Translations under genes and position numbers: made by a program
Shown: in pieces, positions 1-64,000 of the stretch
Layout: every line of letters starts with the position of its first letter
How positions within the stretch are numbered: the stretch's first letter is position 1
Virus record (IMG/VR): IMGVR_UViG_3300033752_000251
Strand: one strand, 5' to 3'
Source of the DNA: an uncultured virus (IMG/VR IMGVR_UViG_3300033752_000251)
Taxonomy: Duplodnaviria; Heunggongvirae; Uroviricota; Caudoviricetes
Length of the DNA: 64,000 nt
Notes under the pieces: generated by a model
Database searches by the model: none
Seen by the model: the letters and a program-made list of their open reading frames with translations, nothing else
What the model was told of the DNA's origin: nothing

Positions 1-365
1 GAAAATCGGCCTTCTTTCGGGAGAATATGATCTTCTGAAAGTTATCAGGGCAAAATTAATTGGGAGAAGAGAAGTTTTATGTCCCATAAGGTGTTCTTCC
101 AAGTGTTGTGTATGAATTCTTCAAAAATATAATAAATCAAAAAACCGGCAAAGATGTCGGAAAAATTGTAATTGAATTAAGGGAAGATGGAAAAAAAATG
201 ACAATCTCTGATGTCGTTTCATCTCTCCCCGAAGACGTGCAAATTGGAAATATAATGGAACTTGCTGAGTAAAATCAATAACTAACCTTTGGTTGGTTTA
301 GGTTGGTAAATTATTATCAACCTACTAACATATTAATGAATCTAAATTTCAGGAGGTAAAAAATC

Positions 366-722
366 ATGGGAAACAAAACTAGCTTTACTCCGGTGGAAAT
401 TGGTGAAAACGAAAAGGAAATCATGAAGATTGCTGAACGTGCTCAAAAGCTTCTGCTTGAGCAACACGGCGTTGATATTACCCATGCTGTAGGGATTCCG
501 ACGATTGCCCGCGCGTTCCTGCTCTGCGCCATCAACTTCGTCAACGAACGGAAAGCTCCGGACACCGATTACATCCTCAATCTGATGGGACTGCTTGATA
601 TCGGTGTAAGCCATCGGAGCGGCTCTGAAGACGCAGAAAAAGAAGGCAATTATGTCCCGATTGCTACTCCGGGACCGGAATTCAAACTCATCGTCAAAGA
701 CGACAACGAAACCGAAGAATAA
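366..722 (+). CDS. Small abundant protein, possible divergent HU/IHF-like DNA-binding protein
   Basis: AGGAGG RBS; late promoter at 327-338; GC-richer, high-expression codon use. LNLMGLLDIGV...VPIATPGPEFKLIVK resembles the HU pattern VQLIGFGTF...PAFKPGKALKDAVK. Confidence 0.5.
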   Translation: MGNKTSFTPVEIGENEKEIMKIAERAQKLLLEQHGVDITHAVGIPTIARAFLLCAINFVNERKAPDTDYILNLMGLLDIGVSHRSGSEDAEKEGNYVPIATPGPEFKLIVKDDNETEE

Positions 723-846
723 TTCGGCCGCAAGTCCGATGGTGGTCATTAAGATCACCATCGGACCTTCATTTTAATCAAAAAGATTTCTTTTTGATTA
801 AAATGAATAAATTTTTTGTTTAAAAGAATATGGGAGGGGATTTACA

Positions 847-1119
847 ATGAATAATAATCAAATGGATGTATTTTTGATTCTTGCTGAAACTAATGACTAT
901 TCTAGGCTGGAATATGTCGGGCTTAGAGTGGGTATAAATGAAGATGATGCCATTAAGGAATTCGTTGACAAGGATAGACTCACGGCTATTCCCATAAGGG
1001 AAGTGGCTGGATATATAGTGAAACTTTTCGAAAAAGATGATCCACGGCTCAAAAATCTGTTAACGGCAAATTATACATCAGAGAAGCAGACAAACAATGA
1101 AGAAAATGTAGGGGTTTAA
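847..1119 (+). CDS. Hypothetical protein
   Basis: 90-aa ORF with GGAGGGG RBS. Confidence 0.75.
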   Translation: MNNNQMDVFLILAETNDYSRLEYVGLRVGINEDDAIKEFVDKDRLTAIPIREVAGYIVKLFEKDDPRLKNLLTANYTSEKQTNNEENVGV

Positions 1120-1153
1120 AAAATAAATGATTTTTTGGAAAAGAGAGGAGGTG

Positions 1154-1169
1154 ATAAATTATATATTAT
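1154..1169 (+). promoter_or_regulatory. Early (virion RNAP-type) promoter ATAAATTATATATTAT
   Basis: The TATATTAT core recurs intergenically: + strand at 4419, 8784, 10784, 40368, 50259, 52976; - strand at 32934, 34259, 36612, 38790. Similar to phiKZ/AR9-type early motifs. Confidence 0.75.
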
Positions 1170-1230
1170 TTATTAGCTTACATTACAATAGATGATATGG
1201 GAAAACTGATGTTGGGAGGTCAAAGTTGGG

Positions 1231-2904
1231 ATGAGAGATTTCATAGCGAATTATGAAAACGAAAATGAAAAACGAATTAACTACGGTCTCATTACCCGCG
1301 AATACGATGAGGACCTCATTAAACTAATTGTAAACGCATGTAAATCATTGGAGGTCCTTGAATATATTAAATTTCTCGGTTATACATTCATTGAGGATGA
1401 GAAAGAGATTGATCTCAATGAATATATGACTACCCGTAAAAAATCCAGAAAGAAATCCGATACGCGCTACATGTACATGCAAGATAGCAGATACATGGAG
1501 CTTCGTCTCAAGTTCAAGCTGGAATGTAAGGGTGAGGAAGCGATCGTAACTAAGAAGCTTCTTATCCCAGTAGCTGACGAAAATGGCTACTATACAATCA
1601 AAGGTAAGAAATATCTTTTGCTCTATCAATTGGTAGATTCTTCTACCTATACAACTCGCCAGAATTTGACACTTAAATCTCTGGTTCCAGTAGTTCTTAA
1701 ACGTGTTAAAGGGGAGTTTGAGGATACCGACGGTAATTTTTATACTGCCCCCACATATTTGCTTATCTTTAGGAAAGAGATAGACCTTTTACTGATTTAT
1801 TTTGCGAAAATGGGTGTTACCAAAACCCTTAAATTCTTCAGCGTTGATAAAGTGGTTAGATTCGTTGAAGAAGAAGGGGATAAAGAGAATAACATCTATT
1901 TCAAGATAAAAAATAAACTATTTTTGGAAGTAAACCGTTATTTCTTTCTAAAGTATCAATATGTGCAATCAATAGTGTCCATGATTCTGCGATTTGTTAC
2001 AAATCGTTTGAATTATGAGGACCTTGATAATAGAAACTACTGGATTGAATGGATTGGAAGTATGCACGCTACCAATTCATATAACTACATGGAAAAAGGA
2101 TTAAATACACTGAAATTCATTGAGCGTATGCTTGATGAAACGACGAAAGATATTCTTAAGATCAACGATTCGAATAAAAAATCCATCTATTCCATCCTTC
2201 GCTGGATGGTCCAAAATTACAACGAACTTCGTAAAAAGGATAACATGGATTTGACAAATAAACGTTTGAGGTGCAATGAATATATTGTATCTCTGCTGAC
2301 AAAAGCTTTTAATGAAAGAATGAATCGGGTAATCGCTGCTGGTAGCAGAGTTACTCTGGATAAAGTAAAAGAAATCTTGAAGTTTTCCGGAAATATTTTG
2401 ATGGATCAACTCCATATATCCGGATTGCTTCGGTATGATGATCGCATTAATGATATGGACTTCTTTGCAAAACTTAGATTTACCTTGAAAGGTCCAAACT
2501 CTCTTGGTAATAAAAACGAAAACAATATTCCGATGAAATATAGAGGTATCCACCCATCATATTTGGGAAGATTGGATATCAACGTCTGTGGAACAAGCGA
2601 CCCAGGTTCATCTGGTATCATCACGCCTTTCTGTAAAACCGAAGGGTTGTATTTTGATGGAGCTCATGAACCTGAGGATGGTATTTTCGATTTCCAGAAA
2701 GAGATGTCTAAGAAACACAAAGAGCAGAACAAAGATATTCTTTACGTGGACCCGTTTGAGAAATGTGAAACGATTCAAGAACTCTTTGACCAAGAAAGAA
2801 ATTTAAGAGAAGTTGTCAGAATGTCGTCGATAAAGAGAACTGAGTATGACAATGGTTATCTCAGGGTCTGGATAAATATCAACGATAATGACGACGATCT
2901 ATAA
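1231..2904 (+). CDS. Multisubunit RNA polymerase beta subunit, N-terminal half (probably non-virion RNAP)
   Basis: IPVADENGYYTIKGKKYLLLYQL and RGIHPSYLGRLDINVCGTSDPG match RpoB motifs (IPLMTxxGTFIING..., RDVHPTHYGR); preceded by an early promoter. Confidence 0.88.
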   Translation: MRDFIANYENENEKRINYGLITREYDEDLIKLIVNACKSLEVLEYIKFLGYTFIEDEKEIDLNEYMTTRKKSRKKSDTRYMYMQDSRYMELRLKFKLECKGEEAIVTKKLLIPVADENGYYTIKGKKYLLLYQLVDSSTYTTRQNLTLKSLVPVVLKRVKGEFEDTDGNFYTAPTYLLIFRKEIDLLLIYFAKMGVTKTLKFFSVDKVVRFVEEEGDKENNIYFKIKNKLFLEVNRYFFLKYQYVQSIVSMILRFVTNRLNYEDLDNRNYWIEWIGSMHATNSYNYMEKGLNTLKFIERMLDETTKDILKINDSNKKSIYSILRWMVQNYNELRKKDNMDLTNKRLRCNEYIVSLLTKAFNERMNRVIAAGSRVTLDKVKEILKFSGNILMDQLHISGLLRYDDRINDMDFFAKLRFTLKGPNSLGNKNENNIPMKYRGIHPSYLGRLDINVCGTSDPGSSGIITPFCKTEGLYFDGAHEPEDGIFDFQKEMSKKHKEQNKDILYVDPFEKCETIQELFDQERNLREVVRMSSIKRTEYDNGYLRVWININDNDDDL

Positions 2905-2915
2905 AAATAGATTTA

Positions 2916-2951
2916 AATCAGGGAACCTTTGCGGTTCCCTGATTATTTTTT
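2916..2951 (+). terminator. Intrinsic terminator
   Basis: aatcagggaacc-tttgc-ggttccctgatt followed by a T tract. Confidence 0.8.
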
Positions 2952-2979
2952 ATACAATTAATAATTAGGAGGCCCATGT

Positions 2980-3558
2980 ATGTCTATTCTTAATTTTATT
3001 GAAAAACGTAAAGATGAAAAATTTATCAGGAATGTAATTAAAAATGGTGATTCCCGCGCATTATACGGGATTAAATATCCGTCTTTATCTAAATTTGATA
3101 AAGAAGTGGACATATTTGCAGCTTACACCTTCGTTCTTATTGGCAATTATTTCGATGTAAAATCGCGGGAATGTAAAGATATCAAAGATCTTTTAACACG
3201 GGTTGTTAATAAAGTCGATATTCCGAAGGATAAATTAACACCAATTAAAATCATACCTCTTGCCTTTTTGAATTGGCTGAATGAAACGGCTATTCCTAAG
3301 ATAATAGATCACCTTAGATACTATCACCTTAACCCCGATATTTTTTATGGATCATTACAAAGAGCTAGGTTTATAAATAGAATGCTTTACTACTCCATTA
3401 AAAATGATAGAAACAAAGATTACATAAGATTTGCGATAATATTCGGCATCGATCAATTTAATAAATTGATTAACGAAGTAATTGAAGATAATAAATTCGA
3501 GGTTGGTAAAGGTGCCAATATATTTATAGAACCTGAATCAGCAGGAGTTGTACACTAA
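2980..3558 (+). CDS. Hypothetical protein
   Basis: 192-aa ORF, AGGAGG RBS. Confidence 0.8.
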   Translation: MSILNFIEKRKDEKFIRNVIKNGDSRALYGIKYPSLSKFDKEVDIFAAYTFVLIGNYFDVKSRECKDIKDLLTRVVNKVDIPKDKLTPIKIIPLAFLNWLNETAIPKIIDHLRYYHLNPDIFYGSLQRARFINRMLYYSIKNDRNKDYIRFAIIFGIDQFNKLINEVIEDNKFEVGKGANIFIEPESAGVVH

Positions 3559-3652
3559 TCGGTAATCTCGGAATTCTACTTTCCATTTAACTGAAAACAG
3601 AAAAATAAAGGGGTGTAGAATTCCCCTTATTTTTTTCAAAGGAGAATAAATT

Positions 3653-4387
3653 ATGCTAGAGAATCTGCAAAAAATATCTCGAATTATAATTCAGCCTGTG
3701 GCTAATCTCATATTGAGGATACATGTTAAATTATTAAAAGAAAAAGATGGCAGGGTGGAAAATTTTCACAATGAATTTACGTTTCAAGGAAAAACGTATT
3801 TGAAATTAGATTTCCAATCATTTTTGACTCTTGAATTGATTGATAATACCGAATGGGATAAAGATAAAAGTATCATTATTAACGAAAGAAATATAATTCA
3901 GATTATTAAAGGTTTTGAAAAAATGCTTGATTCGATATATAACGGCAATATTTTTGCAGTAAATTCCAAAAATGAAATCGTTATTTATTCCGATGAGGCA
4001 GAAAAAGCTGTGGTAAGAATTTACAATCTTGGCAATGGTAACAGGATGGTTTTAAAGCCTGCTAAAATATATGACGAAAATGAACTCTCGTATGAAGGGG
4101 TCATTCTTTACCTAAATAATAACAACAATTTTGTCGAACTCCCTATTGATGCATTTGAAAGTCTACTTTATGCATTAAAACAGACAAATATCTTTGTCTA
4201 TTCTCAAGCGTTAATAAACTACTATATCTCTGCAATTAAAGCAGGGGAGTTAGAAAATACCAAGCCGTTAATTAAAGCGAAACCTAAGAAAAGTGTATTT
4301 GAAAAAGCATCGAAGGAATTTGTCAAATCAACTGGAGGAATAGTAAAAGAAGCAGATATAATGTCCGATCTAGAGAAAAAAGAATGA
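3653..4387 (+). CDS. Hypothetical protein
   Basis: 244-aa ORF, AAAGGAG RBS, late motif at 3596-3607. Confidence 0.8.
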   Translation: MLENLQKISRIIIQPVANLILRIHVKLLKEKDGRVENFHNEFTFQGKTYLKLDFQSFLTLELIDNTEWDKDKSIIINERNIIQIIKGFEKMLDSIYNGNIFAVNSKNEIVIYSDEAEKAVVRIYNLGNGNRMVLKPAKIYDENELSYEGVILYLNNNNNFVELPIDAFESLLYALKQTNIFVYSQALINYYISAIKAGELENTKPLIKAKPKKSVFEKASKEFVKSTGGIVKEADIMSDLEKKE

Positions 4388-4445
4388 TCATCGAATAATA
4401 TAGTTGAGTAAATATTTATATATTATCTTTGTGGAGGTGTTATGA

Positions 4446-5120
4446 ATGACTGAAAAAATCACGACGGTTAGAGTTTTTACAGGCAGAACCAACATAATTG
4501 TCGATGATGAATTTCATGAAGTAACAATATACATTCCAGGAATGAAACTTAAGAAAGGAATCGGCTATATCAAGGGTGAGCATGTTTATGTCTATAAGGG
4601 AAAGGTCCCTGAAGACTTTAAGCAAGGAGAAAAGCTTGAAGCTGGAATTTGGAAAGACCGTGAGGGTAACTATATCTTTGTCGAGTATGACAAAGAAACT
4701 GCCAAGAAGTATCACATTGATAATGTGAATGAACTTAATCTCGATAAAATCTTCAAAGAGATGGAAACTTCGAAAGATAGCTTCATCGACGCTGAGGATA
4801 TCGAGGTTATTAATAATAATACAGAGCTTTGGTTGCCAACGATTAAGGAAGATGATGATTTCTTGAAGTATCTTGTTAAAAGAATTATCATCGATAAGAA
4901 GGTCAATCTCAAAAATTATAAGTCCAAATTTACAAACCAACATGCACTCAATAATCTGAAAAGTGGTCTCGTCAAAAATACCAAGATGACAGTAAAGAAT
5001 TTTAAAATATGGTGTGAGATTCTTGGTGTTAGATGGGATATGATCATTGAGGATAATGGAACTGATAAAATTAATCCTCTTCCAAATCCCATTCATCTTT
5101 CAAGCGAAGAATTCTTGTGA
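4446..5120 (+). CDS. Hypothetical early protein, possible C-terminal HTH-like domain
   Basis: 224-aa ORF, GGAGGTG RBS, early motif at 4419-4426. Confidence 0.75.
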   Translation: MTEKITTVRVFTGRTNIIVDDEFHEVTIYIPGMKLKKGIGYIKGEHVYVYKGKVPEDFKQGEKLEAGIWKDREGNYIFVEYDKETAKKYHIDNVNELNLDKIFKEMETSKDSFIDAEDIEVINNNTELWLPTIKEDDDFLKYLVKRIIIDKKVNLKNYKSKFTNQHALNNLKSGLVKNTKMTVKNFKIWCEILGVRWDMIIEDNGTDKINPLPNPIHLSSEEFL

Positions 5121-5254
5121 TATAAATGGATATTAATCCTATATTAAATAAAAATGAAACAAACAAAACTTTGAAGAAGTTAAACCAACCTTCCGCTGGG
5201 CCTGTTGATGGAATTTGATAATTCAAATTCCTCCGGGTCCAGTGTTATATATCT

Positions 5255-5461
5255 TTGGGGTGGTTGAAATTGGATACAGCAAAAAAGATTATCGGTGAAA
5301 TATCTAAATTTAAAAGACCGTTCATTTTTGAAGAATTATACAATAAGGTCAGCGATACTATAGACAAAATTAAACTTAAGAGATATTTGGATCGTTTGTG
5401 TGAAAATGGCTTGTTGATAAAACATGGATCTTTTTATTCAATAAAAGATCACATAATGTAA
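5255..5461 (+). CDS. Small winged-helix-like protein
   Basis: FEELY...LKRYLDRLCENGLLIKHGSFYSI is a wHTH-like pattern; exact start uncertain. Confidence 0.55.
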   Translation: MGWLKLDTAKKIIGEISKFKRPFIFEELYNKVSDTIDKIKLKRYLDRLCENGLLIKHGSFYSIKDHIM

Positions 5462-5466
5462 TATAT

Positions 5467-5542
5467 GCCGTCTTAGCTCAATTGGTAGAGCGTCTGACTT
5501 GTAATCAGATGGTTGGGGGTTCAAGTCCCTCAGGCGGCACCA
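5467..5542 (+). tRNA. tRNA-Thr(UGU)
   Basis: GCCGTCT/AGGCGGC acceptor stem, anticodon loop ctTGTaa, GGTTCAAGTCC T arm, encoded CCA. Confidence 0.95.
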
Positions 5543-5553
5543 TATACCTATCT

Positions 5554-5630
5554 GGGCCCTTAGCTCAGTTGGTGAGAGCAGTCGGCTCATAACCGATCGG
5601 TCGCAGGTTCGAGTCCTGCAGGGCCCACCA
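5554..5630 (+). tRNA. tRNA with CAU anticodon, most likely tRNA-Ile2 (lysidine, reads AUA)
   Basis: GGGCCCT/AGGGCCC stem, ctCATaa loop, CCA; body closely resembles Bacillota tRNA-Ile2 rather than fMet. Confidence 0.88.
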
Positions 5631-5647
5631 ACTTAAATTTTAATCGC

Positions 5648-5733
5648 GCCGGGGTGGCGGAATTGGCAGACGCACGGGACTTAAAATCCCGCGACTTCGG
5701 GTCATGGGGGTTCGAGTCCCCTCCTCGGCACCA
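5648..5733 (+). tRNA. tRNA-Leu(UAA)
   Basis: GCCGGGG/CCTCGGC stem, ctTAAaa loop, long variable arm, CCA. Confidence 0.95.
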
Positions 5734-5785
5734 AACCATTATGAAAAAATATTTATCAATCATTATGGAAAAAAGGAGGAAAAAA

Positions 5786-6019
5786 ATGAAAGTAGAACTC
5801 GCCGCTAATGGAGAAATTAATGCAAACAAAAGAAAATATAAAATCCTAGTTACTTGGGAAGTTGAAAATACTGTTGAAATTGAAGCTTCTTCTCTGGAAG
5901 AAGCCATTGAAGAAGTTGAAAAAATGGACCACCTTCCGATCGAAGGTGCCACATATGTCGATGAGTCATTCAGAATAGTTAAATATGCCGTAAAAGAAAT
6001 TAACGAGAAAGACGAATAA
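5786..6019 (+). CDS. Hypothetical protein (77 aa)
   Basis: AGGAGG RBS before ATG 5786; the longer ORF call overlaps tRNA-Leu. Confidence 0.75.
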   Translation: MKVELAANGEINANKRKYKILVTWEVENTVEIEASSLEEAIEEVEKMDHLPIEGATYVDESFRIVKYAVKEINEKDE

Positions 6020-6086
6020 TCAAATAAAATTCCCTCTGTAACAGATCTACAGAGGGAATTTTATTTTTTTGGGAGAGGATGAAACT

Positions 6087-8753
6087 ATGAAAATTACAAA
6101 GCTTATTGCTACCAACATAGCACCGATTTTTACAGCAATGGGAAAAAAGCACATTGAGATAGATTTGTCTAATCAAAAAAATCGCATTATATTGCTGGTT
6201 GGACCAAACGGTTCAGGTAAAACTAGTATTCTCAGTCTCTTGAATCCTTATGCATATCCAGGTTCTATGGATATTAGGAGTGGGAAGGATTTTATTCTTG
6301 AGGGCGAAAACGGATATAAGGAGATTCATTATCTCCATAATGGTAACGAATACATTATTAAACATTTTTATCAGTTTAAAAACGATAAGGGTATTAAAAG
6401 TTTCATTAGTAAGAATGGTAAGGAGCTTAATCCTAATGGAAATGTAAAATCGTTTAATGAAATTGTCGAACTCGAATTGTCAATCGAGTCCGATCTTTTT
6501 AGGCTCCTTCGTCTTGGATCTAATGTATCAGGGTTTATAGATATGAAAGCAAGTGATCGTAAGAACTTCATGTCAGATTTGCTTAAAGATATCAATCTTT
6601 ATCTTAAGCTACATAAAAAAGTTGGAGAAGACGCTCGTGTTCTTAAATCATTGATAAAAACTGTAACTTTTAAGATTGCAAAACTTAAGGTTTTTAATGA
6701 AAATGATGAACGTGAAAAAATGAGTAAATTGAATGATAAAATCTCTAAACTTCGTTTACATCGTGACGAAATTGGTAGTGAAAATGGTAAGCTCCAAGGG
6801 TTTATTGAATCTTTAATTCCCCAAGGATTGGATTCATTTATTTTAGAGACAAAATCTCTGGAAAGAGAGTATTCCAGTCTCAAAACTCATCTTAATGACC
6901 TTGGCGGGAAGATTTCTAGTAATGTATTAGTTATTGAGGGAGACGTCGATTCTAAAATTAAAGAAATAACTATGTTGATAGATAATCACACGAATAGTAT
7001 CTCTCTCAATAAGAGTAAAATTGATTTCTTCTTCACCCAGTTAAATTCACTTATTACTCAGAAACAAGAAAAAGAAGAAAATTTAAAATATGTGTCTTCC
7101 GAATTGCAATATGACCGACTTAGTGATTACTATCTTGAACTCAATAAGAAAAAGGATAAGCTTGGTGAAAAATTTAAAAATTTCAATCCCAAATGTACAA
7201 AAGATGATATGCTGAAGGCTCTTTCTCTACTTCAGGAAATAAATGAAGTTGCAACAAATGTCTATGAGTTTAGCTCCAGTTCAATTAATGATGTAGTAGA
7301 TATGTTTAATAAAGGCCAGGATGTCGATTCTTTTGTACGCAGAGAAGTTAATAAAATCGATAGGCGTATAAATAGTATTCATTCTGAGTTGGAAAGACTC
7401 AAAATCAATTTGAATAATGAGGATAAGGTATATGTTTTGTATGTTCCTCATGATACGAATTGTGAATGTCCGTATCGAAAATTCTACGAGGATCACAAGC
7501 AGATTCCAGACAAAGAATCTCACTCAAAGAAACTTCGAGCAGAATTGGAATCTTTAGAGGTTGAGAGAGAACGACTTCTTTCATATATCGACATTATGAA
7601 GAAAATCGAGTATATTTTTATGGTTATTAAATCTAACAAAAATCTTATCGAAAGAATGCCTGAGGATTTCTTTAATATTAAAAATATTCTCAATTCTATA
7701 AAAAATAGAACGATTGTATACGATGAGGATTATATCACTAATTATATATCTGCTTTGGAGGAATATGAAGAATTTAAAGAATTGGACAATAAAATCAAAG
7801 AAACTAAAAAAGAACTTCAATTCATCGAAAAAAATAGTTCTTCACTGACATCTCTTCAAAATGAAATTTTTGTATTAGACGAACAAATATCTTCTGTAGA
7901 AAAGGACATTGAAAAATTGAAAGAAGAAAGCAACGATTTGAATAAAAAAATAACTTTATTGGAATCCTCATTAGCCGATCTCAATCAATTTAAGAAAATT
8001 AAAGAACTTATTTCTGAAACAGAGGAAAAACTTAAGGAAACGATTAAGCTTATTGAGGAAAAGAAAGAAACACATGGTAAAATTCAATATTATCTATCGT
8101 TGATTGAAAGAAATAGGGTATCTATACGAGACTTAGATAGAGAAATCTCTGAACTTGAAGCAGAGGTTGCAGACATAGATTATAGGCTGAGAGAGTTCAA
8201 TGCACTTAATGAGGAGAGAAAAACTCTCGAAGAAAAATACGAAGAAGTTGAAATTATTAGAGAGTCTCTTTCTTCAACTAAAGGTGTACCTCTTTTGTAT
8301 ATTCAGCTATATTTGAAAAGTACTAAAACGTTTGTAAACCAACTTCTAGAGTCGGTTTACCAAGATACATTGGAGATCGATGATTTTGTTATCAACGAAG
8401 ATGAATTCCGTATTCCATACATTAAGAAAGGAGTTCGTGTACATGATGCAATAAGATGTTCTCAGGGTGAAAGGACTTTTATTTCATTGGCAATTTCATT
8501 TGCTTTGATCGTACAATCCCTTCGAGATTATAACATTATGCTTTTGGATGAAATTGATTCTACACTTGATACTAGTTATCGTACTACTTTTATAGGGATA
8601 CTTGAGACTCTTCTTGATGTCATTAATTGCGAACAAACTTTCCTTATTACTCATAACAACATGTTTGACAATTATCCTGTCGATATTATTATGACGTCGG
8701 ATGTCTCTATTGACAACTATCGGAATGTCAATATTCTTTTTAAGGCTTCATAA
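6087..8753 (+). CDS. sbcC: SbcC/Rad50-like SMC ATPase
   Basis: Walker A GPNGSGKT, long coiled coil with central CECP, signature CSQGE, Walker B MLLDEID, H-loop ITH. Confidence 0.92.
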   Translation: MKITKLIATNIAPIFTAMGKKHIEIDLSNQKNRIILLVGPNGSGKTSILSLLNPYAYPGSMDIRSGKDFILEGENGYKEIHYLHNGNEYIIKHFYQFKNDKGIKSFISKNGKELNPNGNVKSFNEIVELELSIESDLFRLLRLGSNVSGFIDMKASDRKNFMSDLLKDINLYLKLHKKVGEDARVLKSLIKTVTFKIAKLKVFNENDEREKMSKLNDKISKLRLHRDEIGSENGKLQGFIESLIPQGLDSFILETKSLEREYSSLKTHLNDLGGKISSNVLVIEGDVDSKIKEITMLIDNHTNSISLNKSKIDFFFTQLNSLITQKQEKEENLKYVSSELQYDRLSDYYLELNKKKDKLGEKFKNFNPKCTKDDMLKALSLLQEINEVATNVYEFSSSSINDVVDMFNKGQDVDSFVRREVNKIDRRINSIHSELERLKINLNNEDKVYVLYVPHDTNCECPYRKFYEDHKQIPDKESHSKKLRAELESLEVERERLLSYIDIMKKIEYIFMVIKSNKNLIERMPEDFFNIKNILNSIKNRTIVYDEDYITNYISALEEYEEFKELDNKIKETKKELQFIEKNSSSLTSLQNEIFVLDEQISSVEKDIEKLKEESNDLNKKITLLESSLADLNQFKKIKELISETEEKLKETIKLIEEKKETHGKIQYYLSLIERNRVSIRDLDREISELEAEVADIDYRLREFNALNEERKTLEEKYEEVEIIRESLSSTKGVPLLYIQLYLKSTKTFVNQLLESVYQDTLEIDDFVINEDEFRIPYIKKGVRVHDAIRCSQGERTFISLAISFALIVQSLRDYNIMLLDEIDSTLDTSYRTTFIGILETLLDVINCEQTFLITHNNMFDNYPVDIIMTSDVSIDNYRNVNILFKAS

Positions 8754-8838
8754 TACCTTTCGGATTTTCAAAATTGATGATTATATATTATAGATATGAA
8801 TCGTCAATATAATTAATAAAATAGGAGGACTTACATTT

Positions 8839-9504
8839 ATGAAAAATCATCGAACCAATAAACGCTGGAATGATGAAGATATCGTGTACTTGTTTACTCT
8901 GATGAAAGCGCTCAGGGAACAAGGACATTCCAATTCGTCTTCGTTCAAAATCATTTCGGAGAACTATATCCGAGTTTCTCCGTCTGCACTTCTTGGTGCT
9001 TATACTCGCTTCCGTAAAGTTGAACGGTATCGTCTTATTCTCGAAGCCGATACTTCAACTGCCGAAACAGATCTTATGGAAGCTATAGCAATCGCTCAAA
9101 AGGCGGATGCTCTTTCCACACAAGAGATCGAAGAACGGGATCGAGTGATTGAACGTTTGAGAGAAGAGATAGATTCTCTCAATTTGTTTATCAAGGTTAT
9201 CACAGGACAAAATCAGGAATACGCAAAGAATGAAAAAATCTTACGTAATACTATCAGAGAAGAACAGCAGCGTAGACAGGCTGCCGAAATGATGCTCTTG
9301 CAAATGGAAGAGAGGATACGCCATTACGCTGCAGAGGTCAGGTCATTGAAAAATGAGCTCCTCGATTTACACGAAAAACGAGCAGAATACGAAGCTATCG
9401 TAAGTACATTCCGGCAGCTTCGTAGCATGGTTGATAAAGAGCTCGGAGAGAATCGGGCTCAAAGATTCAAAATGGAAAGAAACGGAAATCTTATTCGTGC
9501 ATAA
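8839..9504 (+). CDS. RsfA/YlbO(GerR)-family sporulation transcription regulator homolog
   Basis: N-terminal Myb/SANT-like RWNDEDIVYL...SFKII...VSPSA, coiled coil, C-terminal FKMERNGNL typical of the family; early promoter at 8784. Confidence 0.7.
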   Translation: MKNHRTNKRWNDEDIVYLFTLMKALREQGHSNSSSFKIISENYIRVSPSALLGAYTRFRKVERYRLILEADTSTAETDLMEAIAIAQKADALSTQEIEERDRVIERLREEIDSLNLFIKVITGQNQEYAKNEKILRNTIREEQQRRQAAEMMLLQMEERIRHYAAEVRSLKNELLDLHEKRAEYEAIVSTFRQLRSMVDKELGENRAQRFKMERNGNLIRA

Positions 9505-9556
9505 GAACAACAATAAAAGAGGATGATGGTAAAATCCATCATCCTCTTTTATTTTT

Positions 9557-10711
9557 TTATTCGATTGGAGCAGAGTATTCAATTACTTTATAGGTAACTC
9601 CCCTACCATCAGTCATACGACGACCGTCTGCACTAAATTTAACAGAACCGACGTCTTTCTTTTTAGGGAGAGGATAGTCGGGAACTTCTTGACCGTCACG
9701 GTTTACAGCAATAAATTGCCACGAACCGTCGTCAATACATCTTTTAACACAAATATTTATTCCCTCATTCTCATATTTGAGATAAATATCTGCTTCAGGT
9801 GCCCTATAGAAAGATCGAACACCATCATCTCTTTCATTTTCCAGTCGATTCAAGATCATATCATAGATTCTTTCGCGCTGGTAGTCACTATTTCCACGAC
9901 GGGATTCAATTTCTTCAAGAACTTCATCATCGTCATCATCTTGGCTACGAGGAGCAAATCCCATTCCACCAGCACCTTGAATAAAGTTATTTCTACCAAC
10001 GTTATTAAATACCCGAGAAAGATATGCTGCGGCAATTTGGTCTCTAGAGATATCGCCTTCTTTATCCCGAGCTTCTTTCTCTGCTTTAAATTTAAGATCT
10101 TGAATTGTTTTCTTAATGGCTGCAATTTCTTTAACAATTTGAAGTTTACTTGCTTTACTGGACAGGATTGAGACTATGAGGTCATTGGTATATTTGCTAA
10201 TACCCCTAACCTTACTAGCTTCCAAAGCATGATATTTTTTCTCCAGAGATTTACCGAATTTATTCACTTCTTCCAAGAGATCATAAAGAATAGTTAACTC
10301 TTCATCGAATTTTTTCTCGAAGTCACTTTCCCGTTTCTTATAATTTTTTTTCTGGTCTTTACTAATTTCCTCAGTAAGATCGGTTTCTTCATCATCTCTG
10401 AACATGTCATCCGCTTCGAGGAATGTGAATTTTCGTTCTTCTTTTTGCTCTTCTCCTTCATCATCGTCGTCGAAATTTTTACTTAGTGAGAAATCAACTC
10501 CATCAAATAAACCTTCTTTTCCTTTCTTTTTCTTCTTTTTCTTTTTATCCTTCTTACCTAATTTCGTCAACAATAGGGGCTCGTTTCTCTCTTCATCTAA
10601 GCTAGCCTTTGAATTAGTACCGGGAAGCGGTTTAAGAGACTTGAGACCCTCAATAATATTGACTTTCTCATCAATATCAATATTAATTACAAGCAAACCG
10701 TTCTTCTCCAT
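9557..10711 (-). CDS. Hypothetical late protein with K-rich and acidic tracts
   Basis: 384-aa ORF, GGAGGTG RBS, late motif at 10739-10750 (-). Confidence 0.8.
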   Translation of the reverse strand: MEKNGLLVINIDIDEKVNIIEGLKSLKPLPGTNSKASLDEERNEPLLLTKLGKKDKKKKKKKKGKEGLFDGVDFSLSKNFDDDDEGEEQKEERKFTFLEADDMFRDDEETDLTEEISKDQKKNYKKRESDFEKKFDEELTILYDLLEEVNKFGKSLEKKYHALEASKVRGISKYTNDLIVSILSSKASKLQIVKEIAAIKKTIQDLKFKAEKEARDKEGDISRDQIAAAYLSRVFNNVGRNNFIQGAGGMGFAPRSQDDDDDEVLEEIESRRGNSDYQRERIYDMILNRLENERDDGVRSFYRAPEADIYLKYENEGINICVKRCIDDGSWQFIAVNRDGQEVPDYPLPKKKDVGSVKFSADGRRMTDGRGVTYKVIEYSAPIE

Positions 10712-10862
10712 CTTGGTTGCACCTCCAGTTTATCTCTTTATTAAAGTGTTTTCAAGATGCTAAATTAATTAATCTGTAGTTTATATATTATTTTCTCAGA
10801 AATAAAGTGAGATTCTTTTATAAAGACGGGTTAACATCAATGTAACTAGTAATTTACGGGGT

Positions 10863-12719
10863 GTGATAAACTTGAAATTTATACCTCATAGAAATAAAGA
10901 AAATACGATGTTGTTAAATGTTATGTATCATAATAAAAAAGTTGGTGGGGATGCAGACTATCTTGATATTATCTATAAAGATCTTGATACGGGAGAAAAA
11001 TTTGTTGAAACAATTAGAGAGCCTGAAATTGAGATTTATTTTACAAAAGAAAAATATCGTAACTACGATTATAATAAATTATTTATTGAACTCGATCAGA
11101 CAGAGATGCATAGATGTAAATTTAACAATCTTCCCTTCTATATCGCCCAGCAAGCGGGTGACATGTTTAAAAAATTTATTGAAGATTGTAAAGCTACAGG
11201 TAATTGGGGTAAAATTCATGAAATTCATAAATACCCATATGTATTTGGTTCAGATTATGATATCGAAAACTGGGTGAGAATTCAATGGGTTTTACACAAC
11301 GACAATGATCGACCCAAATATATTACAAAGCAGTTTCTCGATATTGAGGTTGACAGCTATAAGTTTGATGGGTTTCCGAAAGAGGGAGAATGTCCCATTA
11401 ATGCAGCAACCATTGTAGATAAAGAGAGTAAATCAGTATTCACTTTTCTTTTAAGAAATCCTGAAAACCCATTAATTGCAGATTTTGAAGCAAGAGTGGA
11501 TGAGTTTATTAAAGAACTCCATGATGACTTTGATGATGTTTATGGAGTGCTGGATTACAATATTTACATGTATGATGATGAATGTGATCTCATAGTTGAT
11601 ATGTTTAAATTGATTAACACTCTTAAACGGGATTTTATGTTGATTTGGAACATGGGCTTCGATATTCCGTACATTATCGAACGCCTGAAGAAACTCGGAT
11701 TAGATCCCATAAGAGTTATGTGTCATAAAGATTTCAAAGTCAAATATCTTTTCTATAAGAAAGATTATAAAACTTTCTCCATTCCCAATAAGGGAGACTA
11801 TTTTAGAATTTCTTCATATACAACGTATCTCGACCAAATGATCAATTATGGCGGACTTAGAAAAGGTCAAGGAGAGATCAGATCCTTTTCTCTTAATGCA
11901 GTTGCAGAGAAAGAGATTGGTGATTCTAAGCTTGATTACAGCGAAGCTGCCAATATCAAAACATTAGCATGGGTTGATTATTGGCTTTTCGTTAAATATA
12001 ATATAAAAGACGTTCTTCTTCAAATGGGAATTGAGGATAAAACCGGAGATACTGATAATATTTATCAACGAGCATATGCAAATGCTACTGTATATCACAA
12101 AGTATTCAAACAGACGGTGTTCCTTAAGAATCGGGCCTATGTTGAGTTTTATAAACAGGGTCTGATTATTGGGAATAACATCAACGTTGATTACGGTGAG
12201 AGTACTAAGAACAAAAAAGCACAAGAATCGGATGAAGGCGATGACGATGAAAAATTCGATGGTGCATTAGTTGCAGACCCCATGCTTAATTCACATACTG
12301 GGGTTAAGATTTTTGGAAAAAGAAGCATGTTTATTTACGATAATGCTGTAGATATGGACTTCTCGTCCATGTATCCAAATATAATTATAACATTCAACGT
12401 TGCACCTAATACTATGATTGGAAAATTGATCATTGATAGTTCAATTGGGGAAGTTAGTCGTAAGATTCAAAATTCGGATAACAGTGACATTGATGACAAA
12501 GGTAAAGAGTTTGTAGACAATTATCTTATTGGAAACTATGGGCTCATGGGAACCAAATGGTTTGGTCTCCCTGGTATTCTTGAATTGGATAAGAAAGTTC
12601 GTGAACAGTTTGGAATCAAGAATAGAAAGAAATATAAAGTTCCTGAGTTGTATGGAAATACACATTTTATCGACAAATTAGTTATCGAAATTGGGGATGA
12701 TGGTAATGGACAACCTTAA
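10863..12719 (+). CDS. Split family-B DNA polymerase, N-terminal subunit (3'-5' exonuclease + motif A)
   Basis: ExoI LDIEV, ExoII WNMGFDIPYI, ExoIII YNIKDV, motif A DMDFSSMYP; lacks motifs B and C. Confidence 0.9.
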   Translation: MINLKFIPHRNKENTMLLNVMYHNKKVGGDADYLDIIYKDLDTGEKFVETIREPEIEIYFTKEKYRNYDYNKLFIELDQTEMHRCKFNNLPFYIAQQAGDMFKKFIEDCKATGNWGKIHEIHKYPYVFGSDYDIENWVRIQWVLHNDNDRPKYITKQFLDIEVDSYKFDGFPKEGECPINAATIVDKESKSVFTFLLRNPENPLIADFEARVDEFIKELHDDFDDVYGVLDYNIYMYDDECDLIVDMFKLINTLKRDFMLIWNMGFDIPYIIERLKKLGLDPIRVMCHKDFKVKYLFYKKDYKTFSIPNKGDYFRISSYTTYLDQMINYGGLRKGQGEIRSFSLNAVAEKEIGDSKLDYSEAANIKTLAWVDYWLFVKYNIKDVLLQMGIEDKTGDTDNIYQRAYANATVYHKVFKQTVFLKNRAYVEFYKQGLIIGNNINVDYGESTKNKKAQESDEGDDDEKFDGALVADPMLNSHTGVKIFGKRSMFIYDNAVDMDFSSMYPNIIITFNVAPNTMIGKLIIDSSIGEVSRKIQNSDNSDIDDKGKEFVDNYLIGNYGLMGTKWFGLPGILELDKKVREQFGIKNRKKYKVPELYGNTHFIDKLVIEIGDDGNGQP

Positions 12720-13365
12720 AGTAGATAAAAAAATCATTAAGAAAGTAGAAGAATTGAATAAGGTAATGAGACGTATGTGTAAGGTCTATTGCCTTTTTGG
12801 AGACGGAATTGCATTACCTTATCAAAATAGCAAAGTTATTGATATAGGATACCATTTTGCTCAATCAGAGACAATACAGGAAATTGTTAGTGCGATGACA
12901 AATTCCGGATTTCTTATACTCAATGGTGTAAAAATTTCCGAAGTTTTTAAGGATTATAAGAAATCCGAAATTGAAGAAATTGTAGTAGATAATAATCTGA
13001 TTAAAATAAAAGTCTCTACGGATAAGAAAGAATTGAACTTTGTTATTGGCGAAATAAGCGATTCGATTATTCCCAATATCTATTTCAAAGTGAAAGAGAA
13101 AATTAAACAATTCAAGCAAAAGTCTATTAAAATGAGCGATGAAGCCACTCAGACATTGCTTGACGGTGAGATACTGATTCATCAGTATGAAGATTTTCGG
13201 ATTAAAATGTCAAAAGAATTATTACCCACATTGAAAAATAGTTCAGATATATGGTTCTTGTTTTCGGAAATAAACGAAGAAATTTTCGAGGCTGTATTGA
13301 TGGATGAGAATAATTCAATATCCTCTTTTCATCTTTATAGCTGTATAAAGATGCCCACTGATTAG
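12706..13365 (+). CDS. Hypothetical protein coupled to the DNA polymerase gene
   Basis: ~220-aa ORF overlapping the polymerase stop codon. Confidence 0.75.
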   Translation: MDNLKVDKKIIKKVEELNKVMRRMCKVYCLFGDGIALPYQNSKVIDIGYHFAQSETIQEIVSAMTNSGFLILNGVKISEVFKDYKKSEIEEIVVDNNLIKIKVSTDKKELNFVIGEISDSIIPNIYFKVKEKIKQFKQKSIKMSDEATQTLLDGEILIHQYEDFRIKMSKELLPTLKNSSDIWFLFSEINEEIFEAVLMDENNSISSFHLYSCIKMPTD

Positions 13366-13426
13366 AGAGCATAAGTTATGCTCTCTTTATTTTTTTGCAA
13401 AAATCCGACTATAATTTACTCAGTCG

Positions 13427-13438
13427 AACAGATCTATA
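13427..13438 (+). promoter_or_regulatory. Late (non-virion RNAP-type) promoter AACA-N6-TA
   Basis: AACA gatcta TA upstream of the portal gene; the same motif precedes most structural genes (see findings). Confidence 0.8.
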
Positions 13439-13471
13439 AAATAAGTTGTAGTAAAGGTGGTCGGTTATAAA

Positions 13472-15709
13472 ATGGCTAAAACTAATAATAGAAGAACTAC
13501 AGTCAGAAGAATAGAAAAACCTCTCCAAAGACTCAATTCACTATTCAACGAATATATAGAAAATCTCGGCTCTCCTAATCTCAAGCGAGAAAGGGAACTT
13601 GAGAGAATCTCTAATGAGATAGATGATGTTATTTATGATGACATCAAAGAATTTACTAAATATACCGGAGATGATATCTCTGTTTTCCTTGTAAAACTTT
13701 TTAATGAGCAGGATAGGGAAAATAGTCTGAGAAACAATCCGAAATCTATGGAGGAAATTTTCTCGGACGAATCCGGTAGCGGTATCTTTAGTTTCTTCTA
13801 TGAACGTTACAAGAATCAAAATCTTCTTTATGAAGATCTGAATATTATTTGTAATCAGCTTTTTGAACTGAAAGAAGCACTTAATACTACAAGAGACGCT
13901 ATCGTATCTGCAGACGATCTTTCATCCTATGTTTCTTGCAGCCTGACCTTCAAAAATCAGGAGACTGGTAGTGAAGATAAATTAGGTTTAAGAGATACCG
14001 TGGAAAACATTCAAAAGAAATTCCAACTCCTTCAAAAACTCAAAGACCATATTATTCCCAATACTCTCCAATATGGGAAATATTATGTCTATACTATTCC
14101 ATACTCTAAGCTGTATCAGCAATATACTGAAAAGAAACAACGTTCCGAGCAAAGAATTAAATATACTTTAGAAGCCGTAAGTGATGAATTCGTAAAAAGT
14201 TTCAGAGAAGAATCTGATTTGAAAAATGTAAATTTGGCAGATTTGAAGAAGACGTTTAACAATGTTTTAGAAAATATTGAGGTTGTTAATGATGACATTC
14301 CTCTTCCTCTTGTTTTGGAGGGAGCAAATGATTTGGATGCTCTCTTCGGAACGGATAGTCCGTTTAGAAAGATGGCAGATAAAATTTCAAAAGATAGCAT
14401 TAAGAAAAACGAGTCCTCCGCGTCTATGTATGCAGATGGAACCAAAGAACTTAAAGATTCTGAAAAAGATTTTTCCATGTTCAATGATTGCTATATTAAA
14501 CTCATTGACCCTCGTCGTATGATTCCAATTAAAATCCTTGATCATACAATCGGGTATTATTACGTACATCAAGTTGCAACAGAGGTTTCTAGAACTCCTT
14601 TTTCACAAACGATCCGTGCTAACTTTACATTTGGTACACCCAAAGATTTAGAGACAAACTTTCTTTCTAAAATTACCGATAAGATCGTAAAGGCATTTAA
14701 TAAGAAATTCCTGGAAGAGAATCATAAATTCAAAGAACTCATTTTGAACTCACTGATTTATAATGATATTTATAAAAAAGATCTCAGATTCCAATTCATT
14801 CCAGTCGATTACGTCACCGAATTCCATGTGAACAGAAATGAAGAAGGTGAGGGGCAGTCTATAATTATGCCTTCTCTCTTCTATGCTAAACTATACCTTG
14901 CGTTGCTCATTTTTAAGATGGTTACTATCATTAGCCGTTCCAATGATACCAGAGTATACTATGTGAGATCCTCCGGAATCGATGCGAACATAGCTAATAA
15001 GATACAAGAAATAGCTCGCTCCATCCGCGAAAGACAAATCAATTTCATGGATCTTCTCAACTACAACTCGATGATTTCTAAAATCGGCCATGCAAAAGAT
15101 ATCTTCATGCCTATAGGAAGAAGCGGTGAAAGAGGTATAGATTTCGATATCCTGTCTGGGCAAGATGTCCAGTTGAATACTGAACTCATGGAACTTCTTC
15201 GTACTGCATATATTAATTCCACTGGTGTTCCTTCAGTTATTATGGAGTACATCAATCAAGCAGACTATGCAAAAACTCTGGTTATGGCAAATGCAAAATT
15301 CCTGAGACGTGTTATCAGCTATCAGATGGATTTCAATAACTGTACCACAGAGCTTTATAAAAAGATTCTTCGTTTCACCAGTAGTACTATCGACGATGAT
15401 ATTATCGAAAGCTTTGAATTTAAACTTATGCCACCCAAATCTCTGAATAACACCAACATGTCGGACATTGTCTCTAATGCCGATGTAGTTATCAATATGC
15501 TCATTAAGGCAATGACCGGCGAACAATCCGAACAGACTGAATTTGATAACAAACTCAAAGACATTCTTTATAGGAATCTCGCTAAGGAAGTTCTTCCGAT
15601 GTTGCCGTGGAATCGTGCAGAAGAAATACTTAGAGATGCTTTTGTTGAAGCGACTAGACTCACAGAAAATAAGAAAAATAGACCCGAATCTGATAATTCC
15701 GGTCAGTGA
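13472..15709 (+). CDS. Portal protein (T4 gp20-like)
   Basis: YGKYYVY, RVYYVRSSG and DIFMPIGRSGERGIDFDILSG parallel the T4 gp20 motifs RRVFYIDVG and DFWLPRREGGRGTEITTLPG. Confidence 0.78.
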   Translation: MAKTNNRRTTVRRIEKPLQRLNSLFNEYIENLGSPNLKRERELERISNEIDDVIYDDIKEFTKYTGDDISVFLVKLFNEQDRENSLRNNPKSMEEIFSDESGSGIFSFFYERYKNQNLLYEDLNIICNQLFELKEALNTTRDAIVSADDLSSYVSCSLTFKNQETGSEDKLGLRDTVENIQKKFQLLQKLKDHIIPNTLQYGKYYVYTIPYSKLYQQYTEKKQRSEQRIKYTLEAVSDEFVKSFREESDLKNVNLADLKKTFNNVLENIEVVNDDIPLPLVLEGANDLDALFGTDSPFRKMADKISKDSIKKNESSASMYADGTKELKDSEKDFSMFNDCYIKLIDPRRMIPIKILDHTIGYYYVHQVATEVSRTPFSQTIRANFTFGTPKDLETNFLSKITDKIVKAFNKKFLEENHKFKELILNSLIYNDIYKKDLRFQFIPVDYVTEFHVNRNEEGEGQSIIMPSLFYAKLYLALLIFKMVTIISRSNDTRVYYVRSSGIDANIANKIQEIARSIRERQINFMDLLNYNSMISKIGHAKDIFMPIGRSGERGIDFDILSGQDVQLNTELMELLRTAYINSTGVPSVIMEYINQADYAKTLVMANAKFLRRVISYQMDFNNCTTELYKKILRFTSSTIDDDIIESFEFKLMPPKSLNNTNMSDIVSNADVVINMLIKAMTGEQSEQTEFDNKLKDILYRNLAKEVLPMLPWNRAEEILRDAFVEATRLTENKKNRPESDNSGQ

Positions 15710-15763
15710 AAAAAAAACATAATAAAGATCCCATACCGTACGGTATGGGATCTTTTAATTTTA

Positions 15764-16570
15764 TTACTGCGTAGGCCAGTCGCTGATTTGAGGTACGGGC
15801 ATGTTGTTGACGTTGTCGATAGTGTAACCCGAGTTGAAATCCAGGAAATTGCGAAGAATCTTATATTTCGTAATAAGTTGTTTTGCAATGGTGTTGATTT
15901 GCGGCGATTCGTACTTAACGCAGCTGAACGGCACGTCAACTTGGACTACCGGGTGTTGACCCGATTCGTAGTTGAAGTGATCCTTCTTGACGTTTTTCGG
16001 AATCATGTTCGTCAGCAGGCACGCATACTCGATACCGTCTTCACGGCCGGTCGGGTCAGTTTGTACATAGATTGCTTCGGCAACATGGTTTGCTTGGTTG
16101 TAGACAATACCATCTTGACCAATAGCACCATGATAGTGACCGATACCGGTGACCGGGTCCGAAATACCAGAGATCCACATCTCCGTATACTCACGTACCG
16201 GCGAACCAGTGAATTCATAGAGACGGATCGTCACCTCGGTCGTTTCGTCCCGAGCCGTCGACGGAACGTCGAACGAGCGGGCGTTGTAACCACCCGTGAC
16301 TTGTTCGAATTCAAGCGTCGTGTTTTGGATACCGTCGATACCGACGAATCCATATTCAAGCATATGCTTGAAGTTCTTAGTCTTATTCGGGAAGATTTTA
16401 TTCATGAAAACCGGCATCTTAACAAAAAAGATACGGGCATAACCAGTACGCAGAGGCGAGTATTGCTCAATTACTCCGGCCTTGGTGTTGAGACCGCCAA
16501 GGAACAAAGAGTACTGAGTGATTTTGTCACTGGGTTGTTTGATGTTAGTCTGAAGCGTAGTCTCAGCCAT
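15764..16570 (-). CDS. Tail tube protein
   Basis: Immediately downstream of the sheath gene, beta-rich 268 aa, high-expression codons. Confidence 0.7.
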   Translation of the reverse strand: MAETTLQTNIKQPSDKITQYSLFLGGLNTKAGVIEQYSPLRTGYARIFFVKMPVFMNKIFPNKTKNFKHMLEYGFVGIDGIQNTTLEFEQVTGGYNARSFDVPSTARDETTEVTIRLYEFTGSPVREYTEMWISGISDPVTGIGHYHGAIGQDGIVYNQANHVAEAIYVQTDPTGREDGIEYACLLTNMIPKNVKKDHFNYESGQHPVVQVDVPFSCVKYESPQINTIAKQLITKYKILRNFLDFNSGYTIDNVNNMPVPQISDWPTQ

Positions 16571-16602
16571 TTATTCCATCTCCCTTCTATTTTTTATTTG
16601 TA

Positions 16603-18462
16603 TTAGACACGCGGATTAATGTCAATTTCGACAATACCGCGCTTACCAAGCGTACGGAAGACAACACTCAGGTAGCAATGGAGAATGCTACGTTGTTCTT
16701 CCCACGGCGACATTTGGAAAGTAACTGACCCTTCACGGATCTTGGTTCCGATGTACGGACCAATCAAGCGTTGAGCGGTTTCAGTAAACCGAATACGGTC
16801 TTCGGCTTCAGCAAAGTTGTATGCAAGCGAGCTGACCATATTTTCAATCATACGCTTGAGTTCAAGCAGGACGTGCATATTGTTTTCTTCCGAAAGATCA
16901 GACCAGACATTTTGAGACGTCGTTTGAGTACCGCGAACGAACGTATTCTCAGCGATAGCTTGGAAATAGTTCAGACGCAGCAAGTAAAGTTGTTCTTTGA
17001 CGTCTCCGTCGTCAGCGTCGACTATCGGAGCAAGCGAATTCTTGATGTGGCCCGTAAGCAGGGCGTAGTTTTCACCCGTGAACGGAATATGGTTTCCGTT
17101 GGTGATAAAGTGCATCGGAAGGGCATTGGCATAAAAGTACGTGATAGTGACCGGAATAATCTTACCGGTGAACGGATCGCGCGTCTTGTAGTGCTGGAAC
17201 TCTTTCGAGAACACCCTGTCGCCAACGTTCTTCATGGATTCGCCCCATGCGATAGCATCCGTTACAGAGTTCAGAATGCCAGCATCAATGAACCCATAAG
17301 CATCATAACGTTTGGTCATGAGCGTGATGAGTTCACTCTTGACTTCTTCCGGGTAGCCGGCGTCAAAGATGAACTGGCACGGAGTACGACGCTTACTCAG
17401 AATTGCGCGGTCATATTCACCGCGGAATGCCTTCTGATAAGCTTCAATGATAGCTTCTTCACGGATAGCGAGGTTTGCTTCTTCATATGCAAAAGAGCCG
17501 TCACTACCACCTGCAAGCGGAATACCGGAAACAGTATCCAGAGATACATAATCCGGATCTTCCGTGTCATAAGCAATACCTTGAATGGGTTGACCGTCTT
17601 TGTCTTTACCATACAGGAAGTCGAAAGTTTCGAACGTCAATTCCGTTGTCGGATTAATTTCTTCCTTGTACATATCAAAGATTGCCTTGAAGGAATCCAC
17701 GATAACGGTAATGTTGATCTTGTTGCTACCGTTTTCCGAATCGTTAACAACGTCTTCGAAGAAAAGGGACGTCGTTCCTTGAACGGAATCCGGGCTCAGA
17801 GTTCCCTCAAAGACTTCTTTCCGTTTAAGGCTGTTTTCAAGCTCATAAACTTCAAGACGATAGTTCTTGTATTCATTTTCTTTGTCTGCTTGAATAGCCG
17901 TAGAAATACGATAACGGAAAGCGTCACCATATACACCACGACCATGCGAATTCAGAATAAACAGAGGATAGGTCATGAAACCATCGGCATCAGGATCGGT
18001 ATTCGTCATGGCTTCAGCCAGCGGAAGCAGTTCTTCTTTGTCCGTGATGTTGCCAATGTTGGACACTTGGAAACGGATAAGAAGACGTTTAACCGGGGTC
18101 GAGCCAGAAATAGTATCGACCTTCACTTTTGCTACAACGACACTATTTGCATAAGATGCGTCGTCAGGCATAACACGCATGCAATATGCGCGAGTCTGAC
18201 TCGACGAAAGGAACGCGTACGGCATGTAGATCGGCTGACCGTACTTGCTGTAGTCCGGCCTACCAAACTCTTCGATGAATTGAGTGCGGTTAGCCATTTC
18301 AAGCAGTACACCGTCTCTACCCTTGCCAGATGTGAATACGAACAGCGACCTAATACCGAGATCCGGTTGAGACGTTTCTTCAACGAATTCGGTATTATCA
18401 TTGATGATGGTCTGAACACTCGGATGTAAATAATCCGGGATAATTTGTCCAGGTTGCGGCAT
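16603..18462 (-). CDS. Contractile tail sheath protein
   Basis: N-terminal HPSVQTIIND, EFGRP, AYCMRV; C-terminal FDAGYP...LSEENNMHVLLELKR sheath pattern; late promoter at 18488-18499. Confidence 0.88.
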   Translation of the reverse strand: MPQPGQIIPDYLHPSVQTIINDNTEFVEETSQPDLGIRSLFVFTSGKGRDGVLLEMANRTQFIEEFGRPDYSKYGQPIYMPYAFLSSSQTRAYCMRVMPDDASYANSVVVAKVKVDTISGSTPVKRLLIRFQVSNIGNITDKEELLPLAEAMTNTDPDADGFMTYPLFILNSHGRGVYGDAFRYRISTAIQADKENEYKNYRLEVYELENSLKRKEVFEGTLSPDSVQGTTSLFFEDVVNDSENGSNKINITVIVDSFKAIFDMYKEEINPTTELTFETFDFLYGKDKDGQPIQGIAYDTEDPDYVSLDTVSGIPLAGGSDGSFAYEEANLAIREEAIIEAYQKAFRGEYDRAILSKRRTPCQFIFDAGYPEEVKSELITLMTKRYDAYGFIDAGILNSVTDAIAWGESMKNVGDRVFSKEFQHYKTRDPFTGKIIPVTITYFYANALPMHFITNGNHIPFTGENYALLTGHIKNSLAPIVDADDGDVKEQLYLLRLNYFQAIAENTFVRGTQTTSQNVWSDLSEENNMHVLLELKRMIENMVSSLAYNFAEAEDRIRFTETAQRLIGPYIGTKIREGSVTFQMSPWEEQRSILHCYLSVVFRTLGKRGIVEIDINPRV

Positions 18463-18510
18463 ATCGTCTACCTCCTATACTTATTTTTAATTTAATGTTC
18501 TTTGGAGACC

Positions 18511-19248
18511 CTACATCTTTATGATTTTTTCGATTGGTGACTCAGATTCTTCTTTATTATATTTATTGATATTGAGAGATGTTGTAATCATTGAGTCAAT
18601 ATCTTCAAAGGTAAGTGCTGCAAATGTTGAGTTTCTAGCACAAATCTCACGAATATTTGCAGCTTTATATGCATATTGGGAAACTTTTGGATCTTTACCA
18701 ACAACTTTAGCGAACGTTTCCTCTGGTTTCTTTTTGTTACGATATATTTCGGAAACAATAATTTCAAGAACGGTAGATGTTACACCGAGTTTAACGTTGT
18801 TAATTTCAAGATTTTTCTGCCAAATCTTTACAATTTGATCATATGGGATAGTCGGGGGTACTTTTCCCCTAAATAAAAGATTGATAAAAAGTTCTACGTT
18901 AGAAGCATCTTGAGGAAAGCTATTGGCCATAACTTTGTTACCCTTAAAGAATTTGGCAACTCTGTAACGATCCAATACACCGTCGTCTCCGGGAATAAGT
19001 TGAAGTTCTTTTGTTTCAGTCTCTGAGGGATAGATGTTGATCATGGATGGAAGATTAAATGTTTCCAATTTTTCTGATCTTCCATTTTCATCAAACATTC
19101 TCACATTGAATAAACCAAATACATTGATTGAAGAACCATAGTCTTCTGCTAACTTACCCTCGAAGTAAAATTCTGGAATATATGCCTCCATATAATGACC
19201 GACAAAGATAATGTTCTCTCCGTCATTAAGTAAATATTTTTCAATCAT
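18511..19248 (-). CDS. RNA polymerase beta' extreme C-terminal fragment subunit (probably virion RNAP)
   Basis: LEIIVSEIYR and NIREICARNSTFAALTFED...SPIEKII parallel the RpoC motifs HIEVIVRQM and GITKASL..SFISAASFQE. Confidence 0.65.
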   Translation of the reverse strand: MIEKYLLNDGENIIFVGHYMEAYIPEFYFEGKLAEDYGSSINVFGLFNVRMFDENGRSEKLETFNLPSMINIYPSETETKELQLIPGDDGVLDRYRVAKFFKGNKVMANSFPQDASNVELFINLLFRGKVPPTIPYDQIVKIWQKNLEINNVKLGVTSTVLEIIVSEIYRNKKKPEETFAKVVGKDPKVSQYAYKAANIREICARNSTFAALTFEDIDSMITTSLNINKYNKEESESPIEKIIKM

Positions 19249-19488
19249 AATCTATATCACCCTTTCTATGAATGCAAAAAATAAGGGGGGTAAGAGTAGA
19301 AGTGAAATCTACTCTTACCCTATTGTTTTTTTAGGGTATTCGTAAAAGTGTATTGAAAAATGGTCATAACGACCCCTCTTCGATACGCTTGATTAGGGTT
19401 GAAATGTCTGCTCCAAGTGTGACGGTTTGCTCTTCTATTTCAGGACGTTGGTGACTGATAGCGAAGGGAAATTGAGTATGTTCACCTT

Positions 19489-19635
19489 CTACTCCTTTAC
19501 AATTTTAGAAATTGCTCTTTTATATACATGTTTTCCATCTGTCAGCCGAACATAATCAAAATAAACAGATGCAACAACACCTTTATTCCCGTACACATCC
19601 GTTACAAAGTCTCCAATTTGGGGAGTTTCCATCAT
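19489..19635 (-). CDS. Small KOW/SH3-like hypothetical protein
   Basis: AAGGAGG RBS, PQIGDFVTDVYGNKGVV; possible -1 frame extension to 19364. Confidence 0.55.
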   Translation of the reverse strand: MMETPQIGDFVTDVYGNKGVVASVYFDYVRLTDGKHVYKRAISKIVKE

Positions 19636-19757
19636 TTTGCATTCTTCCTCCTTTACCTTAATTTTACCAATCATCGGAGGTGATTTCAACACACTTTATG
19701 ATTTTTTAGAGTATGAACAAAACAGCTATTTCAACACGTTTTTACGAAGGGCCTTTT

Positions 19758-20813
19758 TTATTGAATAAACAGATCGAGGACTTTGGAAATAGATGCTTTG
19801 AATTTTTCTTTCTTTGCTTCATCTTTGAAGCTGTCTGCAAAGAGTTTACGCACATTTTCTCCAAGACGAGCCAAAAACACACCGTCTTTATTAACAGACA
19901 CATCTTTCTTATAAGCAATATATTTGATAACTGCAAAAAGGAAGACATTTGCATAAGGATGATACTTCTCGTCCAATTTAAGTTCAAGATTGTCAAAATC
20001 CGTAAGATCCGTTTTGATATTCAATTTAATAAGTTGCTTTTTATATTTTTCATATACACGATTTGCCCGAGAAATACTTTTAAGGTCTTCGATGGTATTA
20101 ATAATCATCATAGTACCTTTGTTCTTGTAGTGCTCATAGATTTCGTTGAGGTTTTCCGCTTCTTCATATGCTTGTTTAACGATTAGCAAACGCTCTCTTT
20201 CTTTACCAGTAGCAACTTCCAATCGTTTATTCATTGTTTCTTCAATGTATGTTTCGAAATCACCAAATTGTTCAATAAGCTTGTTAAGCTCTTCCCTGGA
20301 TTCAGCAATTTCTTTTTCAATCTTCGCCGTTTCCTCATCGATAACCTTTTGAGCATCAATGCTTTCCTTCATGAAAATAAGGAAATCGCGACGGAATTTG
20401 AACGATTCCTCCGGATTATTTATATCCAGAACAAGCTCAATAGTTCCGCCATCCTCGGTTTTGAAAAGATCCATAATTTCTTCATCCGAGGCATTTTTAA
20501 TTTCTTCTATGGTCTTACTTTCAAGAATAGAAGTAAAATGATCGATCTTAGATTCGTCGTCACCGAGAAAATGCAGCTGACGTTCTTTCATTTGTTCATT
20601 GAGTTTCTTTACAGAATCGAGCATATTGTTAAGGCCAAAGAGATGCTTAACCCTAGCAATCTCAGCCTCAGTACTTCCGGGCTTAACCGCAACTTTCTCC
20701 CCGTTAACTTCAACGATTTGATACTCTTCTTGCTCAGCAGTTTGTTGTTCTTGCAGATTTTCATTCGTTTCATTAACAGCAGCTTCGACGTTTTGTACAT
20801 TTTGGTTTTCCAT
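19758..20813 (-). CDS. Hypothetical coiled-coil protein
   Basis: 351-aa ORF, AAGGAG RBS. Confidence 0.8.
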   Translation of the reverse strand: MENQNVQNVEAAVNETNENLQEQQTAEQEEYQIVEVNGEKVAVKPGSTEAEIARVKHLFGLNNMLDSVKKLNEQMKERQLHFLGDDESKIDHFTSILESKTIEEIKNASDEEIMDLFKTEDGGTIELVLDINNPEESFKFRRDFLIFMKESIDAQKVIDEETAKIEKEIAESREELNKLIEQFGDFETYIEETMNKRLEVATGKERERLLIVKQAYEEAENLNEIYEHYKNKGTMMIINTIEDLKSISRANRVYEKYKKQLIKLNIKTDLTDFDNLELKLDEKYHPYANVFLFAVIKYIAYKKDVSVNKDGVFLARLGENVRKLFADSFKDEAKKEKFKASISKVLDLFIQ

Positions 20814-20849
20814 CTGGATCTGAACTCCTTTTCTTTAGTTTTTTATATA

Positions 20850-21602
20850 TTAAGATTTATTTAAAAGCTTCATTTTTACCTCGGTCTGGATCTCGTCAAG
20901 TACATCATCGTAATCGCTTACAATGATATCCAAATAATCCCTGACAAAATTACCGAGAAGATTTCCTTCAAGAATAAGCTTTCTAATAATAGATGCATCA
21001 TAATTATCATCGCTAGCAATGTATTTAATAAAGTCAAGGGGTTCAATATCCATGGTTAAGATAAAATTAATAATTTTTGGAAGATTTGAAACAATTAATG
21101 CATCATCTTTGTTTTTAATTTTCTTTTTGGTAGCTACAGAGGTTACATCCTTTTTCCTTTGCTCATCTCCAAATTGCTCTACGAAGAATTTCTTATTTTT
21201 TGTAATATATTTATGAATGAATTTAGTTACATTTTTTCTATATCGGAGAATCAAGAAGTGATAAAGTGCAATTCCAGTCTCCATACTGTCTTCCAGATTA
21301 TCAAACATGTCCAGATTGATCCCAAGATCAAATTTTTCATCAATCTGGGAAATAATGAAATTGAAGAAATCCATTGTAGATGAATTTAATTTCTTGAGAG
21401 ATTCCTCGTCATCAATAACTGTTTCTTTAACAATGCGGTATCTATCAATGACGTTGGAAATATAGTTCACATCGGTTGACAATGGGTTATTTATTTGATA
21501 TCTTATGTTTTCCTTAATCAGCTCAACAGGAAAATCCGTGATCAAAATATCAGTTTCTGTCTCGGACAGAATCTCATACTCTTCTTCTTGGAAGTCGTTC
21601 AT
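20850..21602 (-). CDS. Hypothetical protein
   Basis: 250-aa ORF, AAAGGA RBS. Confidence 0.8.
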   Translation of the reverse strand: MNDFQEEEYEILSETETDILITDFPVELIKENIRYQINNPLSTDVNYISNVIDRYRIVKETVIDDEESLKKLNSSTMDFFNFIISQIDEKFDLGINLDMFDNLEDSMETGIALYHFLILRYRKNVTKFIHKYITKNKKFFVEQFGDEQRKKDVTSVATKKKIKNKDDALIVSNLPKIINFILTMDIEPLDFIKYIASDDNYDASIIRKLILEGNLLGNFVRDYLDIIVSDYDDVLDEIQTEVKMKLLNKS

Positions 21603-21694
21603 GAATATACCGTCCTTTCTATATTTATATATCTATTTGTAATAAAAAAAGTATAATTGTATAGGGCTGATCTTTACCCTATACAATTATACTT

Positions 21695-23758
21695 TTAGTT
21701 ATTCAATTCATCAAAAAGATCCATATCTATCATATCCTCATCATACGCATCTTGATCTTCTACGTAGTTTTTAGGTCTAAGCATTGCATCAATCATATTG
21801 GATTCTCTTCGTGCACGCATTATTTCCATTGCCATATCATTTTGATAATCTGCCAGTGTTTTTGATCCTACGTTCTTAAATGCCTCTTTTAAATCCTCAG
21901 GTAATTCCTCATATATATCTTCATAATCGAGACCTTTATTTCGTTCGTTTTCATCAGGAAGAGATCCTTTAGTGAATCCAAACCTGGAAAGATTATTGCC
22001 GTGATAATACACATAAAGGACCATCAAATATGACATTACGTTGTCATCATGGAATCCTTGCCCTGCAACAATTTTTCCACCTTTTGTAACAACAAGACTC
22101 AAGATATCGTCTATCAAGAATTGGCCAATGAGTTTGTCTTTTTTCTCTTTGACATGTACATAAAGAAGTTCGAACATTCTTTCGCGTGATTTAGGACCAG
22201 TCCAGACACCAAACATACGACGTTTGTTGGCTTCTTTCTTGAGGAATCCTTTATTGTCAAGACGGTCGACGACACTTTCTTCCATCGGGTCTTTTACATT
22301 TTCAAAGTAAATATTTCTAGCAATTTCAGTTTGACGCAAGAATTCAATAATAGCACTACCTTTGTTTCGTTCGATGATAACGATAGCCCTAGGAATATAT
22401 CTTCTGACTAACGTATAGATGAATTTTGTGAATTCAGCCTCACTGATGTATGGCGATTTAAATTCTGCTACGACTTTAAGAGTATAAGGGTCAACTATAG
22501 TCAGTGCTGAATTATCCCGCCTGTCACCATAACCACTTGCTACGTCAACACCAACCATATAAATTCTTTCTTTATCCAGCTCTTCATAAATATACAGAGG
22601 GAATAGTTTATTAATGAATATTTCATCTTTAATTATACCTTTCATATCAGGCAATGCATCGAGATCTTCAGGATCAAATGGCGAATCCTGAGAACCGCGC
22701 ATACGTTTCAGCAAAATTTCACGCTTTATCTTCTGTGGGTTATTGTTAAGAATACGACATTGTTCGTTAAACCATTCTTCACCTTCACCCAATTGGATGT
22801 AGCTGTATTCGATATAAACGATTTTATTCTCGGAACATTTTTCGATATATTCATTAATGTCATCCAAAGACCAGTCATAGAACTTTTCAGTCCATTTACA
22901 GGTCTTAGAGATGATCTCCATAGCGTCTTGACCTGGTTGAGTATCCAAGTCGCCAGGAGTAGATGTAAATATACGACAATATGCAGAGTTATTTCTTTTT
23001 GCATTCCGTGCCGCCGTGACAAATGCAGGACCGGCAGCCTCAATAATTGTCTTAATAAACGGAGTGAACTCAACTTCATCGTAATATTGGATGGGTTGCG
23101 TATTACCCCGACCAATACCATCCGCTGCTTGTATAGATGTGGCCGAGGGTTTGGTGACGATTCTATTCTTATTCGTGGGATTCATAAGAGACTTGACATT
23201 ATTACGTTCTTTAACTTCATCTCCATCTTCATCATATGCAATCTTCATTTGCATATAAGAAGGCAAGAGATCTCTTTGAGCTTTGAGACGTGCCAAGTTA
23301 TTGATAGCGTCCTCAGATCTCTTATTAATGAATGCAATTTCAGAGTTAGTTGTACCAAACAGAAATGCCCAGTCTATAATTGCTATGGCTGATTGTGTTT
23401 TACCTTTCTGACGAGGTATGACCACATAATGGTCTATACCAAGAAGGAAGCAGAATGTTTGTGCCAGATTGGCCCGGTGAAGTTGATAAGGTATGCCGTT
23501 ACCACCTTGGTCCGGAATTCTCACACATTCACGCAGGAAATACCAGGGGTTTACCATACATTCATTAATAATACGAACCATTTGGTCCTCTGTCAAATAG
23601 GGAGAGAACGGATCAACCCCTTGGAGTGTTTCATCATAGAGTCGAAGAAAAAACATATTATTTTTAATACCGAGTCTTTTTAAATCAACTGCAACCTGAA
23701 GGAACGATAGATTACGTGTTTTTATATCGTAAATAAAAGTTCTTTTCTTACCGGACAT
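21695..23758 (-). CDS. terL: Terminase large subunit
   Basis: Walker A PRQKGKT, Walker B YYDE, STP coupling motif, nuclease motifs GVDVASG, IIERN and HDDNVMS. Confidence 0.93.
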   Translation of the reverse strand: MSGKKRTFIYDIKTRNLSFLQVAVDLKRLGIKNNMFFLRLYDETLQGVDPFSPYLTEDQMVRIINECMVNPWYFLRECVRIPDQGGNGIPYQLHRANLAQTFCFLLGIDHYVVIPRQKGKTQSAIAIIDWAFLFGTTNSEIAFINKRSEDAINNLARLKAQRDLLPSYMQMKIAYDEDGDEVKERNNVKSLMNPTNKNRIVTKPSATSIQAADGIGRGNTQPIQYYDEVEFTPFIKTIIEAAGPAFVTAARNAKRNNSAYCRIFTSTPGDLDTQPGQDAMEIISKTCKWTEKFYDWSLDDINEYIEKCSENKIVYIEYSYIQLGEGEEWFNEQCRILNNNPQKIKREILLKRMRGSQDSPFDPEDLDALPDMKGIIKDEIFINKLFPLYIYEELDKERIYMVGVDVASGYGDRRDNSALTIVDPYTLKVVAEFKSPYISEAEFTKFIYTLVRRYIPRAIVIIERNKGSAIIEFLRQTEIARNIYFENVKDPMEESVVDRLDNKGFLKKEANKRRMFGVWTGPKSRERMFELLYVHVKEKKDKLIGQFLIDDILSLVVTKGGKIVAGQGFHDDNVMSYLMVLYVYYHGNNLSRFGFTKGSLPDENERNKGLDYEDIYEELPEDLKEAFKNVGSKTLADYQNDMAMEIMRARRESNMIDAMLRPKNYVEDQDAYDEDMIDMDLFDELNN

Positions 23759-23778
23759 GAGAGACCAACTCCCCGACC

Positions 23779-25017
23779 TTAACCCTCATAGCCCTTAGGG
23801 TACTTAATAAAGACCCCGTATTGTTTGGGTTTGATGGGAGTTTCGAGGGCCATTATTCTCATTCGTTCAAGTTGGGCTTTGAAAGATTCGAGAGTATCCT
23901 TAGATACAGGAACCTTTTCCTTTTGACCATTTTTAATAAGATCAAGTGCAGCATTAATGACCGAAAGTTTATCATAGATAAGATCCAATACATAGATCTT
24001 GTCGTCTTCATTCTCAATACGACCAACTTCAACTGAGAGAATATCAATATCTGCTTGGGTGATTTTCTTTACTTTTCCATTTTTATCAAAGATACTGAGC
24101 AGACCCTCTTTTACAATGACGTTAAATTCATTGGTAAGATATTGTTCTCTAACCGCGTCAGTATAGGGATTTTCACTCTCACCCTTACCAAAGAATGTGC
24201 TGCGAATATCGTAAACGATATCCCTTACAAAACGACTCGGATTTTTCAGGAGTTCTGTTTGTAAAGTAGTTCTGAGATTACTTCTACGGAATTCAAGTTC
24301 TGCAATATTAACAAAAGTCCAATTTACCGTAGCAGTAATGTCTTGATCGACCTGTTCTTCAGTTCGATTTACAAGACGATTTCCTTGGGTTGCAACGAGT
24401 TTATCAATGAAGTTGTTAAGGTTCTCACCATAACCCATTTTCTCAACGAACTGGTCGGCAACTCTTTCAGTTTTAAGATTTGTATAACGAAAGTTCTTAG
24501 AGCTACAAGCATCCACAAAAACAAGTTGAATAATTTTTTGTGCTTTGGGCCAGCTAATCAGCTTTTTCAAAGCAAGATTAGCGTGCATCATTTTATAGCG
24601 GAGAATGCGGTTTACCCTCTGAGGGATAGAGTTGGAATAAACAACATGACCAATCTCATGAAGAAGAACTGCCACAATTTCCGCAGGATTAGCATTAAGG
24701 TTCTTATCATAGAGCAAAATAGAATCAATTTCAAGAACCCACTCGTCGGTCTTTTGCCAAAGATCAATAACTACATCTGTACTGGACTTTTTATTGACAA
24801 TAGCATCAATGATCTTTTCTATTTGATTTTTATTAGGATAAATACTCATACCAAAAAATTCTCTAGTATCATTATTGACGATATTGATTGTGAAGTTGAT
24901 ATCAAAATTCCGCTTAATCACACGTTGGATTCTAAGTATTGCACCATTGACATTATTCTTACTTTTGATATCATAAAAACATTCCTCAAGGAGGATCATA
25001 TCTTGGCTCTTACTCAT
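23779..25017 (-). CDS. Zincin-like metallopeptidase domain protein in the head module
   Basis: AVLLHEIGH (HExxH) followed by ERVADQF (ExxAD). Confidence 0.65.
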   Translation of the reverse strand: MSKSQDMILLEECFYDIKSKNNVNGAILRIQRVIKRNFDINFTINIVNNDTREFFGMSIYPNKNQIEKIIDAIVNKKSSTDVVIDLWQKTDEWVLEIDSILLYDKNLNANPAEIVAVLLHEIGHVVYSNSIPQRVNRILRYKMMHANLALKKLISWPKAQKIIQLVFVDACSSKNFRYTNLKTERVADQFVEKMGYGENLNNFIDKLVATQGNRLVNRTEEQVDQDITATVNWTFVNIAELEFRRSNLRTTLQTELLKNPSRFVRDIVYDIRSTFFGKGESENPYTDAVREQYLTNEFNVIVKEGLLSIFDKNGKVKKITQADIDILSVEVGRIENEDDKIYVLDLIYDKLSVINAALDLIKNGQKEKVPVSKDTLESFKAQLERMRIMALETPIKPKQYGVFIKYPKGYEG

Positions 25018-25117
25018 TATCTGTCACCCTTCCTTAATTAAAGAATTATAAAAGACGACAACTCCTTATATAAGAGTTGCCGTCTTTTATTTTTATTCAT
25101 TATCGGACAAAGGAAAA

Positions 25118-26857
25118 TTACAGCTCTTGACGACCGAAATCGTCGTTGTAGATGATGAATTCGCCTTGAACCGGCAGAACTTCCGTCGTCAGGTAACGGG
25201 ATACACCCATTACGTTCGGCGTCAGCGGCGTGAACGGATTCCGGTAGACGTTTTCGATGTTCAGGCTGTACTTGTAATGCTTGAAGGTGATGACTTCTTT
25301 GGACAGCGGATACGCAACGATCCGAATGCCCTTCGACTTCGGCACCTTAAGCGTGGAGACAACATGGACACGGTTCTTGTTAGCGGTCATAACACCGAAC
25401 TTGTAGTCCAGTTGAATACCGCCAATCTTCGTGTCTTCGTCGATGACCCAACGAACATCATCTTGGATCAGCGTGATGTTGTTCGGGTGGCCATATACCA
25501 CGAACATGATGTCTTCGGTACGCAGCTTCGTTTTGAGTTGGTCAATTTCACGGTTCAGGAAGTACTTGAGTTCAGAACCGATCCATTGCGAAACCGTAAC
25601 GAAGATGTTTGCCGGCGGAGTAGCCGAGAACCGGTAGGATTCTACGAAGCCATCCGTGTAACCAAACGGCAGATTCTTCTTGGTTTTCCATTTTGCCAGA
25701 CTCGAATCCAGGAAGTCCAGGATCGTCGAGTCTTCCAGTTGCGTCAGAACCGTCGAAATATCGGCGATGATTTCCGTCGTGATATCCGTGTTGAACAGAG
25801 CCTTGTAGTCCTTGATCTTCTCAATGGTCAGACCCGTGTTCAGACGATAGCCGTCCGGAATTTGCCACGTCAGGTTCTCACGTTCACGGTCCAAGTCAAC
25901 CGTGTTAACGTTGTTTTGGTTCGACAGATGACCGCCGAAACGAACTTTCTTGATCTTGCCACCTGTCGAAGCGACCGAGACTTTGCCGTCATAGAAGCTG
26001 ATTTGACCGACAATAACGTCGCTTACCGGGTTGCCTTGCTCGTCTTCCGTGTTGATACGATAGCTGAAGGAACCGATACCGGCACCACCATTGACACCCG
26101 TATCCGGAACAATGTTCAGACCTTCGATGGTCTTCAGAACCGGCGTCGGCGTAGCGGCCGGACCCATAACTTCGATTTGAACAGCGTCAATAACGAAGTC
26201 CAGACCCAGCGAGTCACGCATTTGCATCGAACCGCCGGATTCCGTCAGCAGGTCGAGGTCTTGGAACGGCAGGCTGCCAACTTCCGGATACCATTTGTTA
26301 CTGATCGGTTTGCCGCGCATTTCACCGAGCACATTCTTGTAGCTGTCATCGTAGAAGATTTCCGGGATGTAGTACCTGTTGCCGTTCTTATCCTTCAGGA
26401 AACGGCGTTCGAAAGAAACCTTCACGATCGGCTTAGCCGGAACTTCCGTCATCACAATGTCCTTCGAGTGACATTGCAGATAGTTCTTCTTCAGAACCGG
26501 CAGCGAGATACCAACGATCGGGGCCAGCTGACCAACCGAAGATTCGCGCAGGATTTCCACCCTCGTGTTTTCGAAAAGCTGTTCCAGTTTCTCCGGCATC
26601 AGCGACAGATACGGATCGTCTTTAATTGCACTTTCCGTGAGAACGTCACCGATAAGACGATTCTTGTAGTCCTCAGTCAGAGATTCGATTTTGAGGATCT
26701 TTGCGATGTCCTCAATCGGGTCCGTTTGCGTAGCATTACGGAAACCCTCAAGTACAGCTTTGATGGATGCTTTGAAATCATGCTCACGGTCTGTTACAAA
26801 ACTACCAACCACGTTAGTGGTTTGGAATTCGTCGTCCAGGTAATCAAAGGACGCCAT
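25118..26857 (-). CDS. Major capsid protein precursor
   Basis: Strongest high-expression codon bias; LAPIVGISLPVLKKNY...IVMTEVPAKP resembles the T4 gp23 N-region; late promoter at 26886-26897; near protease and terminase genes. Confidence 0.85.
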   Translation of the reverse strand: MASFDYLDDEFQTTNVVGSFVTDREHDFKASIKAVLEGFRNATQTDPIEDIAKILKIESLTEDYKNRLIGDVLTESAIKDDPYLSLMPEKLEQLFENTRVEILRESSVGQLAPIVGISLPVLKKNYLQCHSKDIVMTEVPAKPIVKVSFERRFLKDKNGNRYYIPEIFYDDSYKNVLGEMRGKPISNKWYPEVGSLPFQDLDLLTESGGSMQMRDSLGLDFVIDAVQIEVMGPAATPTPVLKTIEGLNIVPDTGVNGGAGIGSFSYRINTEDEQGNPVSDVIVGQISFYDGKVSVASTGGKIKKVRFGGHLSNQNNVNTVDLDRERENLTWQIPDGYRLNTGLTIEKIKDYKALFNTDITTEIIADISTVLTQLEDSTILDFLDSSLAKWKTKKNLPFGYTDGFVESYRFSATPPANIFVTVSQWIGSELKYFLNREIDQLKTKLRTEDIMFVVYGHPNNITLIQDDVRWVIDEDTKIGGIQLDYKFGVMTANKNRVHVVSTLKVPKSKGIRIVAYPLSKEVITFKHYKYSLNIENVYRNPFTPLTPNVMGVSRYLTTEVLPVQGEFIIYNDDFGRQEL

Positions 26858-26890
26858 AGATTTACACTTCCTTCCTTTATTTTTTTATAA

Positions 26891-27664
26891 TTATGTTTTA
26901 TCATTGTCAGTCAAAACCCTTATTTTTTTAAGCATCTCAGCATTCAATCTAAAAGCTTCGATGAAACTATTATATTTATAGAGATTATTAACATAACTCT
27001 CCTTTGGAAATTGGTATACAATGTAATCAAAAAGTAAACCATCAAGTTTGATCAAATTAATTTTCACTTGGTTAATGATTTTATTAATCAAAACATCTGG
27101 TTTATTTGTCGAAGATAATTTTCGTATAACATTTCTATTCAAATTATAGAAAGTTGTAAAATCTGCTAACAGAAGACGTTTATTCGTCTTCTCATCATCG
27201 TTTTCATTATTTTCTTCTGAATTTTCACCGGAGCCACCCCCTTCATCGGCTTCAGTTTCGTCTTCTCCAAAATTATCAACTTCGTCCCCTACATCATTAT
27301 CTCCATCAGATGTCTCCTCAGTGTAGTCAGTTGACCCATCTTCATCGGAACCACCCGATTCGGTCTCACCGTCTTCATCACCGGTTGTTTCTTCGTTATC
27401 AGAATCTTCGTCTTCTTGATTGTCTTCGGGATTAAGCTCAGATTCTTCTTCTGTATAGTCGATAGGTTCTTCATCTTGATCGATATCTTCATTGTCTTCG
27501 TTTTGATCTTCTTGTCCATCTTGTTCATTTTCAATTTCTTCTTCATTTACTTCTTCACTGTAATCAGTCACATTTTGTTCATCGGTGTTAACTTTGATTA
27601 CTCTTCTTCTAGGTCTAGTTCTTCCACCTCTCGCTTCCAAAAGAATATCTATAAAATCAGTCAT
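26891..27664 (-). CDS. Highly acidic head protein (scaffold/core-like)
   Basis: D/E-rich tract with repeated DYTEE/DYSEE, directly upstream of the capsid gene. Confidence 0.6.
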   Translation of the reverse strand: MTDFIDILLEARGGRTRPRRRVIKVNTDEQNVTDYSEEVNEEEIENEQDGQEDQNEDNEDIDQDEEPIDYTEEESELNPEDNQEDEDSDNEETTGDEDGETESGGSDEDGSTDYTEETSDGDNDVGDEVDNFGEDETEADEGGGSGENSEENNENDDEKTNKRLLLADFTTFYNLNRNVIRKLSSTNKPDVLINKIINQVKINLIKLDGLLFDYIVYQFPKESYVNNLYKYNSFIEAFRLNAEMLKKIRVLTDNDKT

Positions 27665-29907
27665 AGATTTTCCTCCATATCCTTAATATTATAACGAATT
27701 CGAACAATGTCCCGTTCAAGTTTATTTTTAAGTCTCATCAACTGATACTTTTTCTGACGCTCATTGGCAGCTTTTGCATCTTCAATTTTTTCATTAACAA
27801 TGGTTAATTCGGCTTCGAGTTCATCCACAATACGCATACGGACCCTTTTATCTAATTTTCTATCACGAGCAATACTTGCGATAAGACCTACTGCTGCAAT
27901 GGCAGGATGAATAAAAGCAAGAGCCCCCGTCATGGCTGCTTTCCTAATAAGTTTAAAAAGTCTAAGTTTATAACCGCCTTCGATAATACGCTTACGTCGT
28001 TCTTCACGATCAAGTTTTACAAGGCTGTTAATAACGGTGTCAGTCATTCTATCAATGCGTTGCGGAACACGTTTCGCAATAGCTGTTATACGTTTTCTAT
28101 TTAAATTTTTACGACGTATGCCATGGATAATTTTTCTTGTTCCTTTATCGGCAGCAATCGCTGCTTTTCGGATAATTTCCGCTTCAAAGATTTTATCGTC
28201 ATACATTGCGTCGATATCGTCAAACGAAATATTGATATCAGGTTCAAACGACTCTTTAACCGTTTCCAGCTTTTTCTTAAGATCAATTCTAAGGTTTTTA
28301 AGTTTGATCAAGGTAGTATCAATTGCATCCATTCTAAATTTATAAGGAATTGATCCTTCTTTTATACGACCCATCGAATCAGGTCCCACTTTTTGTGCAA
28401 TTTTTTCCTTACCAGATTCCAACTTACTAATCAGCTTATCACATTCGGCAATTTTCTTTCCAATTTCTTCTTTTGTTTTCGCCTTTTTACATTCTTTTTT
28501 AAATTCATAATATACTTTATTGACTTCTTTGTAAAAAGAACTTCCCTTTTTATCTTTCGCAAATGCAGTATATGTCATATAGAAATTAATGGGATCAGTA
28601 AGAAGAAGATAAATCAACCATTGGCCCGGAGTAAAATTATATCTCCGTAAATTAAGGGAATGTAGAATTAAACTTTTCTTCTTTTCAGCTGCTTCCAGTA
28701 CCAATTCGTAAAGATTTGCAATATCGATCATTTTATTAAATGCTTCCAGATTTATCTCTTCATTGTCATTGAAGAAAGCTTTAACGAACTGAATCGCAAA
28801 AGATTGTTCCATCAATCTAAAGTCAATTTTATTTTCTTCTTCCTCGTCATCATCTTCACAGTCCTCGATTTCTTCTTCGATATCCTCATCTTCTTCATCC
28901 AAATTATCATATTCATCCAATTCATCCGGGAAGAGGTCTTCATAAATACCATCTGCAGCAAAACTTGCTATCAGACCATCGAAACCCTCTTTCATTACTT
29001 GAAGCTTCTTCTCAGAAAGCTCACAAAGCTTTCCGATAGCTTCTTTCAATTTTTCAGCATATTGGTTAAGGAATTCTACAACTCCTACTCCTTGTCCGAG
29101 AGCAATATCAATCCTCTGAAGCTGAACTTTCATTACAGCTTTAACACTTTCAATCGTAGCATTATTGCAATATTTTTCATTTTCAGCCTCATGGAACATA
29201 TCAGCAATTTTTACAGGAAGATTGATGAGTTTCTCAATATGGTTTTTGTATTCATCCTTTAAATTATTAGGGATATTAAGAACAACCGATGTATTTTTAA
29301 TAATAATTGCCGATGGATCATTGCGCAGGAAATCATCTGCACATCTAATTTCTTCTAATCCTTTTGCATAGGGGATTACGATCGACGGAGATTCACCAAT
29401 ATTAAACACAATGATATCCAATTCGTCAGAAACAGAATTTCCTGTCAGGGTTTGTCTGGGAAGATACTGTTTGTAAATTTCATAAATGGTTTCGTTTGCG
29501 ATGTACTTTTCAGTATCTTTATCGATCAAAATCTGGTCTAAATAATTGAGCGATTCTTTTATACTTTCAAGATGCTCTTTATTATTATAGCCGCCTTTTA
29601 ATGCATTATTGTAGAAGTGGTTCATTTTTTCTTGGAGATAAACAAGTTTTTCTGTCGGGATTTCGCAGGTTTTAATAACATTTGAAATAAACTTGTGACC
29701 GACTGTAGGTTCGGAAAATATAAACTTAGCATTTTCAAGAACCTCATTAAGATTCTTGGATTTTACAATATCCATAAATTCTATGACCTTTAAAGGACTA
29801 TAATCTTTTTTCAATGTCTCAAATGCTTCTTTAATGGAAACCGCACGATTTCCTGTAGGGACAGATGAAACGCTATGATTGGCGGGTTGGAACATTTTAT
29901 CTCCCAT
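27661..29907 (-). CDS. Putative head/virion protein
   Basis: 748-aa ORF in the capsid operon, late promoter at 29938-29949. Confidence 0.7.
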   Translation of the reverse strand: MGDKMFQPANHSVSSVPTGNRAVSIKEAFETLKKDYSPLKVIEFMDIVKSKNLNEVLENAKFIFSEPTVGHKFISNVIKTCEIPTEKLVYLQEKMNHFYNNALKGGYNNKEHLESIKESLNYLDQILIDKDTEKYIANETIYEIYKQYLPRQTLTGNSVSDELDIIVFNIGESPSIVIPYAKGLEEIRCADDFLRNDPSAIIIKNTSVVLNIPNNLKDEYKNHIEKLINLPVKIADMFHEAENEKYCNNATIESVKAVMKVQLQRIDIALGQGVGVVEFLNQYAEKLKEAIGKLCELSEKKLQVMKEGFDGLIASFAADGIYEDLFPDELDEYDNLDEEDEDIEEEIEDCEDDDEEEENKIDFRLMEQSFAIQFVKAFFNDNEEINLEAFNKMIDIANLYELVLEAAEKKKSLILHSLNLRRYNFTPGQWLIYLLLTDPINFYMTYTAFAKDKKGSSFYKEVNKVYYEFKKECKKAKTKEEIGKKIAECDKLISKLESGKEKIAQKVGPDSMGRIKEGSIPYKFRMDAIDTTLIKLKNLRIDLKKKLETVKESFEPDINISFDDIDAMYDDKIFEAEIIRKAAIAADKGTRKIIHGIRRKNLNRKRITAIAKRVPQRIDRMTDTVINSLVKLDREERRKRIIEGGYKLRLFKLIRKAAMTGALAFIHPAIAAVGLIASIARDRKLDKRVRMRIVDELEAELTIVNEKIEDAKAANERQKKYQLMRLKNKLERDIVRIRYNIKDMEENL

Positions 29908-30037
29908 ATACTCATTCTCTTCCTTTCGTGTTATTTTTAAGTATTTGTTGATTTTTCCAAAAAATAAAGATCAGGTATAGTCCTCAAATATCAACATTTA
30001 AATAATAAAAATACAAGAAAGTCGGGAGTGAATAAAT

Positions 30038-30877
30038 ATGGTAAATAGAGGTGAGGTAGTAGCGTACCTCATTATGGAGGCCGCATCTGATCCTGTTAAG
30101 CCTCAAAACGTACAAGTCGTTGATAAAAACGGTCTTTTCTACGTTAATTTTGATACTGTTCTCCAAGTTTTCGACCGTCAAAATAGAAACCGCCGCGAAT
30201 ATCGATCCGCTCCTATGAAAGCCTCTTTGTCGGCTCCTCACATTTCCGAACTTATCGAAAATCGCACATGGTGTGGGGAAGCAGGTCATCCTATGAGCGA
30301 TGATGTCAAACGAATTCTCACCATTGACCCTAACAACGTTTCTCATAGGATTAATAAATTCTGGTATAAAGGCGACAATGTATTGATGGGTAACATTGAT
30401 ACATTTGACGATAATGGTCCCGGATCTAAATTTACCCGGATGATTCTTCAGGGAATGGAACCGGCGTTTAGTCTTAGAGCCCTTGCTCAGTTGACCAAAT
30501 TCCAAGACGGTAGTGCGGTAATGCAATCTCGTTGCCATATCGTATGTTACGACTGGGTTATTCTTCCTAGCCATCCTGAGGCTTATCGTGATAAAAGTAA
30601 ACCAATTCAAAAAATCGTTAAGTCGTTCAATAGTGGCACCAATATTGTATCCGAAGGTACTCTCATACCTGTAAATGAGTCTCAGATCAAAGACTTCATT
30701 AAAATGGAATCCAAGAACCTGCGTGCTGTCTCCAATGTATATGAAGTAGCAATGGAGTCCATGGAAGTCTCTAAGGATTTTAAGAACGTTATCGTCCGTG
30801 AAGGTAACCGTACTTTCGTAGTTAAAATCGAAGATCGTATCAAACAAGATATTCGTTCGTTCATGAGTAAACTGTAA
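30038..30877 (+). CDS. Prohead core protease (T4 gp21-like)
   Basis: NRNRREY, GEAGHP (His), FSLRA (Ser), YDWVILPSHPEAY (Asp) motifs; late promoter at 29993-30004. Confidence 0.88.
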   Translation: MVNRGEVVAYLIMEAASDPVKPQNVQVVDKNGLFYVNFDTVLQVFDRQNRNRREYRSAPMKASLSAPHISELIENRTWCGEAGHPMSDDVKRILTIDPNNVSHRINKFWYKGDNVLMGNIDTFDDNGPGSKFTRMILQGMEPAFSLRALAQLTKFQDGSAVMQSRCHIVCYDWVILPSHPEAYRDKSKPIQKIVKSFNSGTNIVSEGTLIPVNESQIKDFIKMESKNLRAVSNVYEVAMESMEVSKDFKNVIVREGNRTFVVKIEDRIKQDIRSFMSKL

Positions 30878-30990
30878 AAAAAATAATACCTAGTTGCCAG
30901 ACGGTAACTAGGTATTATTTATATCTCTTTTCCTTTAATAGCTGTTTTTAGTAACAGATAAGTAATATATTGTGCTTAGGAGTGATAAAA

Positions 30991-31716
30991 ATGCTCAACA
31001 CAAGTGACCTTTTAACGTCTATAAAAATTGATTTAGGAATTTACGGATTGGTGATTCCGTTTGAAAAAGAAGATGAAGCCATCATCAATGTTCTTAGAAT
31101 AAAAACTCTCCCTGTTTTTAGCACTTATTCTCCGTATATACTTGAAGTGGATATGAATTTGAAGGAAATGAGAGCACTAAAGACCGACTATCAAGAATCT
31201 ATCTATGAATTACCTGATATTTTTGGCGACAATAAAATTCTTTATATTAGAAAGATTACTCCGCGTAATAAAATGCTCGGAAATGGATACTTTAGTCCCG
31301 AATTAACAGCAGACTATTACGCATATAATGATCTCATGTTAACTCAAGCATATGCAAACCTTCAATCTATTTCGACTCCTTCTTTCACATTCAAATTTAG
31401 ACATCCCAATCTCTTATACTTATATAATTTAACTACCATTGCAGATGAACTTAAGATTGAATTTGCATTACAACATCTAGACAATTTCGCATCTATTTCT
31501 AATTCGACTTGGCAATCTTTCTATGAATTAGCCCTTCTTGACGTAAAGATATTTTTATATAATGCAATGAAGCATTATACTGATATTCAAACGGCATACG
31601 GTAACTTTAGTTTGAAGATTGATGAATGGTCGAATGCTGAAAGCGAAAGAAAAGATCTCATCGAGAGATGGAAAGATGTATTCCATCTTGACGTGGATCA
31701 ATTTGTAATTGCATAA
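30991..31716 (+). CDS. Putative virion (neck-like) protein
   Basis: Late promoter at 30953-30964; position in the head module; function is inference. Confidence 0.55.
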   Translation: MLNTSDLLTSIKIDLGIYGLVIPFEKEDEAIINVLRIKTLPVFSTYSPYILEVDMNLKEMRALKTDYQESIYELPDIFGDNKILYIRKITPRNKMLGNGYFSPELTADYYAYNDLMLTQAYANLQSISTPSFTFKFRHPNLLYLYNLTTIADELKIEFALQHLDNFASISNSTWQSFYELALLDVKIFLYNAMKHYTDIQTAYGNFSLKIDEWSNAESERKDLIERWKDVFHLDVDQFVIA

Positions 31717-31727
31717 TAAAATGGAGG

Positions 31728-32180
31728 ATGAAAAAAATGTTTAATCCAATTCAACGTCTTTTGTCTGTACTTGTCGTGTACGCTCACAACATGAAGGTTC
31801 TTCATTGGAAAGTGACCGGAACGGATTTTGATCCTACACATTCAGTATTTGACGAGTATGCAAAAAAATTAAATGAATTTGTAGATGAAGTTGCTGAAAT
31901 TTGTATTCAATTAAATACAAATCCCGTTAGCTATAGTTTTGCATTAGATGTTTTGGAAAAAGATTCGTTATTTAAATATTTTATAGCCGATGCAGATAGA
32001 AATTATACTTCTAAGGAAGCATTTGAAGCGGCAAATGTTATGTTTGATACTATCATTGCTGTTTATGAAATGGTCAGTAAAAACCAAGCTATACCTGAAG
32101 ATATTCGAAATAAACTTCAGGAACATAGTTATTTTGTAAGAAAAGAATTTATGTATAAGAATAAAATGCGGCTAACATAA
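31728..32180 (+). CDS. dps: Dps/ferritin-like protein
   Basis: HWKVTGTDFDPTHSVFDEY...DEVAE ferroxidase-centre signature. Confidence 0.88.
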   Translation: MKKMFNPIQRLLSVLVVYAHNMKVLHWKVTGTDFDPTHSVFDEYAKKLNEFVDEVAEICIQLNTNPVSYSFALDVLEKDSLFKYFIADADRNYTSKEAFEAANVMFDTIIAVYEMVSKNQAIPEDIRNKLQEHSYFVRKEFMYKNKMRLT

Positions 32181-32220
32181 AAAATAAAGGATGGTATATT
32201 AACCATCCCTTTATTTTTTA
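32179..32220. terminator. Bidirectional intrinsic terminator
   Basis: A tract, aaaggatggt/accatcccttt stem, T tract; closes dps and would also end a leftward transcript. Confidence 0.75.
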
Positions 32221-32236
32221 CTAATTTGGACTAATA

Positions 32237-32910
32237 GTATACACCACCCGCCCGGCGGCCGCTGTGAAGCTCGCGGAGGCGGTGCATCGAAACCTGATCC
32301 GCGCGACTGACCAGATCGCCGAGTTCGTGTACGTGGCGCCGGACGATCCGAAATACGCTGTACTGGCCGGTTTTGTCATGGCGTTCAGCGCGATGGGGCT
32401 TTGGAGTGGAACGAAAAACATCATCGGGAAGTGAACGGGAAGAAACCCCGCCTGGCCGTGTGGCTGGGCGGGGTTGTTTGACAGTGGTATAATTAATACT
32501 TTTTGCGTATAATAAAGTTCAGAAAAAGGAGGCATTTCGCATGTTCTCTAAAACCAAACAATTCATAGGGTTTGTGCACAAGAAAGTTATGGATGATATT
32601 GAGAAATTCGAAAAGTTTTCAAAAGAACAGGATGAACGTTTTGATTCTATAAAAAAGCAAATGGAAAATTGGGATAAGAACACTAAATTGATTCGAAGAA
32701 AATAGCAATCGCCGAATCGCTGACTGAGCACGTGCCGGCGCCGAAGTGGTTCGTGGATCAATTCGGCAGCGGCGATCTCGGCGGTCTGATCAGCGATCCG
32801 CACTTTAGCCTTGAGGGCTGGGCGCGCGCTGGCCTCATCGCGTCGACGGTTGCGAATGCGAACCGCGACCAAAAGCGGCGCCGTCGGCCCTACGAGCCGC
32901 AGGACTTTAT
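32237..32910. other. High-GC mosaic of short foreign phage gene fragments (amidase, unknown, holin + terminator, small gene, endolysin C-terminal domain, tail assembly protein T)
   Basis: Hand count: 80/120 GC at 32241-32360 and 127/190 GC at 32711-32900, against AT-rich flanks; + strand translations are recognisable pieces of unrelated proteins. Confidence 0.75.
32541..32705 (+). CDS. 54-aa small protein MFSKTKQFIGFVHKKVMDDIEKFEKFSKEQDERFDSIKKQMENWDKNTKLIRRK
   Basis: AAGGAGG RBS; upstream host-type extended -10 TGgTATAAT at 32485-32493; too short for the ORF track. Confidence 0.65.
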   Translation: MFSKTKQFIGFVHKKVMDDIEKFEKFSKEQDERFDSIKKQMENWDKNTKLIRRK

Positions 32911-32933
32911 ACCAAATAAGTATTTCCAAAAAT

Positions 32934-32949
32934 ATAATATATAATTTAT
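32934..32949 (-). promoter_or_regulatory. Early promoter facing the mosaic cassette
   Basis: Reverse complement ATAAATTATATATTAT is identical over 16 nt to the promoters at 1154-1169 and 50251-50266. Confidence 0.75.
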
Positions 32950-32972
32950 ATTCCAAAAATATACCTTTTTAA

Positions 32973-33042
32973 CAAAAAAAATTGCGGATGCACATTTGAG
33001 TGCATCCGCTTTGAGGGGGGTTGGGGATGGGTTGGGATAATT
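32973..33042 (-). ncRNA. Putative ~70-nt late C-rich small RNA
   Basis: Late promoter AACA-taaagg-TA at 33042-33053 (-), C-rich tract, gcggatgcac/gtgcatccgc hairpin plus U tract; no ORF. Confidence 0.6.
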
Positions 33043-33110
33043 ACCTTTATGTTTTTAATTTAATTATTTTTTAGTGAAAAAAAAAATAAAAGATAGAAAT
33101 AAAAAAAAGG

Positions 33111-33337
33111 TCATGAGACCTTTAATTTTCTTCTTTCCATTTCACAATATACCGCTTCCACCCAATCACCCATAGTAACACCGGGGAAATATACCGTATC
33201 ATACGGTTCATCCAAAGAATACAACTTTTCTTTTAAGCAGTATTTAATTGCTTCCCATATTTTGATAATTTCTCCGTCCGTGTAGTCCTGTCCTTTTCCA
33301 GTAATTCTTGTATAGTATTATAACCTTTGAAAGCCAT
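33111..33337 (-). pseudogene. Small gene interrupted by a 1-nt frame break
   Basis: AGGAGG RBS, MAFKGYNTIQELLEK then -1 frame GQDYTDGEIIKIWEAIKYCL...ERRKLKVS. Confidence 0.55.
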
Positions 33338-33468
33338 TTTTTAACCTCCTAATTTTTTTATTAATTATCTTCATTATTATGATATAATAAATAAAAAAAT
33401 AAAGGATACGGTAAAAATCCTATATCCTTATCATAAAATATTTTTTGTACTATCTCTTTACATTATTC

Positions 33469-34221
33469 TTACGAAAAGAATTCATATAATGAAACGGTAT
33501 TGGGCTCAACTATAGGCAATCTAAATTCATTTTCTGCTTCTCTTTCAGATAAAACCCTATTTGTCTTTCGACAATGAACATTTCTTGCATTGGAGAAATC
33601 GTCATCAGCGTTCCTCATCTTACTCCTACCAAAGGATGCCATAGAATATTTTTTCTTTTTCATATTTTCAACGATTTTCTCTGTCACATCTTTGGTAATG
33701 TTGTTTGCCAAGAAAACAGTGAGGGGTATCTCTACAGAATTTCCAGTTTTATTTTTGTTACGGTCGTTATACCAACACTCAACGACTTCACCCTTCAAAT
33801 GAAAGGTAACTGAATAGATATCGACATCTATTTGAGCATTTTCATTATTTTTCCCCCGATTGAATGAACCTTTATCATTAAGCACACTTTCTACAATCTT
33901 ATTGAATAGAGAGAAAAATGCTGGTTCGACTATATTCCCTCTCTTTTTCAGTAAATTTGGGAAGGCTTCCATAAAACCTTCAATGGTGCAATATTCTGCA
34001 AAAATTCGTTTATTCACAACTTTAAACACTTCTTCAAAATGTTCACATTCACGAATAGGACCATGTTCACCATCATCAGACAATTTGACGGCAACATAGC
34101 TGTTATTCGTCAATTTAATTACAACAAAAGCCTCGTCAACATATTCATCGTCTCTTTCACGAATTTGGCCGAAAAGAAGCTTCGGTTTTTTCATTTCGGT
34201 TGCCGATTGTTGTCCAGTCAT
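33469..34221 (-). CDS. Hypothetical early protein
   Basis: AAGGAGG RBS, early motif at 34259-34266. Confidence 0.8.
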   Translation of the reverse strand: MTGQQSATEMKKPKLLFGQIRERDDEYVDEAFVVIKLTNNSYVAVKLSDDGEHGPIRECEHFEEVFKVVNKRIFAEYCTIEGFMEAFPNLLKKRGNIVEPAFFSLFNKIVESVLNDKGSFNRGKNNENAQIDVDIYSVTFHLKGEVVECWYNDRNKNKTGNSVEIPLTVFLANNITKDVTEKIVENMKKKKYSMASFGRSKMRNADDDFSNARNVHCRKTNRVLSEREAENEFRLPIVEPNTVSLYEFFS

Positions 34222-34306
34222 TTTAATTCCTCCTTAATTATTTATTAATATCAAAAATATAATATATAAATTAAAATACGGGGTTTTGATAAACCCCGTA
34301 TTTTAA

Positions 34307-35746
34307 TTATTTTTGTTTTAATTCAATAATCTGAGCACATTTCTTTTTAAACGTTTTCATTCTCTTTCTTAACATTCCCTCAGTTTGAGGGAAACCAACA
34401 TCAACCAAATCAAAATAGAATGTAAATTTATCTTTGGCATATTCCCGCAATCTTCCCTGCATTTGATTTGCTGTAATAGGTGAAGTATATTGCTCAGTAT
34501 TGATTATAAATCGCAGTCCGGGAATATCTGAGCCTGTACCAAGTGACTTTGGTGTTGTCAAAATTAACTCAGAGTTCAAAGCTTTTTCTTTTTCTTCTGG
34601 ACTTATTGTCGAATTGTATTTCATCGGGGTTCTCTTATCATAATTCTCCATCAGAAAATCATACAATGTGTCAATTGCATCGTTTTTTGATAAATAAATA
34701 ACTATTTTACCTTCTTTATCTCCGATAAAATTGAGAACTTCCATTATCTTTTTATAAAATAATTCTTGTCCAATTTGATAGTCGATATATCTATTTCTGT
34801 CAAAACCATGTACACCCTTAACAGCGGCCTTAGTGCCCATGTCCGGACGTGTTTTATATCTCACAATAACTGCTATGATATGCTTTCTCTTCTCATCTGC
34901 CATTTCTTTACCGAATTTAGGGACGTTCTTAAAACATCTTTCAAAAATTATATTTTCACGGAAATGTGAACGTTCGAAATTAGCAGTAAGATATATTGTT
35001 TTCTTTGTATTGGTATGAAGGTCGATGTAATTCATGTTTTCAAAGTTGAAATGTGCCTCATCATAAACCTTCACTCCAATACCCAATTTTACAAAGAATT
35101 CACCAACAGCATCCCATCCTTCTTTTTTAGCAAAGCTGTGGATGGTCTGGTGGTTAACAAAAAATACTTTATAAGGAATTTTCTTCATAGAGAGAAGTTT
35201 CCTGATAGCATCACTTCCGCTTATATTAAATATGAAAGGTTCTTTTAAATCCGTCATATTTATAATAGATTTTATCCACTGTTTCTTAATATTATCATTG
35301 GGAGTTATAATAATCGCTTTCATTTTAAGGAAAGTCAAAGCTGCAATTACGCAATATGTTTTCCCATCACCGGTATCCAAATCAAGAGCCTGTTGGGAAT
35401 ATTTTTTCGCATATCTAAACTCACCTTCACCCAACAGGAATGAAATAGATTTACGCTGTATATCGTTTCTAGGCTCTTTTAAAAGACGAAAAGATGCAGG
35501 TTCTACGGGATCATGCTCATAGCTAATCTTACATCTTACGCCGAAAGCTCTTTCAAGATAATTTAAATCTATACCTCTGGGTAAATAAAGTTGTTTCTTC
35601 TCAGCATTATAAAAAAATCCGGGGGTGTCCATCTTATAATAGATGGGGTCCCAAATTGATAGCATATTTTCCAGATTTTTATTTTCACCAAGCTCATAGT
35701 TAGTGACTATGATAGATGTATGGCGTACAGTTATAGTTTTTTTCAT
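34307..35746 (-). CDS. Superfamily 2 (UvsW-like) DNA helicase
   Basis: DTGDGKT, YDEAH, LTA, GTGSDIP and QMQGRLR motifs. Confidence 0.9.
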   Translation of the reverse strand: MKKTITVRHTSIIVTNYELGENKNLENMLSIWDPIYYKMDTPGFFYNAEKKQLYLPRGIDLNYLERAFGVRCKISYEHDPVEPASFRLLKEPRNDIQRKSISFLLGEGEFRYAKKYSQQALDLDTGDGKTYCVIAALTFLKMKAIIITPNDNIKKQWIKSIINMTDLKEPFIFNISGSDAIRKLLSMKKIPYKVFFVNHQTIHSFAKKEGWDAVGEFFVKLGIGVKVYDEAHFNFENMNYIDLHTNTKKTIYLTANFERSHFRENIIFERCFKNVPKFGKEMADEKRKHIIAVIVRYKTRPDMGTKAAVKGVHGFDRNRYIDYQIGQELFYKKIMEVLNFIGDKEGKIVIYLSKNDAIDTLYDFLMENYDKRTPMKYNSTISPEEKEKALNSELILTTPKSLGTGSDIPGLRFIINTEQYTSPITANQMQGRLREYAKDKFTFYFDLVDVGFPQTEGMLRKRMKTFKKKCAQIIELKQK

Positions 35747-35858
35747 ATAATCATAGACACCTCCAAAAAAAAACTAAGAGATATCACTTTATAATAAAGT
35801 TTTTATAAAAATAAAAAAAACAAGGATGGTTATCTCTATCCATCCTTGTTTTTAATGA

Positions 35859-36041
35859 TCAGTGTAAAATAGGCCAATTTCTATCGACGATTGTTCTTCT
35901 CCATTGAATCTCATTCAACGGTTCCGTGCCGGCCTTTCTATGACGTTCACAATAATCCTCATAAGTTTCTTTTTTAGGAGTCCATTCACTGGGATTGTAT
36001 CGTTTTACAAATCGTATTCTTTTATTCATTATATAGATCAC
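35859..36041 (-). CDS. Hypothetical protein
   Basis: 60-aa ORF following the 36043-36573 gene. Confidence 0.6.
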   Translation of the reverse strand: MIYIMNKRIRFVKRYNPSEWTPKKETYEDYCERHRKAGTEPLNEIQWRRTIVDRNWPILH

Positions 36042-36042
36042 C

Positions 36043-36573
36043 TCAACCAGCTTTTTTAGGAATGAAGTTATTCGTGTGGATAAGATGACTCCTGATGATG
36101 GTTAATGCGACATAGAGGTCAAAGCTGTCAGAGCAATTGAAAGTGAAGCGATACTTGTTATCTTCATGGGATTCATATACCATATCCTCACTATAACCAG
36201 CATCGAAGATCAGATGATTTCTATTTCTGGTGTCGACTATATCATAGAAATCGACAGTGAGGGGTATAACACTATTCACGCTGACTCTCCATCCGAGGAG
36301 ATTGTTTGCGAGTATGAATTCGACCCCGAAAATATCTTTGAAATCCAAGAAGAATACTGGGAGTCTCAGAGATTTGGCTACATGAGACTCGATTACTTTT
36401 ATTCTCAAACCGAGTCCGTTGATTGTCAGTCGATCATCGAAGAACAGAAGGCCAATTTTATTTGCAACAAAGTTGATCTGATCCCAGTAATATTGCTTAA
36501 ACTTATGATCACCCGGATCATTTTGACGTGCCCACTTTCCAAGAGGAATTCCAGTTGCCATTACTTTCTCCAT
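36043..36573 (-). CDS. Hypothetical early protein
   Basis: GGAGGT RBS, early motif at 36612-36619. Confidence 0.8.
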   Translation of the reverse strand: MEKVMATGIPLGKWARQNDPGDHKFKQYYWDQINFVANKIGLLFFDDRLTINGLGLRIKVIESHVAKSLRLPVFFLDFKDIFGVEFILANNLLGWRVSVNSVIPLTVDFYDIVDTRNRNHLIFDAGYSEDMVYESHEDNKYRFTFNCSDSFDLYVALTIIRSHLIHTNNFIPKKAG

Positions 36574-36686
36574 ATAATACCTCCAATATGATTATTATTT
36601 ATTACGTTATTATAATATATACTTAAAATCTTTGAGTTTATGTAAATAAAAAAAATAATGTCTCGGGATAACCCGAGACATTATTC

Positions 36687-38696
36687 TTAAATTTTTTCTT
36701 TGAAGAACGGATCGATGAACGAAGATCCACTCTTTCTGAATGTGATGGGCTTGATCAATTGTCTGCTCAGATCCTGGAACGACAGACTGATCAGAACAGA
36801 CGGATGGTTTTGAAGAGCAGAGTCTACTGTCAAGATCCTATATTCGTTACCTTCTACATATTTTCGATAATTCGGCGGTTGAAGTATATCTTTCGTACTC
36901 CTAATCAACGGTCTAATCAAAATCTCAGCGTGAACAGAGTCTACTGAGAATTTCGATTCGATAAGTAGATCAAGAAACTTTTGAACCATCTCGTCCACAG
37001 TAGTACATCCTTCATGATCACTTCTATTAAGAAGGTTCATGATGCTATATAGGGGCTTCGTAAGTTCATTATTTGCAATTTCCATGACAAACAATCTGTC
37101 GTCAAAAGACAGATTGCTTAATGGAATCTCGTAATAGTCTCTGGATGATCTGTTATTGTCCAGTAACCTTTTGAGATCTTCAGAGATATACATTTCTCCT
37201 CCGTTTTGCTCACGGATCTCGATGACCTCGCCGGTCTTACGGTTTTTCAATTCGAACAACAAGATGTATGAGTTGAACTCACTATCATCGAATTGATCAA
37301 TTGTCTGAACGTTATCCTTCATAATGATCATGCTATATTGGTTGATATCAACATCCTCATTCTCGGTGTTCAGATAAATTTCATTAACGTTTATCGAGAA
37401 GAATTTATAAAATTCTTCGTTGAATTTTATTTCTTCTGATTGTGTAGTTAGCAAGTGTTTTGCTGACAAAATATTTTGTGATAGTGGGTTTGTGACCTGA
37501 GTTCCTGCATAACCACCTACAGACTTGAGGTTTTTATTCGTGTAATACAGTTCCCCGTAACATTTCATACAGATTTTCTTTCCTGCACATCTTACAGGCG
37601 TACGGAGCAGGATGGTTTTGCCGATAAGATGTTCATCCTCGGCTTTAATCACTTTGTATTCCCTAGTGTGAGGGAAACGATAATAACGTCCAATAAGTTT
37701 CTTAAGATGCTCACGAGTTTTCACCTCTATCTTTACAGTATAGAGAGTTCCGCAGTCGAGAGCACCCTCACCCTTTTTCTTCAATTCAATGTCAGACGCA
37801 AGAAGCATAACCATTCTGGCAAAGTGTCCTGATTTGCCCATTACGTGCTTATTCATAATGGCAGCCTTACGACCGCCAAGGGAATCCAGATAATAATTGG
37901 TTACATTACCCAGTCCACCAACGATGAAGTTCGAGTTAATCGGAATAGGAATCGTGTTGTCATAGAGGTCCGGTTTCAACCCACCATTAATAGAGAACTC
38001 GGTAAGCTGCTTTGGCTTTATACCTGTCCCAGCCATCAGAATGGGTTTGAGGAAGTTATCTTCTGTTTTCAAAATTTCAATTTCTTCATTCATGAGTTGA
38101 TCAAGATAATCCTCAATTTCCTTCGGTTGCATACTTTCATCGATTTTGGTTCTGATTATTTCATTGAATCGTGGATTTCTTTCTGCAACTTGAATGAATG
38201 TCTCAACATTAATTGACAAACCAAGAATCATATTGAAATCTGTCGAAATCCTAGACAGATTATGAATCATGTCGTGAATAACTTTATTCAATTTTTTATT
38301 GTCGAATTGCTTCCTGAATGGAATTATAATCATATTGTCAATATATGACTTAATGAGATTTGCAGATATCTTTGAGCAGTCTACAATGTAATGAGGGTTG
38401 ATATGTGAGAACCGTTCCAATCTTACCAACGGTTCCCACATCATTATATTGGTCAAAAAATGTCTAAGTTGAAGTGTGTGAATATACTCGTTTTCTCGAT
38501 TGAAGAATTTAAAGTAAACTGGATGGGTTCGGAACTCTTTATGTTCAAAACCCTGTTTAACGAAATCATAGATCTTCTCAATGAACTCATTATATGACTT
38601 TTTATTCTTTGTGTGATTTTCAATAATCAAAATATTATTTGAAAGGAACTCCATTGTTTTCTTTGCTTCTTCTGTTAAACCAGGTTGCACTATCAT
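36687..38696 (-). CDS. RNA polymerase beta' subunit, C-terminal half (probably non-virion RNAP)
   Basis: Bridge helix GGRKAAIMNK...SGHFARMV, DCGT, RTPVRC...ICMKCYG zinc site, trigger loop PLSQNILSAKH, VHAEILIR; early motif at 38790 and late motif at 38728. Confidence 0.9.
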   Translation of the reverse strand: MIVQPGLTEEAKKTMEFLSNNILIIENHTKNKKSYNEFIEKIYDFVKQGFEHKEFRTHPVYFKFFNRENEYIHTLQLRHFLTNIMMWEPLVRLERFSHINPHYIVDCSKISANLIKSYIDNMIIIPFRKQFDNKKLNKVIHDMIHNLSRISTDFNMILGLSINVETFIQVAERNPRFNEIIRTKIDESMQPKEIEDYLDQLMNEEIEILKTEDNFLKPILMAGTGIKPKQLTEFSINGGLKPDLYDNTIPIPINSNFIVGGLGNVTNYYLDSLGGRKAAIMNKHVMGKSGHFARMVMLLASDIELKKKGEGALDCGTLYTVKIEVKTREHLKKLIGRYYRFPHTREYKVIKAEDEHLIGKTILLRTPVRCAGKKICMKCYGELYYTNKNLKSVGGYAGTQVTNPLSQNILSAKHLLTTQSEEIKFNEEFYKFFSINVNEIYLNTENEDVDINQYSMIIMKDNVQTIDQFDDSEFNSYILLFELKNRKTGEVIEIREQNGGEMYISEDLKRLLDNNRSSRDYYEIPLSNLSFDDRLFVMEIANNELTKPLYSIMNLLNRSDHEGCTTVDEMVQKFLDLLIESKFSVDSVHAEILIRPLIRSTKDILQPPNYRKYVEGNEYRILTVDSALQNHPSVLISLSFQDLSRQLIKPITFRKSGSSFIDPFFKEKI

Positions 38697-38920
38697 CCAA
38701 TCCCAACCTCCTATTTATTATATCTCTCACTAATTTGTTAACTGGATAGTATTTTTCTACTTATCCACCATCTCCTCTTTAACACCCTTATAATATATAA
38801 TTGAACAACGATAGATTAATCGGATCATAGAAATTGACATATTGGTTTACTAATTTCTTTTAAATACATATTATAAATACGGTAATAAATAAAAATCATG
38901 TATGGAGGTAGAGACTATCA

Positions 38921-39679
38921 ATGGAAGCACTTAAAGGGTTTTTCAACGAAGACGGTTCTTTCAATCAAGAATCTCTGAAAGAGATTATGCCCGAAAAATT
39001 CAATGGGACCCCAGAAGAATACGGCTATCTCGTTCTGAGTTCGTTCCGTCTTCCCATGGATTTCATTAGAAAGAATTTTACCAAACTCAATCTCAAAGAT
39101 CTTCTTACGTTCAATGAAGTAACAGAAGATATCATCATCGAAAATGCTTTCCACATTGCTTCGGAGATCCTTATCGAACAAGTTCGTATGTTCAGTGGTG
39201 AGCCTGGTAGTTCTGACGATCTGGTGCGACAATTTTTTATTTGTAATTATAGTAGTAGGGCGTATGATATTGTTTTCGGCGAACTGTTCTCCCTTCTTGA
39301 CGATGCTGTCAAAAAAATCGGTACAGATAATTTTTCTAACAGTGATCAGGGATGGGAGAATGAGACTACGGAAATTATCAATGAATGTATCACATATTTT
39401 AGTCGGGATTTCGTAGCCAAACACATCTCCCCGTATAAATTCAACATCATGAAAATTGCATTCATGCGGGATGATATGTATGACGTAGTCAGGGAAAGAA
39501 TCGATGAGATTCCATTCGAGAACCTCTGTAACATCATGGTCGCTTTTGAAAAACTCCCTGTTGATGAAAATGGCAGAAAGATCTACGACAGAATTTACAC
39601 AGAAGATCGTGAGAGAAAAATGAGAAAAATATTTCTCGATCGCATCAACAACGACTTCATGAAAATGAATCTTACATAA
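38921..39679 (+). CDS. Hypothetical protein
   Basis: 252-aa ORF, GGAGGT RBS. Confidence 0.8.
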   Translation: MEALKGFFNEDGSFNQESLKEIMPEKFNGTPEEYGYLVLSSFRLPMDFIRKNFTKLNLKDLLTFNEVTEDIIIENAFHIASEILIEQVRMFSGEPGSSDDLVRQFFICNYSSRAYDIVFGELFSLLDDAVKKIGTDNFSNSDQGWENETTEIINECITYFSRDFVAKHISPYKFNIMKIAFMRDDMYDVVRERIDEIPFENLCNIMVAFEKLPVDENGRKIYDRIYTEDRERKMRKIFLDRINNDFMKMNLT

Positions 39680-39734
39680 ACTAAGACATTAAAATCCCTG
39701 AATAGGTTTTAGCCTATTCAGGGATTTATTTTTT

Positions 39735-40259
39735 TTATTTGAAACTATTGGGTACAATTACGCTCGGCATTTGCGTCATTCGTTTCGGAGCAATCGGCTT
39801 GTTGAATTGACTCTGTGCACGTTGAGCAACCTTCTTAACAGTCGACGAACGCGATTTTGATGCCTTGCTGACAGTTTGGCGAGCAAGACGCATAGCCTGA
39901 TTGCCGTACTTCTTAAAGAGCTCAGCTTCCAGGTAGCGTTCCATGCGCCATACCGTCAACAACTTACGGAACATAGGGTCGTTCTTCTGTTTTGCAATCG
40001 TGAAGACAGCCACTTTTTGCGCCTGCGACAAACGTGCATTGCGGTCCAGACGCACAATAGATTTTTCAAGCAAGACTTCATCTTGATATGCAGCATTTAC
40101 TTCATTGTGATCGGAGATAAATTCGTCGAGTTCTTCTGGATTCAGATTCTCCAGAAGAGCAGCCTCCATGATGAGGGCTTCAGATTCAAGACCGAGTTCA
40201 ACATCGTCATTGTCGGCTACGGGTTGACCGGTAGAGCCGAAAAGAAGCGATTTAGCCAT
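39735..40259 (-). CDS. Putative abundant virion/head protein
   Basis: Late promoter at 40286-40297, acidic N-terminus with LxE motifs, basic C-terminus. Confidence 0.6.
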   Translation of the reverse strand: MAKSLLFGSTGQPVADNDDVELGLESEALIMEAALLENLNPEELDEFISDHNEVNAAYQDEVLLEKSIVRLDRNARLSQAQKVAVFTIAKQKNDPMFRKLLTVWRMERYLEAELFKKYGNQAMRLARQTVSKASKSRSSTVKKVAQRAQSQFNKPIAPKRMTQMPSVIVPNSFK

Positions 40260-40426
40260 TAGATTCATCCCTTTCCTCATTTTTTTACCTTAATGTTCGT
40301 ATGAGTTTTTTGAAGAACATGATTTTTAATGTTCTTTTTAACAGTTTACTAAGCAGGAATCTAAATATATATTATAGATCAGACACAATTGAGAAGAAAA
40401 AATAAACTTTAAAAAAATAAGGAAGG

Positions 40427-40795
40427 ATGAATTTATGTATTATCGCTTTGAAGTTAAAATATAAAAATAAAATGTATGGGTTATTTGTGGTAATCGATAA
40501 GTATCTTGAAAATGAATATAAAAAGAATAGTGTTAAAAAGGAGATATCAATTCTTGATGATTTATTACACTCATTAGACACCACATTACCTCTTCCTTTA
40601 AAAGATATTTTCAAAGAAGATACAAAGAGTTGGTTTACGCTATATGGCTACCAAAAGAACATGCAGCATATAGAGAGAATTATTAAATTTATAAATAACA
40701 ATATTCCTGAATTAAAAATAGTAGAAAAGCAAAGTAAGAAAGTTTCAGATATAAAATATAGAGACGCGTATCAAGTTATTTGTACTATAAGATAG
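40427..40795 (+). CDS. Hypothetical protein
   Basis: 122-aa ORF after the early motif at 40368. Confidence 0.65.
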   Translation: MNLCIIALKLKYKNKMYGLFVVIDKYLENEYKKNSVKKEISILDDLLHSLDTTLPLPLKDIFKEDTKSWFTLYGYQKNMQHIERIIKFINNNIPELKIVEKQSKKVSDIKYRDAYQVICTIR

Positions 40796-40806
40796 GAGGG
40801 CTGGTT

Positions 40807-42753
40807 ATGGGTAACAAACTCGTAGATAGGTACACTTTTCTTAAAGAATGGAGAAAACATCAAAGAAATATTTTGATGCAGATGTATCCCGACTTAGATA
40901 AAAAAGAATTGAATAAATTTCTCGACAGTATTATCGATGAAACTTTGGTTAACCCTAAAGTTGAAATCCATAATAACTACATCCACAAGTCGGTTAGTGA
41001 TGATTTGCTGAGTGTGGTCAATTGGATCGAGCGCACCAACCCCGTTATGGGTGGTTTTGGTGTGTTCTTTAAGGATCAAGGGCAAGCGTTGAATCCGGCG
41101 GCTGTGATGTTGGAGAAATTCATGGCTCTCCGGAAAGAGTATAAATCTCAATTGGCCAATCATAAAGAAGGTAGTTACGAATATCAAACTTTCGACAGAC
41201 TTCAAATGACAGAAAAAGTTAATTCGAATAGTTATTATGGTGCATCTGGTGCAGAGACATCAAACTTTTTCAATCTTTATACTGCAACCAGTGTAACCGC
41301 TGCGGGTCAATCTCTTATAAGTACTACACAACAAGCGTTTGAAGCATTCATGTCCAACAACACACCGTTTATCGATTTGGATGACTGTATGAATTTCTTG
41401 GAAAATATTCGGAAAGAAGATTATGAGCTGGATGCTTCTTTCCTACCCTTTATCTCAGTAGATAAAATTCTTAATCGACTGAGAGGAATGTTTTATGAAT
41501 ATAGAGAAGAATATGAACCTCTTCTCATTAACTATCTGAATAATCAATCCGACGAATATATCAAGCGAGCATATTTCAAAAACAATCTTTACGAGTTTTC
41601 TTATTTGCCGAAAATTCGTACTAAACTCGTTAAGATTGTAGAAAACGTTGAGGAATTCAAGAATCCGAATAAAATTCCCGAATCTATTAAGTTTAATCTT
41701 GAAGATCTCTGGGATTTCTATAAAGAGTTTGTATTCTACAATTATCCTTCTTTTGACAGAATTCAACGTTTGAAAAACGTTAGACGTAAGACTGTCATAA
41801 TTGTTGATACAGACTCGAACTTTTTGAATCTCAATCCTTGGGTCGAGTTCATGTTTAATTTCGTAATTAAACCTCACAATCATCTCGCGTCGAGAGATTA
41901 TCAACAACTTAGATTTATTGCTATCAACACGATGTGTTATATCTTGACAAATATGATTACCGAAGTTCTTGAGAAATATACGAAGACGGCAAATATTCCC
42001 AAAGAATATCGTCCTAAGATTAATATGAAAAACGAATATCTTCTTAGCCGGATTGTTTTGTCGACTAAGAAGAAAAGATATTTTGCAAGCGTCAGACTTC
42101 GTGAAGGTAAAGAAATATTCCCTGAGAAAACCGAGATCAAAGGTATGGACTTCATTAAGTCTACAACCAGGGAAGAAACCAAAGAATATTTCACTAAAAT
42201 TATTGAAGAAAGAATCTTGAAAGCCAATAAGATTAACGTTGGTGAAATTCTGAGAGATCTTGAGAAATTTGAAGAGATTATCATTAACTCTCTGAAAAAT
42301 GGCGAAAAAAGTTTCCTTATCCCGACATCGGTTAAGGAACTTGAATCATATGCCGATCCTTTGAGAATGCAAGGGGTCAGAGCTGTAATTGCTTGGAACT
42401 ATTTGTATCCGGTCAATATTATTGAATTACCTGAAAAACCTGACCTCATTAAAGTTAAACTTGCAACTCCGACAGAAATTGAAAAGGTTAAGGCCGTTAG
42501 TCCGGAACACTACGGGATCATCGTTGAGAAAATATTAAATAATAAAGAAAAGAAAATTGCAGAAAAAGGTGTGCAAGTGATTGCATTGCCTCGAAACGTT
42601 AAAAAGATTCCAGACTGGATTATTCCATTCATTGACTATCGGACAATTGTGACAGACAATCTCAAGAGATTCTATTCAGTATTGGAGTCTCTCGGTATTC
42701 AAACTATAAGAAGTAGCAAGAGAGAATATATCAGCAACATTCTGAAAGTTTAG
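40807..42753 (+). CDS. Split family-B DNA polymerase, C-terminal subunit
   Basis: Motif B KVNSNSYYG, motif C IVDTDS, KKKRY, IKGMD; lacks exonuclease and motif A. Confidence 0.9.
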   Translation: MGNKLVDRYTFLKEWRKHQRNILMQMYPDLDKKELNKFLDSIIDETLVNPKVEIHNNYIHKSVSDDLLSVVNWIERTNPVMGGFGVFFKDQGQALNPAAVMLEKFMALRKEYKSQLANHKEGSYEYQTFDRLQMTEKVNSNSYYGASGAETSNFFNLYTATSVTAAGQSLISTTQQAFEAFMSNNTPFIDLDDCMNFLENIRKEDYELDASFLPFISVDKILNRLRGMFYEYREEYEPLLINYLNNQSDEYIKRAYFKNNLYEFSYLPKIRTKLVKIVENVEEFKNPNKIPESIKFNLEDLWDFYKEFVFYNYPSFDRIQRLKNVRRKTVIIVDTDSNFLNLNPWVEFMFNFVIKPHNHLASRDYQQLRFIAINTMCYILTNMITEVLEKYTKTANIPKEYRPKINMKNEYLLSRIVLSTKKKRYFASVRLREGKEIFPEKTEIKGMDFIKSTTREETKEYFTKIIEERILKANKINVGEILRDLEKFEEIIINSLKNGEKSFLIPTSVKELESYADPLRMQGVRAVIAWNYLYPVNIIELPEKPDLIKVKLATPTEIEKVKAVSPEHYGIIVEKILNNKEKKIAEKGVQVIALPRNVKKIPDWIIPFIDYRTIVTDNLKRFYSVLESLGIQTIRSSKREYISNILKV

Positions 42754-42883
42754 TAATAAAAAAAATAATTGATGATTGGTTTGGTATGTTTACATCGATA
42801 AAATTAATTTTTCAATATACATTGTCTTAAATTCCTTTATTTTTCCTATTCAAGAGGAGGAATCCAAGAAAGAGGTTAAATAT

Positions 42884-43186
42884 ATGATAAAAAGAATCTT
42901 CAGTTTTTTTAAGAAAAAACCCGATATCTGGGAAGTATATATTAAATTTGACAAATATACCGAAGCCACATATATATTCGAAAGTGAATGGGATGCTCTT
43001 AATTTTTATCACAGATACGATTACATCCTAAATCATACGTTTTTAATTCAAGAACGAGCATTCATGAAAAATGGGGAACCTGTCAATATCTTCCCGTGGC
43101 CGTACAAATTTTGGATAAAGCGTATAATGCAGAGGGATTACAATGAATCGATAGAGAGATTTAAAATTAAGGATGTCAGAAAATAG
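42884..43186 (+). CDS. Hypothetical protein
   Basis: AGAGGT RBS before ATG 42884. Confidence 0.65.
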   Translation: MIKRIFSFFKKKPDIWEVYIKFDKYTEATYIFESEWDALNFYHRYDYILNHTFLIQERAFMKNGEPVNIFPWPYKFWIKRIMQRDYNESIERFKIKDVRK

Positions 43187-43225
43187 CATTTTTTATTCTC
43201 TATAATAACCGTGAGGAGGATAAAA

Positions 43226-43666
43226 ATGTCTATCGATAAACAAGAACTCATGCGGGAAGAAATTGAAAAAAGATTGGCTGATGAAAATTTGTCCAAAGAA
43301 GAACTTGAGACTGACATGGGAGAATATCTTAAAACTCAAGTAAAAATTCATAATGATACCGTAGAAAATATTTCCGAACTGGAAGATAATGAAGCCATGA
43401 GGGAAATCAATAAAAGAGTATTAAAAGAGAGCAAAATTATTTCTAGGAATGATATTCAGATGCCTGAATTCATGGCTAGAAATATTAGAAAAAATCAAGC
43501 TGCATCAATGTATGGTATAGCGCACGATAATTCATTTGTGGCTGACTCGATTCCAGGCGGAGATATTGTAAATGATGCCGGGAATGTTATTCCATTTATG
43601 AATCGCAAGCAACGTAGGGAACTCGAAAAACGACTTAGAAAGATGAATAAAAAGCCCAAGAGGTAA
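43226..43666 (+). CDS. Hypothetical protein
   Basis: AGGAGG RBS; C-terminal MNRKQRR motif; followed by a terminator. Confidence 0.75.
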   Translation: MSIDKQELMREEIEKRLADENLSKEELETDMGEYLKTQVKIHNDTVENISELEDNEAMREINKRVLKESKIISRNDIQMPEFMARNIRKNQAASMYGIAHDNSFVADSIPGGDIVNDAGNVIPFMNRKQRRELEKRLRKMNKKPKR

Positions 43667-43732
43667 ACACTCTTGGGCTTTTTAAAATTCCTTTATTTTA
43701 ATAATTTTTCTAAAATAAAGAGGTGACATTAC

Positions 43733-43939
43733 ATGAAACCTGATAGATTAAAACGTATTATTCAACTGTGTAGACAATATCAAGAAGAACGTATTGCCGC
43801 ATTGGAAAAAGGAATTGACATGGATAAACACTTCGACAGTATTAAAAAATATATCGCACTTGAAGTAATTGATGCATATAAAAGTGGGGAATTGAAAGAA
43901 GATTGTCCTTCAATGGATAACAAGCACCCTTGTTTGTGA
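43733..43939 (+). CDS. Hypothetical protein
   Basis: GAGGTG RBS, 68 aa. Confidence 0.65.
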   Translation: MKPDRLKRIIQLCRQYQEERIAALEKGIDMDKHFDSIKKYIALEVIDAYKSGELKEDCPSMDNKHPCL

Positions 43940-44093
43940 GAGATGGGTTGAGAACGTTTTAGATGACGATTGGACAAAGCTCTATCCATATCTACCAAAT
44001 AGGAAGAATAAGGGAAAATTGTCGCCATAAATAATAATAATATACTATATTTAAAACTTTATAATAATTAAAAAAATATAGGAGGCTAACCAG

Positions 44094-44900
44094 ATGAATC
44101 TTCAATCGAATTCAAACAACCGTGAACAAGTCAACATAAACACTACCGCAATTCAATTCAAAAATAGCCAGGGGTCTTCCCCGTCGACAATGGTTATTGG
44201 TTACTGGAATTCACTTCTTTCCATTAAACTTCATCCTCCGTTGGATGAATCGAAACGGTCGGAAAATGAATTTTTCGATTATTCGAAAGTCATCTCGACT
44301 GCTATTACTCTTGAAAAGTTGCTTGTAATCATCAAACAAATCGAGGAACACATTCTTCCGGCTATTGAAAACAAGAAGAAGATCTTTAAAGGTGTTCCCG
44401 TTGGTGGTGACACCCTGGTTGGTGTCGGTGTACAAATTGAGGATGATACTCCAGTTGTATATTTCGCTATTTTCAAAGGTCTGGATGAGAAGACCATGCT
44501 TCCTAAGGAGTTTATCAAATATAATTTCCGTACTTCATATACGGTGGATAACTATGATGCAGAAAAAGGTGAATTTGAAATCACTCAAAATATTCAGAGT
44601 GAGTTCATTACCTTCTATGAAGTACTCAAGGCTGCTAAAATTGGTTTGTCCAATTCCACCGTTCATGCGGATCGCTTCGTAAACAAATTCTTCCGTGATA
44701 AACTCATGGGAAGAATTGAAGATATCGCCACCAAAGTTGGCGTACCTAGCCAACAACGTTATGGTTATGGTCGCAATAGTGGTGGAGGTGGAGTATTTAC
44801 TAGCCATGTGAATCAATCGCCCTCCCGTGGAGAAAGTAGCTATGAAGCTCCTACTGCTACATTAGCTAACCTCGACGACATTGATAACTATATGTCTTAA
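44094..44900 (+). CDS. Hypothetical protein, possible ssDNA-binding protein
   Basis: Beta-rich core, G/S-rich linker and acidic C-terminal tip (LDDIDNYMS) as in SSBs; function is inference. Confidence 0.45.
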   Translation: MNLQSNSNNREQVNINTTAIQFKNSQGSSPSTMVIGYWNSLLSIKLHPPLDESKRSENEFFDYSKVISTAITLEKLLVIIKQIEEHILPAIENKKKIFKGVPVGGDTLVGVGVQIEDDTPVVYFAIFKGLDEKTMLPKEFIKYNFRTSYTVDNYDAEKGEFEITQNIQSEFITFYEVLKAAKIGLSNSTVHADRFVNKFFRDKLMGRIEDIATKVGVPSQQRYGYGRNSGGGGVFTSHVNQSPSRGESSYEAPTATLANLDDIDNYMS

Positions 44901-45018
44901 CAAAAAGGGACTATGATAGCTATTCCTATCATAGTCTCTTTTTTTTGTTAAAATATAAATCGTTAATAAACGTACAAACCTATAATTATACTTAAACGGG
45001 GCGAGGTTGGTGTATCCC

Positions 45019-45687
45019 ATGTATAAAGTCTTCATTGGCGGTCCTGTTCGTAATAGAGGGTGGGTCTTCCAAGAGCATTTAGACTCACTCTTCAAACAAC
45101 AAGGAATCATTCCAAAATATTGCTATGTATTGAATAACAGCACTGACGATACGGAAATGATTCTTAAAAAGAACGGGATTAATTATGTAGTTCATGATAT
45201 CGAACATCCCAGAAAACAATGGACAAGAGGTCATTATTCTTTCGAAGATCTTGCGACAGTTCGCAATGTATTTCTTGAGGAATTCCTCAAATCTGATTGT
45301 GAATACGCATTCTCTATAGATAGTGATATCATACTCGATAGTCCAACTACTATTATTGATCTCATTATGTCTGGAAAAGCTATTATTTCTGCATTAATTA
45401 AAAATTCTGATGTTATTTATGCGCACAATATCTTAATTAAAGGTAGACAGCCAAAAAATCTCAGATCTGGAATATTAGAAGTGGATACAACCGGTGCAGT
45501 TTACATAATTCGTCGAGATGTTATTGAAGCCGGTGTGCGTTATGGACTTAATGAAACATATGGGGAAGACTATGTATTCTGTGAAGAGGCGCAAAAAGCC
45601 GGCTATAAACTATATTGTGACACTAGTATTCAGGCAACCCATGTATTTGCTCCGGGTAAATATCTTTTACCTGAGGTTCAAAAATAA
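45019..45687 (+). CDS. Glycosyltransferase, GT2 / GT-A fold
   Basis: NNSTDDT, FSIDSD (DxD), GEDYVFC. Confidence 0.85.
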   Translation: MYKVFIGGPVRNRGWVFQEHLDSLFKQQGIIPKYCYVLNNSTDDTEMILKKNGINYVVHDIEHPRKQWTRGHYSFEDLATVRNVFLEEFLKSDCEYAFSIDSDIILDSPTTIIDLIMSGKAIISALIKNSDVIYAHNILIKGRQPKNLRSGILEVDTTGAVYIIRRDVIEAGVRYGLNETYGEDYVFCEEAQKAGYKLYCDTSIQATHVFAPGKYLLPEVQK

Positions 45688-45707
45688 CTGAGGGAGTGAA
45701 TCACCCA

Positions 45708-46730
45708 ATGGGGAAAGAGACCATCACGATAATCTATCCGCCGTCCATGGATTATAACTTTATGCATCAAAGACCTCAGCAACTTATGAAAGCATTTGCC
45801 CAAGCAGGGGCCAATGTTATTTATATCAATCCCGCAAATATCTTTCCAAACGTACCGGACATTGTTAGACCATTTAAGGATCTTCCAAACTTCACAATTG
45901 TCAAGCAGGGTGTAGATTATAAGCATCTCATTAAGGGTAAAGTTGTTATTTACGCTGCTGTAAATCAAGGAAAATTTATCGACGAAACACCGCACGATCT
46001 GTCTGTGTTTGATTCGTGCGATCTCGCTACCGATGAATTTTCTGCTTGGAAAAATGTAGTTCCTATTATGGAGCAAAAAACAGATCTTACCTGTGCAAGC
46101 GCTAAGGTGATCTATGATGAACATATTAGACGTGGTGTAAATACAATTCTGGTTCCCAATGGCGCAGACTATGACCATTTCTCACCTGCTGTAAAGAGAC
46201 TGGAACGTCCTAGAGATATGCCGACGGTAGGAAATAGATTCCTTATCGGCTATTATGGAGCAATTTATACCTGGTTGGATGTAGAGTTGGTAAAAACCAT
46301 TGCCGACTATTTCCCTGTGGTAATGATCGGCAGGAATAACCTCTACAATATCCCCATCGAGCATAAAAATATTACTTCCTTACCGATGAAGAAATACAAT
46401 GAGCTTCCGAGGTATCTTTCTTGGTTCGATGTCGCAATTATTCCGTTTAAACTTACCAAAATGATTTCGGGTTGCGACCCGGTTAAATGTTATGAATATC
46501 TCAGTGCAGGTAAACCTGTTGTTGCATCTAAGATGCAAGAGCTTGAAAAGTTCCGCGACGTGGTTTACTTCGGAGATGTAAATAATATCATTAATGTAAT
46601 TTCTCAAGCAATTAGAGAAAATTCGCCGGATAAGGTAGTAACACGTCAAGCTATTGCCAAGAAAAATTCCTGGCTTTCCAGAGCACAATATGCGCTGGAT
46701 CACTTCAAACGGATGCTTAATGTCGAGTAA
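45708..46730 (+). CDS. Glycosyltransferase, GT-B fold (TuaH/GT4-like)
   Basis: QRPQQL, LVPNGADY, IGYYGAI, DPVKCYEYLSAGKPVV. Confidence 0.88.
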   Translation: MGKETITIIYPPSMDYNFMHQRPQQLMKAFAQAGANVIYINPANIFPNVPDIVRPFKDLPNFTIVKQGVDYKHLIKGKVVIYAAVNQGKFIDETPHDLSVFDSCDLATDEFSAWKNVVPIMEQKTDLTCASAKVIYDEHIRRGVNTILVPNGADYDHFSPAVKRLERPRDMPTVGNRFLIGYYGAIYTWLDVELVKTIADYFPVVMIGRNNLYNIPIEHKNITSLPMKKYNELPRYLSWFDVAIIPFKLTKMISGCDPVKCYEYLSAGKPVVASKMQELEKFRDVVYFGDVNNIINVISQAIRENSPDKVVTRQAIAKKNSWLSRAQYALDHFKRMLNVE

Positions 46731-46745
46731 AATAGGTGATGTCGG

Positions 46746-47462
46746 ATGTGGGACCCTACAGCCGAAAGATATAAAACCGAAACATTTTTTATGATTTACG
46801 AGGAAGTCATTAAAAGTCCATATCCTATATTACTCTATACCATACTCGAAAAATATAAAGATGTTTATTCTGATTACCTTAATCTAGAAGAAATTTCAGA
46901 CTATAATTTTAAAAACTTGACCCGATTGTGTGTACAAAGATCGGAAGTCAATGTGTTTGAATATTTAGCAAAAAAAGAATTTGACTATGAAGGGACCTTA
47001 ATAGAACTCAAATCGCGCATTCCAAATTTATATAGTGCTTCAGAACTGCTTAAATTTGGTCAATCACTACCGTTATTAATATCACAACGTTTTACAAAGA
47101 AGATCTACATCTATTCGCCCAAATATGATCCAAGAATACATCTAGATATTCAAACAACTGCAGGGACTATGGAAAAAATCTCATATGTTGTTGGAGATTT
47201 AGCGGAAGTTGTATCCAAGGTGGATCAACCTATAACTGCCTTTGTCTTAAATGACATTACACAGCTTATGAAAATAGCTCCTACAGATAAATTAAAAAAT
47301 ACAACGGTTCTCTTAGCTTCTTATGGCTACAATTTTAAGCTTGATGAAAATGGGGAGCTCAGTCTTAAAATAGACAGCAAAGAAATGGCCAAAAAATACG
47401 GATTCGACTTTGCTCAATTCGTGCCTCTAGACTTGACAGAAGAACATTTTGCATTCGGTTAA
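46746..47462 (+). CDS. Hypothetical protein
   Basis: 238-aa ORF. Confidence 0.75.
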   Translation: MWDPTAERYKTETFFMIYEEVIKSPYPILLYTILEKYKDVYSDYLNLEEISDYNFKNLTRLCVQRSEVNVFEYLAKKEFDYEGTLIELKSRIPNLYSASELLKFGQSLPLLISQRFTKKIYIYSPKYDPRIHLDIQTTAGTMEKISYVVGDLAEVVSKVDQPITAFVLNDITQLMKIAPTDKLKNTTVLLASYGYNFKLDENGELSLKIDSKEMAKKYGFDFAQFVPLDLTEEHFAFG

Positions 47463-47610
47463 AAATGGGAGTAGTAGATAATATTCTACTACTCCCCTAA
47501 CATTTTATTAGAGATTCATAGTTACAGGGCTAATATTTTTACCGGATGCTGGTAAATATAGCCAGTAATTATGAAGAAAGACCATAAAAATACAGGAGGA
47601 GAAAGATCAG

Positions 47611-49368
47611 ATGAGCGAAACTATTGCAACTCCCGAAAATGTTAAGGTATTGAGTAAATGGAATGTAATCGATCGGGATACGTTCAGAAACAGAGTGCGT
47701 GCTGTTTTTGAATCTGTGGCAGGAATGCTCAAAAATACTCTGGGTCCCGCCGGTTCTAATACAATTATTGAGAGGTTTGGGGATGTTCACATTACGAAAG
47801 ACGGTTGGAACATCCTCAAAAAAATTCAGTTTTCTGAAAGCATTGACAACACGATTATGCAACTTCTTGTGAATATTGCGGCACAAGTAGTTATCAAAGT
47901 CGGCGATGGTAGTACTTCTTCTATCGTTGCTGCTAACCAACTTCTCAAAACTATCGAATCCGACCCTGTATTGAGCAAAATTCGTCCCAAAGATCTCATT
48001 GACTCTCTCACTAAGGTTGCAGAAAGAATTTCTGTGGAAATCCTTAAACGGTCCAAGAAGATCGACATTGAAACTACGGAAGGTCTCAATGAGATTTATA
48101 AATTGGCATTCGTTTCCACTAACGGGGACGATAAAATCGCCCGTATGATTCGAGAAATCTATGAGAAAACAAAGAATCCATCCATCGAATATGTTAAATC
48201 GAGAACAAATCGTACATTCTTTGAAATCATTGACGGTTATCAAGCTCCGATTTCCTATTTGGATACCATCTATATCAATAACTCTGACGATGGAACATGT
48301 GAAATTAATAACCCGTTGATTCTCATGTTTGATCATAGGGTCGATAGGGAAAATCATTTCGAGCATGTTATCCAACATGTGATTCAAGTTGCAATGCAAT
48401 CTGGACGCAGACTTGTCGTTATCGCTCCTAGATACGATGAAACTTTCTTGAACTACCTTCGTTCGACTGTACAACTTGAGGTTAAAGCATCCCGCACCAC
48501 TCAGGTTGTCTATGCTCGTGCAACGTTGGTGAATAATCTTCAACACGAATTCTACAACGATTTTTCAATCATGGCCGGATGCCGTATCTTCCGGGAAAAT
48601 GATATGAGGGAACTTCTTGGACTCAATGAAGAGGATGAGAGTGAAGAAGGGCAAGAAAATAAGAAAGAAAAATTGTTCCCCCTCGACGACTTCGTTGGTG
48701 AAGCCAAGAAGATCACGATCGGCCCGTCTGTAACGACGATTAGCGGGTTCGTAAAGAGAAATGAAGAACTTTATAAGGTTGCGTTGACTGATGCAATCAC
48801 CAAATATAAAAAAGCCGAAGAGACCAATATGGAACTCAATGTGCCCAATCCGGAAGTTTACGATCTCAAGAAACGTGTTTCTAAGCTTGCCGGAAAAATG
48901 GGTGTTATTCATGTTGGTGGTAATTCTTCGCTCGAAAAAGGTGCAAATTTTGACCTTGTTGAAGACGCAGTTCGCGCATGTGAATCTGCGTTCAACTATG
49001 GTTACAACATTGGTGGTAATTTGATTATTCCGATCATTATCAAAGATCTTATAAAAGAGACCATGGAAGTCGAATATGAAGAAACTATCTACACTCTCTT
49101 TAGTAAAGCATTTCGTTCGGTATTTTCTATTGTATTGAAAAATGGTTTTGAAGGAACTTCGTTGAGTGATGAAGAAATTATGCAAATCGTAGATAAGTGT
49201 GTTGAAGATCAAAAAGTCTACAACCTTATAACACACCAATATAGCTCGGATGTTATCAATCCTTGCTTTACCGATATCGAAATCACAAAGGCCGCAACTT
49301 CTATTGTTGCGCTGATCATGGGCAGTAACCAATTCTTGACCATCAAAAGCGACACAGACATCGAATAA
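47611..49368 (+). CDS. groEL: Phage GroEL-like chaperonin
   Basis: TLGPAG, ITKDG, VGDGSTS, VEDAVRA, GG; late promoter at 47499-47510; no GGM tail. Confidence 0.93.
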   Translation: MSETIATPENVKVLSKWNVIDRDTFRNRVRAVFESVAGMLKNTLGPAGSNTIIERFGDVHITKDGWNILKKIQFSESIDNTIMQLLVNIAAQVVIKVGDGSTSSIVAANQLLKTIESDPVLSKIRPKDLIDSLTKVAERISVEILKRSKKIDIETTEGLNEIYKLAFVSTNGDDKIARMIREIYEKTKNPSIEYVKSRTNRTFFEIIDGYQAPISYLDTIYINNSDDGTCEINNPLILMFDHRVDRENHFEHVIQHVIQVAMQSGRRLVVIAPRYDETFLNYLRSTVQLEVKASRTTQVVYARATLVNNLQHEFYNDFSIMAGCRIFRENDMRELLGLNEEDESEEGQENKKEKLFPLDDFVGEAKKITIGPSVTTISGFVKRNEELYKVALTDAITKYKKAEETNMELNVPNPEVYDLKKRVSKLAGKMGVIHVGGNSSLEKGANFDLVEDAVRACESAFNYGYNIGGNLIIPIIIKDLIKETMEVEYEETIYTLFSKAFRSVFSIVLKNGFEGTSLSDEEIMQIVDKCVEDQKVYNLITHQYSSDVINPCFTDIEITKAATSIVALIMGSNQFLTIKSDTDIE

Positions 49369-49432
49369 AAAAATAAATATCAATAGGGGATGGAACCACC
49401 ATCCCCTATTGATATATACAAGGGGGTTTATT

Positions 49433-50254
49433 ATGTTTATCCTCCAAACGCTTAGGGAGTTTGTTGACAATCCGATGGGTAAAGGCAGCAATGCCATTCC
49501 CGGTAGACAGTTAATTCAAAATGATTTACGAAATCGCCTGGAGTTGTTGCTTTCAAAACCTGATAAAAAAATCTCTGTGACGATTTATAGCTATGGTCAA
49601 TCATATTTTTTTCATTTGATTATACCTAGTGAAAATACTAAAAGAAGGAATACATATGACGTAGTCCTTCACTTCATACCATCTGAGGGTGCCACAGAAC
49701 ATAAAAATCTCAATCAATACTATGTAAAATTCTTCTCAAACAGCCCTAGTTTTACGTACACATATGCTTATGCTTTTAACCTCAACGGACTCTTTGTGGA
49801 AGAACTTGCTGGTAAATTTGATGAGAGGGTATTCGAAAATCCTCCGGTTACTCGAAATCCTGGTGAAATCGTCAGTTATGAAAAAACCATCTTTTTTGCT
49901 TGTCAGCATATTTTGAATAATGCTTCTAAGTATATGGTAAAGTCGGCTATTGAACTCATAGCTAAAAAATTTAACAAGGATGAGTTTCTTAAAAAGATTA
50001 GACATACTGAGACTATTGAAAGAGAAATCCAGCGTGAAAATAATAGAATTAAGCGCGAAGAAGAGGAAGAAAAAAGGAAATCCAAGAAAGATACTTCTTC
50101 CAAAAACAGATCCTCTAATAAAACAACGGGCATCACAAAGAGAACTGCCACTTCCACATCTAGACAATCCAAGGATGATGATTTAGTAAAATTTATGGAC
50201 AAAGGAAAAATTAAACCTCGCAAATCATCCATATCGAGAATAAGACCTAAATAA
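49433..50254 (+). CDS. Hypothetical protein with basic C-terminal tail
   Basis: ~273-aa ORF. Confidence 0.8.
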   Translation: MFILQTLREFVDNPMGKGSNAIPGRQLIQNDLRNRLELLLSKPDKKISVTIYSYGQSYFFHLIIPSENTKRRNTYDVVLHFIPSEGATEHKNLNQYYVKFFSNSPSFTYTYAYAFNLNGLFVEELAGKFDERVFENPPVTRNPGEIVSYEKTIFFACQHILNNASKYMVKSAIELIAKKFNKDEFLKKIRHTETIEREIQRENNRIKREEEEEKRKSKKDTSSKNRSSNKTTGITKRTATSTSRQSKDDDLVKFMDKGKIKPRKSSISRIRPK

Positions 50255-50319
50255 ATTATATATTATAATGGTAGGATGTGGAGAAACAAATTTAAAATAG
50301 AGGGTGGCGGTTAGGGATA

Positions 50320-51837
50320 ATGAATAAGCAGGATTTTATAAGGGTTGATGAATGGGCTAAAGGAGCGAGTGAAAATGAGATCGTCTATAAGAATCCTAAA
50401 GACGAGATTGTTCGTTGTGACGGAAAGCTTCTGATTATTCCGTTTGATGAAATTTTCAAGAAGGGTAACAAAGGTTTTAACGTATTCGTAATCAAGAAAG
50501 ATTCGTATGTTAAACAGTTGCCCGAAATTGCTTTGTATATTAACTATTTCATCAAGTTTTACGATACGGATAATGAGCTGCTTATGGCTTACCTGATGCT
50601 CAAGCATCAAATCGACAACAAGAAAAAACGCATCAAAAGAAAAGTTTTCATCAAAATGCTTTACTCGGTATTGTTTACCGAATCGATGAAAGAGAAAATT
50701 AACCGTATGGTTGAGGATAATTATTATATCGACCTTAAGTCCAAAAACAACATCAAGTATGCGGAGACATTGGAATTCACCAATGAGCACGCAAAAATCA
50801 TGATGAAGATTTCAATGGGAATGAAACTCATGGTTCCGGTGTTGTTCCACTATATCAATAGGAATAACATCATCAAGGACAAAGAGACCCCATTGTTCAT
50901 CTTCTATGAACATCTGTTCTATATGTGGGACGACAAGGTTGATATCTATCTGAAACTTCGAATAACTGTAGAGTCGAAGATAAAACGGCACTATAGTAAT
51001 AACAGTGTCATATGGAATCAGCGGGAGATCATGGGTATGGACCCGCTTATCTATATGGACACATTGCTGAAAGAGAACATCATTTCCGAGACGATGGTGA
51101 AATATAGATTCCACAAAAACATCATCAGTTTCAACTCCGTTGTCTTGGATAAACAGCTTGGCTTCTTTTCAATAACACCATACAATTATACGATGAGAGA
51201 ATTGACCACAACGAAGGACTCAGAGGGTTTGAGCGGTATTGATAAGCTTGAAATGAACTCGGCCAAAATCGATGAGTCCTTGGTTATCTTGTCTTCTGTT
51301 AATATAAAGAAGACGATCAAAAAGATAAAAAAACGATTCGGTATCGATATCGACAAAGATGAGCTTAGATTCTACGAGCAACATCACAAGATCAACAAAT
51401 TTCAAGTTCAGCTCGTAGGTTACTTCTATGCGAAGTATTTCGGTGGGTATAGAGATATTAATCTCTTGACACGCTCTCAATATATCAAGCTCATGTTGAT
51501 ACTGAAAAAACGTCTCCAATATCAAGGATTCATCTATCTTCCTATGATCTTATCCGGAAACGTTGAAAAGCTTATCAAACGGACTATTCAGAATCAGAAG
51601 TTTCTGGAAAAGGTTCGTAACTCTCCGGTGTATCAATCTATTCTCCAAGAAAAATTCGGTATAGTAGTTGATGAGCTGAATAAAAACAACATTATCATAA
51701 ATCTACTCTCAATCCTTCTCAACTCTCATTTCACGATAGTGGATTATGATTATCCAGAAAAGCTTGGGAATAAGATTGAAATCAATACGCCGGATATCCT
51801 GTCTGATGAATTCTTGAACTTTTTAAATCAGATATAA
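50320..51837 (+). CDS. Putative non-virion RNAP promoter-specificity subunit (AR9 gp226/phiKZ gp68-like)
   Basis: ~500 aa, helical; early promoter identical to that of the beta subunit; two genes from the chaperonin as recalled for AR9 gp228/gp226; no diagnostic motif seen. Confidence 0.55.
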   Translation: MNKQDFIRVDEWAKGASENEIVYKNPKDEIVRCDGKLLIIPFDEIFKKGNKGFNVFVIKKDSYVKQLPEIALYINYFIKFYDTDNELLMAYLMLKHQIDNKKKRIKRKVFIKMLYSVLFTESMKEKINRMVEDNYYIDLKSKNNIKYAETLEFTNEHAKIMMKISMGMKLMVPVLFHYINRNNIIKDKETPLFIFYEHLFYMWDDKVDIYLKLRITVESKIKRHYSNNSVIWNQREIMGMDPLIYMDTLLKENIISETMVKYRFHKNIISFNSVVLDKQLGFFSITPYNYTMRELTTTKDSEGLSGIDKLEMNSAKIDESLVILSSVNIKKTIKKIKKRFGIDIDKDELRFYEQHHKINKFQVQLVGYFYAKYFGGYRDINLLTRSQYIKLMLILKKRLQYQGFIYLPMILSGNVEKLIKRTIQNQKFLEKVRNSPVYQSILQEKFGIVVDELNKNNIIINLLSILLNSHFTIVDYDYPEKLGNKIEINTPDILSDEFLNFLNQI

Positions 51838-51904
51838 CAGTAAGGAGAAAGACAGATATTCGACTGTCTTTCTCCTTATTTTTTTTATAATAAATAAGAG
51901 TGGG

Positions 51905-52144
51905 GTGATTAAAATTAGCAAGTGGTATGAAGATTCACCTAATTTCGATGTTGAAAAAATGATCGAGTATATTAGAAAAGAAGTGGACGAATTGCTCGAT
52001 GAATATAATGACTTCATGACCCTATATGAATTATTTGGTGATGAAGATTATAAAGAACTTGCGCTTTTTACAAAACAAACTTTCATGAGGAGGACTAAAC
52101 ACTTAGCATCATTACAGGAATATTTTGAATTGAAAAATAAATGA
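51905..52144 (+). CDS. Hypothetical protein
   Basis: 79-aa ORF. Confidence 0.6.
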   Translation: MIKISKWYEDSPNFDVEKMIEYIRKEVDELLDEYNDFMTLYELFGDEDYKELALFTKQTFMRRTKHLASLQEYFELKNK

Positions 52145-52171
52145 ATAGTAAAAGAAAGATGGTGATATATA

Positions 52172-52945
52172 ATGAATATTGATTCTACTTCAAATAGAAT
52201 TTTTCCAGAATGGTTTGAAGCAAATAAGATCCTAAATCAGATGGTCGACCAATTTTATGGACCTCATGCTTTTGAACTCCCATATAAACCAAATCGAATT
52301 TACATAACCTTGTTTGACATTAGTGCCTTCGATGAATTAACTGATCTAATTTCTGATGAGCACACAAATCAAATAAAAGCCATTATAGAATCATTCTCTG
52401 AAAAAGTATTTATTGACGCCAATATCGATATAAAAAAGTTAGAAGAAAGATATTCTTATTCTTTTATAGATGAACAGATAAAGAGGGAACTATACAATTA
52501 CATCAATCTGCGTCTAAAACAAGCTGAAACTATTTATAAGTATCAATACCGAGACATTTTGAAAGGTTGTCTGGGTATTAACCCTTATTACTTAAACACA
52601 CCACATAAATTCAAAAATATATCTTTCAAAGCTTTTGATCAAAAAATGAAAAGTGTAACAACAAATCTTGACTCTATTATCGATAAATATGGAAAAGAGA
52701 TTGGTCAATGGTTGTTTAACGTACTCAGTAATACGATTAAAGTTGTCACAGAAAATAGGGTACAAACCGTCACACATCATCGAATTTATGAACTCGGTAA
52801 TGAAGAAGATAAGTTCATATATGAACGAATTGCTGAGGAAGCAAGAGATGATGAAACTGTGGTATATGAAATAGGTGTAGTTCATCCGTCAACAGGAAGA
52901 TACTTCATGCTCGGTTTCAATTATAAAAAGGAGGGGAGAACCTAA
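52172..52945 (+). CDS. Hypothetical protein
   Basis: 257-aa ORF. Confidence 0.75.
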   Translation: MNIDSTSNRIFPEWFEANKILNQMVDQFYGPHAFELPYKPNRIYITLFDISAFDELTDLISDEHTNQIKAIIESFSEKVFIDANIDIKKLEERYSYSFIDEQIKRELYNYINLRLKQAETIYKYQYRDILKGCLGINPYYLNTPHKFKNISFKAFDQKMKSVTTNLDSIIDKYGKEIGQWLFNVLSNTIKVVTENRVQTVTHHRIYELGNEEDKFIYERIAEEARDDETVVYEIGVVHPSTGRYFMLGFNYKKEGRT

Positions 52946-53043
52946 ATAGTTCTCCCCTCTATTTTTTTTAGTTTATATATTATTAAATCGAAACCTAGAT
53001 TTATATAAACGGATCAACAAATATGAGATAGGTGGTGATAATA

Positions 53044-54087
53044 ATGAATAACAGAGAATTTAAACTTCGTCTGTATAATAAACTTTCTGAACTTGATGTT
53101 TTCTATCCAAAAGGAACTGAGGTTGCAATAAGATGTCCTTTTTGTGGGGACAGTCAGAAAAATGAAAGAAGTGCTCACTTTTATATACGAATAAATCTAA
53201 TGGATGATGAACCAGTATTGTTCAATTGCTTCAGAGCTGATTGTGGGATGTCGGGAATACTGACCCCCTCGATCCTCAGAACTCTGAAAATTAATGATTT
53301 ACAACTTAACAGCAATCTCATCTCTTATAACAAAAAAGCTATGAAGTCAGTTAACAAGCAATTCGGTATTAAAGACAACAATTTTGATCTTGAAGTGCCG
53401 GATGTTGATGTAAATAATAAATTGAATATTTTAAAGAGAGATTATATTAACAATCGGCTCGGGACAGATTTCTCTTTCGGTGAGTTAACTAAAATGAAAG
53501 TTATATTTAATTTTCCCCAGTTTCTTAGACATAATGGGATAGAAAAGTTGACTGTTTCTAAAGAGAAAGCATTATTACTTCATGAAAACTATGTTGGGTT
53601 CTTGACAACTAGAAACGAATTTATAAACTTTAGAAATATATTTGACAATAAACTCAGAAGATATGAAAAATATTCGATTTACCAAAATATAGACAACACT
53701 AGAAAATTCTATACAATTCCGAACGAAATCGATCTTCTTTCAAATAAAGCCATTTATTTGAATGTGGCGGAAGGTATATTTGACATCCTCGGAATATACA
53801 GTCACATATTTAACGGGGAAAAAGAAAATATGATTTATGCCGCAGTAAATGGTGCGGCTTTCACAAATGTTATAAAGTACTTTATTCAGATGGGCGTTGT
53901 AGGAAATGTGGTAGTAAATATATTTTCAGATAGTAATGTCAGTCCTAGGATTTATAGAAAAATGATTGATGAACTTAAGGTATGGGTTTCTGAATTCAAT
54001 GTATTTTATAACGAAATATTTGTAAATGGTAAAGCTGACTATGGAGTTCCTGCTAATAAAATAAAAATAAAGAGGGTGCGGATATGA
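53044..54087 (+). CDS. DNA primase (T4 gp61-like)
   Basis: Zn finger RCPFCGDS...NCFRADC, TOPRIM VAEGIFD and FSDS; early motif at 52976. Confidence 0.88.
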   Translation: MNNREFKLRLYNKLSELDVFYPKGTEVAIRCPFCGDSQKNERSAHFYIRINLMDDEPVLFNCFRADCGMSGILTPSILRTLKINDLQLNSNLISYNKKAMKSVNKQFGIKDNNFDLEVPDVDVNNKLNILKRDYINNRLGTDFSFGELTKMKVIFNFPQFLRHNGIEKLTVSKEKALLLHENYVGFLTTRNEFINFRNIFDNKLRRYEKYSIYQNIDNTRKFYTIPNEIDLLSNKAIYLNVAEGIFDILGIYSHIFNGEKENMIYAAVNGAAFTNVIKYFIQMGVVGNVVVNIFSDSNVSPRIYRKMIDELKVWVSEFNVFYNEIFVNGKADYGVPANKIKIKRVRI

Positions 54088-54530
54088 TTATCTTTAATTA
54101 CAGACTGTTTAATGCTTTGGATAATTTTAAAAAATTTTATACACATTTATTTTCTGACAAAAATAATCGAAGAAAAAGGTTTAGTAACTTTAAAGGAAAT
54201 GAAGAAATTAAATATCTCTGCTTTACCGGGTAAAATTTATGATAAAATGCGTACATTTGATAGCAATTATCGTCCAGCATTTCATTTTTCTAAAATAGTT
54301 TTAGTAGAAAAATCTTGTTTTAGTGCCATATAATGCCGCTGTAAGCGATAAATATAAATATTACAATGGAGTTATCGTTTACATTCGTATTGAAGATGAG
54401 TGTATATTAGTTAGAGATTCACGTTATAAGTTTTTTAGACCATTTTATTGGAAAATGAAAGGTCCATGGGTTGATGATTAATATAAACTGGGTAATAAAT
54501 TAATAAAAGAAATGAGTGAAAAAATAAAGT
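54084..54530 (+). pseudogene. Decayed gene remnant
   Basis: Protein-like stretches (MIIFNYRLF..., YNGVIVYIRIEDECILVRDS...GPWVDD*) broken by frame changes and a stop. Confidence 0.4.
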
Positions 54531-54648
54531 ACAGTCATCATAGTGACTGTACTTTATTTTTTTTTTATTTTTGTGCAATGATTCCATGGAAAATATTAAA
54601 GGGGAACAAGTATATAATTAAGTGTAAAATCTGTGAGGTGAGGTTATA

Positions 54649-55857
54649 ATGGCTTTTCTCTTAGATGAGAGAAAGTTTATAAATGACAGTGTCTTCATGA
54701 TGGAAGATAGACTAAATTCACAATACTCAAGATTTCTAGATAAAACTCCTACGTTTACAACATACTACAATGTTAACAATATCGAAAGCACCGCCGATAG
54801 TGGTTTCCAATCAGTAGAAAGGGTTATTGGGGCCGATTCACCTATTCGATACAATAAGGTTACAAATTTCCCTATTTACGGAATAGAGCAAATAATTCTT
54901 GATTTACAAGATGAAGATCAAGGTCTTGACAGTGAATATGACGGAGAAGGTATTATTCTCCCTAATACAGTTAAACCCCTCCCTTATGATTTTTTTATCA
55001 TCGATTATCTTGGTAAACAATATCTTTTCCAAGTAACGACTATTTCATATGACACTATCAAGAGTAACAATTTTTATAGAATTGGTTTTAAGATAAAATA
55101 TACAGATAATGATAAAAATGAAATCGAAAAACAAGTAACTGATAAATATAATTGTATTTTTACTAACATTGGGACAGCGGAAAAGTGCCTCATCAAAGAA
55201 GAAGATGTCTCTCGTCTTATAGAATTGAATAAAGTCTATACTTTAATCGCTGAACGATACAAAATTTTCTTCTATAATAAAAAATATAACGCTTTCTTAT
55301 TTAATGAAGCTGAAGCAGGTAAACTCACGTATAATTTACTTTATGACAGATATCAATCGGAATTTATTAACAGCAATGAACTCTTTAGAGAGAAGAATAA
55401 TTATATGACTTGCTATCTAACGGCTGAACGGAAAGACCATAGATTCCTTATTGAATATAATGATAGTATTTATAAAGCATTGGAAATGGGTAAAATAGAT
55501 TATAACAAAAAATATATGTATCGTATAGATTATATTAATAATCCTACCTCAATTTTCTCAGTCTATCGTGAGCATAGAGCTCGTGATATAGTGCTAGGTA
55601 GAGGGGATAATTTCTATGTTCCATATGAATTAATCACGAAAATTGCAAAGAATGAAATCGTGGATGATGATAATATTGTATGGGAACTCATCATTAAATA
55701 CTTCAACAAAGGAATTGATTCCGTTTATACAATTGATATAGATAAATTACGAGACTATAATACTTATATGGATTATAACTTTGAAACTTTCATACTACTT
55801 CCCATCGTATTATTCATTATTAAGAAAAAATATGCTGAATTTATGGGAACTAATTGA
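54649..55857 (+). CDS. Putative virion structural protein
   Basis: Late promoter at 54605-54616, 402 aa. Confidence 0.65.
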   Translation: MAFLLDERKFINDSVFMMEDRLNSQYSRFLDKTPTFTTYYNVNNIESTADSGFQSVERVIGADSPIRYNKVTNFPIYGIEQIILDLQDEDQGLDSEYDGEGIILPNTVKPLPYDFFIIDYLGKQYLFQVTTISYDTIKSNNFYRIGFKIKYTDNDKNEIEKQVTDKYNCIFTNIGTAEKCLIKEEDVSRLIELNKVYTLIAERYKIFFYNKKYNAFLFNEAEAGKLTYNLLYDRYQSEFINSNELFREKNNYMTCYLTAERKDHRFLIEYNDSIYKALEMGKIDYNKKYMYRIDYINNPTSIFSVYREHRARDIVLGRGDNFYVPYELITKIAKNEIVDDDNIVWELIIKYFNKGIDSVYTIDIDKLRDYNTYMDYNFETFILLPIVLFIIKKKYAEFMGTN

Positions 55858-55908
55858 ATTATCGAAACATTACCATAAAAAGATTTAGGAGAAAGGTGGA
55901 ATAAAGCA

Positions 55909-56178
55909 ATGCTTATCGGTCTGAAAAAGGCTATTAACGAACATCGGCAGGCTGAGCTCTTTAATGACGTTCTGCTGGAAAATTCTGCAGACCAAATTAA
56001 GAGTATGTTTTTGGACGATCCGGATGTTGTAACCATTGGTGCTGAAAACGATCCGGAAATTAAGTCGCTTGTCAATGATCTCCCTGAATATGGGGGCGAA
56101 GAAGAAGAGATCGAAGATGAAATCAAGTCTGTTTCTGAAAGTTTGACTGAGACGTCATTGGTAAAAGATAATAACTAA
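55909..56178 (+). CDS. Small acidic late protein, paralog 1
   Basis: Late promoter at 55866-55877; shares GLKKA...FLDD...IGAENDPEIK.LV...PEY with the next gene. Confidence 0.75.
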   Translation: MLIGLKKAINEHRQAELFNDVLLENSADQIKSMFLDDPDVVTIGAENDPEIKSLVNDLPEYGGEEEEIEDEIKSVSESLTETSLVKDNN

Positions 56179-56254
56179 TCAAACTAATTTATCTCGTATA
56201 TTAATTAAACAAATCCTTAATCTTTATGTCTACCTGAAAGGAGGTTGGGGTAAT

Positions 56255-56719
56255 TTGATTGAAGGATTGAAGAAAGCCTTGCGTTCTGAAGAGAATGAAA
56301 ATTTTCTCTTTGATGCTATTCTTGAAAATGCAAGCGAGGCTTCTGATGAAGTCCGTGATGCATTTCTCGATGATATTGACTATGTTGTAATCGGTGCTGA
56401 AAATGATCCTGAAATCAAAGCACTCGTAGAGACTATTCCCGAGTATAGTGGCTCTGAAGTCGAGGAAGCAGAGGTTGAGCAAGAGATTTCTACCCTTGTA
56501 GAAAATCTTGCTGCTACAGTAACGAAGCTCTCACCTCAACATATTGAAGAGCTGAAGCGGGAAATTAACAAACTCAAGGCAAAAAATGAACGTCTTCGTG
56601 GAGAATTAGAATTCTTCCGTAAACGTGGTAACACTATGCAGTCCATGCGTTGTCAGCGAGAGATTGAAGAAAACGAGCGACGGATCAATCGCATCGAAGA
56701 AGACATCCGTAATAACTAA
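56255..56719 (+). CDS. Late protein, paralog 2, with C-terminal coiled-coil extension
   Basis: Late promoter at 56208-56219; GGAGGT RBS, TTG start. Confidence 0.75.
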   Translation: MIEGLKKALRSEENENFLFDAILENASEASDEVRDAFLDDIDYVVIGAENDPEIKALVETIPEYSGSEVEEAEVEQEISTLVENLAATVTKLSPQHIEELKREINKLKAKNERLRGELEFFRKRGNTMQSMRCQREIEENERRINRIEEDIRNN

Positions 56720-56737
56720 TATGAAAGGGTGGAACAA

Positions 56738-57193
56738 ATGAAACCAACGAAACGTATTCATATTCCATATAATGGTCCCATTTATGCCAAACAAGGCGTC
56801 TATGGACCTATTGTCACTCCTTACAAGGAAGATCTTGATGTGATCCAACAAATGCTGGTTGCAGGAATCCCTGTGTACGAAGTTGTTGACGGAAGAGAAA
56901 TTAAACTTACCCTTAGTAACTTCAAGCAAGATTTTACTAAGCAAGAACAAGAAGAAAAAGTTACCGTTGACAAAAACCCCAAAATTCCTGTACCCTCTGA
57001 TTTTACCAAGGTTGAGGATACTGAAGTTGACAAAAAACCTGAAGAAAGTGAAGAAAATAATAAGGTAGAGGGAAATGAACCTTCCTCGGAAGAAAATAAA
57101 CAACAAGAAAAAAATAACTCCAATAAGAATAATGCAAATGCACGAAATCAAGAAAAAAAAGATATTAAGCCGGATAAGGTTACTAAGAAATAA
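56738..57193 (+). CDS. Hypothetical protein with low-complexity tail
   Basis: ~151-aa ORF ending at a terminator. Confidence 0.7.
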   Translation: MKPTKRIHIPYNGPIYAKQGVYGPIVTPYKEDLDVIQQMLVAGIPVYEVVDGREIKLTLSNFKQDFTKQEQEEKVTVDKNPKIPVPSDFTKVEDTEVDKKPEESEENNKVEGNEPSSEENKQQEKNNSNKNNANARNQEKKDIKPDKVTKK

Positions 57194-57250
57194 GAAAATA
57201 TCCCATAGGGGGAAGACCCCCTATGGGATATTTCGACGACCAAACTTTAA

Positions 57251-57325
57251 TCAAGCCGGTCTACCAACGGTCTCGCCCTCATAGGGACCGCTTCTCAGAA
57301 TCCTGTCCGTGAGTGTAATTCTCAT
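57251..57325 (-). CDS. 24-aa micro-ORF MRITLTDRILRSGPYEGETVGRPA
   Basis: GGGAGGT RBS 5 nt before ATG; early-like TACATTAT at 57372-57379; terminators on both sides. Confidence 0.5.
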   Translation of the reverse strand: MRITLTDRILRSGPYEGETVGRPA

Positions 57326-57468
57326 ACGGCACCTCCCGCGTTATTGGTTTTTATTTCTTATACTCGTGTCTATAATGTATATTTAATAACCAATAAAATA
57401 CGAAAAAAGATAATAGACTATAAATGCTTTATGCATATAGTCTATTATCTTTTTTTATTTTGGTTCTA

Positions 57469-59049
57469 TCATTTTTCAAATTTAGTAAGCATGTAAAGCG
57501 TCTGAATACCTTCGTTGGTCGTTTTACGCATATTCTGTCCGTAGATATTCAAGATGTGATGTTTCCCCATCATTATCTCTTCAGCCTCTCTATTAGCTTC
57601 CTGCGAATAAAGACCTTTTACTGTAACCTGGTCCCCATCGTAGTCCCCACCGAGACCATGAAGGAAAAGATTTGACATTGTTATGGTATCGACGAAATAT
57701 ACAGATACTTTATCTTTGGGCATTTTGATATCAACATTGGGATAATTTTTATAGAGTTTAGAACCAACATACATAGGCACCGTATCATGCGTGCTAAGTA
57801 CTGTAACTTTCGAAGGGAACATTCCGAAATAGTCGAGTACGGGATATCGTGTGATATATACCATTTTATTAGATGTAACATCAACTGCAGCTTGGAACAA
57901 TACGTCACACCATGTTGCGGGACGATCAACAAGAGGTGATTCTTCTTCAGGTACACCTTGTTTGAAGAAACGTCCTGCAAAACTCATATAGACGCCATCT
58001 TTGAACTCAGGATCATCTACAGGAAGCATGATGGGTTCGAATCTGTCCCCATAGCTGAAAATAAATTTGTCGATTTGTTTCTTTATATATTCTTCGTTGA
58101 AATAAAGCTCAGGATCTTTTAAATGCACATACTTGATTTCTCCGTTTTTCTTCATCACAGGGTATCTATTACCAAGTCTCTCAATCTCCCGCTGGAAGAA
58201 CCTTTTCACCCATGCCACAATAAATGGAGTGAACAAGGAACAACATTGGGCCAGAGGAATACCACAATGGTAGAAATCCACCATCATGTCCTCAGGTCTT
58301 TCTGCTTTAAATACAGGAGCAGAAATAACTGAGCGAGCACCGTAGTCAATTGATTTACCGAGAAGAGATTTCTTTATAAGACCATGCTTTTTCTCAATTC
58401 TAGATTTCAAGAGATCATAAATTTCTACTAAGGTCATTTGAATTTTTGCTCTTACACCATTAAGCTCAAATTCAAAACTGTTTCCGTTTTTGAGAATTGA
58501 TGCATTGCGAATCAGTTTCGAGTATTTGTCGTTGATCTCATGGTGGGAGATCTTACCCACCTGGGAAGACTGAAGATTAACATCCCGATAAAATGCGGGA
58601 ATAACGATACATGTGGTCGTAAAAATTGTGTCTTTCTTATATGCGTTCAAAACGTCGATACGCTCATTACGCATCATACTGTTATTTTTCTCAAAATTTA
58701 ATTCATCCCATACTTTATAGAGAAATTCTAAGCCAGTGTCTCCATTTTCTTCATCTACAACAAGATTACCCTTTTCGACTTTGAAGCGTTTCGTACCGTG
58801 AACAATATGCTCAAAGTTTCTATTCATTCTTCTGAGAAGTTTGTAGATGAAAGGTTGAAGGAAATGACCACCGAGGTCAATAAAACCCCAGTTTTCTTGT
58901 CTTTCTTTTACAGATACACCGAAAATTTCAGTAGACAACAAACCCTTTGCTGTTGGAATATTACCCTTCTCAAAGAGAATGGGATCAGATACTTCTTTTA
59001 AGCGGTTTATAACTATAAATTCTTTAGTTGGAATTAAATCTATCTTCAT
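57469..59049 (-). CDS. RNA polymerase beta' subunit, N-terminal half with catalytic loop (probably virion RNAP)
   Basis: GLLSTEIFG, VIPAFYRD, LLGKSIDYGARSVIS, ITRYP, GGDYDGD (NADFDGD equivalent); lies in the structural operon. Confidence 0.9.
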   Translation of the reverse strand: MKIDLIPTKEFIVINRLKEVSDPILFEKGNIPTAKGLLSTEIFGVSVKERQENWGFIDLGGHFLQPFIYKLLRRMNRNFEHIVHGTKRFKVEKGNLVVDEENGDTGLEFLYKVWDELNFEKNNSMMRNERIDVLNAYKKDTIFTTTCIVIPAFYRDVNLQSSQVGKISHHEINDKYSKLIRNASILKNGNSFEFELNGVRAKIQMTLVEIYDLLKSRIEKKHGLIKKSLLGKSIDYGARSVISAPVFKAERPEDMMVDFYHCGIPLAQCCSLFTPFIVAWVKRFFQREIERLGNRYPVMKKNGEIKYVHLKDPELYFNEEYIKKQIDKFIFSYGDRFEPIMLPVDDPEFKDGVYMSFAGRFFKQGVPEEESPLVDRPATWCDVLFQAAVDVTSNKMVYITRYPVLDYFGMFPSKVTVLSTHDTVPMYVGSKLYKNYPNVDIKMPKDKVSVYFVDTITMSNLFLHGLGGDYDGDQVTVKGLYSQEANREAEEIMMGKHHILNIYGQNMRKTTNEGIQTLYMLTKFEK

Positions 59050-59416
59050 AAATATCCTCCTCACTACAGATGTTTTTGTTCTCTATAGTGATGTAGAGGG
59101 ATTTTTTATCGACTTTAATATCGACTGAAAAATACTTTGCAGGATAACCTTTAAAGGTTTTTGCAATATTAGAAAATTCCTTATTAAATTCTCTGAGATT
59201 TTTATTACTTTCGAAGTCGATTCTAAATTCAATTGCTCCCGGACTGTCAGAATTAGAACAGCGTATCTTATTAACTCCTTCAAGGGAAATATTTTCCATC
59301 AAACGATAGAAATATTTAAATTTTTCGTAGTGCGAATCCAAAACTTTTTCGAATAGTGAATAATCAGCTAACTCATCGTGAGTTAGCTGATTGAAAAGTG
59401 TAATTACATCAAGCAT
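59024..59416 (-). CDS. Hypothetical protein
   Basis: GGAGGGAGG RBS before ATG 59416. Confidence 0.7.
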   Translation of the reverse strand: MLDVITLFNQLTHDELADYSLFEKVLDSHYEKFKYFYRLMENISLEGVNKIRCSNSDSPGAIEFRIDFESNKNLREFNKEFSNIAKTFKGYPAKYFSVDIKVDKKSLYITIENKNICSEEDIYEDRFNSN

Positions 59417-59708
59417 GATGCCCTCCCTCCTCCAGAGAAGAAGCCAATGTATCATTCTCCTCCGGATTTTCAATCGAAGCCTGTTGGGAGGGTCTTACTT
59501 GTTTGGACATATATTCTTTACCATAGTGTAATAAATGATTCAAGATCTCATAGAACTCGTAATCTTCCATTGCTTTTACTTCAGTATAGGTGAGATAACC
59601 TCCAGATAATTTCACAAGCCAGAAATGGTTAACCGGAGTTCTCACAATATTGGTCGAAATAAGCGTATGAGTACTATCTGCGGAAGAATCAACAGAGGTT
59701 CTCGCCAT
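59409..59708 (-). CDS. Hypothetical small protein in the baseplate/tail operon
   Basis: AAAGGGG RBS, 99 aa. Confidence 0.6.
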   Translation of the reverse strand: MARTSVDSSADSTHTLISTNIVRTPVNHFWLVKLSGGYLTYTEVKAMEDYEFYEILNHLLHYGKEYMSKQVRPSQQASIENPEENDTLASSLEEGGHHA

Positions 59709-59756
59709 TTCTCTTTACCCCTTTCAAAAGCTTTCAGTATCGACAGGAAGGGGTGC

Positions 59757-60023
59757 TCACCGTCTGGCGATGTAAATTTTGTTGCGCGCAGCTTCAGCTT
59801 GCTGTCTAGCAGCCTCTTCTTTGCGCTCTTTTTCCAATTCCTCTCTCTCCTTTTTGAGACGTTCAATCCTCACATCTCGGAGAAGGAGAGCTTCCCTATA
59901 GGGAAGCTCATGCTTCACCTGATCAAGACTGATTTGTCCCTTGAAGAGTTCAAGGAATTCGTCGTAAAACTGATAGTACTGTTTTACTCGATTTCTGTAT
60001 TCATCGCCTGTCGATACCGGTAA
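59757..60023 (-). CDS. -1 frame extension (88 aa) of the tail/baseplate assembly chaperone
   Basis: Start-less open frame entered at CTT TTT TAC; fills the gap between the neighbouring genes. Confidence 0.65.
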   Translation of the reverse strand, partial: LPVSTGDEYRNRVKQYYQFYDEFLELFKGQISLDQVKHELPYREALLLRDVRIERLKKEREELEKERKEEAARQQAEAARNKIYIARR

Positions 60024-61615
60024 AAAAGGACAGATTCAATGTCAATCGGAATGGTTTTTTCGTGATGTGCACAATGCGGACATCTAACATCCATCAGACC
60101 GAAATCAAACGAGAGATCACCCATAATAATTTCGGTTTGTTTCGTCAATGCGAGAATGTCAGTATCCCTCAGATTGTAAATGAGTTTGGTGATATCAAGT
60201 GCGTCTTCATATCCAAGCCATTCGCCAGGATTTTCCGGGTCAGGAGTAATAAATTGCTTAACTGCCGTACCCAGAACCGCAGCTTGGTTATATTTCTCTT
60301 CATTATTTCTGGTAAGTGCTTCAATGGAATTATTGATAAGATCGTATGCGCTTTGGACATGGAGATCCACATAGAAGCCACTAACAGGTAGGAGAATACG
60401 TTTAACCGTATTGAGCGGAGAGCTCTCATGAACTTCCTTAGCGGATTGGGCAGTATGAGAACCGTCAACAATGGTCTTAACGAGCTCCATCAGCCTGTCA
60501 GACATCTTCTCGGCTCTAATGAGAGAGCGTGGACTGTACGGATGTTCAAAGTTCTTGTCACATTTAGGACATTTGAGAGGATATTTGTCATCATCCGGAT
60601 ATGTTGCAACAAGCACACCGTAAATGAGGGTGTTATAGTCAACAGCAGCAGTATTTTTGAGGAATGCGTCGAAATCCATTTTACCAATGCTACTATCGAC
60701 AATCTTGCTGTGCAACAAACTCCATCTGGTCCTAGCATCAATGAGAGCATTTTGGCTGCTGCTCATGAGGGAAATAAGCTCATAGGTAGAGAGTCCCTTC
60801 ATCACAGCAGTATAGCCAGATGCCGTAAGAACGATGGGGGTAGTGTGTACGTGCGAAGTGTAATTGAGAATTTTATCAACCGAATTCTTCTTAGCTTTAC
60901 GGATTTTCAGGGTTTCAAGTTGTTGTACTTCGACTTCTTTGAGAGTTATGGAGCGAACCTTTTTAAGTTTCTCACGCTCTTCGTCGGTGAAGTTAATAAC
61001 TTGACCCATTCCAGATTTATCAATAATGACAATAGCTTTATCATACTTCTCTTGATCAAATTCTTCCTCTTCATCGGTTTCATCGTCACTTCTTTTGGGA
61101 GTTTGTTTTTCTCCTCTTGCTGCAGCTTCTTCATTGTAACCTGCAGCCAAAGCTTTTTGTCGTTCTTCTTCAATTTGCTTATCCATTTCCCTCATATAGT
61201 TGGCAATACTTTCAGCAGTTTCAGGCATAACACCATAAGGGAGAGCATTTGCAAGGGCTCCATGTTGTGCATTTTCTTCTCTATTATTCTCGATGATCAG
61301 ACCCGAACCCGAAGGGGATTCTGGGGGTTGTGCTTGATCAGCATGAACAACATGGAAACCTTTTTTGGTATCGACTGCCATAATAAACGAATCGTCTTTG
61401 GGGAGAACAACAGAACTCCCTTTTTCATCAACGGGTTTAGAATTAACAGATGAATTTTCTGCAGAGCTTTCGTTTTCTTGTTCATTAGGCGAAGAGTTAG
61501 AGTTGTTTACTGCTTCATTATTCTCTTCTTGTTGCCTTTGAGCTTCTTGCTCCATAGCCTGTCTTTTAATGTCGCTCAAATTCATTCCATTAGAATTGAG
61601 ATTTTCGTTGGACAT
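59984..61615 (-). CDS. Baseplate hub / tail assembly chaperone (T4 gp26-like C-terminal domain)
   Basis: CPKC and CPHC zinc motifs; ends IDIESVLF; follows the gp25-like gene. Confidence 0.65.
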   Translation of the reverse strand: MSNENLNSNGMNLSDIKRQAMEQEAQRQQEENNEAVNNSNSSPNEQENESSAENSSVNSKPVDEKGSSVVLPKDDSFIMAVDTKKGFHVVHADQAQPPESPSGSGLIIENNREENAQHGALANALPYGVMPETAESIANYMREMDKQIEEERQKALAAGYNEEAAARGEKQTPKRSDDETDEEEEFDQEKYDKAIVIIDKSGMGQVINFTDEEREKLKKVRSITLKEVEVQQLETLKIRKAKKNSVDKILNYTSHVHTTPIVLTASGYTAVMKGLSTYELISLMSSSQNALIDARTRWSLLHSKIVDSSIGKMDFDAFLKNTAAVDYNTLIYGVLVATYPDDDKYPLKCPKCDKNFEHPYSPRSLIRAEKMSDRLMELVKTIVDGSHTAQSAKEVHESSPLNTVKRILLPVSGFYVDLHVQSAYDLINNSIEALTRNNEEKYNQAAVLGTAVKQFITPDPENPGEWLGYEDALDITKLIYNLRDTDILALTKQTEIIMGDLSFDFGLMDVRCPHCAHHEKTIPIDIESVLFYRYRQAMNTEIE

Positions 61616-61653
61616 GTGGTTCTACCTCTCTTCTTTTATTTTTTTTCAGGGTA

Positions 61654-62079
61654 TTAAACCGCGGCCGACATTTCTTCGAATTGATATGCGATATTTATAT
61701 CATTTTGAGTATTTGAAAAACCGATGAGAAGATTTGTTTGATCGTTAGGTAAAACGATTGGGATAGAAACCAAAAGTAAGTCTAATCCTTTATATGTGGT
61801 TACAAAAATCATAACTTCACCAAGAGAAATATATGGCATGAGTTGGGAACACTGGCTGTATATTTGCTGTTTTATTATCTCAGCATCAAACCCATCTTGA
61901 ATACTATAAAGATACTTGCTTATGTTAATACCCAAATTAGGCTGAGAAGGAATATTACCCGGCCTCATAAGGAGCAGATTAATTAATTGCTGGGCGATGC
62001 TATCTTTCAGGGAGAGCATTTTGGGTTTATGGAAATTATCCAGACCGAATAGCACTTCCCTCCCTATTCCATTAGCCAC
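61654..62079 (-). CDS. Baseplate wedge protein (gp25-like)
   Basis: SIAQQLINLLLMRPGNIPSQPNLGINISKYLY matches the gp25 pattern. Confidence 0.75.
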   Translation of the reverse strand: MANGIGREVLFGLDNFHKPKMLSLKDSIAQQLINLLLMRPGNIPSQPNLGINISKYLYSIQDGFDAEIIKQQIYSQCSQLMPYISLGEVMIFVTTYKGLDLLLVSIPIVLPNDQTNLLIGFSNTQNDINIAYQFEEMSAAV

Positions 62080-62206
62080 ACTACATCACCTCGTTTCTTA
62101 GATATAGAATTTTATTAATATGTCTCCCTAATGAAAAAATATATAAGCGTTTCCTGTATATAGAGAAAAAAAAAACAAAAAAATATGAGAGGGGTTTATT
62201 ACCCTC

Positions 62207-62758
62207 TCATATTTTCTTAAGGAACTTCAGGACTAGATTGCTGTCTCTATATAGAGGCTCTATTCTTTTATATATAGTGAGCCAGTTGTTGATATTTCCA
62301 TCTTCATCAACATTTATTATTGCATCTTCATCAAATTCAACATCCAGATTCTTTCTCATCATTGCATTAATTTGTCTGAGACGAAATAAGATCATGCCAA
62401 ATCTTTCTGCTGATGTTTTAAATGTTAGTAGATATAACTTGAAATATGAGCGTGCCTGATTAATGAAGTCAATGGTCGCATCTCGCTCCAACATCATTTT
62501 TTCCAAATCAGATACACTGTAACTTCCACCGATATATAAGTTGAGAGCATTTTTAAATTTATCAATATGGTTAAAATTATCCACATAAAATTTATTGAGT
62601 TCTTTGAGTTTGTTATGTAATAATTCGTTTCTTTTAGTCTTAGTTTTACCTTCCTTTCCGGGAATACGAAAATCATTATTGTCGATGATAAGAATTGTAA
62701 TGCATAAGAAGTTATAGATCTTACCGGCTTCTTTTGTTGTAATATTTCTCGTACTCAT
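62207..62758 (-). CDS. Hypothetical protein (paralog of 62859-63440)
   Basis: AGGAGG RBS; similarity to its neighbour. Confidence 0.75.
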   Translation of the reverse strand: MSTRNITTKEAGKIYNFLCITILIIDNNDFRIPGKEGKTKTKRNELLHNKLKELNKFYVDNFNHIDKFKNALNLYIGGSYSVSDLEKMMLERDATIDFINQARSYFKLYLLTFKTSAERFGMILFRLRQINAMMRKNLDVEFDEDAIINVDEDGNINNWLTIYKRIEPLYRDSNLVLKFLKKI

Positions 62759-62858
62759 ATTTTTTATTTATCCTCCTATTCGTTATTCAAAATTATTATA
62801 TATAAATAAAATATATAAATTTCCAATAATAAATAAGGAAGAGAAGTACTTCTCTTCC

Positions 62859-63440
62859 TTATTTATTATTTTGAATATAAGACCATTTCCACTCTTCAGT
62901 TATTTTTTCCACTTTTTCAATTTCGCTAAAGATAAAGGTAGCCATTTTGTATAGATCATACCACCCATTTTGCCCACTAGAAAATAAATTTCCTTCTATG
63001 ATAGAAGATATTTCAAAATCTACCTGAACACCGATTTCCTTCATCGATTTATTTATTTCTTTTAATTGATCAATAAATTGGTCAAGTTTATTTTTTAGTC
63101 CTTTAAATCCTTCTAAGATCAATAAGGAATACTGTTTGAAATCGTCTACGAATTCTGATATATCTCTCATATAATTATCATCTACCAATATGACTCTATC
63201 ATGATAAATTCTATAACCGTCTTCAAAATCTTCTATAAATTGATGACCTATAATATTTAGATAGTCCATAATTCTAGAATTATATTTATTTAGCAAAGAT
63301 TCCCACATAGGAATCAATTCGATATACCTTTCATTAATCCTATTCAGTGTAGAAAAATCATTTTCATTTATTAAATCTTTTACCGTTTTAATCAACACAT
63401 ATAACGTATGAGCTTCGGTAGTAGAAAGTCTCATTAACAA
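62859..63440 (-). CDS. Hypothetical protein (paralog of 62207-62758)
   Basis: 193-aa ORF, late motif at 63457-63468. Confidence 0.75.
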   Translation of the reverse strand: MLMRLSTTEAHTLYVLIKTVKDLINENDFSTLNRINERYIELIPMWESLLNKYNSRIMDYLNIIGHQFIEDFEDGYRIYHDRVILVDDNYMRDISEFVDDFKQYSLLILEGFKGLKNKLDQFIDQLKEINKSMKEIGVQVDFEISSIIEGNLFSSGQNGWYDLYKMATFIFSEIEKVEKITEEWKWSYIQNNK

Positions 63441-63550
63441 TCACCACCCAAAGATATATCTATTTGTTATTTTAACAATATATAATCAAAAATACACTAT
63501 TTAAGCAAAGAAACAATTAGTTAATACTAACGTAAGAACGGAGGATAGCT

Positions 63551-64000
63551 ATGTTTAAATGTAAATTATGTGATGAGAAATATAATTCTTACGAATCACT
63601 TATCGATCATATTGGCAACGAGCATGAAGATAAAATTCCCAAAAATTTCACTGTCGCACAATTCGAATATGCCCTAAGAACTGGAAAAACCGAAGGACGA
63701 TGTGTAATTGACAAACGTCCTACCGAATGGAATGAAAAAACCGGTAAATACCATCGGTTTTGTAAAAATCCTAAATGTAAAGAAACATACCGGAATATTT
63801 TTAAGAACCGTATGATTGGTAAATATGGTAAGGTTCATCTTCTCAGCGATCCTGATAAACAACGAGAAATGCTTTCAAAGAGATCTATTTCCGGTGAATA
63901 TACTTGGTCTGATGGCAAAAAAATTCCCTATACTGGCTCATATGAATTAGATTTTTTGAAATTTCTTGACGTATTTATGGATTTTGACTCCGATGACATA
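63551..64000 (+). CDS. C2H2 zinc-finger protein with possible TnsA-like/PD-(D/E)xK nuclease domain (partial, runs off window)
   Basis: GGAGG RBS, FKCKLC...HIGNEH, further Cys cluster, YTGSYELDFLKFLD; late promoter at 63512-63523. Confidence 0.6.
   Translation, partial: MFKCKLCDEKYNSYESLIDHIGNEHEDKIPKNFTVAQFEYALRTGKTEGRCVIDKRPTEWNEKTGKYHRFCKNPKCKETYRNIFKNRMIGKYGKVHLLSDPDKQREMLSKRSISGEYTWSDGKKIPYTGSYELDFLKFLDVFMDFDSDDI

Follow-up and report, generated by a model that had tools for sequence, protein, structure and literature searches.

The genome of a lytic jumbo phage, represented here by a 64,000-nt stretch of DNA (the window), carries next to its dps gene an island of about 680 bp that is stitched together from short pieces of temperate-phage lysis and tail genes. 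Our preferred explanation, of moderate confidence, is that an early transcription unit of the phage was filled with this island through illegitimate recombination at microhomologies, or template switching, with temperate-phage DNA; the island would be passenger DNA around one intact moron gene. Six co-oriented pieces of 35-272 bp, each with a separate best donor, make up the island: in order, the core of an Amidase_3 gene (A), the end of a holin gene with a hairpin (B/C), a 54-aa gene, a YolD-like piece (E0), an endolysin tail (E1) and the core of a tail assembly protein T gene (F) (Table 1). The nearest relatives of the pieces, 85-99% identical at the nucleotide level, sit in GC-rich temperate-phage contigs, and the 54-aa moron is the only intact gene in the island. 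Both the sequence and the coordinates of the island, as well as its patchwork character, are as the original prediction had described them.

Table 1. Features of the island and of its flanks, with positions in the window.
Feature	Position	Strand	Sequence	Basis or remark
Dps/ferritin-like gene	31728..32180			Upstream of bidirectional terminator; Ferritin E 2.2e-7
Bidirectional intrinsic terminator	32186..32211	both		Terminator scan; inverted repeat I3; left end of leftward early unit
Junction phage/A	32237-32246		GTATACACCA	
Piece A, internal Amidase_3 endolysin scrap	32237..32309	+	YTTRPAAAVKLAEAVHRNLIRAT	Without start codon or RBS
Junction A/holin	32309-32312		G[G/A]CC	
Pieces B+C, last 41 codons and stop of holin gene	32311..32434	+		In-frame fusion to A
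GC-rich terminator hairpin of temperate-phage lysis cassette	32443..32475			Inverted repeat I4
Junction holin end/moron				Inside shared hairpin
Sigma-70-like elements	32478..32513	+	TTGACA, TGgTATAAT, second TATAAT	Read by eye; conserved in L023
Intact 54-aa gene	32541..32705	+	GGAGG RBS	AT-rich temperate-phage moron
Junction moron/E0			AGCAATCGCCGA	
Piece E0, 35-nt YolD-like gene scrap	32704..32738	+		Contig matches and YolD comparison
Junction E0/E1	32726-32738			
Piece E1, temperate-phage endolysin C-terminal tail	32726..32834	+	VPAPKWFVDQFGSGDLGGLISDPHFSLEGW	DNA identity to L010 and others
Junction E1/F	about 32824-32834			
Piece F, conserved core of tail assembly protein T	32835..32913	+	LIASTVANANRDQKRRRRPYEPQDF	Donor identity
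Junction F/phage	32906-32913		TTTATACC	Common to donor and alternative form
AR9-type early promoter, core 32949-32934	32927..32949	-		Points left into island; predicted start G at 32927
Terminator of upstream leftward genes	32984..33009	-		Scan: 10-bp stem then T-run; inverted repeat I6; right limit of island unit

The island had been described as having a GC content of about 67% over some 700 bp. We measured 0.62 and 0.65 for the two GC-rich arms (32237-32475 and 32705-32913), 0.30 for the middle and 0.52 for the whole (32237-32913). The peak, in 100-nt windows, is 0.70, a value reached in no second stretch of the 64-kb window or of the near-identical record G001 (162,761 bases); neither holds a second island of at least 0.66 GC, and their remaining GC-richer stretches lie within long phage ORFs or tRNA genes. 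The jumbo phage itself is AR9/PBS1-like, with 36% GC. At the DNA level, neither the locus nor the island had a match in the GenBank phage collection, and the protein matches of the arm ORFs there were weak (Geobacillus phage GR1 amidase, E 0.5; tail-T-like proteins, E 4e-3 to 0.8). In Rfam, nothing came near any gathering score for the island.

The families assigned by eye to pieces A, C, E and F in the original prediction hold at the DNA level, where the donor genes are Amidase_3, holin, endolysin and Phage_tail_T. The window's own fragments match weakly: E 5.1e-5 and 24.1 bits, below the cut-off of 25.9, for Phage_tail_T, and E 0.0097 for the holin. Piece A is 96% identical over 76 nt to temperate-phage contig L023, in which the matching gene is an Amidase_3 (E 1.5e-50), 90% identical to contig L006 and 85% to contig L005. 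Pieces B and C, first listed as separate, turned out to be one donor piece that comprises the last 41 holin codons and the hairpin (L005 2890..3132); it is 95.3% identical over 171 nt to L005:3009-3179, and the 80-aa ORF of L005 is a holin (phrog_1299, 3.1e-17). In the same contig and on the same strand, about 550 bp separate the holin end from the sequence of piece A upstream of it. The hairpin is identical in L023 and L006, directly 3' of their endolysin genes, and it also occurs in other sequence contexts in two sequencing runs, X4 and X7 (loose ends at 32443 and 32473). Finally, 32444-32715 and L023:2904-3175 agree at 98.9% of 272 nt; in that contig the order is holin, amidase, hairpin and then the 54-aa gene. 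Everything from A to the 54-aa gene, the holin end and the hairpin included, is thus collinear with the ends of the lysis cassettes of L005, L023 and L006, so that these parts are not independent captures.

In the right arm, what had been taken for a single piece E is in fact two, a YolD-like piece (32704-32738) and an endolysin C-terminal tail (32726-32834). A 3260-nt GC-rich contig in X4 and a contig in X8 match only 32704-32738 and differ from the island on both sides. By a single comparison, with the flank translated by eye, 7 of 11 residues of E0 match the YolD region of the L006 ORF 4776..5471 (E 0.001), which is itself a Pfam YolD (3.8e-16) and lies 1.3 kb beyond the amidase and hairpin on the same strand. 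E1 is 91% identical over 112 nt to L010 and 83-86% identical to four further contigs (L011, L012, L013 and L015); this type of tail ends both Glucosaminidase (L010) and Amidase_2 (L012) endolysins. Piece F is 89.5% identical over 86 nt to L014 and 85.6% identical to L016-L021. In these donors the tail-T gene is directly upstream of the tape measure gene, and the L017 copy is recognized as Phage_tail_T at 2.1e-21. Relative to the donors, the window contains one additional G (32820), which brings F into frame. This G is absent in runs X7, X8 and X9, where F is out of frame; consequently, the pieces of the island are not translated as a fusion. Apart from the 54-aa moron, the scraps are internal or 3' parts of genes, and none covers the start codon or RBS of a donor gene.

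All seven junctions, including both outer borders, fall within 4-14 bases shared by the two partners, lengths that are approximate since the donors compared are relatives and not the true templates. We looked for junction-spanning assemblies, a check that accompanied the original prediction, and found every junction bridged by contigs, in four runs that belong to four studies: X4 (32190-32760 and 32731-32935), X7 (31600-32473, 32447-32783 and 32778-32980), X8 (32325-32772 and 32792-33061) and X9 (31600-32915). The same junctions were present in all island-bearing contigs that we examined, and we found no intermediate forms. This bears on the suspicion that the island is an assembly chimera of jumbo-phage and temperate-phage reads. 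The DNA does come from a metagenome, and temperate relatives that share short exact words with the island are found in the same runs, among them contigs of temperate-phage type that run on into an amidase, a YolD-like gene or an endolysin. The bridging of identical junctions in four studies nevertheless leaves a chimera with hardly any probability. G001 (100% identical over 901 nt) and a 212,288-base IMG/VR contig are likewise 100% identical at the island, although both may share their source with the window.

The population appears to hold an alternative form of the locus without the island, which coexists with the island form in X4. On the left, a contig of that run shares TATACACCA with the left flank, including 9 of the 10 bases of the left junction, and then diverges; on the right, the right flank is joined at 32906 by another sequence, whose - strand carries an RBS-like AAAGGAGG. 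Knowledge of the alternative form is limited to two 30-nt loose ends in this one run, which were found in neither IMG/VR, the window nor G001; a search with the promoter-flank pattern returned only the phage's own contig. The contig depths in X4, which are not shares of genomes, are 15.2 for the island form, 10.5 for the alternative left form and 25.7 for the flank. The first two add up to the third, which is consistent with, and only suggestive of, two coexisting forms. The island has been kept, with all junctions intact, in runs dated 2016-2025. By manual count over the phage contigs, the GC-rich arms have 2 variable sites in about 450 nt vs 5-6 in the 453-nt dps gene, so the arms do not look like fast-decaying junk, on numbers too small for a test. 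An IMG/VR scan with Dps for jumbo-phage relatives at this locus returned the phage's own contig only, and the known relatives (AR9, PBS1 and others) are at most 36% identical in a helicase, too distant for a comparison of the locus. An Atlas look-up of the L023 amidase gave no closer placement than Bacillota and viruses; Paenibacillaceae, as named in the original prediction, is a guess.

Microhomology, seen here at all seven junctions, is the hallmark of illegitimate recombination, and we see no sign of the deliberate capture, or 'memory', that the original prediction proposed: the pieces are partly collinear and there is one island. In the mechanism that we favor, the jumbo phage would replicate in a shared host cell that also holds temperate-phage DNA, and a break or stalled fork in the early unit would be repaired by microhomology-primed copying. 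The copying would switch template several times in an MMBIR-like manner, possibly followed by microhomology deletions, and then rejoin the phage, so that the island would take the place of the early gene previously driven by the promoter. The GC-rich scraps would be passenger DNA, the early promoter, if active, would make a non-coding antisense RNA as a by-product, and any selected function would lie in the 54-aa protein. Since the order YolD, endolysin tail, tail T is the reverse of the temperate-phage gene order, we rejected simple trimming of one linear captured segment as the sole mechanism. Co-orientation of all six pieces would have a probability of 1 in 32 if they were independent, so that chance explains it only moderately well; it would be natural if late genes lying in one direction on a single molecule had served as templates. 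Counting against the passenger reading are the persistence of the intact island over 2016-2025 and the few variable sites in its arms.

Microhomology-mediated break-induced replication (MMBIR) and fork stalling and template switching (FoSTeS) have been described mainly in eukaryotes and E. coli. The island resembles their products in its short templated segments, in the microhomology at each switch, in its forward and backward jumps and in the replacement of the original sequence. It differs in that its templates are other phages' genomes and not nearby sequence of the same replicon, and here we infer the process. Phage mosaicism by illegitimate recombination at short shared sequences has also been discussed (PMC2327257). 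As in such mosaicism, the joints of the island lie in a few shared bases regardless of gene borders; unlike it, the island packs six or seven joints into 680 bp, with pieces down to 35 nt. In joint density it resembles multi-template 'filler' insertions more closely than ordinary module exchange.

No single contiguous donor for the whole island was found, each sampled donor holding at most two pieces; the 30.7-kb contig of L023 (G002), for instance, holds only A and the moron. With at most two pieces per sampled donor, one event and several, or one donor and several, are indistinguishable. The patchwork might have formed before it reached the jumbo phage, within a decaying prophage, a satellite or a temperate phage of mosaic make-up in the host, and then entered in a single two-ended uptake at microhomologies, an origin that we regard as rather unlikely. 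It would fit the collinearity of amidase, holin end, hairpin, moron and YolD with the ends of sampled temperate lysis cassettes, and only the two outer junctions, both with 8-10 nt of microhomology, need the jumbo phage. Temperate phages are mosaic, and L005, L006 and L023 share the amidase and the hairpin and differ around them. Yet in IMG/VR the inner-junction peptides RATDQIAE and EGWARAGL, as well as the E1/F and E0/E1 DNA patterns, were found only in the jumbo-phage contig. In addition, the 54-aa gene was absent from species-representative bacterial genomes, apart from one irrelevant locus (48% over 25 residues), and among JGI metagenome contigs it was found only in the phage's own, both collections being incomplete. 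In functional terms, a pre-formed patchwork is the same as our preferred explanation, passenger DNA plus a moron, and only the origin differs.

A moron is an extra phage gene with its own promoter and terminator and a deviant base composition, as in lambdoid phages. The 54-aa gene resembles these in several respects. In L023 it is rich in AT, brings along promoter-like elements of its own and is placed after the lysis-cassette terminator in a variable slot; in the jumbo phage, the whole island similarly stands between conserved genes as an insert of foreign base composition. The gene stands out from its surroundings at both sites, with 0.30 GC between arms of 0.62 and 0.65 in the island and as AT-rich sequence in GC-rich DNA in L023. 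Unlike lambdoid morons, it has here moved from a temperate into a lytic jumbo phage together with broken late-gene scraps, and it lies within, and opposed to, an early transcription unit of the phage. The slot behind the lysis cassette holds the 54-aa gene in L023, a ThsB-TIR-like gene and others in L006, and none of these in L005; occupation of the same slot by the ThsB-TIR-like gene of L006 marks it as a hotspot for accessory genes. The consensus promoter scan made no call at 32478-32513 because of the spacing of the hexamers, and the terminator scan listed no terminator 3' of the 54-aa gene in the window.

The 54-aa protein is modeled as a single long helix (residues 2-53, pLDDT 89.8), and we found no Pfam family for it. 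It has 4 matches among 1.84 billion representatives, one of them a repetitive protein of 1083 aa that we discounted, and four clusters in a set of 5.8 billion proteins. Two homologues, at 76% and 76% identity, keep the length of 54 aa, and at this identity both the length and the charge pattern are conserved; a homologue at 46% has 47 aa. A PADLOC match to ZorA (E 0.0022), seen in one of three family members, was set aside as a chance match of the coiled-coil type.

Is the moron the cargo for which the island was selected, for example as a small helical protein useful to phages of this host, with the scraps as hitch-hikers? This reading is compatible with our preferred explanation and not opposed to it, and we regard it as possible but doubtful. 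The moron is the sole intact gene, with RBS and promoter elements retained, its length and charge pattern are conserved, and it comes from an accessory-gene hotspot. Against this, it belongs to no Pfam family and its ZorA match is of the chance type. Moreover, AR9-like phages are reported to transcribe with their own RNA polymerases (PMC5312081), so that a sigma-70-type promoter may be little used, and convergent early transcription would oppose expression of the moron.

The promoter that points into the island had been noted as a 16-nt match to the early promoters of two RNA polymerase genes, and this is borne out. In the window, the 16-mer occurs exactly at 3 sites and with at most two mismatches at 7 sites (0.45 expected). 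The other two exact copies lie 54-60 nt upstream of + strand genes at 1231 and 50320, with matches to phrog_2943 'polymerase' and phrog_25005 'RNA polymerase'. The island promoter precedes no ORF; the four other sites with which we aligned it each stand before an RBS and a start codon. In AR9, early promoters are read by the virion RNA polymerase and stand before early genes such as those of the non-virion RNA polymerase subunits; their extended AT-rich consensus is AAATATATATTAT-(6N)-G, where G is the start site (PMC5312081), and the - strand sequence AATTATATATTAT-ATTTTT-G agrees with it at 12 of 13 positions. At the deviating position, 4 of the 5 aligned sites have a T; in the remaining one, upstream of 34221, the deviation falls one position earlier. 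The strand read from this promoter has no usable ORF, and its long frame lacks a start codon. Thus, as first proposed, the island is predicted to lie antisense behind an early-type promoter motif, in a unit closed by a terminator; the bidirectional terminator on its left, also part of the original prediction, was called by the scan on both strands. The only direct repeat at the locus is a 13-mer flanking the promoter, and there are no repeats between the pieces. A 6508-nt contig from an RNA library (X9) covers 31600-32915 and ends 12 nt inside the predicted start site, with low cover to the right. We did not accept it as evidence of transcription, since it stems from one study with strandless contigs and may include DNA. 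Nor did we count the fold of the putative 748-nt antisense RNA (z = -4.9 vs 20 shuffles), because the sequence contains two terminators and has blocks of 30% and 65% GC, which shuffling blends.

From this promoter an antisense RNA of about 0.45-0.7 kb might be made early in infection and pair with temperate-phage mRNAs, blunting lysis, assembly or the function of the moron. We consider such a role improbable. The targets proposed are amidase, holin, moron, YolD, endolysin and tail T. The motif matches the phage's own early promoters as well as the AR9 consensus, terminators bound the unit, and all pieces are antisense to the promoter; the moron is covered over its whole length together with its RBS. 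The sampled temperate phages are complementary at 85-99% over 35-272 nt, such phages occur in the same runs, and the island has persisted across four studies. Any scrap of this kind is by its nature complementary to target mRNAs over an extended stretch. On the other side, microhomology at every junction is what accident predicts, and 162 kb of genome contain a single island, which has neither repeats nor processing signals. Scraps other than the moron cover no donor start site, and transcription from the promoter would meet the strong hairpin at 32443-32475 before it reached the holin and amidase scraps. The moron still has an intact promoter and ORF of its own in the phage, which would be odd if its mRNA were the target, and in X4 the island form seems to coexist with one that lacks the island. 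The titles and abstract openings returned by a literature search contained no precedent.

Two known systems offer a comparison. The Vibrio phage ICP1 reportedly carries a CRISPR array aimed at the rival element PLE. If the antisense role were real, the island would resemble such phage-borne arrays as a phage-carried record of rival sequences used against the rivals. It differs from them in having no repeats and no signs of ordered acquisition, and in consisting of directly joined pieces of 35-272 nt at one locus. In AR9, seven late promoters drive antisense transcription (PMC5312081). A jumbo phage of the same group thus makes antisense RNAs from its own promoters, but those are directed at AR9's own genes from late promoters, whereas the putative island RNA would be read from an early promoter through foreign scraps. 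A true antisense role would amount to a repeat-less, protein-free interference between phages that silences rivals, or the function of their lysogen-expressed moron, through RNA pairing during a long infection cycle. Even as a by-product of recombination, an antisense RNA that acts on the donors would be a new kind of phage-phage interference, which the present evidence does not favor.

Our preferred reading, recombination with temperate-phage DNA, makes the island an unusually clean natural record of a lytic giant phage acquiring DNA from temperate phages of the same host. Its value as a record lies in seven microhomology joints within 680 bp, in donors identifiable for each gene and in what appears to be an alternative form of the locus in the population. 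The island documents gene flow, in the shape of a small moron, from temperate to jumbo phages, and it indicates that phages, too, evolve by multi-template filler insertions, which are best known from cellular genomes.

The island lies in the genome of an AT-rich jumbo phage (36% GC) with split RNA-polymerase-like genes and a superfamily-II helicase whose identity to its counterparts in Bacillus phages AR9, PBS1 and their relatives does not exceed 36%. The GC-rich, stitched island of the original prediction was confirmed: two GC-rich arms enclose an AT-rich middle. No second stretch of island-level GC was found in the window or in the 162 kb of the near-identical record G001; elsewhere, raised GC was confined to tRNA genes and to the interior of long phage ORFs (capsid, sheath, a fibre-like gene). 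A 718-aa fibre-like ORF (G001:C1:155650-157803, locus L035) has a 500-bp stretch reaching 0.65 GC, which could be a receptor-binding part from GC-richer phages. A three-tRNA cluster (Thr-tgt, Met-cat, Leu-taa) lies at 5467-5733 of the window. No repeats between pieces were found in the island, and Rfam gave no family match for it.

Features of the island and its flanks, with donor matches (L, temperate-phage loci from IMG/VR), joints and bridging contigs (X, sequencing runs)
Feature	Position	Strand	Details
Dps/ferritin-like gene	31728..32180		Ferritin, E 2.2e-7; left neighbour of island
Bidirectional terminator	32186-32211	both	3' of Dps/ferritin-like gene
GC-rich left arm	32237-32475		0.62 GC
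AT-rich middle between arms			0.30 GC; contains 54-aa gene
GC-rich right arm	32705-32913		0.65 GC
Terminator	33009-32984	-	just right of early promoter; closes upstream leftward genes
Amidase_3 piece	32237-32312	+	L023 96% over 76 nt; L006 90%; L005 85%
Holin end + hairpin	32311-32480	+	L005:3009-3179, 95.3%
Hairpin + promoter-like elements + 54-aa gene	32444-32715	+	L023:2904-3175, 98.9% over 272 nt
54-aa gene (moron)	32541..32705	+	GGAGG RBS; in 0.30-GC stretch
YolD-like piece (sixth)	32704-32738	+	GC-rich contigs of X4 (3260 nt) and X8
Endolysin C-terminal tail	32723-32834	+	L010 91%; four other loci 83-86%
Tail assembly protein T core	32828-32913	+	L014 89.5%; L016-L021 85.6%
Joint phage/amidase	32237-32246		shared GTATACACCA
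Joint amidase/holin	32309-32312		shared G[G/A]CC
Joint holin end/moron			within shared hairpin stem
Joint moron/YolD	32704-32715		shared AGCAATCGCCGA
Joint YolD/endolysin tail	32726-32738
Joint endolysin tail/T	about 32824-32834
Joint T/phage	32906-32913		shared TTTATACC
Contigs, X4	32190-32760, 32731-32935
Contigs, X7	31600-32473, 32447-32783, 32778-32980
Contigs, X8	32325-32772, 32792-33061
Contig, X9	31600-32915

Part of the stretch was found in 20 of the 24 runs listed, and at least half of the sampled words in 16; the runs come from 19 studies, and two of them may be the source of the window. Contigs of X4, X7, X8 and X9, from four studies dated 2016-2025, bridge all joints, the spanning that had been proposed as a check; this makes an assembly chimera very unlikely. 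At this locus the window is matched without a difference by G001 (162,761 bases) and by an IMG/VR contig of 212,288 bases, which may not be independent of it. Both island borders have a second continuation in X4: on the left the common sequence runs up to TATACACCA and then diverges, and at the right border 32906 is the point where a different sequence joins, bearing an RBS-like AAAGGAGG on the - strand. We take this to be another form of the locus, perhaps the original early gene, of which 30 nt at each end are known; these ends had no match in IMG/VR, the window or G001, and a promoter-flank pattern matched the phage's own contig alone.

To find donors, the two arm ORFs and the 54-aa protein served as queries against IMG/VR, and the island was then aligned by BLASTN to the loci that matched. 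The families originally assigned by eye proved correct, the donor genes matching by both DNA and profile; the scraps are real, while their division changed, the former pieces B and C being one and E being two (the YolD-like piece and the endolysin tail). All lie in sense orientation on the + strand. The donor region of the first is the interior of an Amidase_3 endolysin (1.5e-50), and that of the second takes in the 3'-terminal 41 codons of a holin gene (80 aa; phrog_1299, 3.1e-17) and the hairpin of that gene. In L023, the block from hairpin to 54-aa gene comes directly after holin and amidase; of the island pieces, the amidase scrap and the moron are the only ones present on the L023 contig. 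The X4 and X8 GC-rich contigs match the YolD-like piece only and are unlike the window on either side; in an L006 ORF with a YolD region (Pfam YolD, 3.8e-16), that region shares 7 of 11 residues with this piece, whose translated flanks, judged by eye, agree with the assignment. The T piece lies in its donors just upstream of the tape measure gene. The endolysin tail is common to Glucosaminidase and Amidase_2 endolysins: at the 3' ends of those in L010-L015, the same ~45-aa tail, PAPKWF.DQFGSGDLGGLISDPHF.LEGWRALAVALRAQKA, follows these different catalytic domains and is a shuffled module. The 31-nt GC-rich hairpin at 32443-32473, identical in L006 and L023, also occurs with other flanks, some AT-rich, in X4 and X7, as judged from loose contig ends and raised depth; it could be a terminator module in wide use, and a hotspot for recombination.

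Joints were placed by aligning the window with donors on each side and with loose contig ends. Bases are common to both partners at every joint; their lengths are approximate, since the comparison is with relatives of the true templates. Such an arrangement agrees with serial template switching during microhomology-mediated illegitimate recombination. The templates would have been temperate-phage DNA in the same cell as the jumbo phage; copies of it would have come to fill an early transcription unit, with one intact moron among them. The predicted origin as a stitched patchwork is upheld, and refined, by the donor matches and mapped joints. No single contiguous donor of the whole island is known in collections that are thin for these phages, and in IMG/VR the inner-junction sequences were found in the jumbo-phage contig only. 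The amidase, holin end, hairpin, moron and YolD parts are collinear with the ends of donor lysis cassettes; this part of the chain could also stem from deletions within a longer capture, or from a patchwork that already existed in a prophage. To account for the backward run of YolD, endolysin tail and T, template switching is needed, or else a concatemer or a second template. The apparent in-frame fusion of endolysin tail and T rests on a single extra G at 32820, present in the window, X4 and G001 and missing from the donor genes and the phage contigs of X7, X8 and X9. Most strains therefore have the T piece in another frame, and the arms do not form a conserved coding fusion.

The moron belongs to a tiny family, with four clusters in one collection and four matches (one discounted) in another; homologues at 76% identity have the same length and charge pattern. 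Its protein is predicted to form a single long helix (pLDDT 89.8) and has no family assignment. Scans of species-representative bacterial genomes and of JGI metagenome contigs did not, at their sensitivity, detect the gene outside the phage's own contig. In L006, a ThsB-TIR-like (Thoeris) gene (3653..4081, - strand; Pfam ThsB_TIR, 1.3e-17) sits just after the lysis-cassette hairpin, the slot of the 54-aa gene in L023, which makes this slot a hotspot for accessory genes in these temperate phages.

The promoter 16-mer right of the island recurs exactly at only two further places in the window, both 54-60 nt 5' of + strand genes, which match 'polymerase' and 'RNA polymerase' PHROGs; with up to two mismatches there are 7 sites, against 0.45 expected. 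An RBS and start codon follow within 25-60 nt of the motif at all four other aligned sites. At the island the motif is directed leftward and reads AATTATATATTAT-ATTTTT-G on the - strand, agreeing at 12 of 13 positions with the AR9 early consensus, AAATATATATTAT-(6N)-G(+1), as given in PMC5312081; that spacing puts the predicted start at 32927. The promoter core is flanked at 32924-32963 by a 13-nt direct repeat (TTCCAAAAATATA), which gives the region the look of a partial tandem duplication. A G-rich tract (GAGGGGGGTTGGGGATGGGTTGGG), unusual in this AT-rich genome, immediately follows the hairpin of the - strand terminator, at 33010-33035. Since the promoter points left and terminators flank the locus, the island fills a discrete leftward early unit, from promoter to terminator; the strand that would be transcribed offers no usable ORF.

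The original prediction took this unit for an antisense RNA array against competitor or prophage lysis and tail genes. Orientation, promoter and persistence are compatible with such a role, and the arms have 2 variable sites against 5-6 in the neighbouring dps gene (our own count, too few to test). However, the array would consist of a single locus, its joints are of the accident type, the scraps do not cover the donor start sites, a strong hairpin stands ahead of the holin and amidase scraps, and the moron's own promoter-like elements were left intact. An X9 RNA-library contig ending at 32915 is unusable for strand or start, and in the literature listings and abstract openings searched, no lytic phage was reported to turn captured prophage scraps into antisense RNA. 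With nothing specific in its favour, the array is unsupported. The island is best read as an unusually clear new case of a known kind, mosaicism and moron capture by illegitimate recombination.

Follow-up and report, generated by a model that had tools for sequence, protein, structure and literature searches.

A probable late small-RNA unit in an AR9-like jumbo phage and a shared G-rich word at the initiation regions of its five non-virion RNA polymerase genes

The 64,000-nucleotide stretch of DNA analysed here (the window) corresponds, in reverse complement, to part of a 212,288-bp viral contig. Among its jumbo-phage genes are those for a split DNA polymerase, terminase, and sheath, and the major capsid protein shares 27% identity with its counterpart in Bacillus phage AR9. 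We report a small element on the minus strand (32973-33053), where the order of features is a helicase gene, a 250-aa ORFan with an early promoter word, a small-ORF cassette, the element, a further early word, and an island. The parts of the element and its immediate surroundings are as follows.

33123-33106, minus strand: terminator of the upstream small-ORF cassette (consensus scan), which insulates the element from upstream transcription.
33053-33042, minus strand: AACATAAAGGTA, match to the AR9-type late promoter of the non-virion RNA polymerase (nvRNAP), with the exact AACA-(6N)-TA consensus; predicted start, A33042.
33041-33010, minus strand: leader ATTATCCCAACCCATCCCCAACCCCCCTCAAA, the proposed seed, G-free, C-rich, and unpaired in the predicted fold.
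33009-32984, minus strand: terminator hairpin GCGGATGCAC-TCAAAT-GTGCATCCGC, with a 10-bp GC-rich stem (7 G-C pairs) and a 6-nt loop.
32981-32974, minus strand: T8 (U8 in RNA), preceded by AA and completing an intrinsic terminator (sequence and terminator scan).
33015-33036, plus strand: canonical G-quadruplex motif GGGGGGTTGGGGATGGGTTGGG opposite the leader, with four tracts of at least three G and 2-nt loops (predicted from sequence).
32942-32934, minus strand: early-promoter-like ATATATTAT, just past the terminator, between two direct repeats TATATTTTTGGAA and aimed at the variable cargo site.
32247-32905, no strand assigned: variable cargo cassette of 659 nt directly downstream of the element, with two foreign gene fragments (60-69% GC) around an AT-rich 54-aa ORF.

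Each statement on the element in a sequence-only reading made beforehand (promoter, leader, 10-bp hairpin, U tract, and no ORF) was re-read in the window and confirmed; no ORF of at least 20 aa overlaps 32973-33053. The leader contains two CCCAACC-type repeats and CCCCCCUCA, and its tract is the most C-rich in the window (17 of 25 bases), the richest of the two 25-nt segments in which at least 14 positions are one base. The predicted 70-nt RNA comprised 33 unpaired nucleotides and the 10-bp hairpin (−20.6 kcal/mol; z = −7.4, with 0 of 200 shuffles folding as well), and this minimum free energy (MFE) structure made up 0.91 of the ensemble. Nucleotides 1 to 33 were unpaired in both the MFE and the centroid folds and thus form the predicted accessible seed. 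The consensus scan called the intrinsic terminator on the minus strand only, and because there are terminators on both sides, the element is insulated. The G-quadruplex motif is the sole canonical one in the window; in the relatives' loci (1.39 Mb), one distinct canonical motif was found. Other identities considered for the site were rejected: a CRISPR-like array (no repeat-spacer structure), a telomere-like repeat (the site lies mid-contig), and an origin of replication (GC skew without a distinct turning point at the element).

According to the main text of the AR9 study, 94 late starts of that phage carry AACA-(6N)-TA/G, the last base being the transcription start, and the early consensus is AAATATATATTAT-(6N)-G (PMC5312081). 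The late word is genuine in the present phage. Over the window as a whole, AACA-N6-TA occurs at chance frequency (53 matches versus 52.6 ± 7.3); counted in sense orientation within 120 nt upstream, it precedes 17 of the 66 window genes (ORF based, edited by hand, some with uncertain starts), versus 6.2 ± 2.5 in 500 shuffles (maximum, 15), and the antisense count in the same upstream regions is 9. Major capsid, tail sheath, and several virion protein genes are among the 17. The late promoter type claimed by the sequence-only reading was therefore right for this phage, given the AR9 consensus, the upstream enrichment, and a homologue of AR9 gp226 (below). At 33053-33042 the consensus is matched in full, with the following A as well, and this copy is close to AACATTAAGGTAA at 40297, which stands before a virion gene. 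It is the sole intergenic late-promoter copy with no gene behind it, and the element is the sole late-promoter unit among a run of early-promoter units on the minus strand. The AR9 early-type word ATATATTAT has 12 exact copies, nearly always just 5' of replication or transcription genes, among them the in-window nvRNAP genes for beta-N (word at 1161), beta'-C (38798-38790), and the gp226-like subunit (50258). Since early-promoter words precede these nvRNAP genes, which are the proposed targets, early expression is likely for the targets, and late expression is likely for the element.

The five nvRNAP genes, with subunits named according to PMC9209446, were located as follows.

1231-2904, plus strand: beta-N homologue (PDB 7S00_c; E = 3.1e-70).
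36687-38696, minus strand: beta'-C homologue (PDB 7S00_D; E = 1.5e-59).
50320-51837, plus strand: gp226-like promoter-specificity subunit (PDB 7S01_A; E = 1.4e-19).
L127:1468-3732, outside the window on the same contig: beta-C (PDB 7S00_C; E = 1.6e-121).
L229:1501-2739, outside the window on the same contig: beta'-N (PDB 7S00_d; E = 8.9e-42).

All five nvRNAP subunits were thus matched to 7S00/7S01 chains c, C, d, D, and A (E values from 1.4e-19 to 1.6e-121), which bears out the earlier naming of the three window genes as beta-N, beta'-C, and the specificity subunit. The route to beta-C and beta'-N ran through AR9 gp089, an ORF beside beta-C in a distant relative, profile searches (the beta'-N profile being built from a 15-sequence subset), and scans of viral contigs. 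The ORF at 57469-59064 is also polymerase-like; it matches cellular beta' chains only and is probably a virion-polymerase subunit. The element agrees with the definition of an AR9 late unit on each feature examined, namely promoter word, encoded enzyme, and promoter placement in the genome. From these sequence features, it is probably a self-contained late transcription unit of an AR9-like jumbo phage and encodes a probable late small RNA (sRNA).

The sequence-only reading had also pointed to G-rich words at the nvRNAP start codons and at two other places, and all of these words are present.

1210-1235, plus strand: beta-N initiation region and predicted pairing site, with GTTGGGA at 1211-1217 and GTTGGGAT at 1225-1232; predicted duplex of −24.9 kcal/mol, covering −21 to +4.
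38689-38726, minus strand: beta'-C initiation region AGGAGGTTGGGATTGGATG and predicted pairing site, with GGTTGGGAT at 38700-38708; predicted duplex of −23.3 kcal/mol.
50299-50322, plus strand: gp226-like initiation region AGAGGGTGGCGGTTAGGGATAATG and predicted pairing site, with GGTTAGGGATAAT at 50309-50321; predicted duplex of −24.4 kcal/mol, covering −21 to +2.
12691-12699: another G-rich word, TTGGGGATG, at an uncertain TTG start overlapping the end of another ORF.
Before 56255: another G-rich word, GGTTGGGG (sequence).

The initiation regions outside the window read GAAGGGATGGTTGGAATG (beta-C) and GGGAGGAATGGTTAGATG (beta'-N). Inspection of these remaining nvRNAP genes had been proposed as a check, and both carry GGTTRG at the start codon. 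Within −16 to +1, this motif is found in 4 of the 5 nvRNAP genes versus 1 of 63 others (Fisher, 3.0e-5), although it was defined after the in-window genes had been seen, so that the fair test consists of beta-C and beta'-N, both of which carry it at a base rate of 1/63. The shorter GTTRG lies within 16 nt of the start in all five nvRNAP genes and in 2 of 63 others (2.0e-6). With up to one mismatch, GGTTGGGAT showed no overall enrichment in the window (9 versus 10.7 ± 3.0); three of eight such sites outside the element lie just 5' of start codons.

In relatives, the orthologous initiation regions are canonical (AGGAGG, an A/T-rich spacer, and ATG). GGTTRG was absent from their readable regions for beta'-C (0 of 36 distinct regions; L053 has AGTTGGG), beta-C (0/9), beta'-N (0/8), and beta-N (0/1). 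The gp226-like gene is the exception, since relatives L094-L097 read GGGGGTGGGATATTAATAATG there, which is G-rich and lacks GTT; in L090, a 99% strain, the gp226-like site has lost one base. By this comparison of sequences, a derived G-rich initiation region is common to the five nvRNAP genes and, the gp226-like gene excepted, is without counterpart in the relatives, a finding that is new and solid irrespective of the RNA.

Plain duplex energies were calculated for the 34-nt leader against −30 to +12 of the 66 window genes. The terminase large subunit gene topped this ranking (−28.0 kcal/mol), and beta-N, gp226-like, and beta'-C held ranks 2, 3, and 4 of 66 at the energies listed above; their initiation regions are also second to third richest in G. 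For these three genes, a rank sum of 9 or less was obtained with 7.5% of 400 mononucleotide and 21.5% of 400 dinucleotide leader shuffles, and the summed duplex energy was reached by 0.25% and 1.25%, respectively. Among the genes outside the window, beta'-N gave −27.5 kcal/mol (rank 2 of 67) and beta-C gave −18.8 kcal/mol (rank 7 of 67). Net energies were obtained as the cofold energy minus both self-folds, which charges for opening both partners. With the full RNA against −50 to +25, the five nvRNAP genes ranked 1, 2, 3, 5, and 6 of 67 (one window gene omitted). With the leader against −35 to +15, they took ranks 1 to 5 of 68, the ranked set being the 66 window genes plus 2 of a 212-kb genome with perhaps 250 genes, with starts taken from our own ORF calls. 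The resulting minimum rank sum of 15 was attained by 1.3% of 384 dinucleotide leader shuffles (shuffle mean, 26.7 ± 7.3). In the five-gene energy sum, the real leader beat 99.7% of 384 dinucleotide shuffles (cofold) and 99.75% of 2000 (duplex), with the hypothesis and three of the five data points drawn from the same sequence. For the out-of-window pair alone, 30.7% of shuffles ranked equally well (cofold) and 2.5% of 2000 reached the duplex sum.

The claimed targets did rank at the top, and the ranking is largely compositional: because the nvRNAP regions are G-rich, shuffled C-rich leaders also rank these regions high. As a class, the nvRNAP initiation regions are the most receptive to any C-rich RNA in the sampled genome, and just one RNA-like unit of extreme C-richness is present in the phage. 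For the real leader, the fit to the nvRNAP regions is somewhat better than composition alone predicts, and the sequence-specific gain for beta-C and beta'-N alone is marginal. The predicted duplexes cover the Shine-Dalgarno sequence and/or AUG in all five nvRNAP genes, so pairing would block 30S binding. The self-structure of the targets (−50 to +25) was −14.4 kcal/mol for beta'-N and −3.7 to −8.1 kcal/mol for the other four.

Conservation, which had been suggested as a further check, was found among strains: three strain variants retain the element, which has a variable cassette site on either side. Variant L118 has an identical leader, U7, and a different cargo of 939 nt. In variant L113, a metagenome contig, the small-ORF cassette is absent, the leader has one C-to-A change followed by a hairpin with U7, the early word ATATATTAT is absent, and about 60 nt past the terminator, a strong ribosome-binding site (RBS) and a 44-aa ORF on the same strand replace the island. 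Searches of the L118 and L113 cargo ORFs against Pfam and PHROGs gave nothing above noise. Retention across these few variants is a weak indication of selection. Beyond the strain level, no homologous RNA was found beside the helicase gene in 80 related loci.

The other homologue searches were likewise negative. Among the 4227 families of Rfam 15, RsaE/RoxS included, none reached the gathering score, and a scan of 32400-33500 at an E value of up to 10 gave nine weak matches, none near the gathering score and overlapping the element on its own strand at the edge only. Searches with blastn and tblastn against 50,697 phage records (element, flanks, and neighbouring 250-aa protein) returned chance matches or none, and the 250-aa protein forms a single 90% cluster among 5.8 billion proteins, which makes it useless as an anchor. 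In viral contigs, the exact C-rich 25-mer and the hairpin pattern were found in the window's own contig only. A scan for C-rich tracts gave no homologue in 83 loci, which included 3 copies of the window's own contig and 1 strain variant (99-100%) ending before the element. A looser scan found positional analogues in L008 and L006 only; in each, a late-promoter word precedes a C-run-bearing leader of ~35-60 nt, a 10- to 14-bp hairpin, and U7, with no ORF. Their leaders could not be confidently aligned with that of the element, and both loci have canonical nvRNAP initiation regions. What they offer is a hint of a recurrent small late unit, not of a conserved regulon. In L094-L097, where the gp226-like initiation region is G-rich, the helicase-side junction shows a terminator only and no such RNA was found, an observation that counts against the proposed feedback on nvRNAP.

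Twenty listed runs contain part of the locus, six of them RNA libraries. Contigs that extend from the 250-aa gene over the promoter and into the tract are found in RNA libraries X8 and X14, where they stop at 33003 and 33019, respectively, with depths of 10.7 and 5.2 at the element; a neighbouring X8 contig ending at 32915 has a depth of 182.8. Contigs of two RNA libraries join 33076 straight to 33393, the segment 33077-33392 being present or absent among strains, and in those of two runs, the cargo cassette is contiguous with phage flanks. The RNA-library contigs (X8, X14, and X17) carry no ends, strand, or timing, and the parts that they leave uncovered are not evidence; standard RNA libraries lose 70-nt RNAs. 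The C-rich tract is present in RNA libraries, and DNA carry-over is possible. In DNA run X9, the contigs have a gap over 32988-33061.

Taken together, these features suggest the following sequence of events. The phage nvRNAP would start at A33042 from AACATAAAGGTA and make an RNA of ~65-70 nt with a G-free, C-rich, single-stranded 5' part of 33 nt, a stable hairpin, and a terminating U tract. The C-rich part would pair with G-rich translation initiation regions, and all five nvRNAP subunit mRNAs (beta-N, beta-C, beta'-N, beta'-C, and gp226-like) are its best predicted partners; in this lineage only, the nvRNAP mRNAs carry an extra GGTTRG between the Shine-Dalgarno sequence and AUG. A duplex over either or both of these sites would keep the 30S subunit from binding, and with such an RNA the late polymerase would thus stop the production of its own subunits. 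The anatomy of the element, the validity of the promoter type, the identity of the five genes, their shared lineage-specific motif, and the pairing ranks are established by the analysis, and from sequence and folding, we infer the discrete RNA species, its pairing in vivo, and the repression of translation. The sequence-only reading had proposed this loop, or an action on host mRNAs, and its interpretation is partly supported. That the late sRNA pairs with the five early nvRNAP initiation regions and blocks initiation, as a negative feedback, is the reading that we favour, tentatively and at somewhat short of an even chance. The fuller form, in which GGTTRG is a lineage-specific address on five subunit mRNAs, read by a C-rich RNA from the same polymerase, so that a virulent-type jumbo phage would run an autogenous loop over a dispersed five-gene regulon, is possible and, in our view, rather doubtful.

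The same small late RNA might be made and the nvRNAP mRNAs not be its meaningful targets. It could then act on host mRNAs (as a general anti-Shine-Dalgarno RNA or an RsaE-like mimic), titrate a C-binding factor such as Rho, or serve in some strains as the leader of cargo genes, with GGTTRG being, for example, a protein operator for autogenous control. The high ranks that any C-rich leader gives the nvRNAP regions fit this well, as does the leader-attenuator layout of unit, RBS, and 44-aa ORF in L113; the L008 and L006 analogues share the layout of the element, yet their nvRNAP regions are canonical. However, the hairpin occupies 91% of the ensemble with no evident antiterminator, the joint presence of a lineage-specific C-rich RNA and a complementary word in five of five nvRNAP genes would be a coincidence, and about 99% of shuffles pair less well than the real leader. 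We consider such an account unlikely, while taking it seriously. An activating RNA, whose pairing would open or stabilize the nvRNAP mRNAs in a positive feedback, can draw on the appreciable self-structure of the beta'-N target (−14.4 kcal/mol), but the other four targets have little, and the duplexes lie over the Shine-Dalgarno sequence and/or AUG in all five; this is very improbable.

The locus could also make no functional sRNA at all. The hairpin and U8 would then be the terminator of the helicase-side units, the promoter word a chance occurrence, and the tract of importance, if any, as G-quadruplex- or i-motif-prone DNA at a recombination-prone junction. Several observations suit this view: the window-wide chance frequency of AACA-N6-TA, RNA-library contigs that reach across the promoter from the upstream side, a perfect G-quadruplex motif of four tracts that is unique in the window, assemblies that break at the element (X9), and a position between two strain-variable cassette sites (33077-33392 and 32247-32905, the latter replaced in L118 and L113). 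It would, however, leave a second terminator without purpose, as the upstream cassette has its own 50 nt before the promoter word. Nor does it account for the nvRNAP motif or for a promoter that matches the full consensus and resembles the virion-gene copy at 40297, and the C-containing leaders of L008 and L006 would not give G-quadruplexes on the other strand. We regard this explanation as quite improbable.

Regulatory sRNAs of virulent phages are almost unknown, and in the literature searched, which covers the field in part, none is tied to a phage's own transcription machinery. If the proposed negative feedback is true, it reveals by what means a jumbo phage that does without the host polymerase keeps its own late polymerase in check, with a five-gene regulon set by a short initiation-region word. 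The RNA and its targets would also form a compact pair (~70 nt and five short leaders) suited to reporter assays even for an uncultured phage.

The closest bacterial parallels are Gram-positive C-rich sRNAs, RsaA-K with their UCCC motif and RsaE/RoxS, which are described in the cited texts as using C-rich motifs on G-rich Shine-Dalgarno regions (PMC2790875, PMC3961350). The predicted RNA resembles them as a short RNA with unpaired C-rich motifs, a terminator hairpin, and a proposed block of initiation. Unlike RsaE/RoxS, it belongs to a virulent-type jumbo phage, is under a phage-polymerase promoter, presents its C-rich stretch as a longer unbroken 5' end and not in loops, and has the phage's own genes as proposed targets. 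In AR9, operons also end at intrinsic terminators, whereas the late promoters drive protein genes as well as internal and antisense transcripts; the main text of the AR9 study has no mention of "small RNA" or "noncoding" (PMC5312081). With AR9 late units, the element shares the promoter consensus and a homologous five-subunit enzyme, including the gp226-like subunit.

Most described phage sRNAs come from temperate phages or prophages. Like phage-encoded sRNAs and antisense RNAs, the present RNA would be phage made and act by pairing. The main text of a 2025 review of phage sRNAs has no mention of "jumbo" or "RNA polymerase" (PMC12197685), and for phiKZ, the dRNA-seq study predicted a single 75-nt sRNA but reports that northern blotting failed to confirm it (PMC8244752). 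The literature searched yielded no account of a jumbo-phage sRNA directed at phage polymerase genes.

In phage T4, the protein RegA shuts off translation of early phage mRNAs, and the translation of rpoBC is under autogenous control. The feedback proposed here would be similar in being a late or autogenous repression at the initiation regions of early or polymerase mRNAs. Unlike those systems, whose effectors are proteins, it would act through an RNA that the regulated enzyme itself produces.

The site directly behind the element, a predicted late C-rich small-RNA unit, is a cargo hotspot, because the island found there (32247-32905) is exchanged for other DNA in two strain variants: L118 carries a different 939-nt cargo of about 50-60% GC, and L113 has a 44-aa ORF at the island position. 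The island is joined to its phage flanks in RNA-library contigs from two runs. It is foreign-looking DNA within a phage of 35% GC. Its features, and those of the neighboring cassette, are as follows.

Within 32247-32905, plus strand: two coding-like fragments (60-69% GC) flanking an AT-rich 54-aa ORF
32541-32705: the AT-rich 54-aa ORF, with its own extended -10 and ribosome-binding site (RBS)
32443-32473: GC-rich hairpin, AAACCCCGCCTGGCC...GGCTGGGCGGGGTT
33077-33392: moron-like cassette of an early-promoter-like word, RBS, small ORF (33111-33337, minus strand), and terminator

The left island fragment terminates with a stop codon and a GC-rich hairpin; the one on the right is similar to the minor tail protein T of lambda (PF06223; E value, 4.5e-5, just under the cut-off). 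At 32443-32473, several contigs from RNA-library run X17 and DNA run X9 have loose ends on both sides of the hairpin, which therefore lies in several sequence contexts in these samples; its depth was raised in X9. The small-ORF cassette is missing from L113 and from contigs of RNA-library runs X8 and X14. The window copy of its ORF is frameshifted relative to those in X8, X9, and L118, with differences that include an indel of 5 nt at 33285; unframeshifted, the ORF would encode about 72 aa.

Two related phages carry units at the same helicase/structural-gene junction as the element (L008, 10208-10312; L006, 9463-9556), each with a late-promoter word and then a short C-containing leader, a 10- to 14-bp hairpin, and U7, with no ORF; these are possible positional analogues.

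Among other candidate pairing sites, the initiation region of the terminase large subunit gene (21695-23758, minus strand) pairs most strongly with the leader by plain duplex energy (-28.0 kcal/mol) and falls to rank 7 to 11 after target self-structure is charged. Outside the polymerase genes, GGTTRG lies at the start of a single gene (AGGAGGTTGGGGTAATTTG, region 56235-56257), the ORF at 56255-56719 (plus strand). This ORF is preceded, at a distance of 36 nt, by a late-promoter word and encodes a coiled-coil-like product of 154 aa, to which no family was assigned. Strain L090 (99%), whose contig stops short of the element, has a 1-base deletion in the predicted pairing site of the gp226-like (promoter-specificity subunit) initiation region, GGCGGTTAGGG to GGCGTTAGGG.

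Elsewhere in the window, two plus-strand ORFs 28 kb apart (10863-12719 and 40780-42753) both match DNA polymerase families (PHROGs 3011/262 and 2927/262, respectively), which suggests that the DNA polymerase is split over them. The window also has a tRNA cluster.

5467-5733, plus strand: three tRNA genes, Thr-TGT, Met-CAT, and Leu-TAA

In a distant relative (L145, 3869-5197), the ORF for beta'-N, a non-virion RNA polymerase subunit, stops straight after GLNAD, at the catalytic motif; the match of the window phage likewise stops at query residue 411, and the annotation of AR9 g270 (L202, 3344-5521) joins it across an HNH endonuclease gene. The group may commonly have introns at this position. 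Exact copies of ATATATTAT, the early-promoter core of AR9, number 12 in the window, nearly all just upstream of replication or transcription genes, including the following.

1161, 4418, 8783, 10783, 40367, 50258, and 52975; minus strand, 32934, 34259, 36612, and 38790: copies of ATATATTAT

With at most one mismatch, the window has 91 matches (61 ± 7 expected). The core is conserved in this distant relative.
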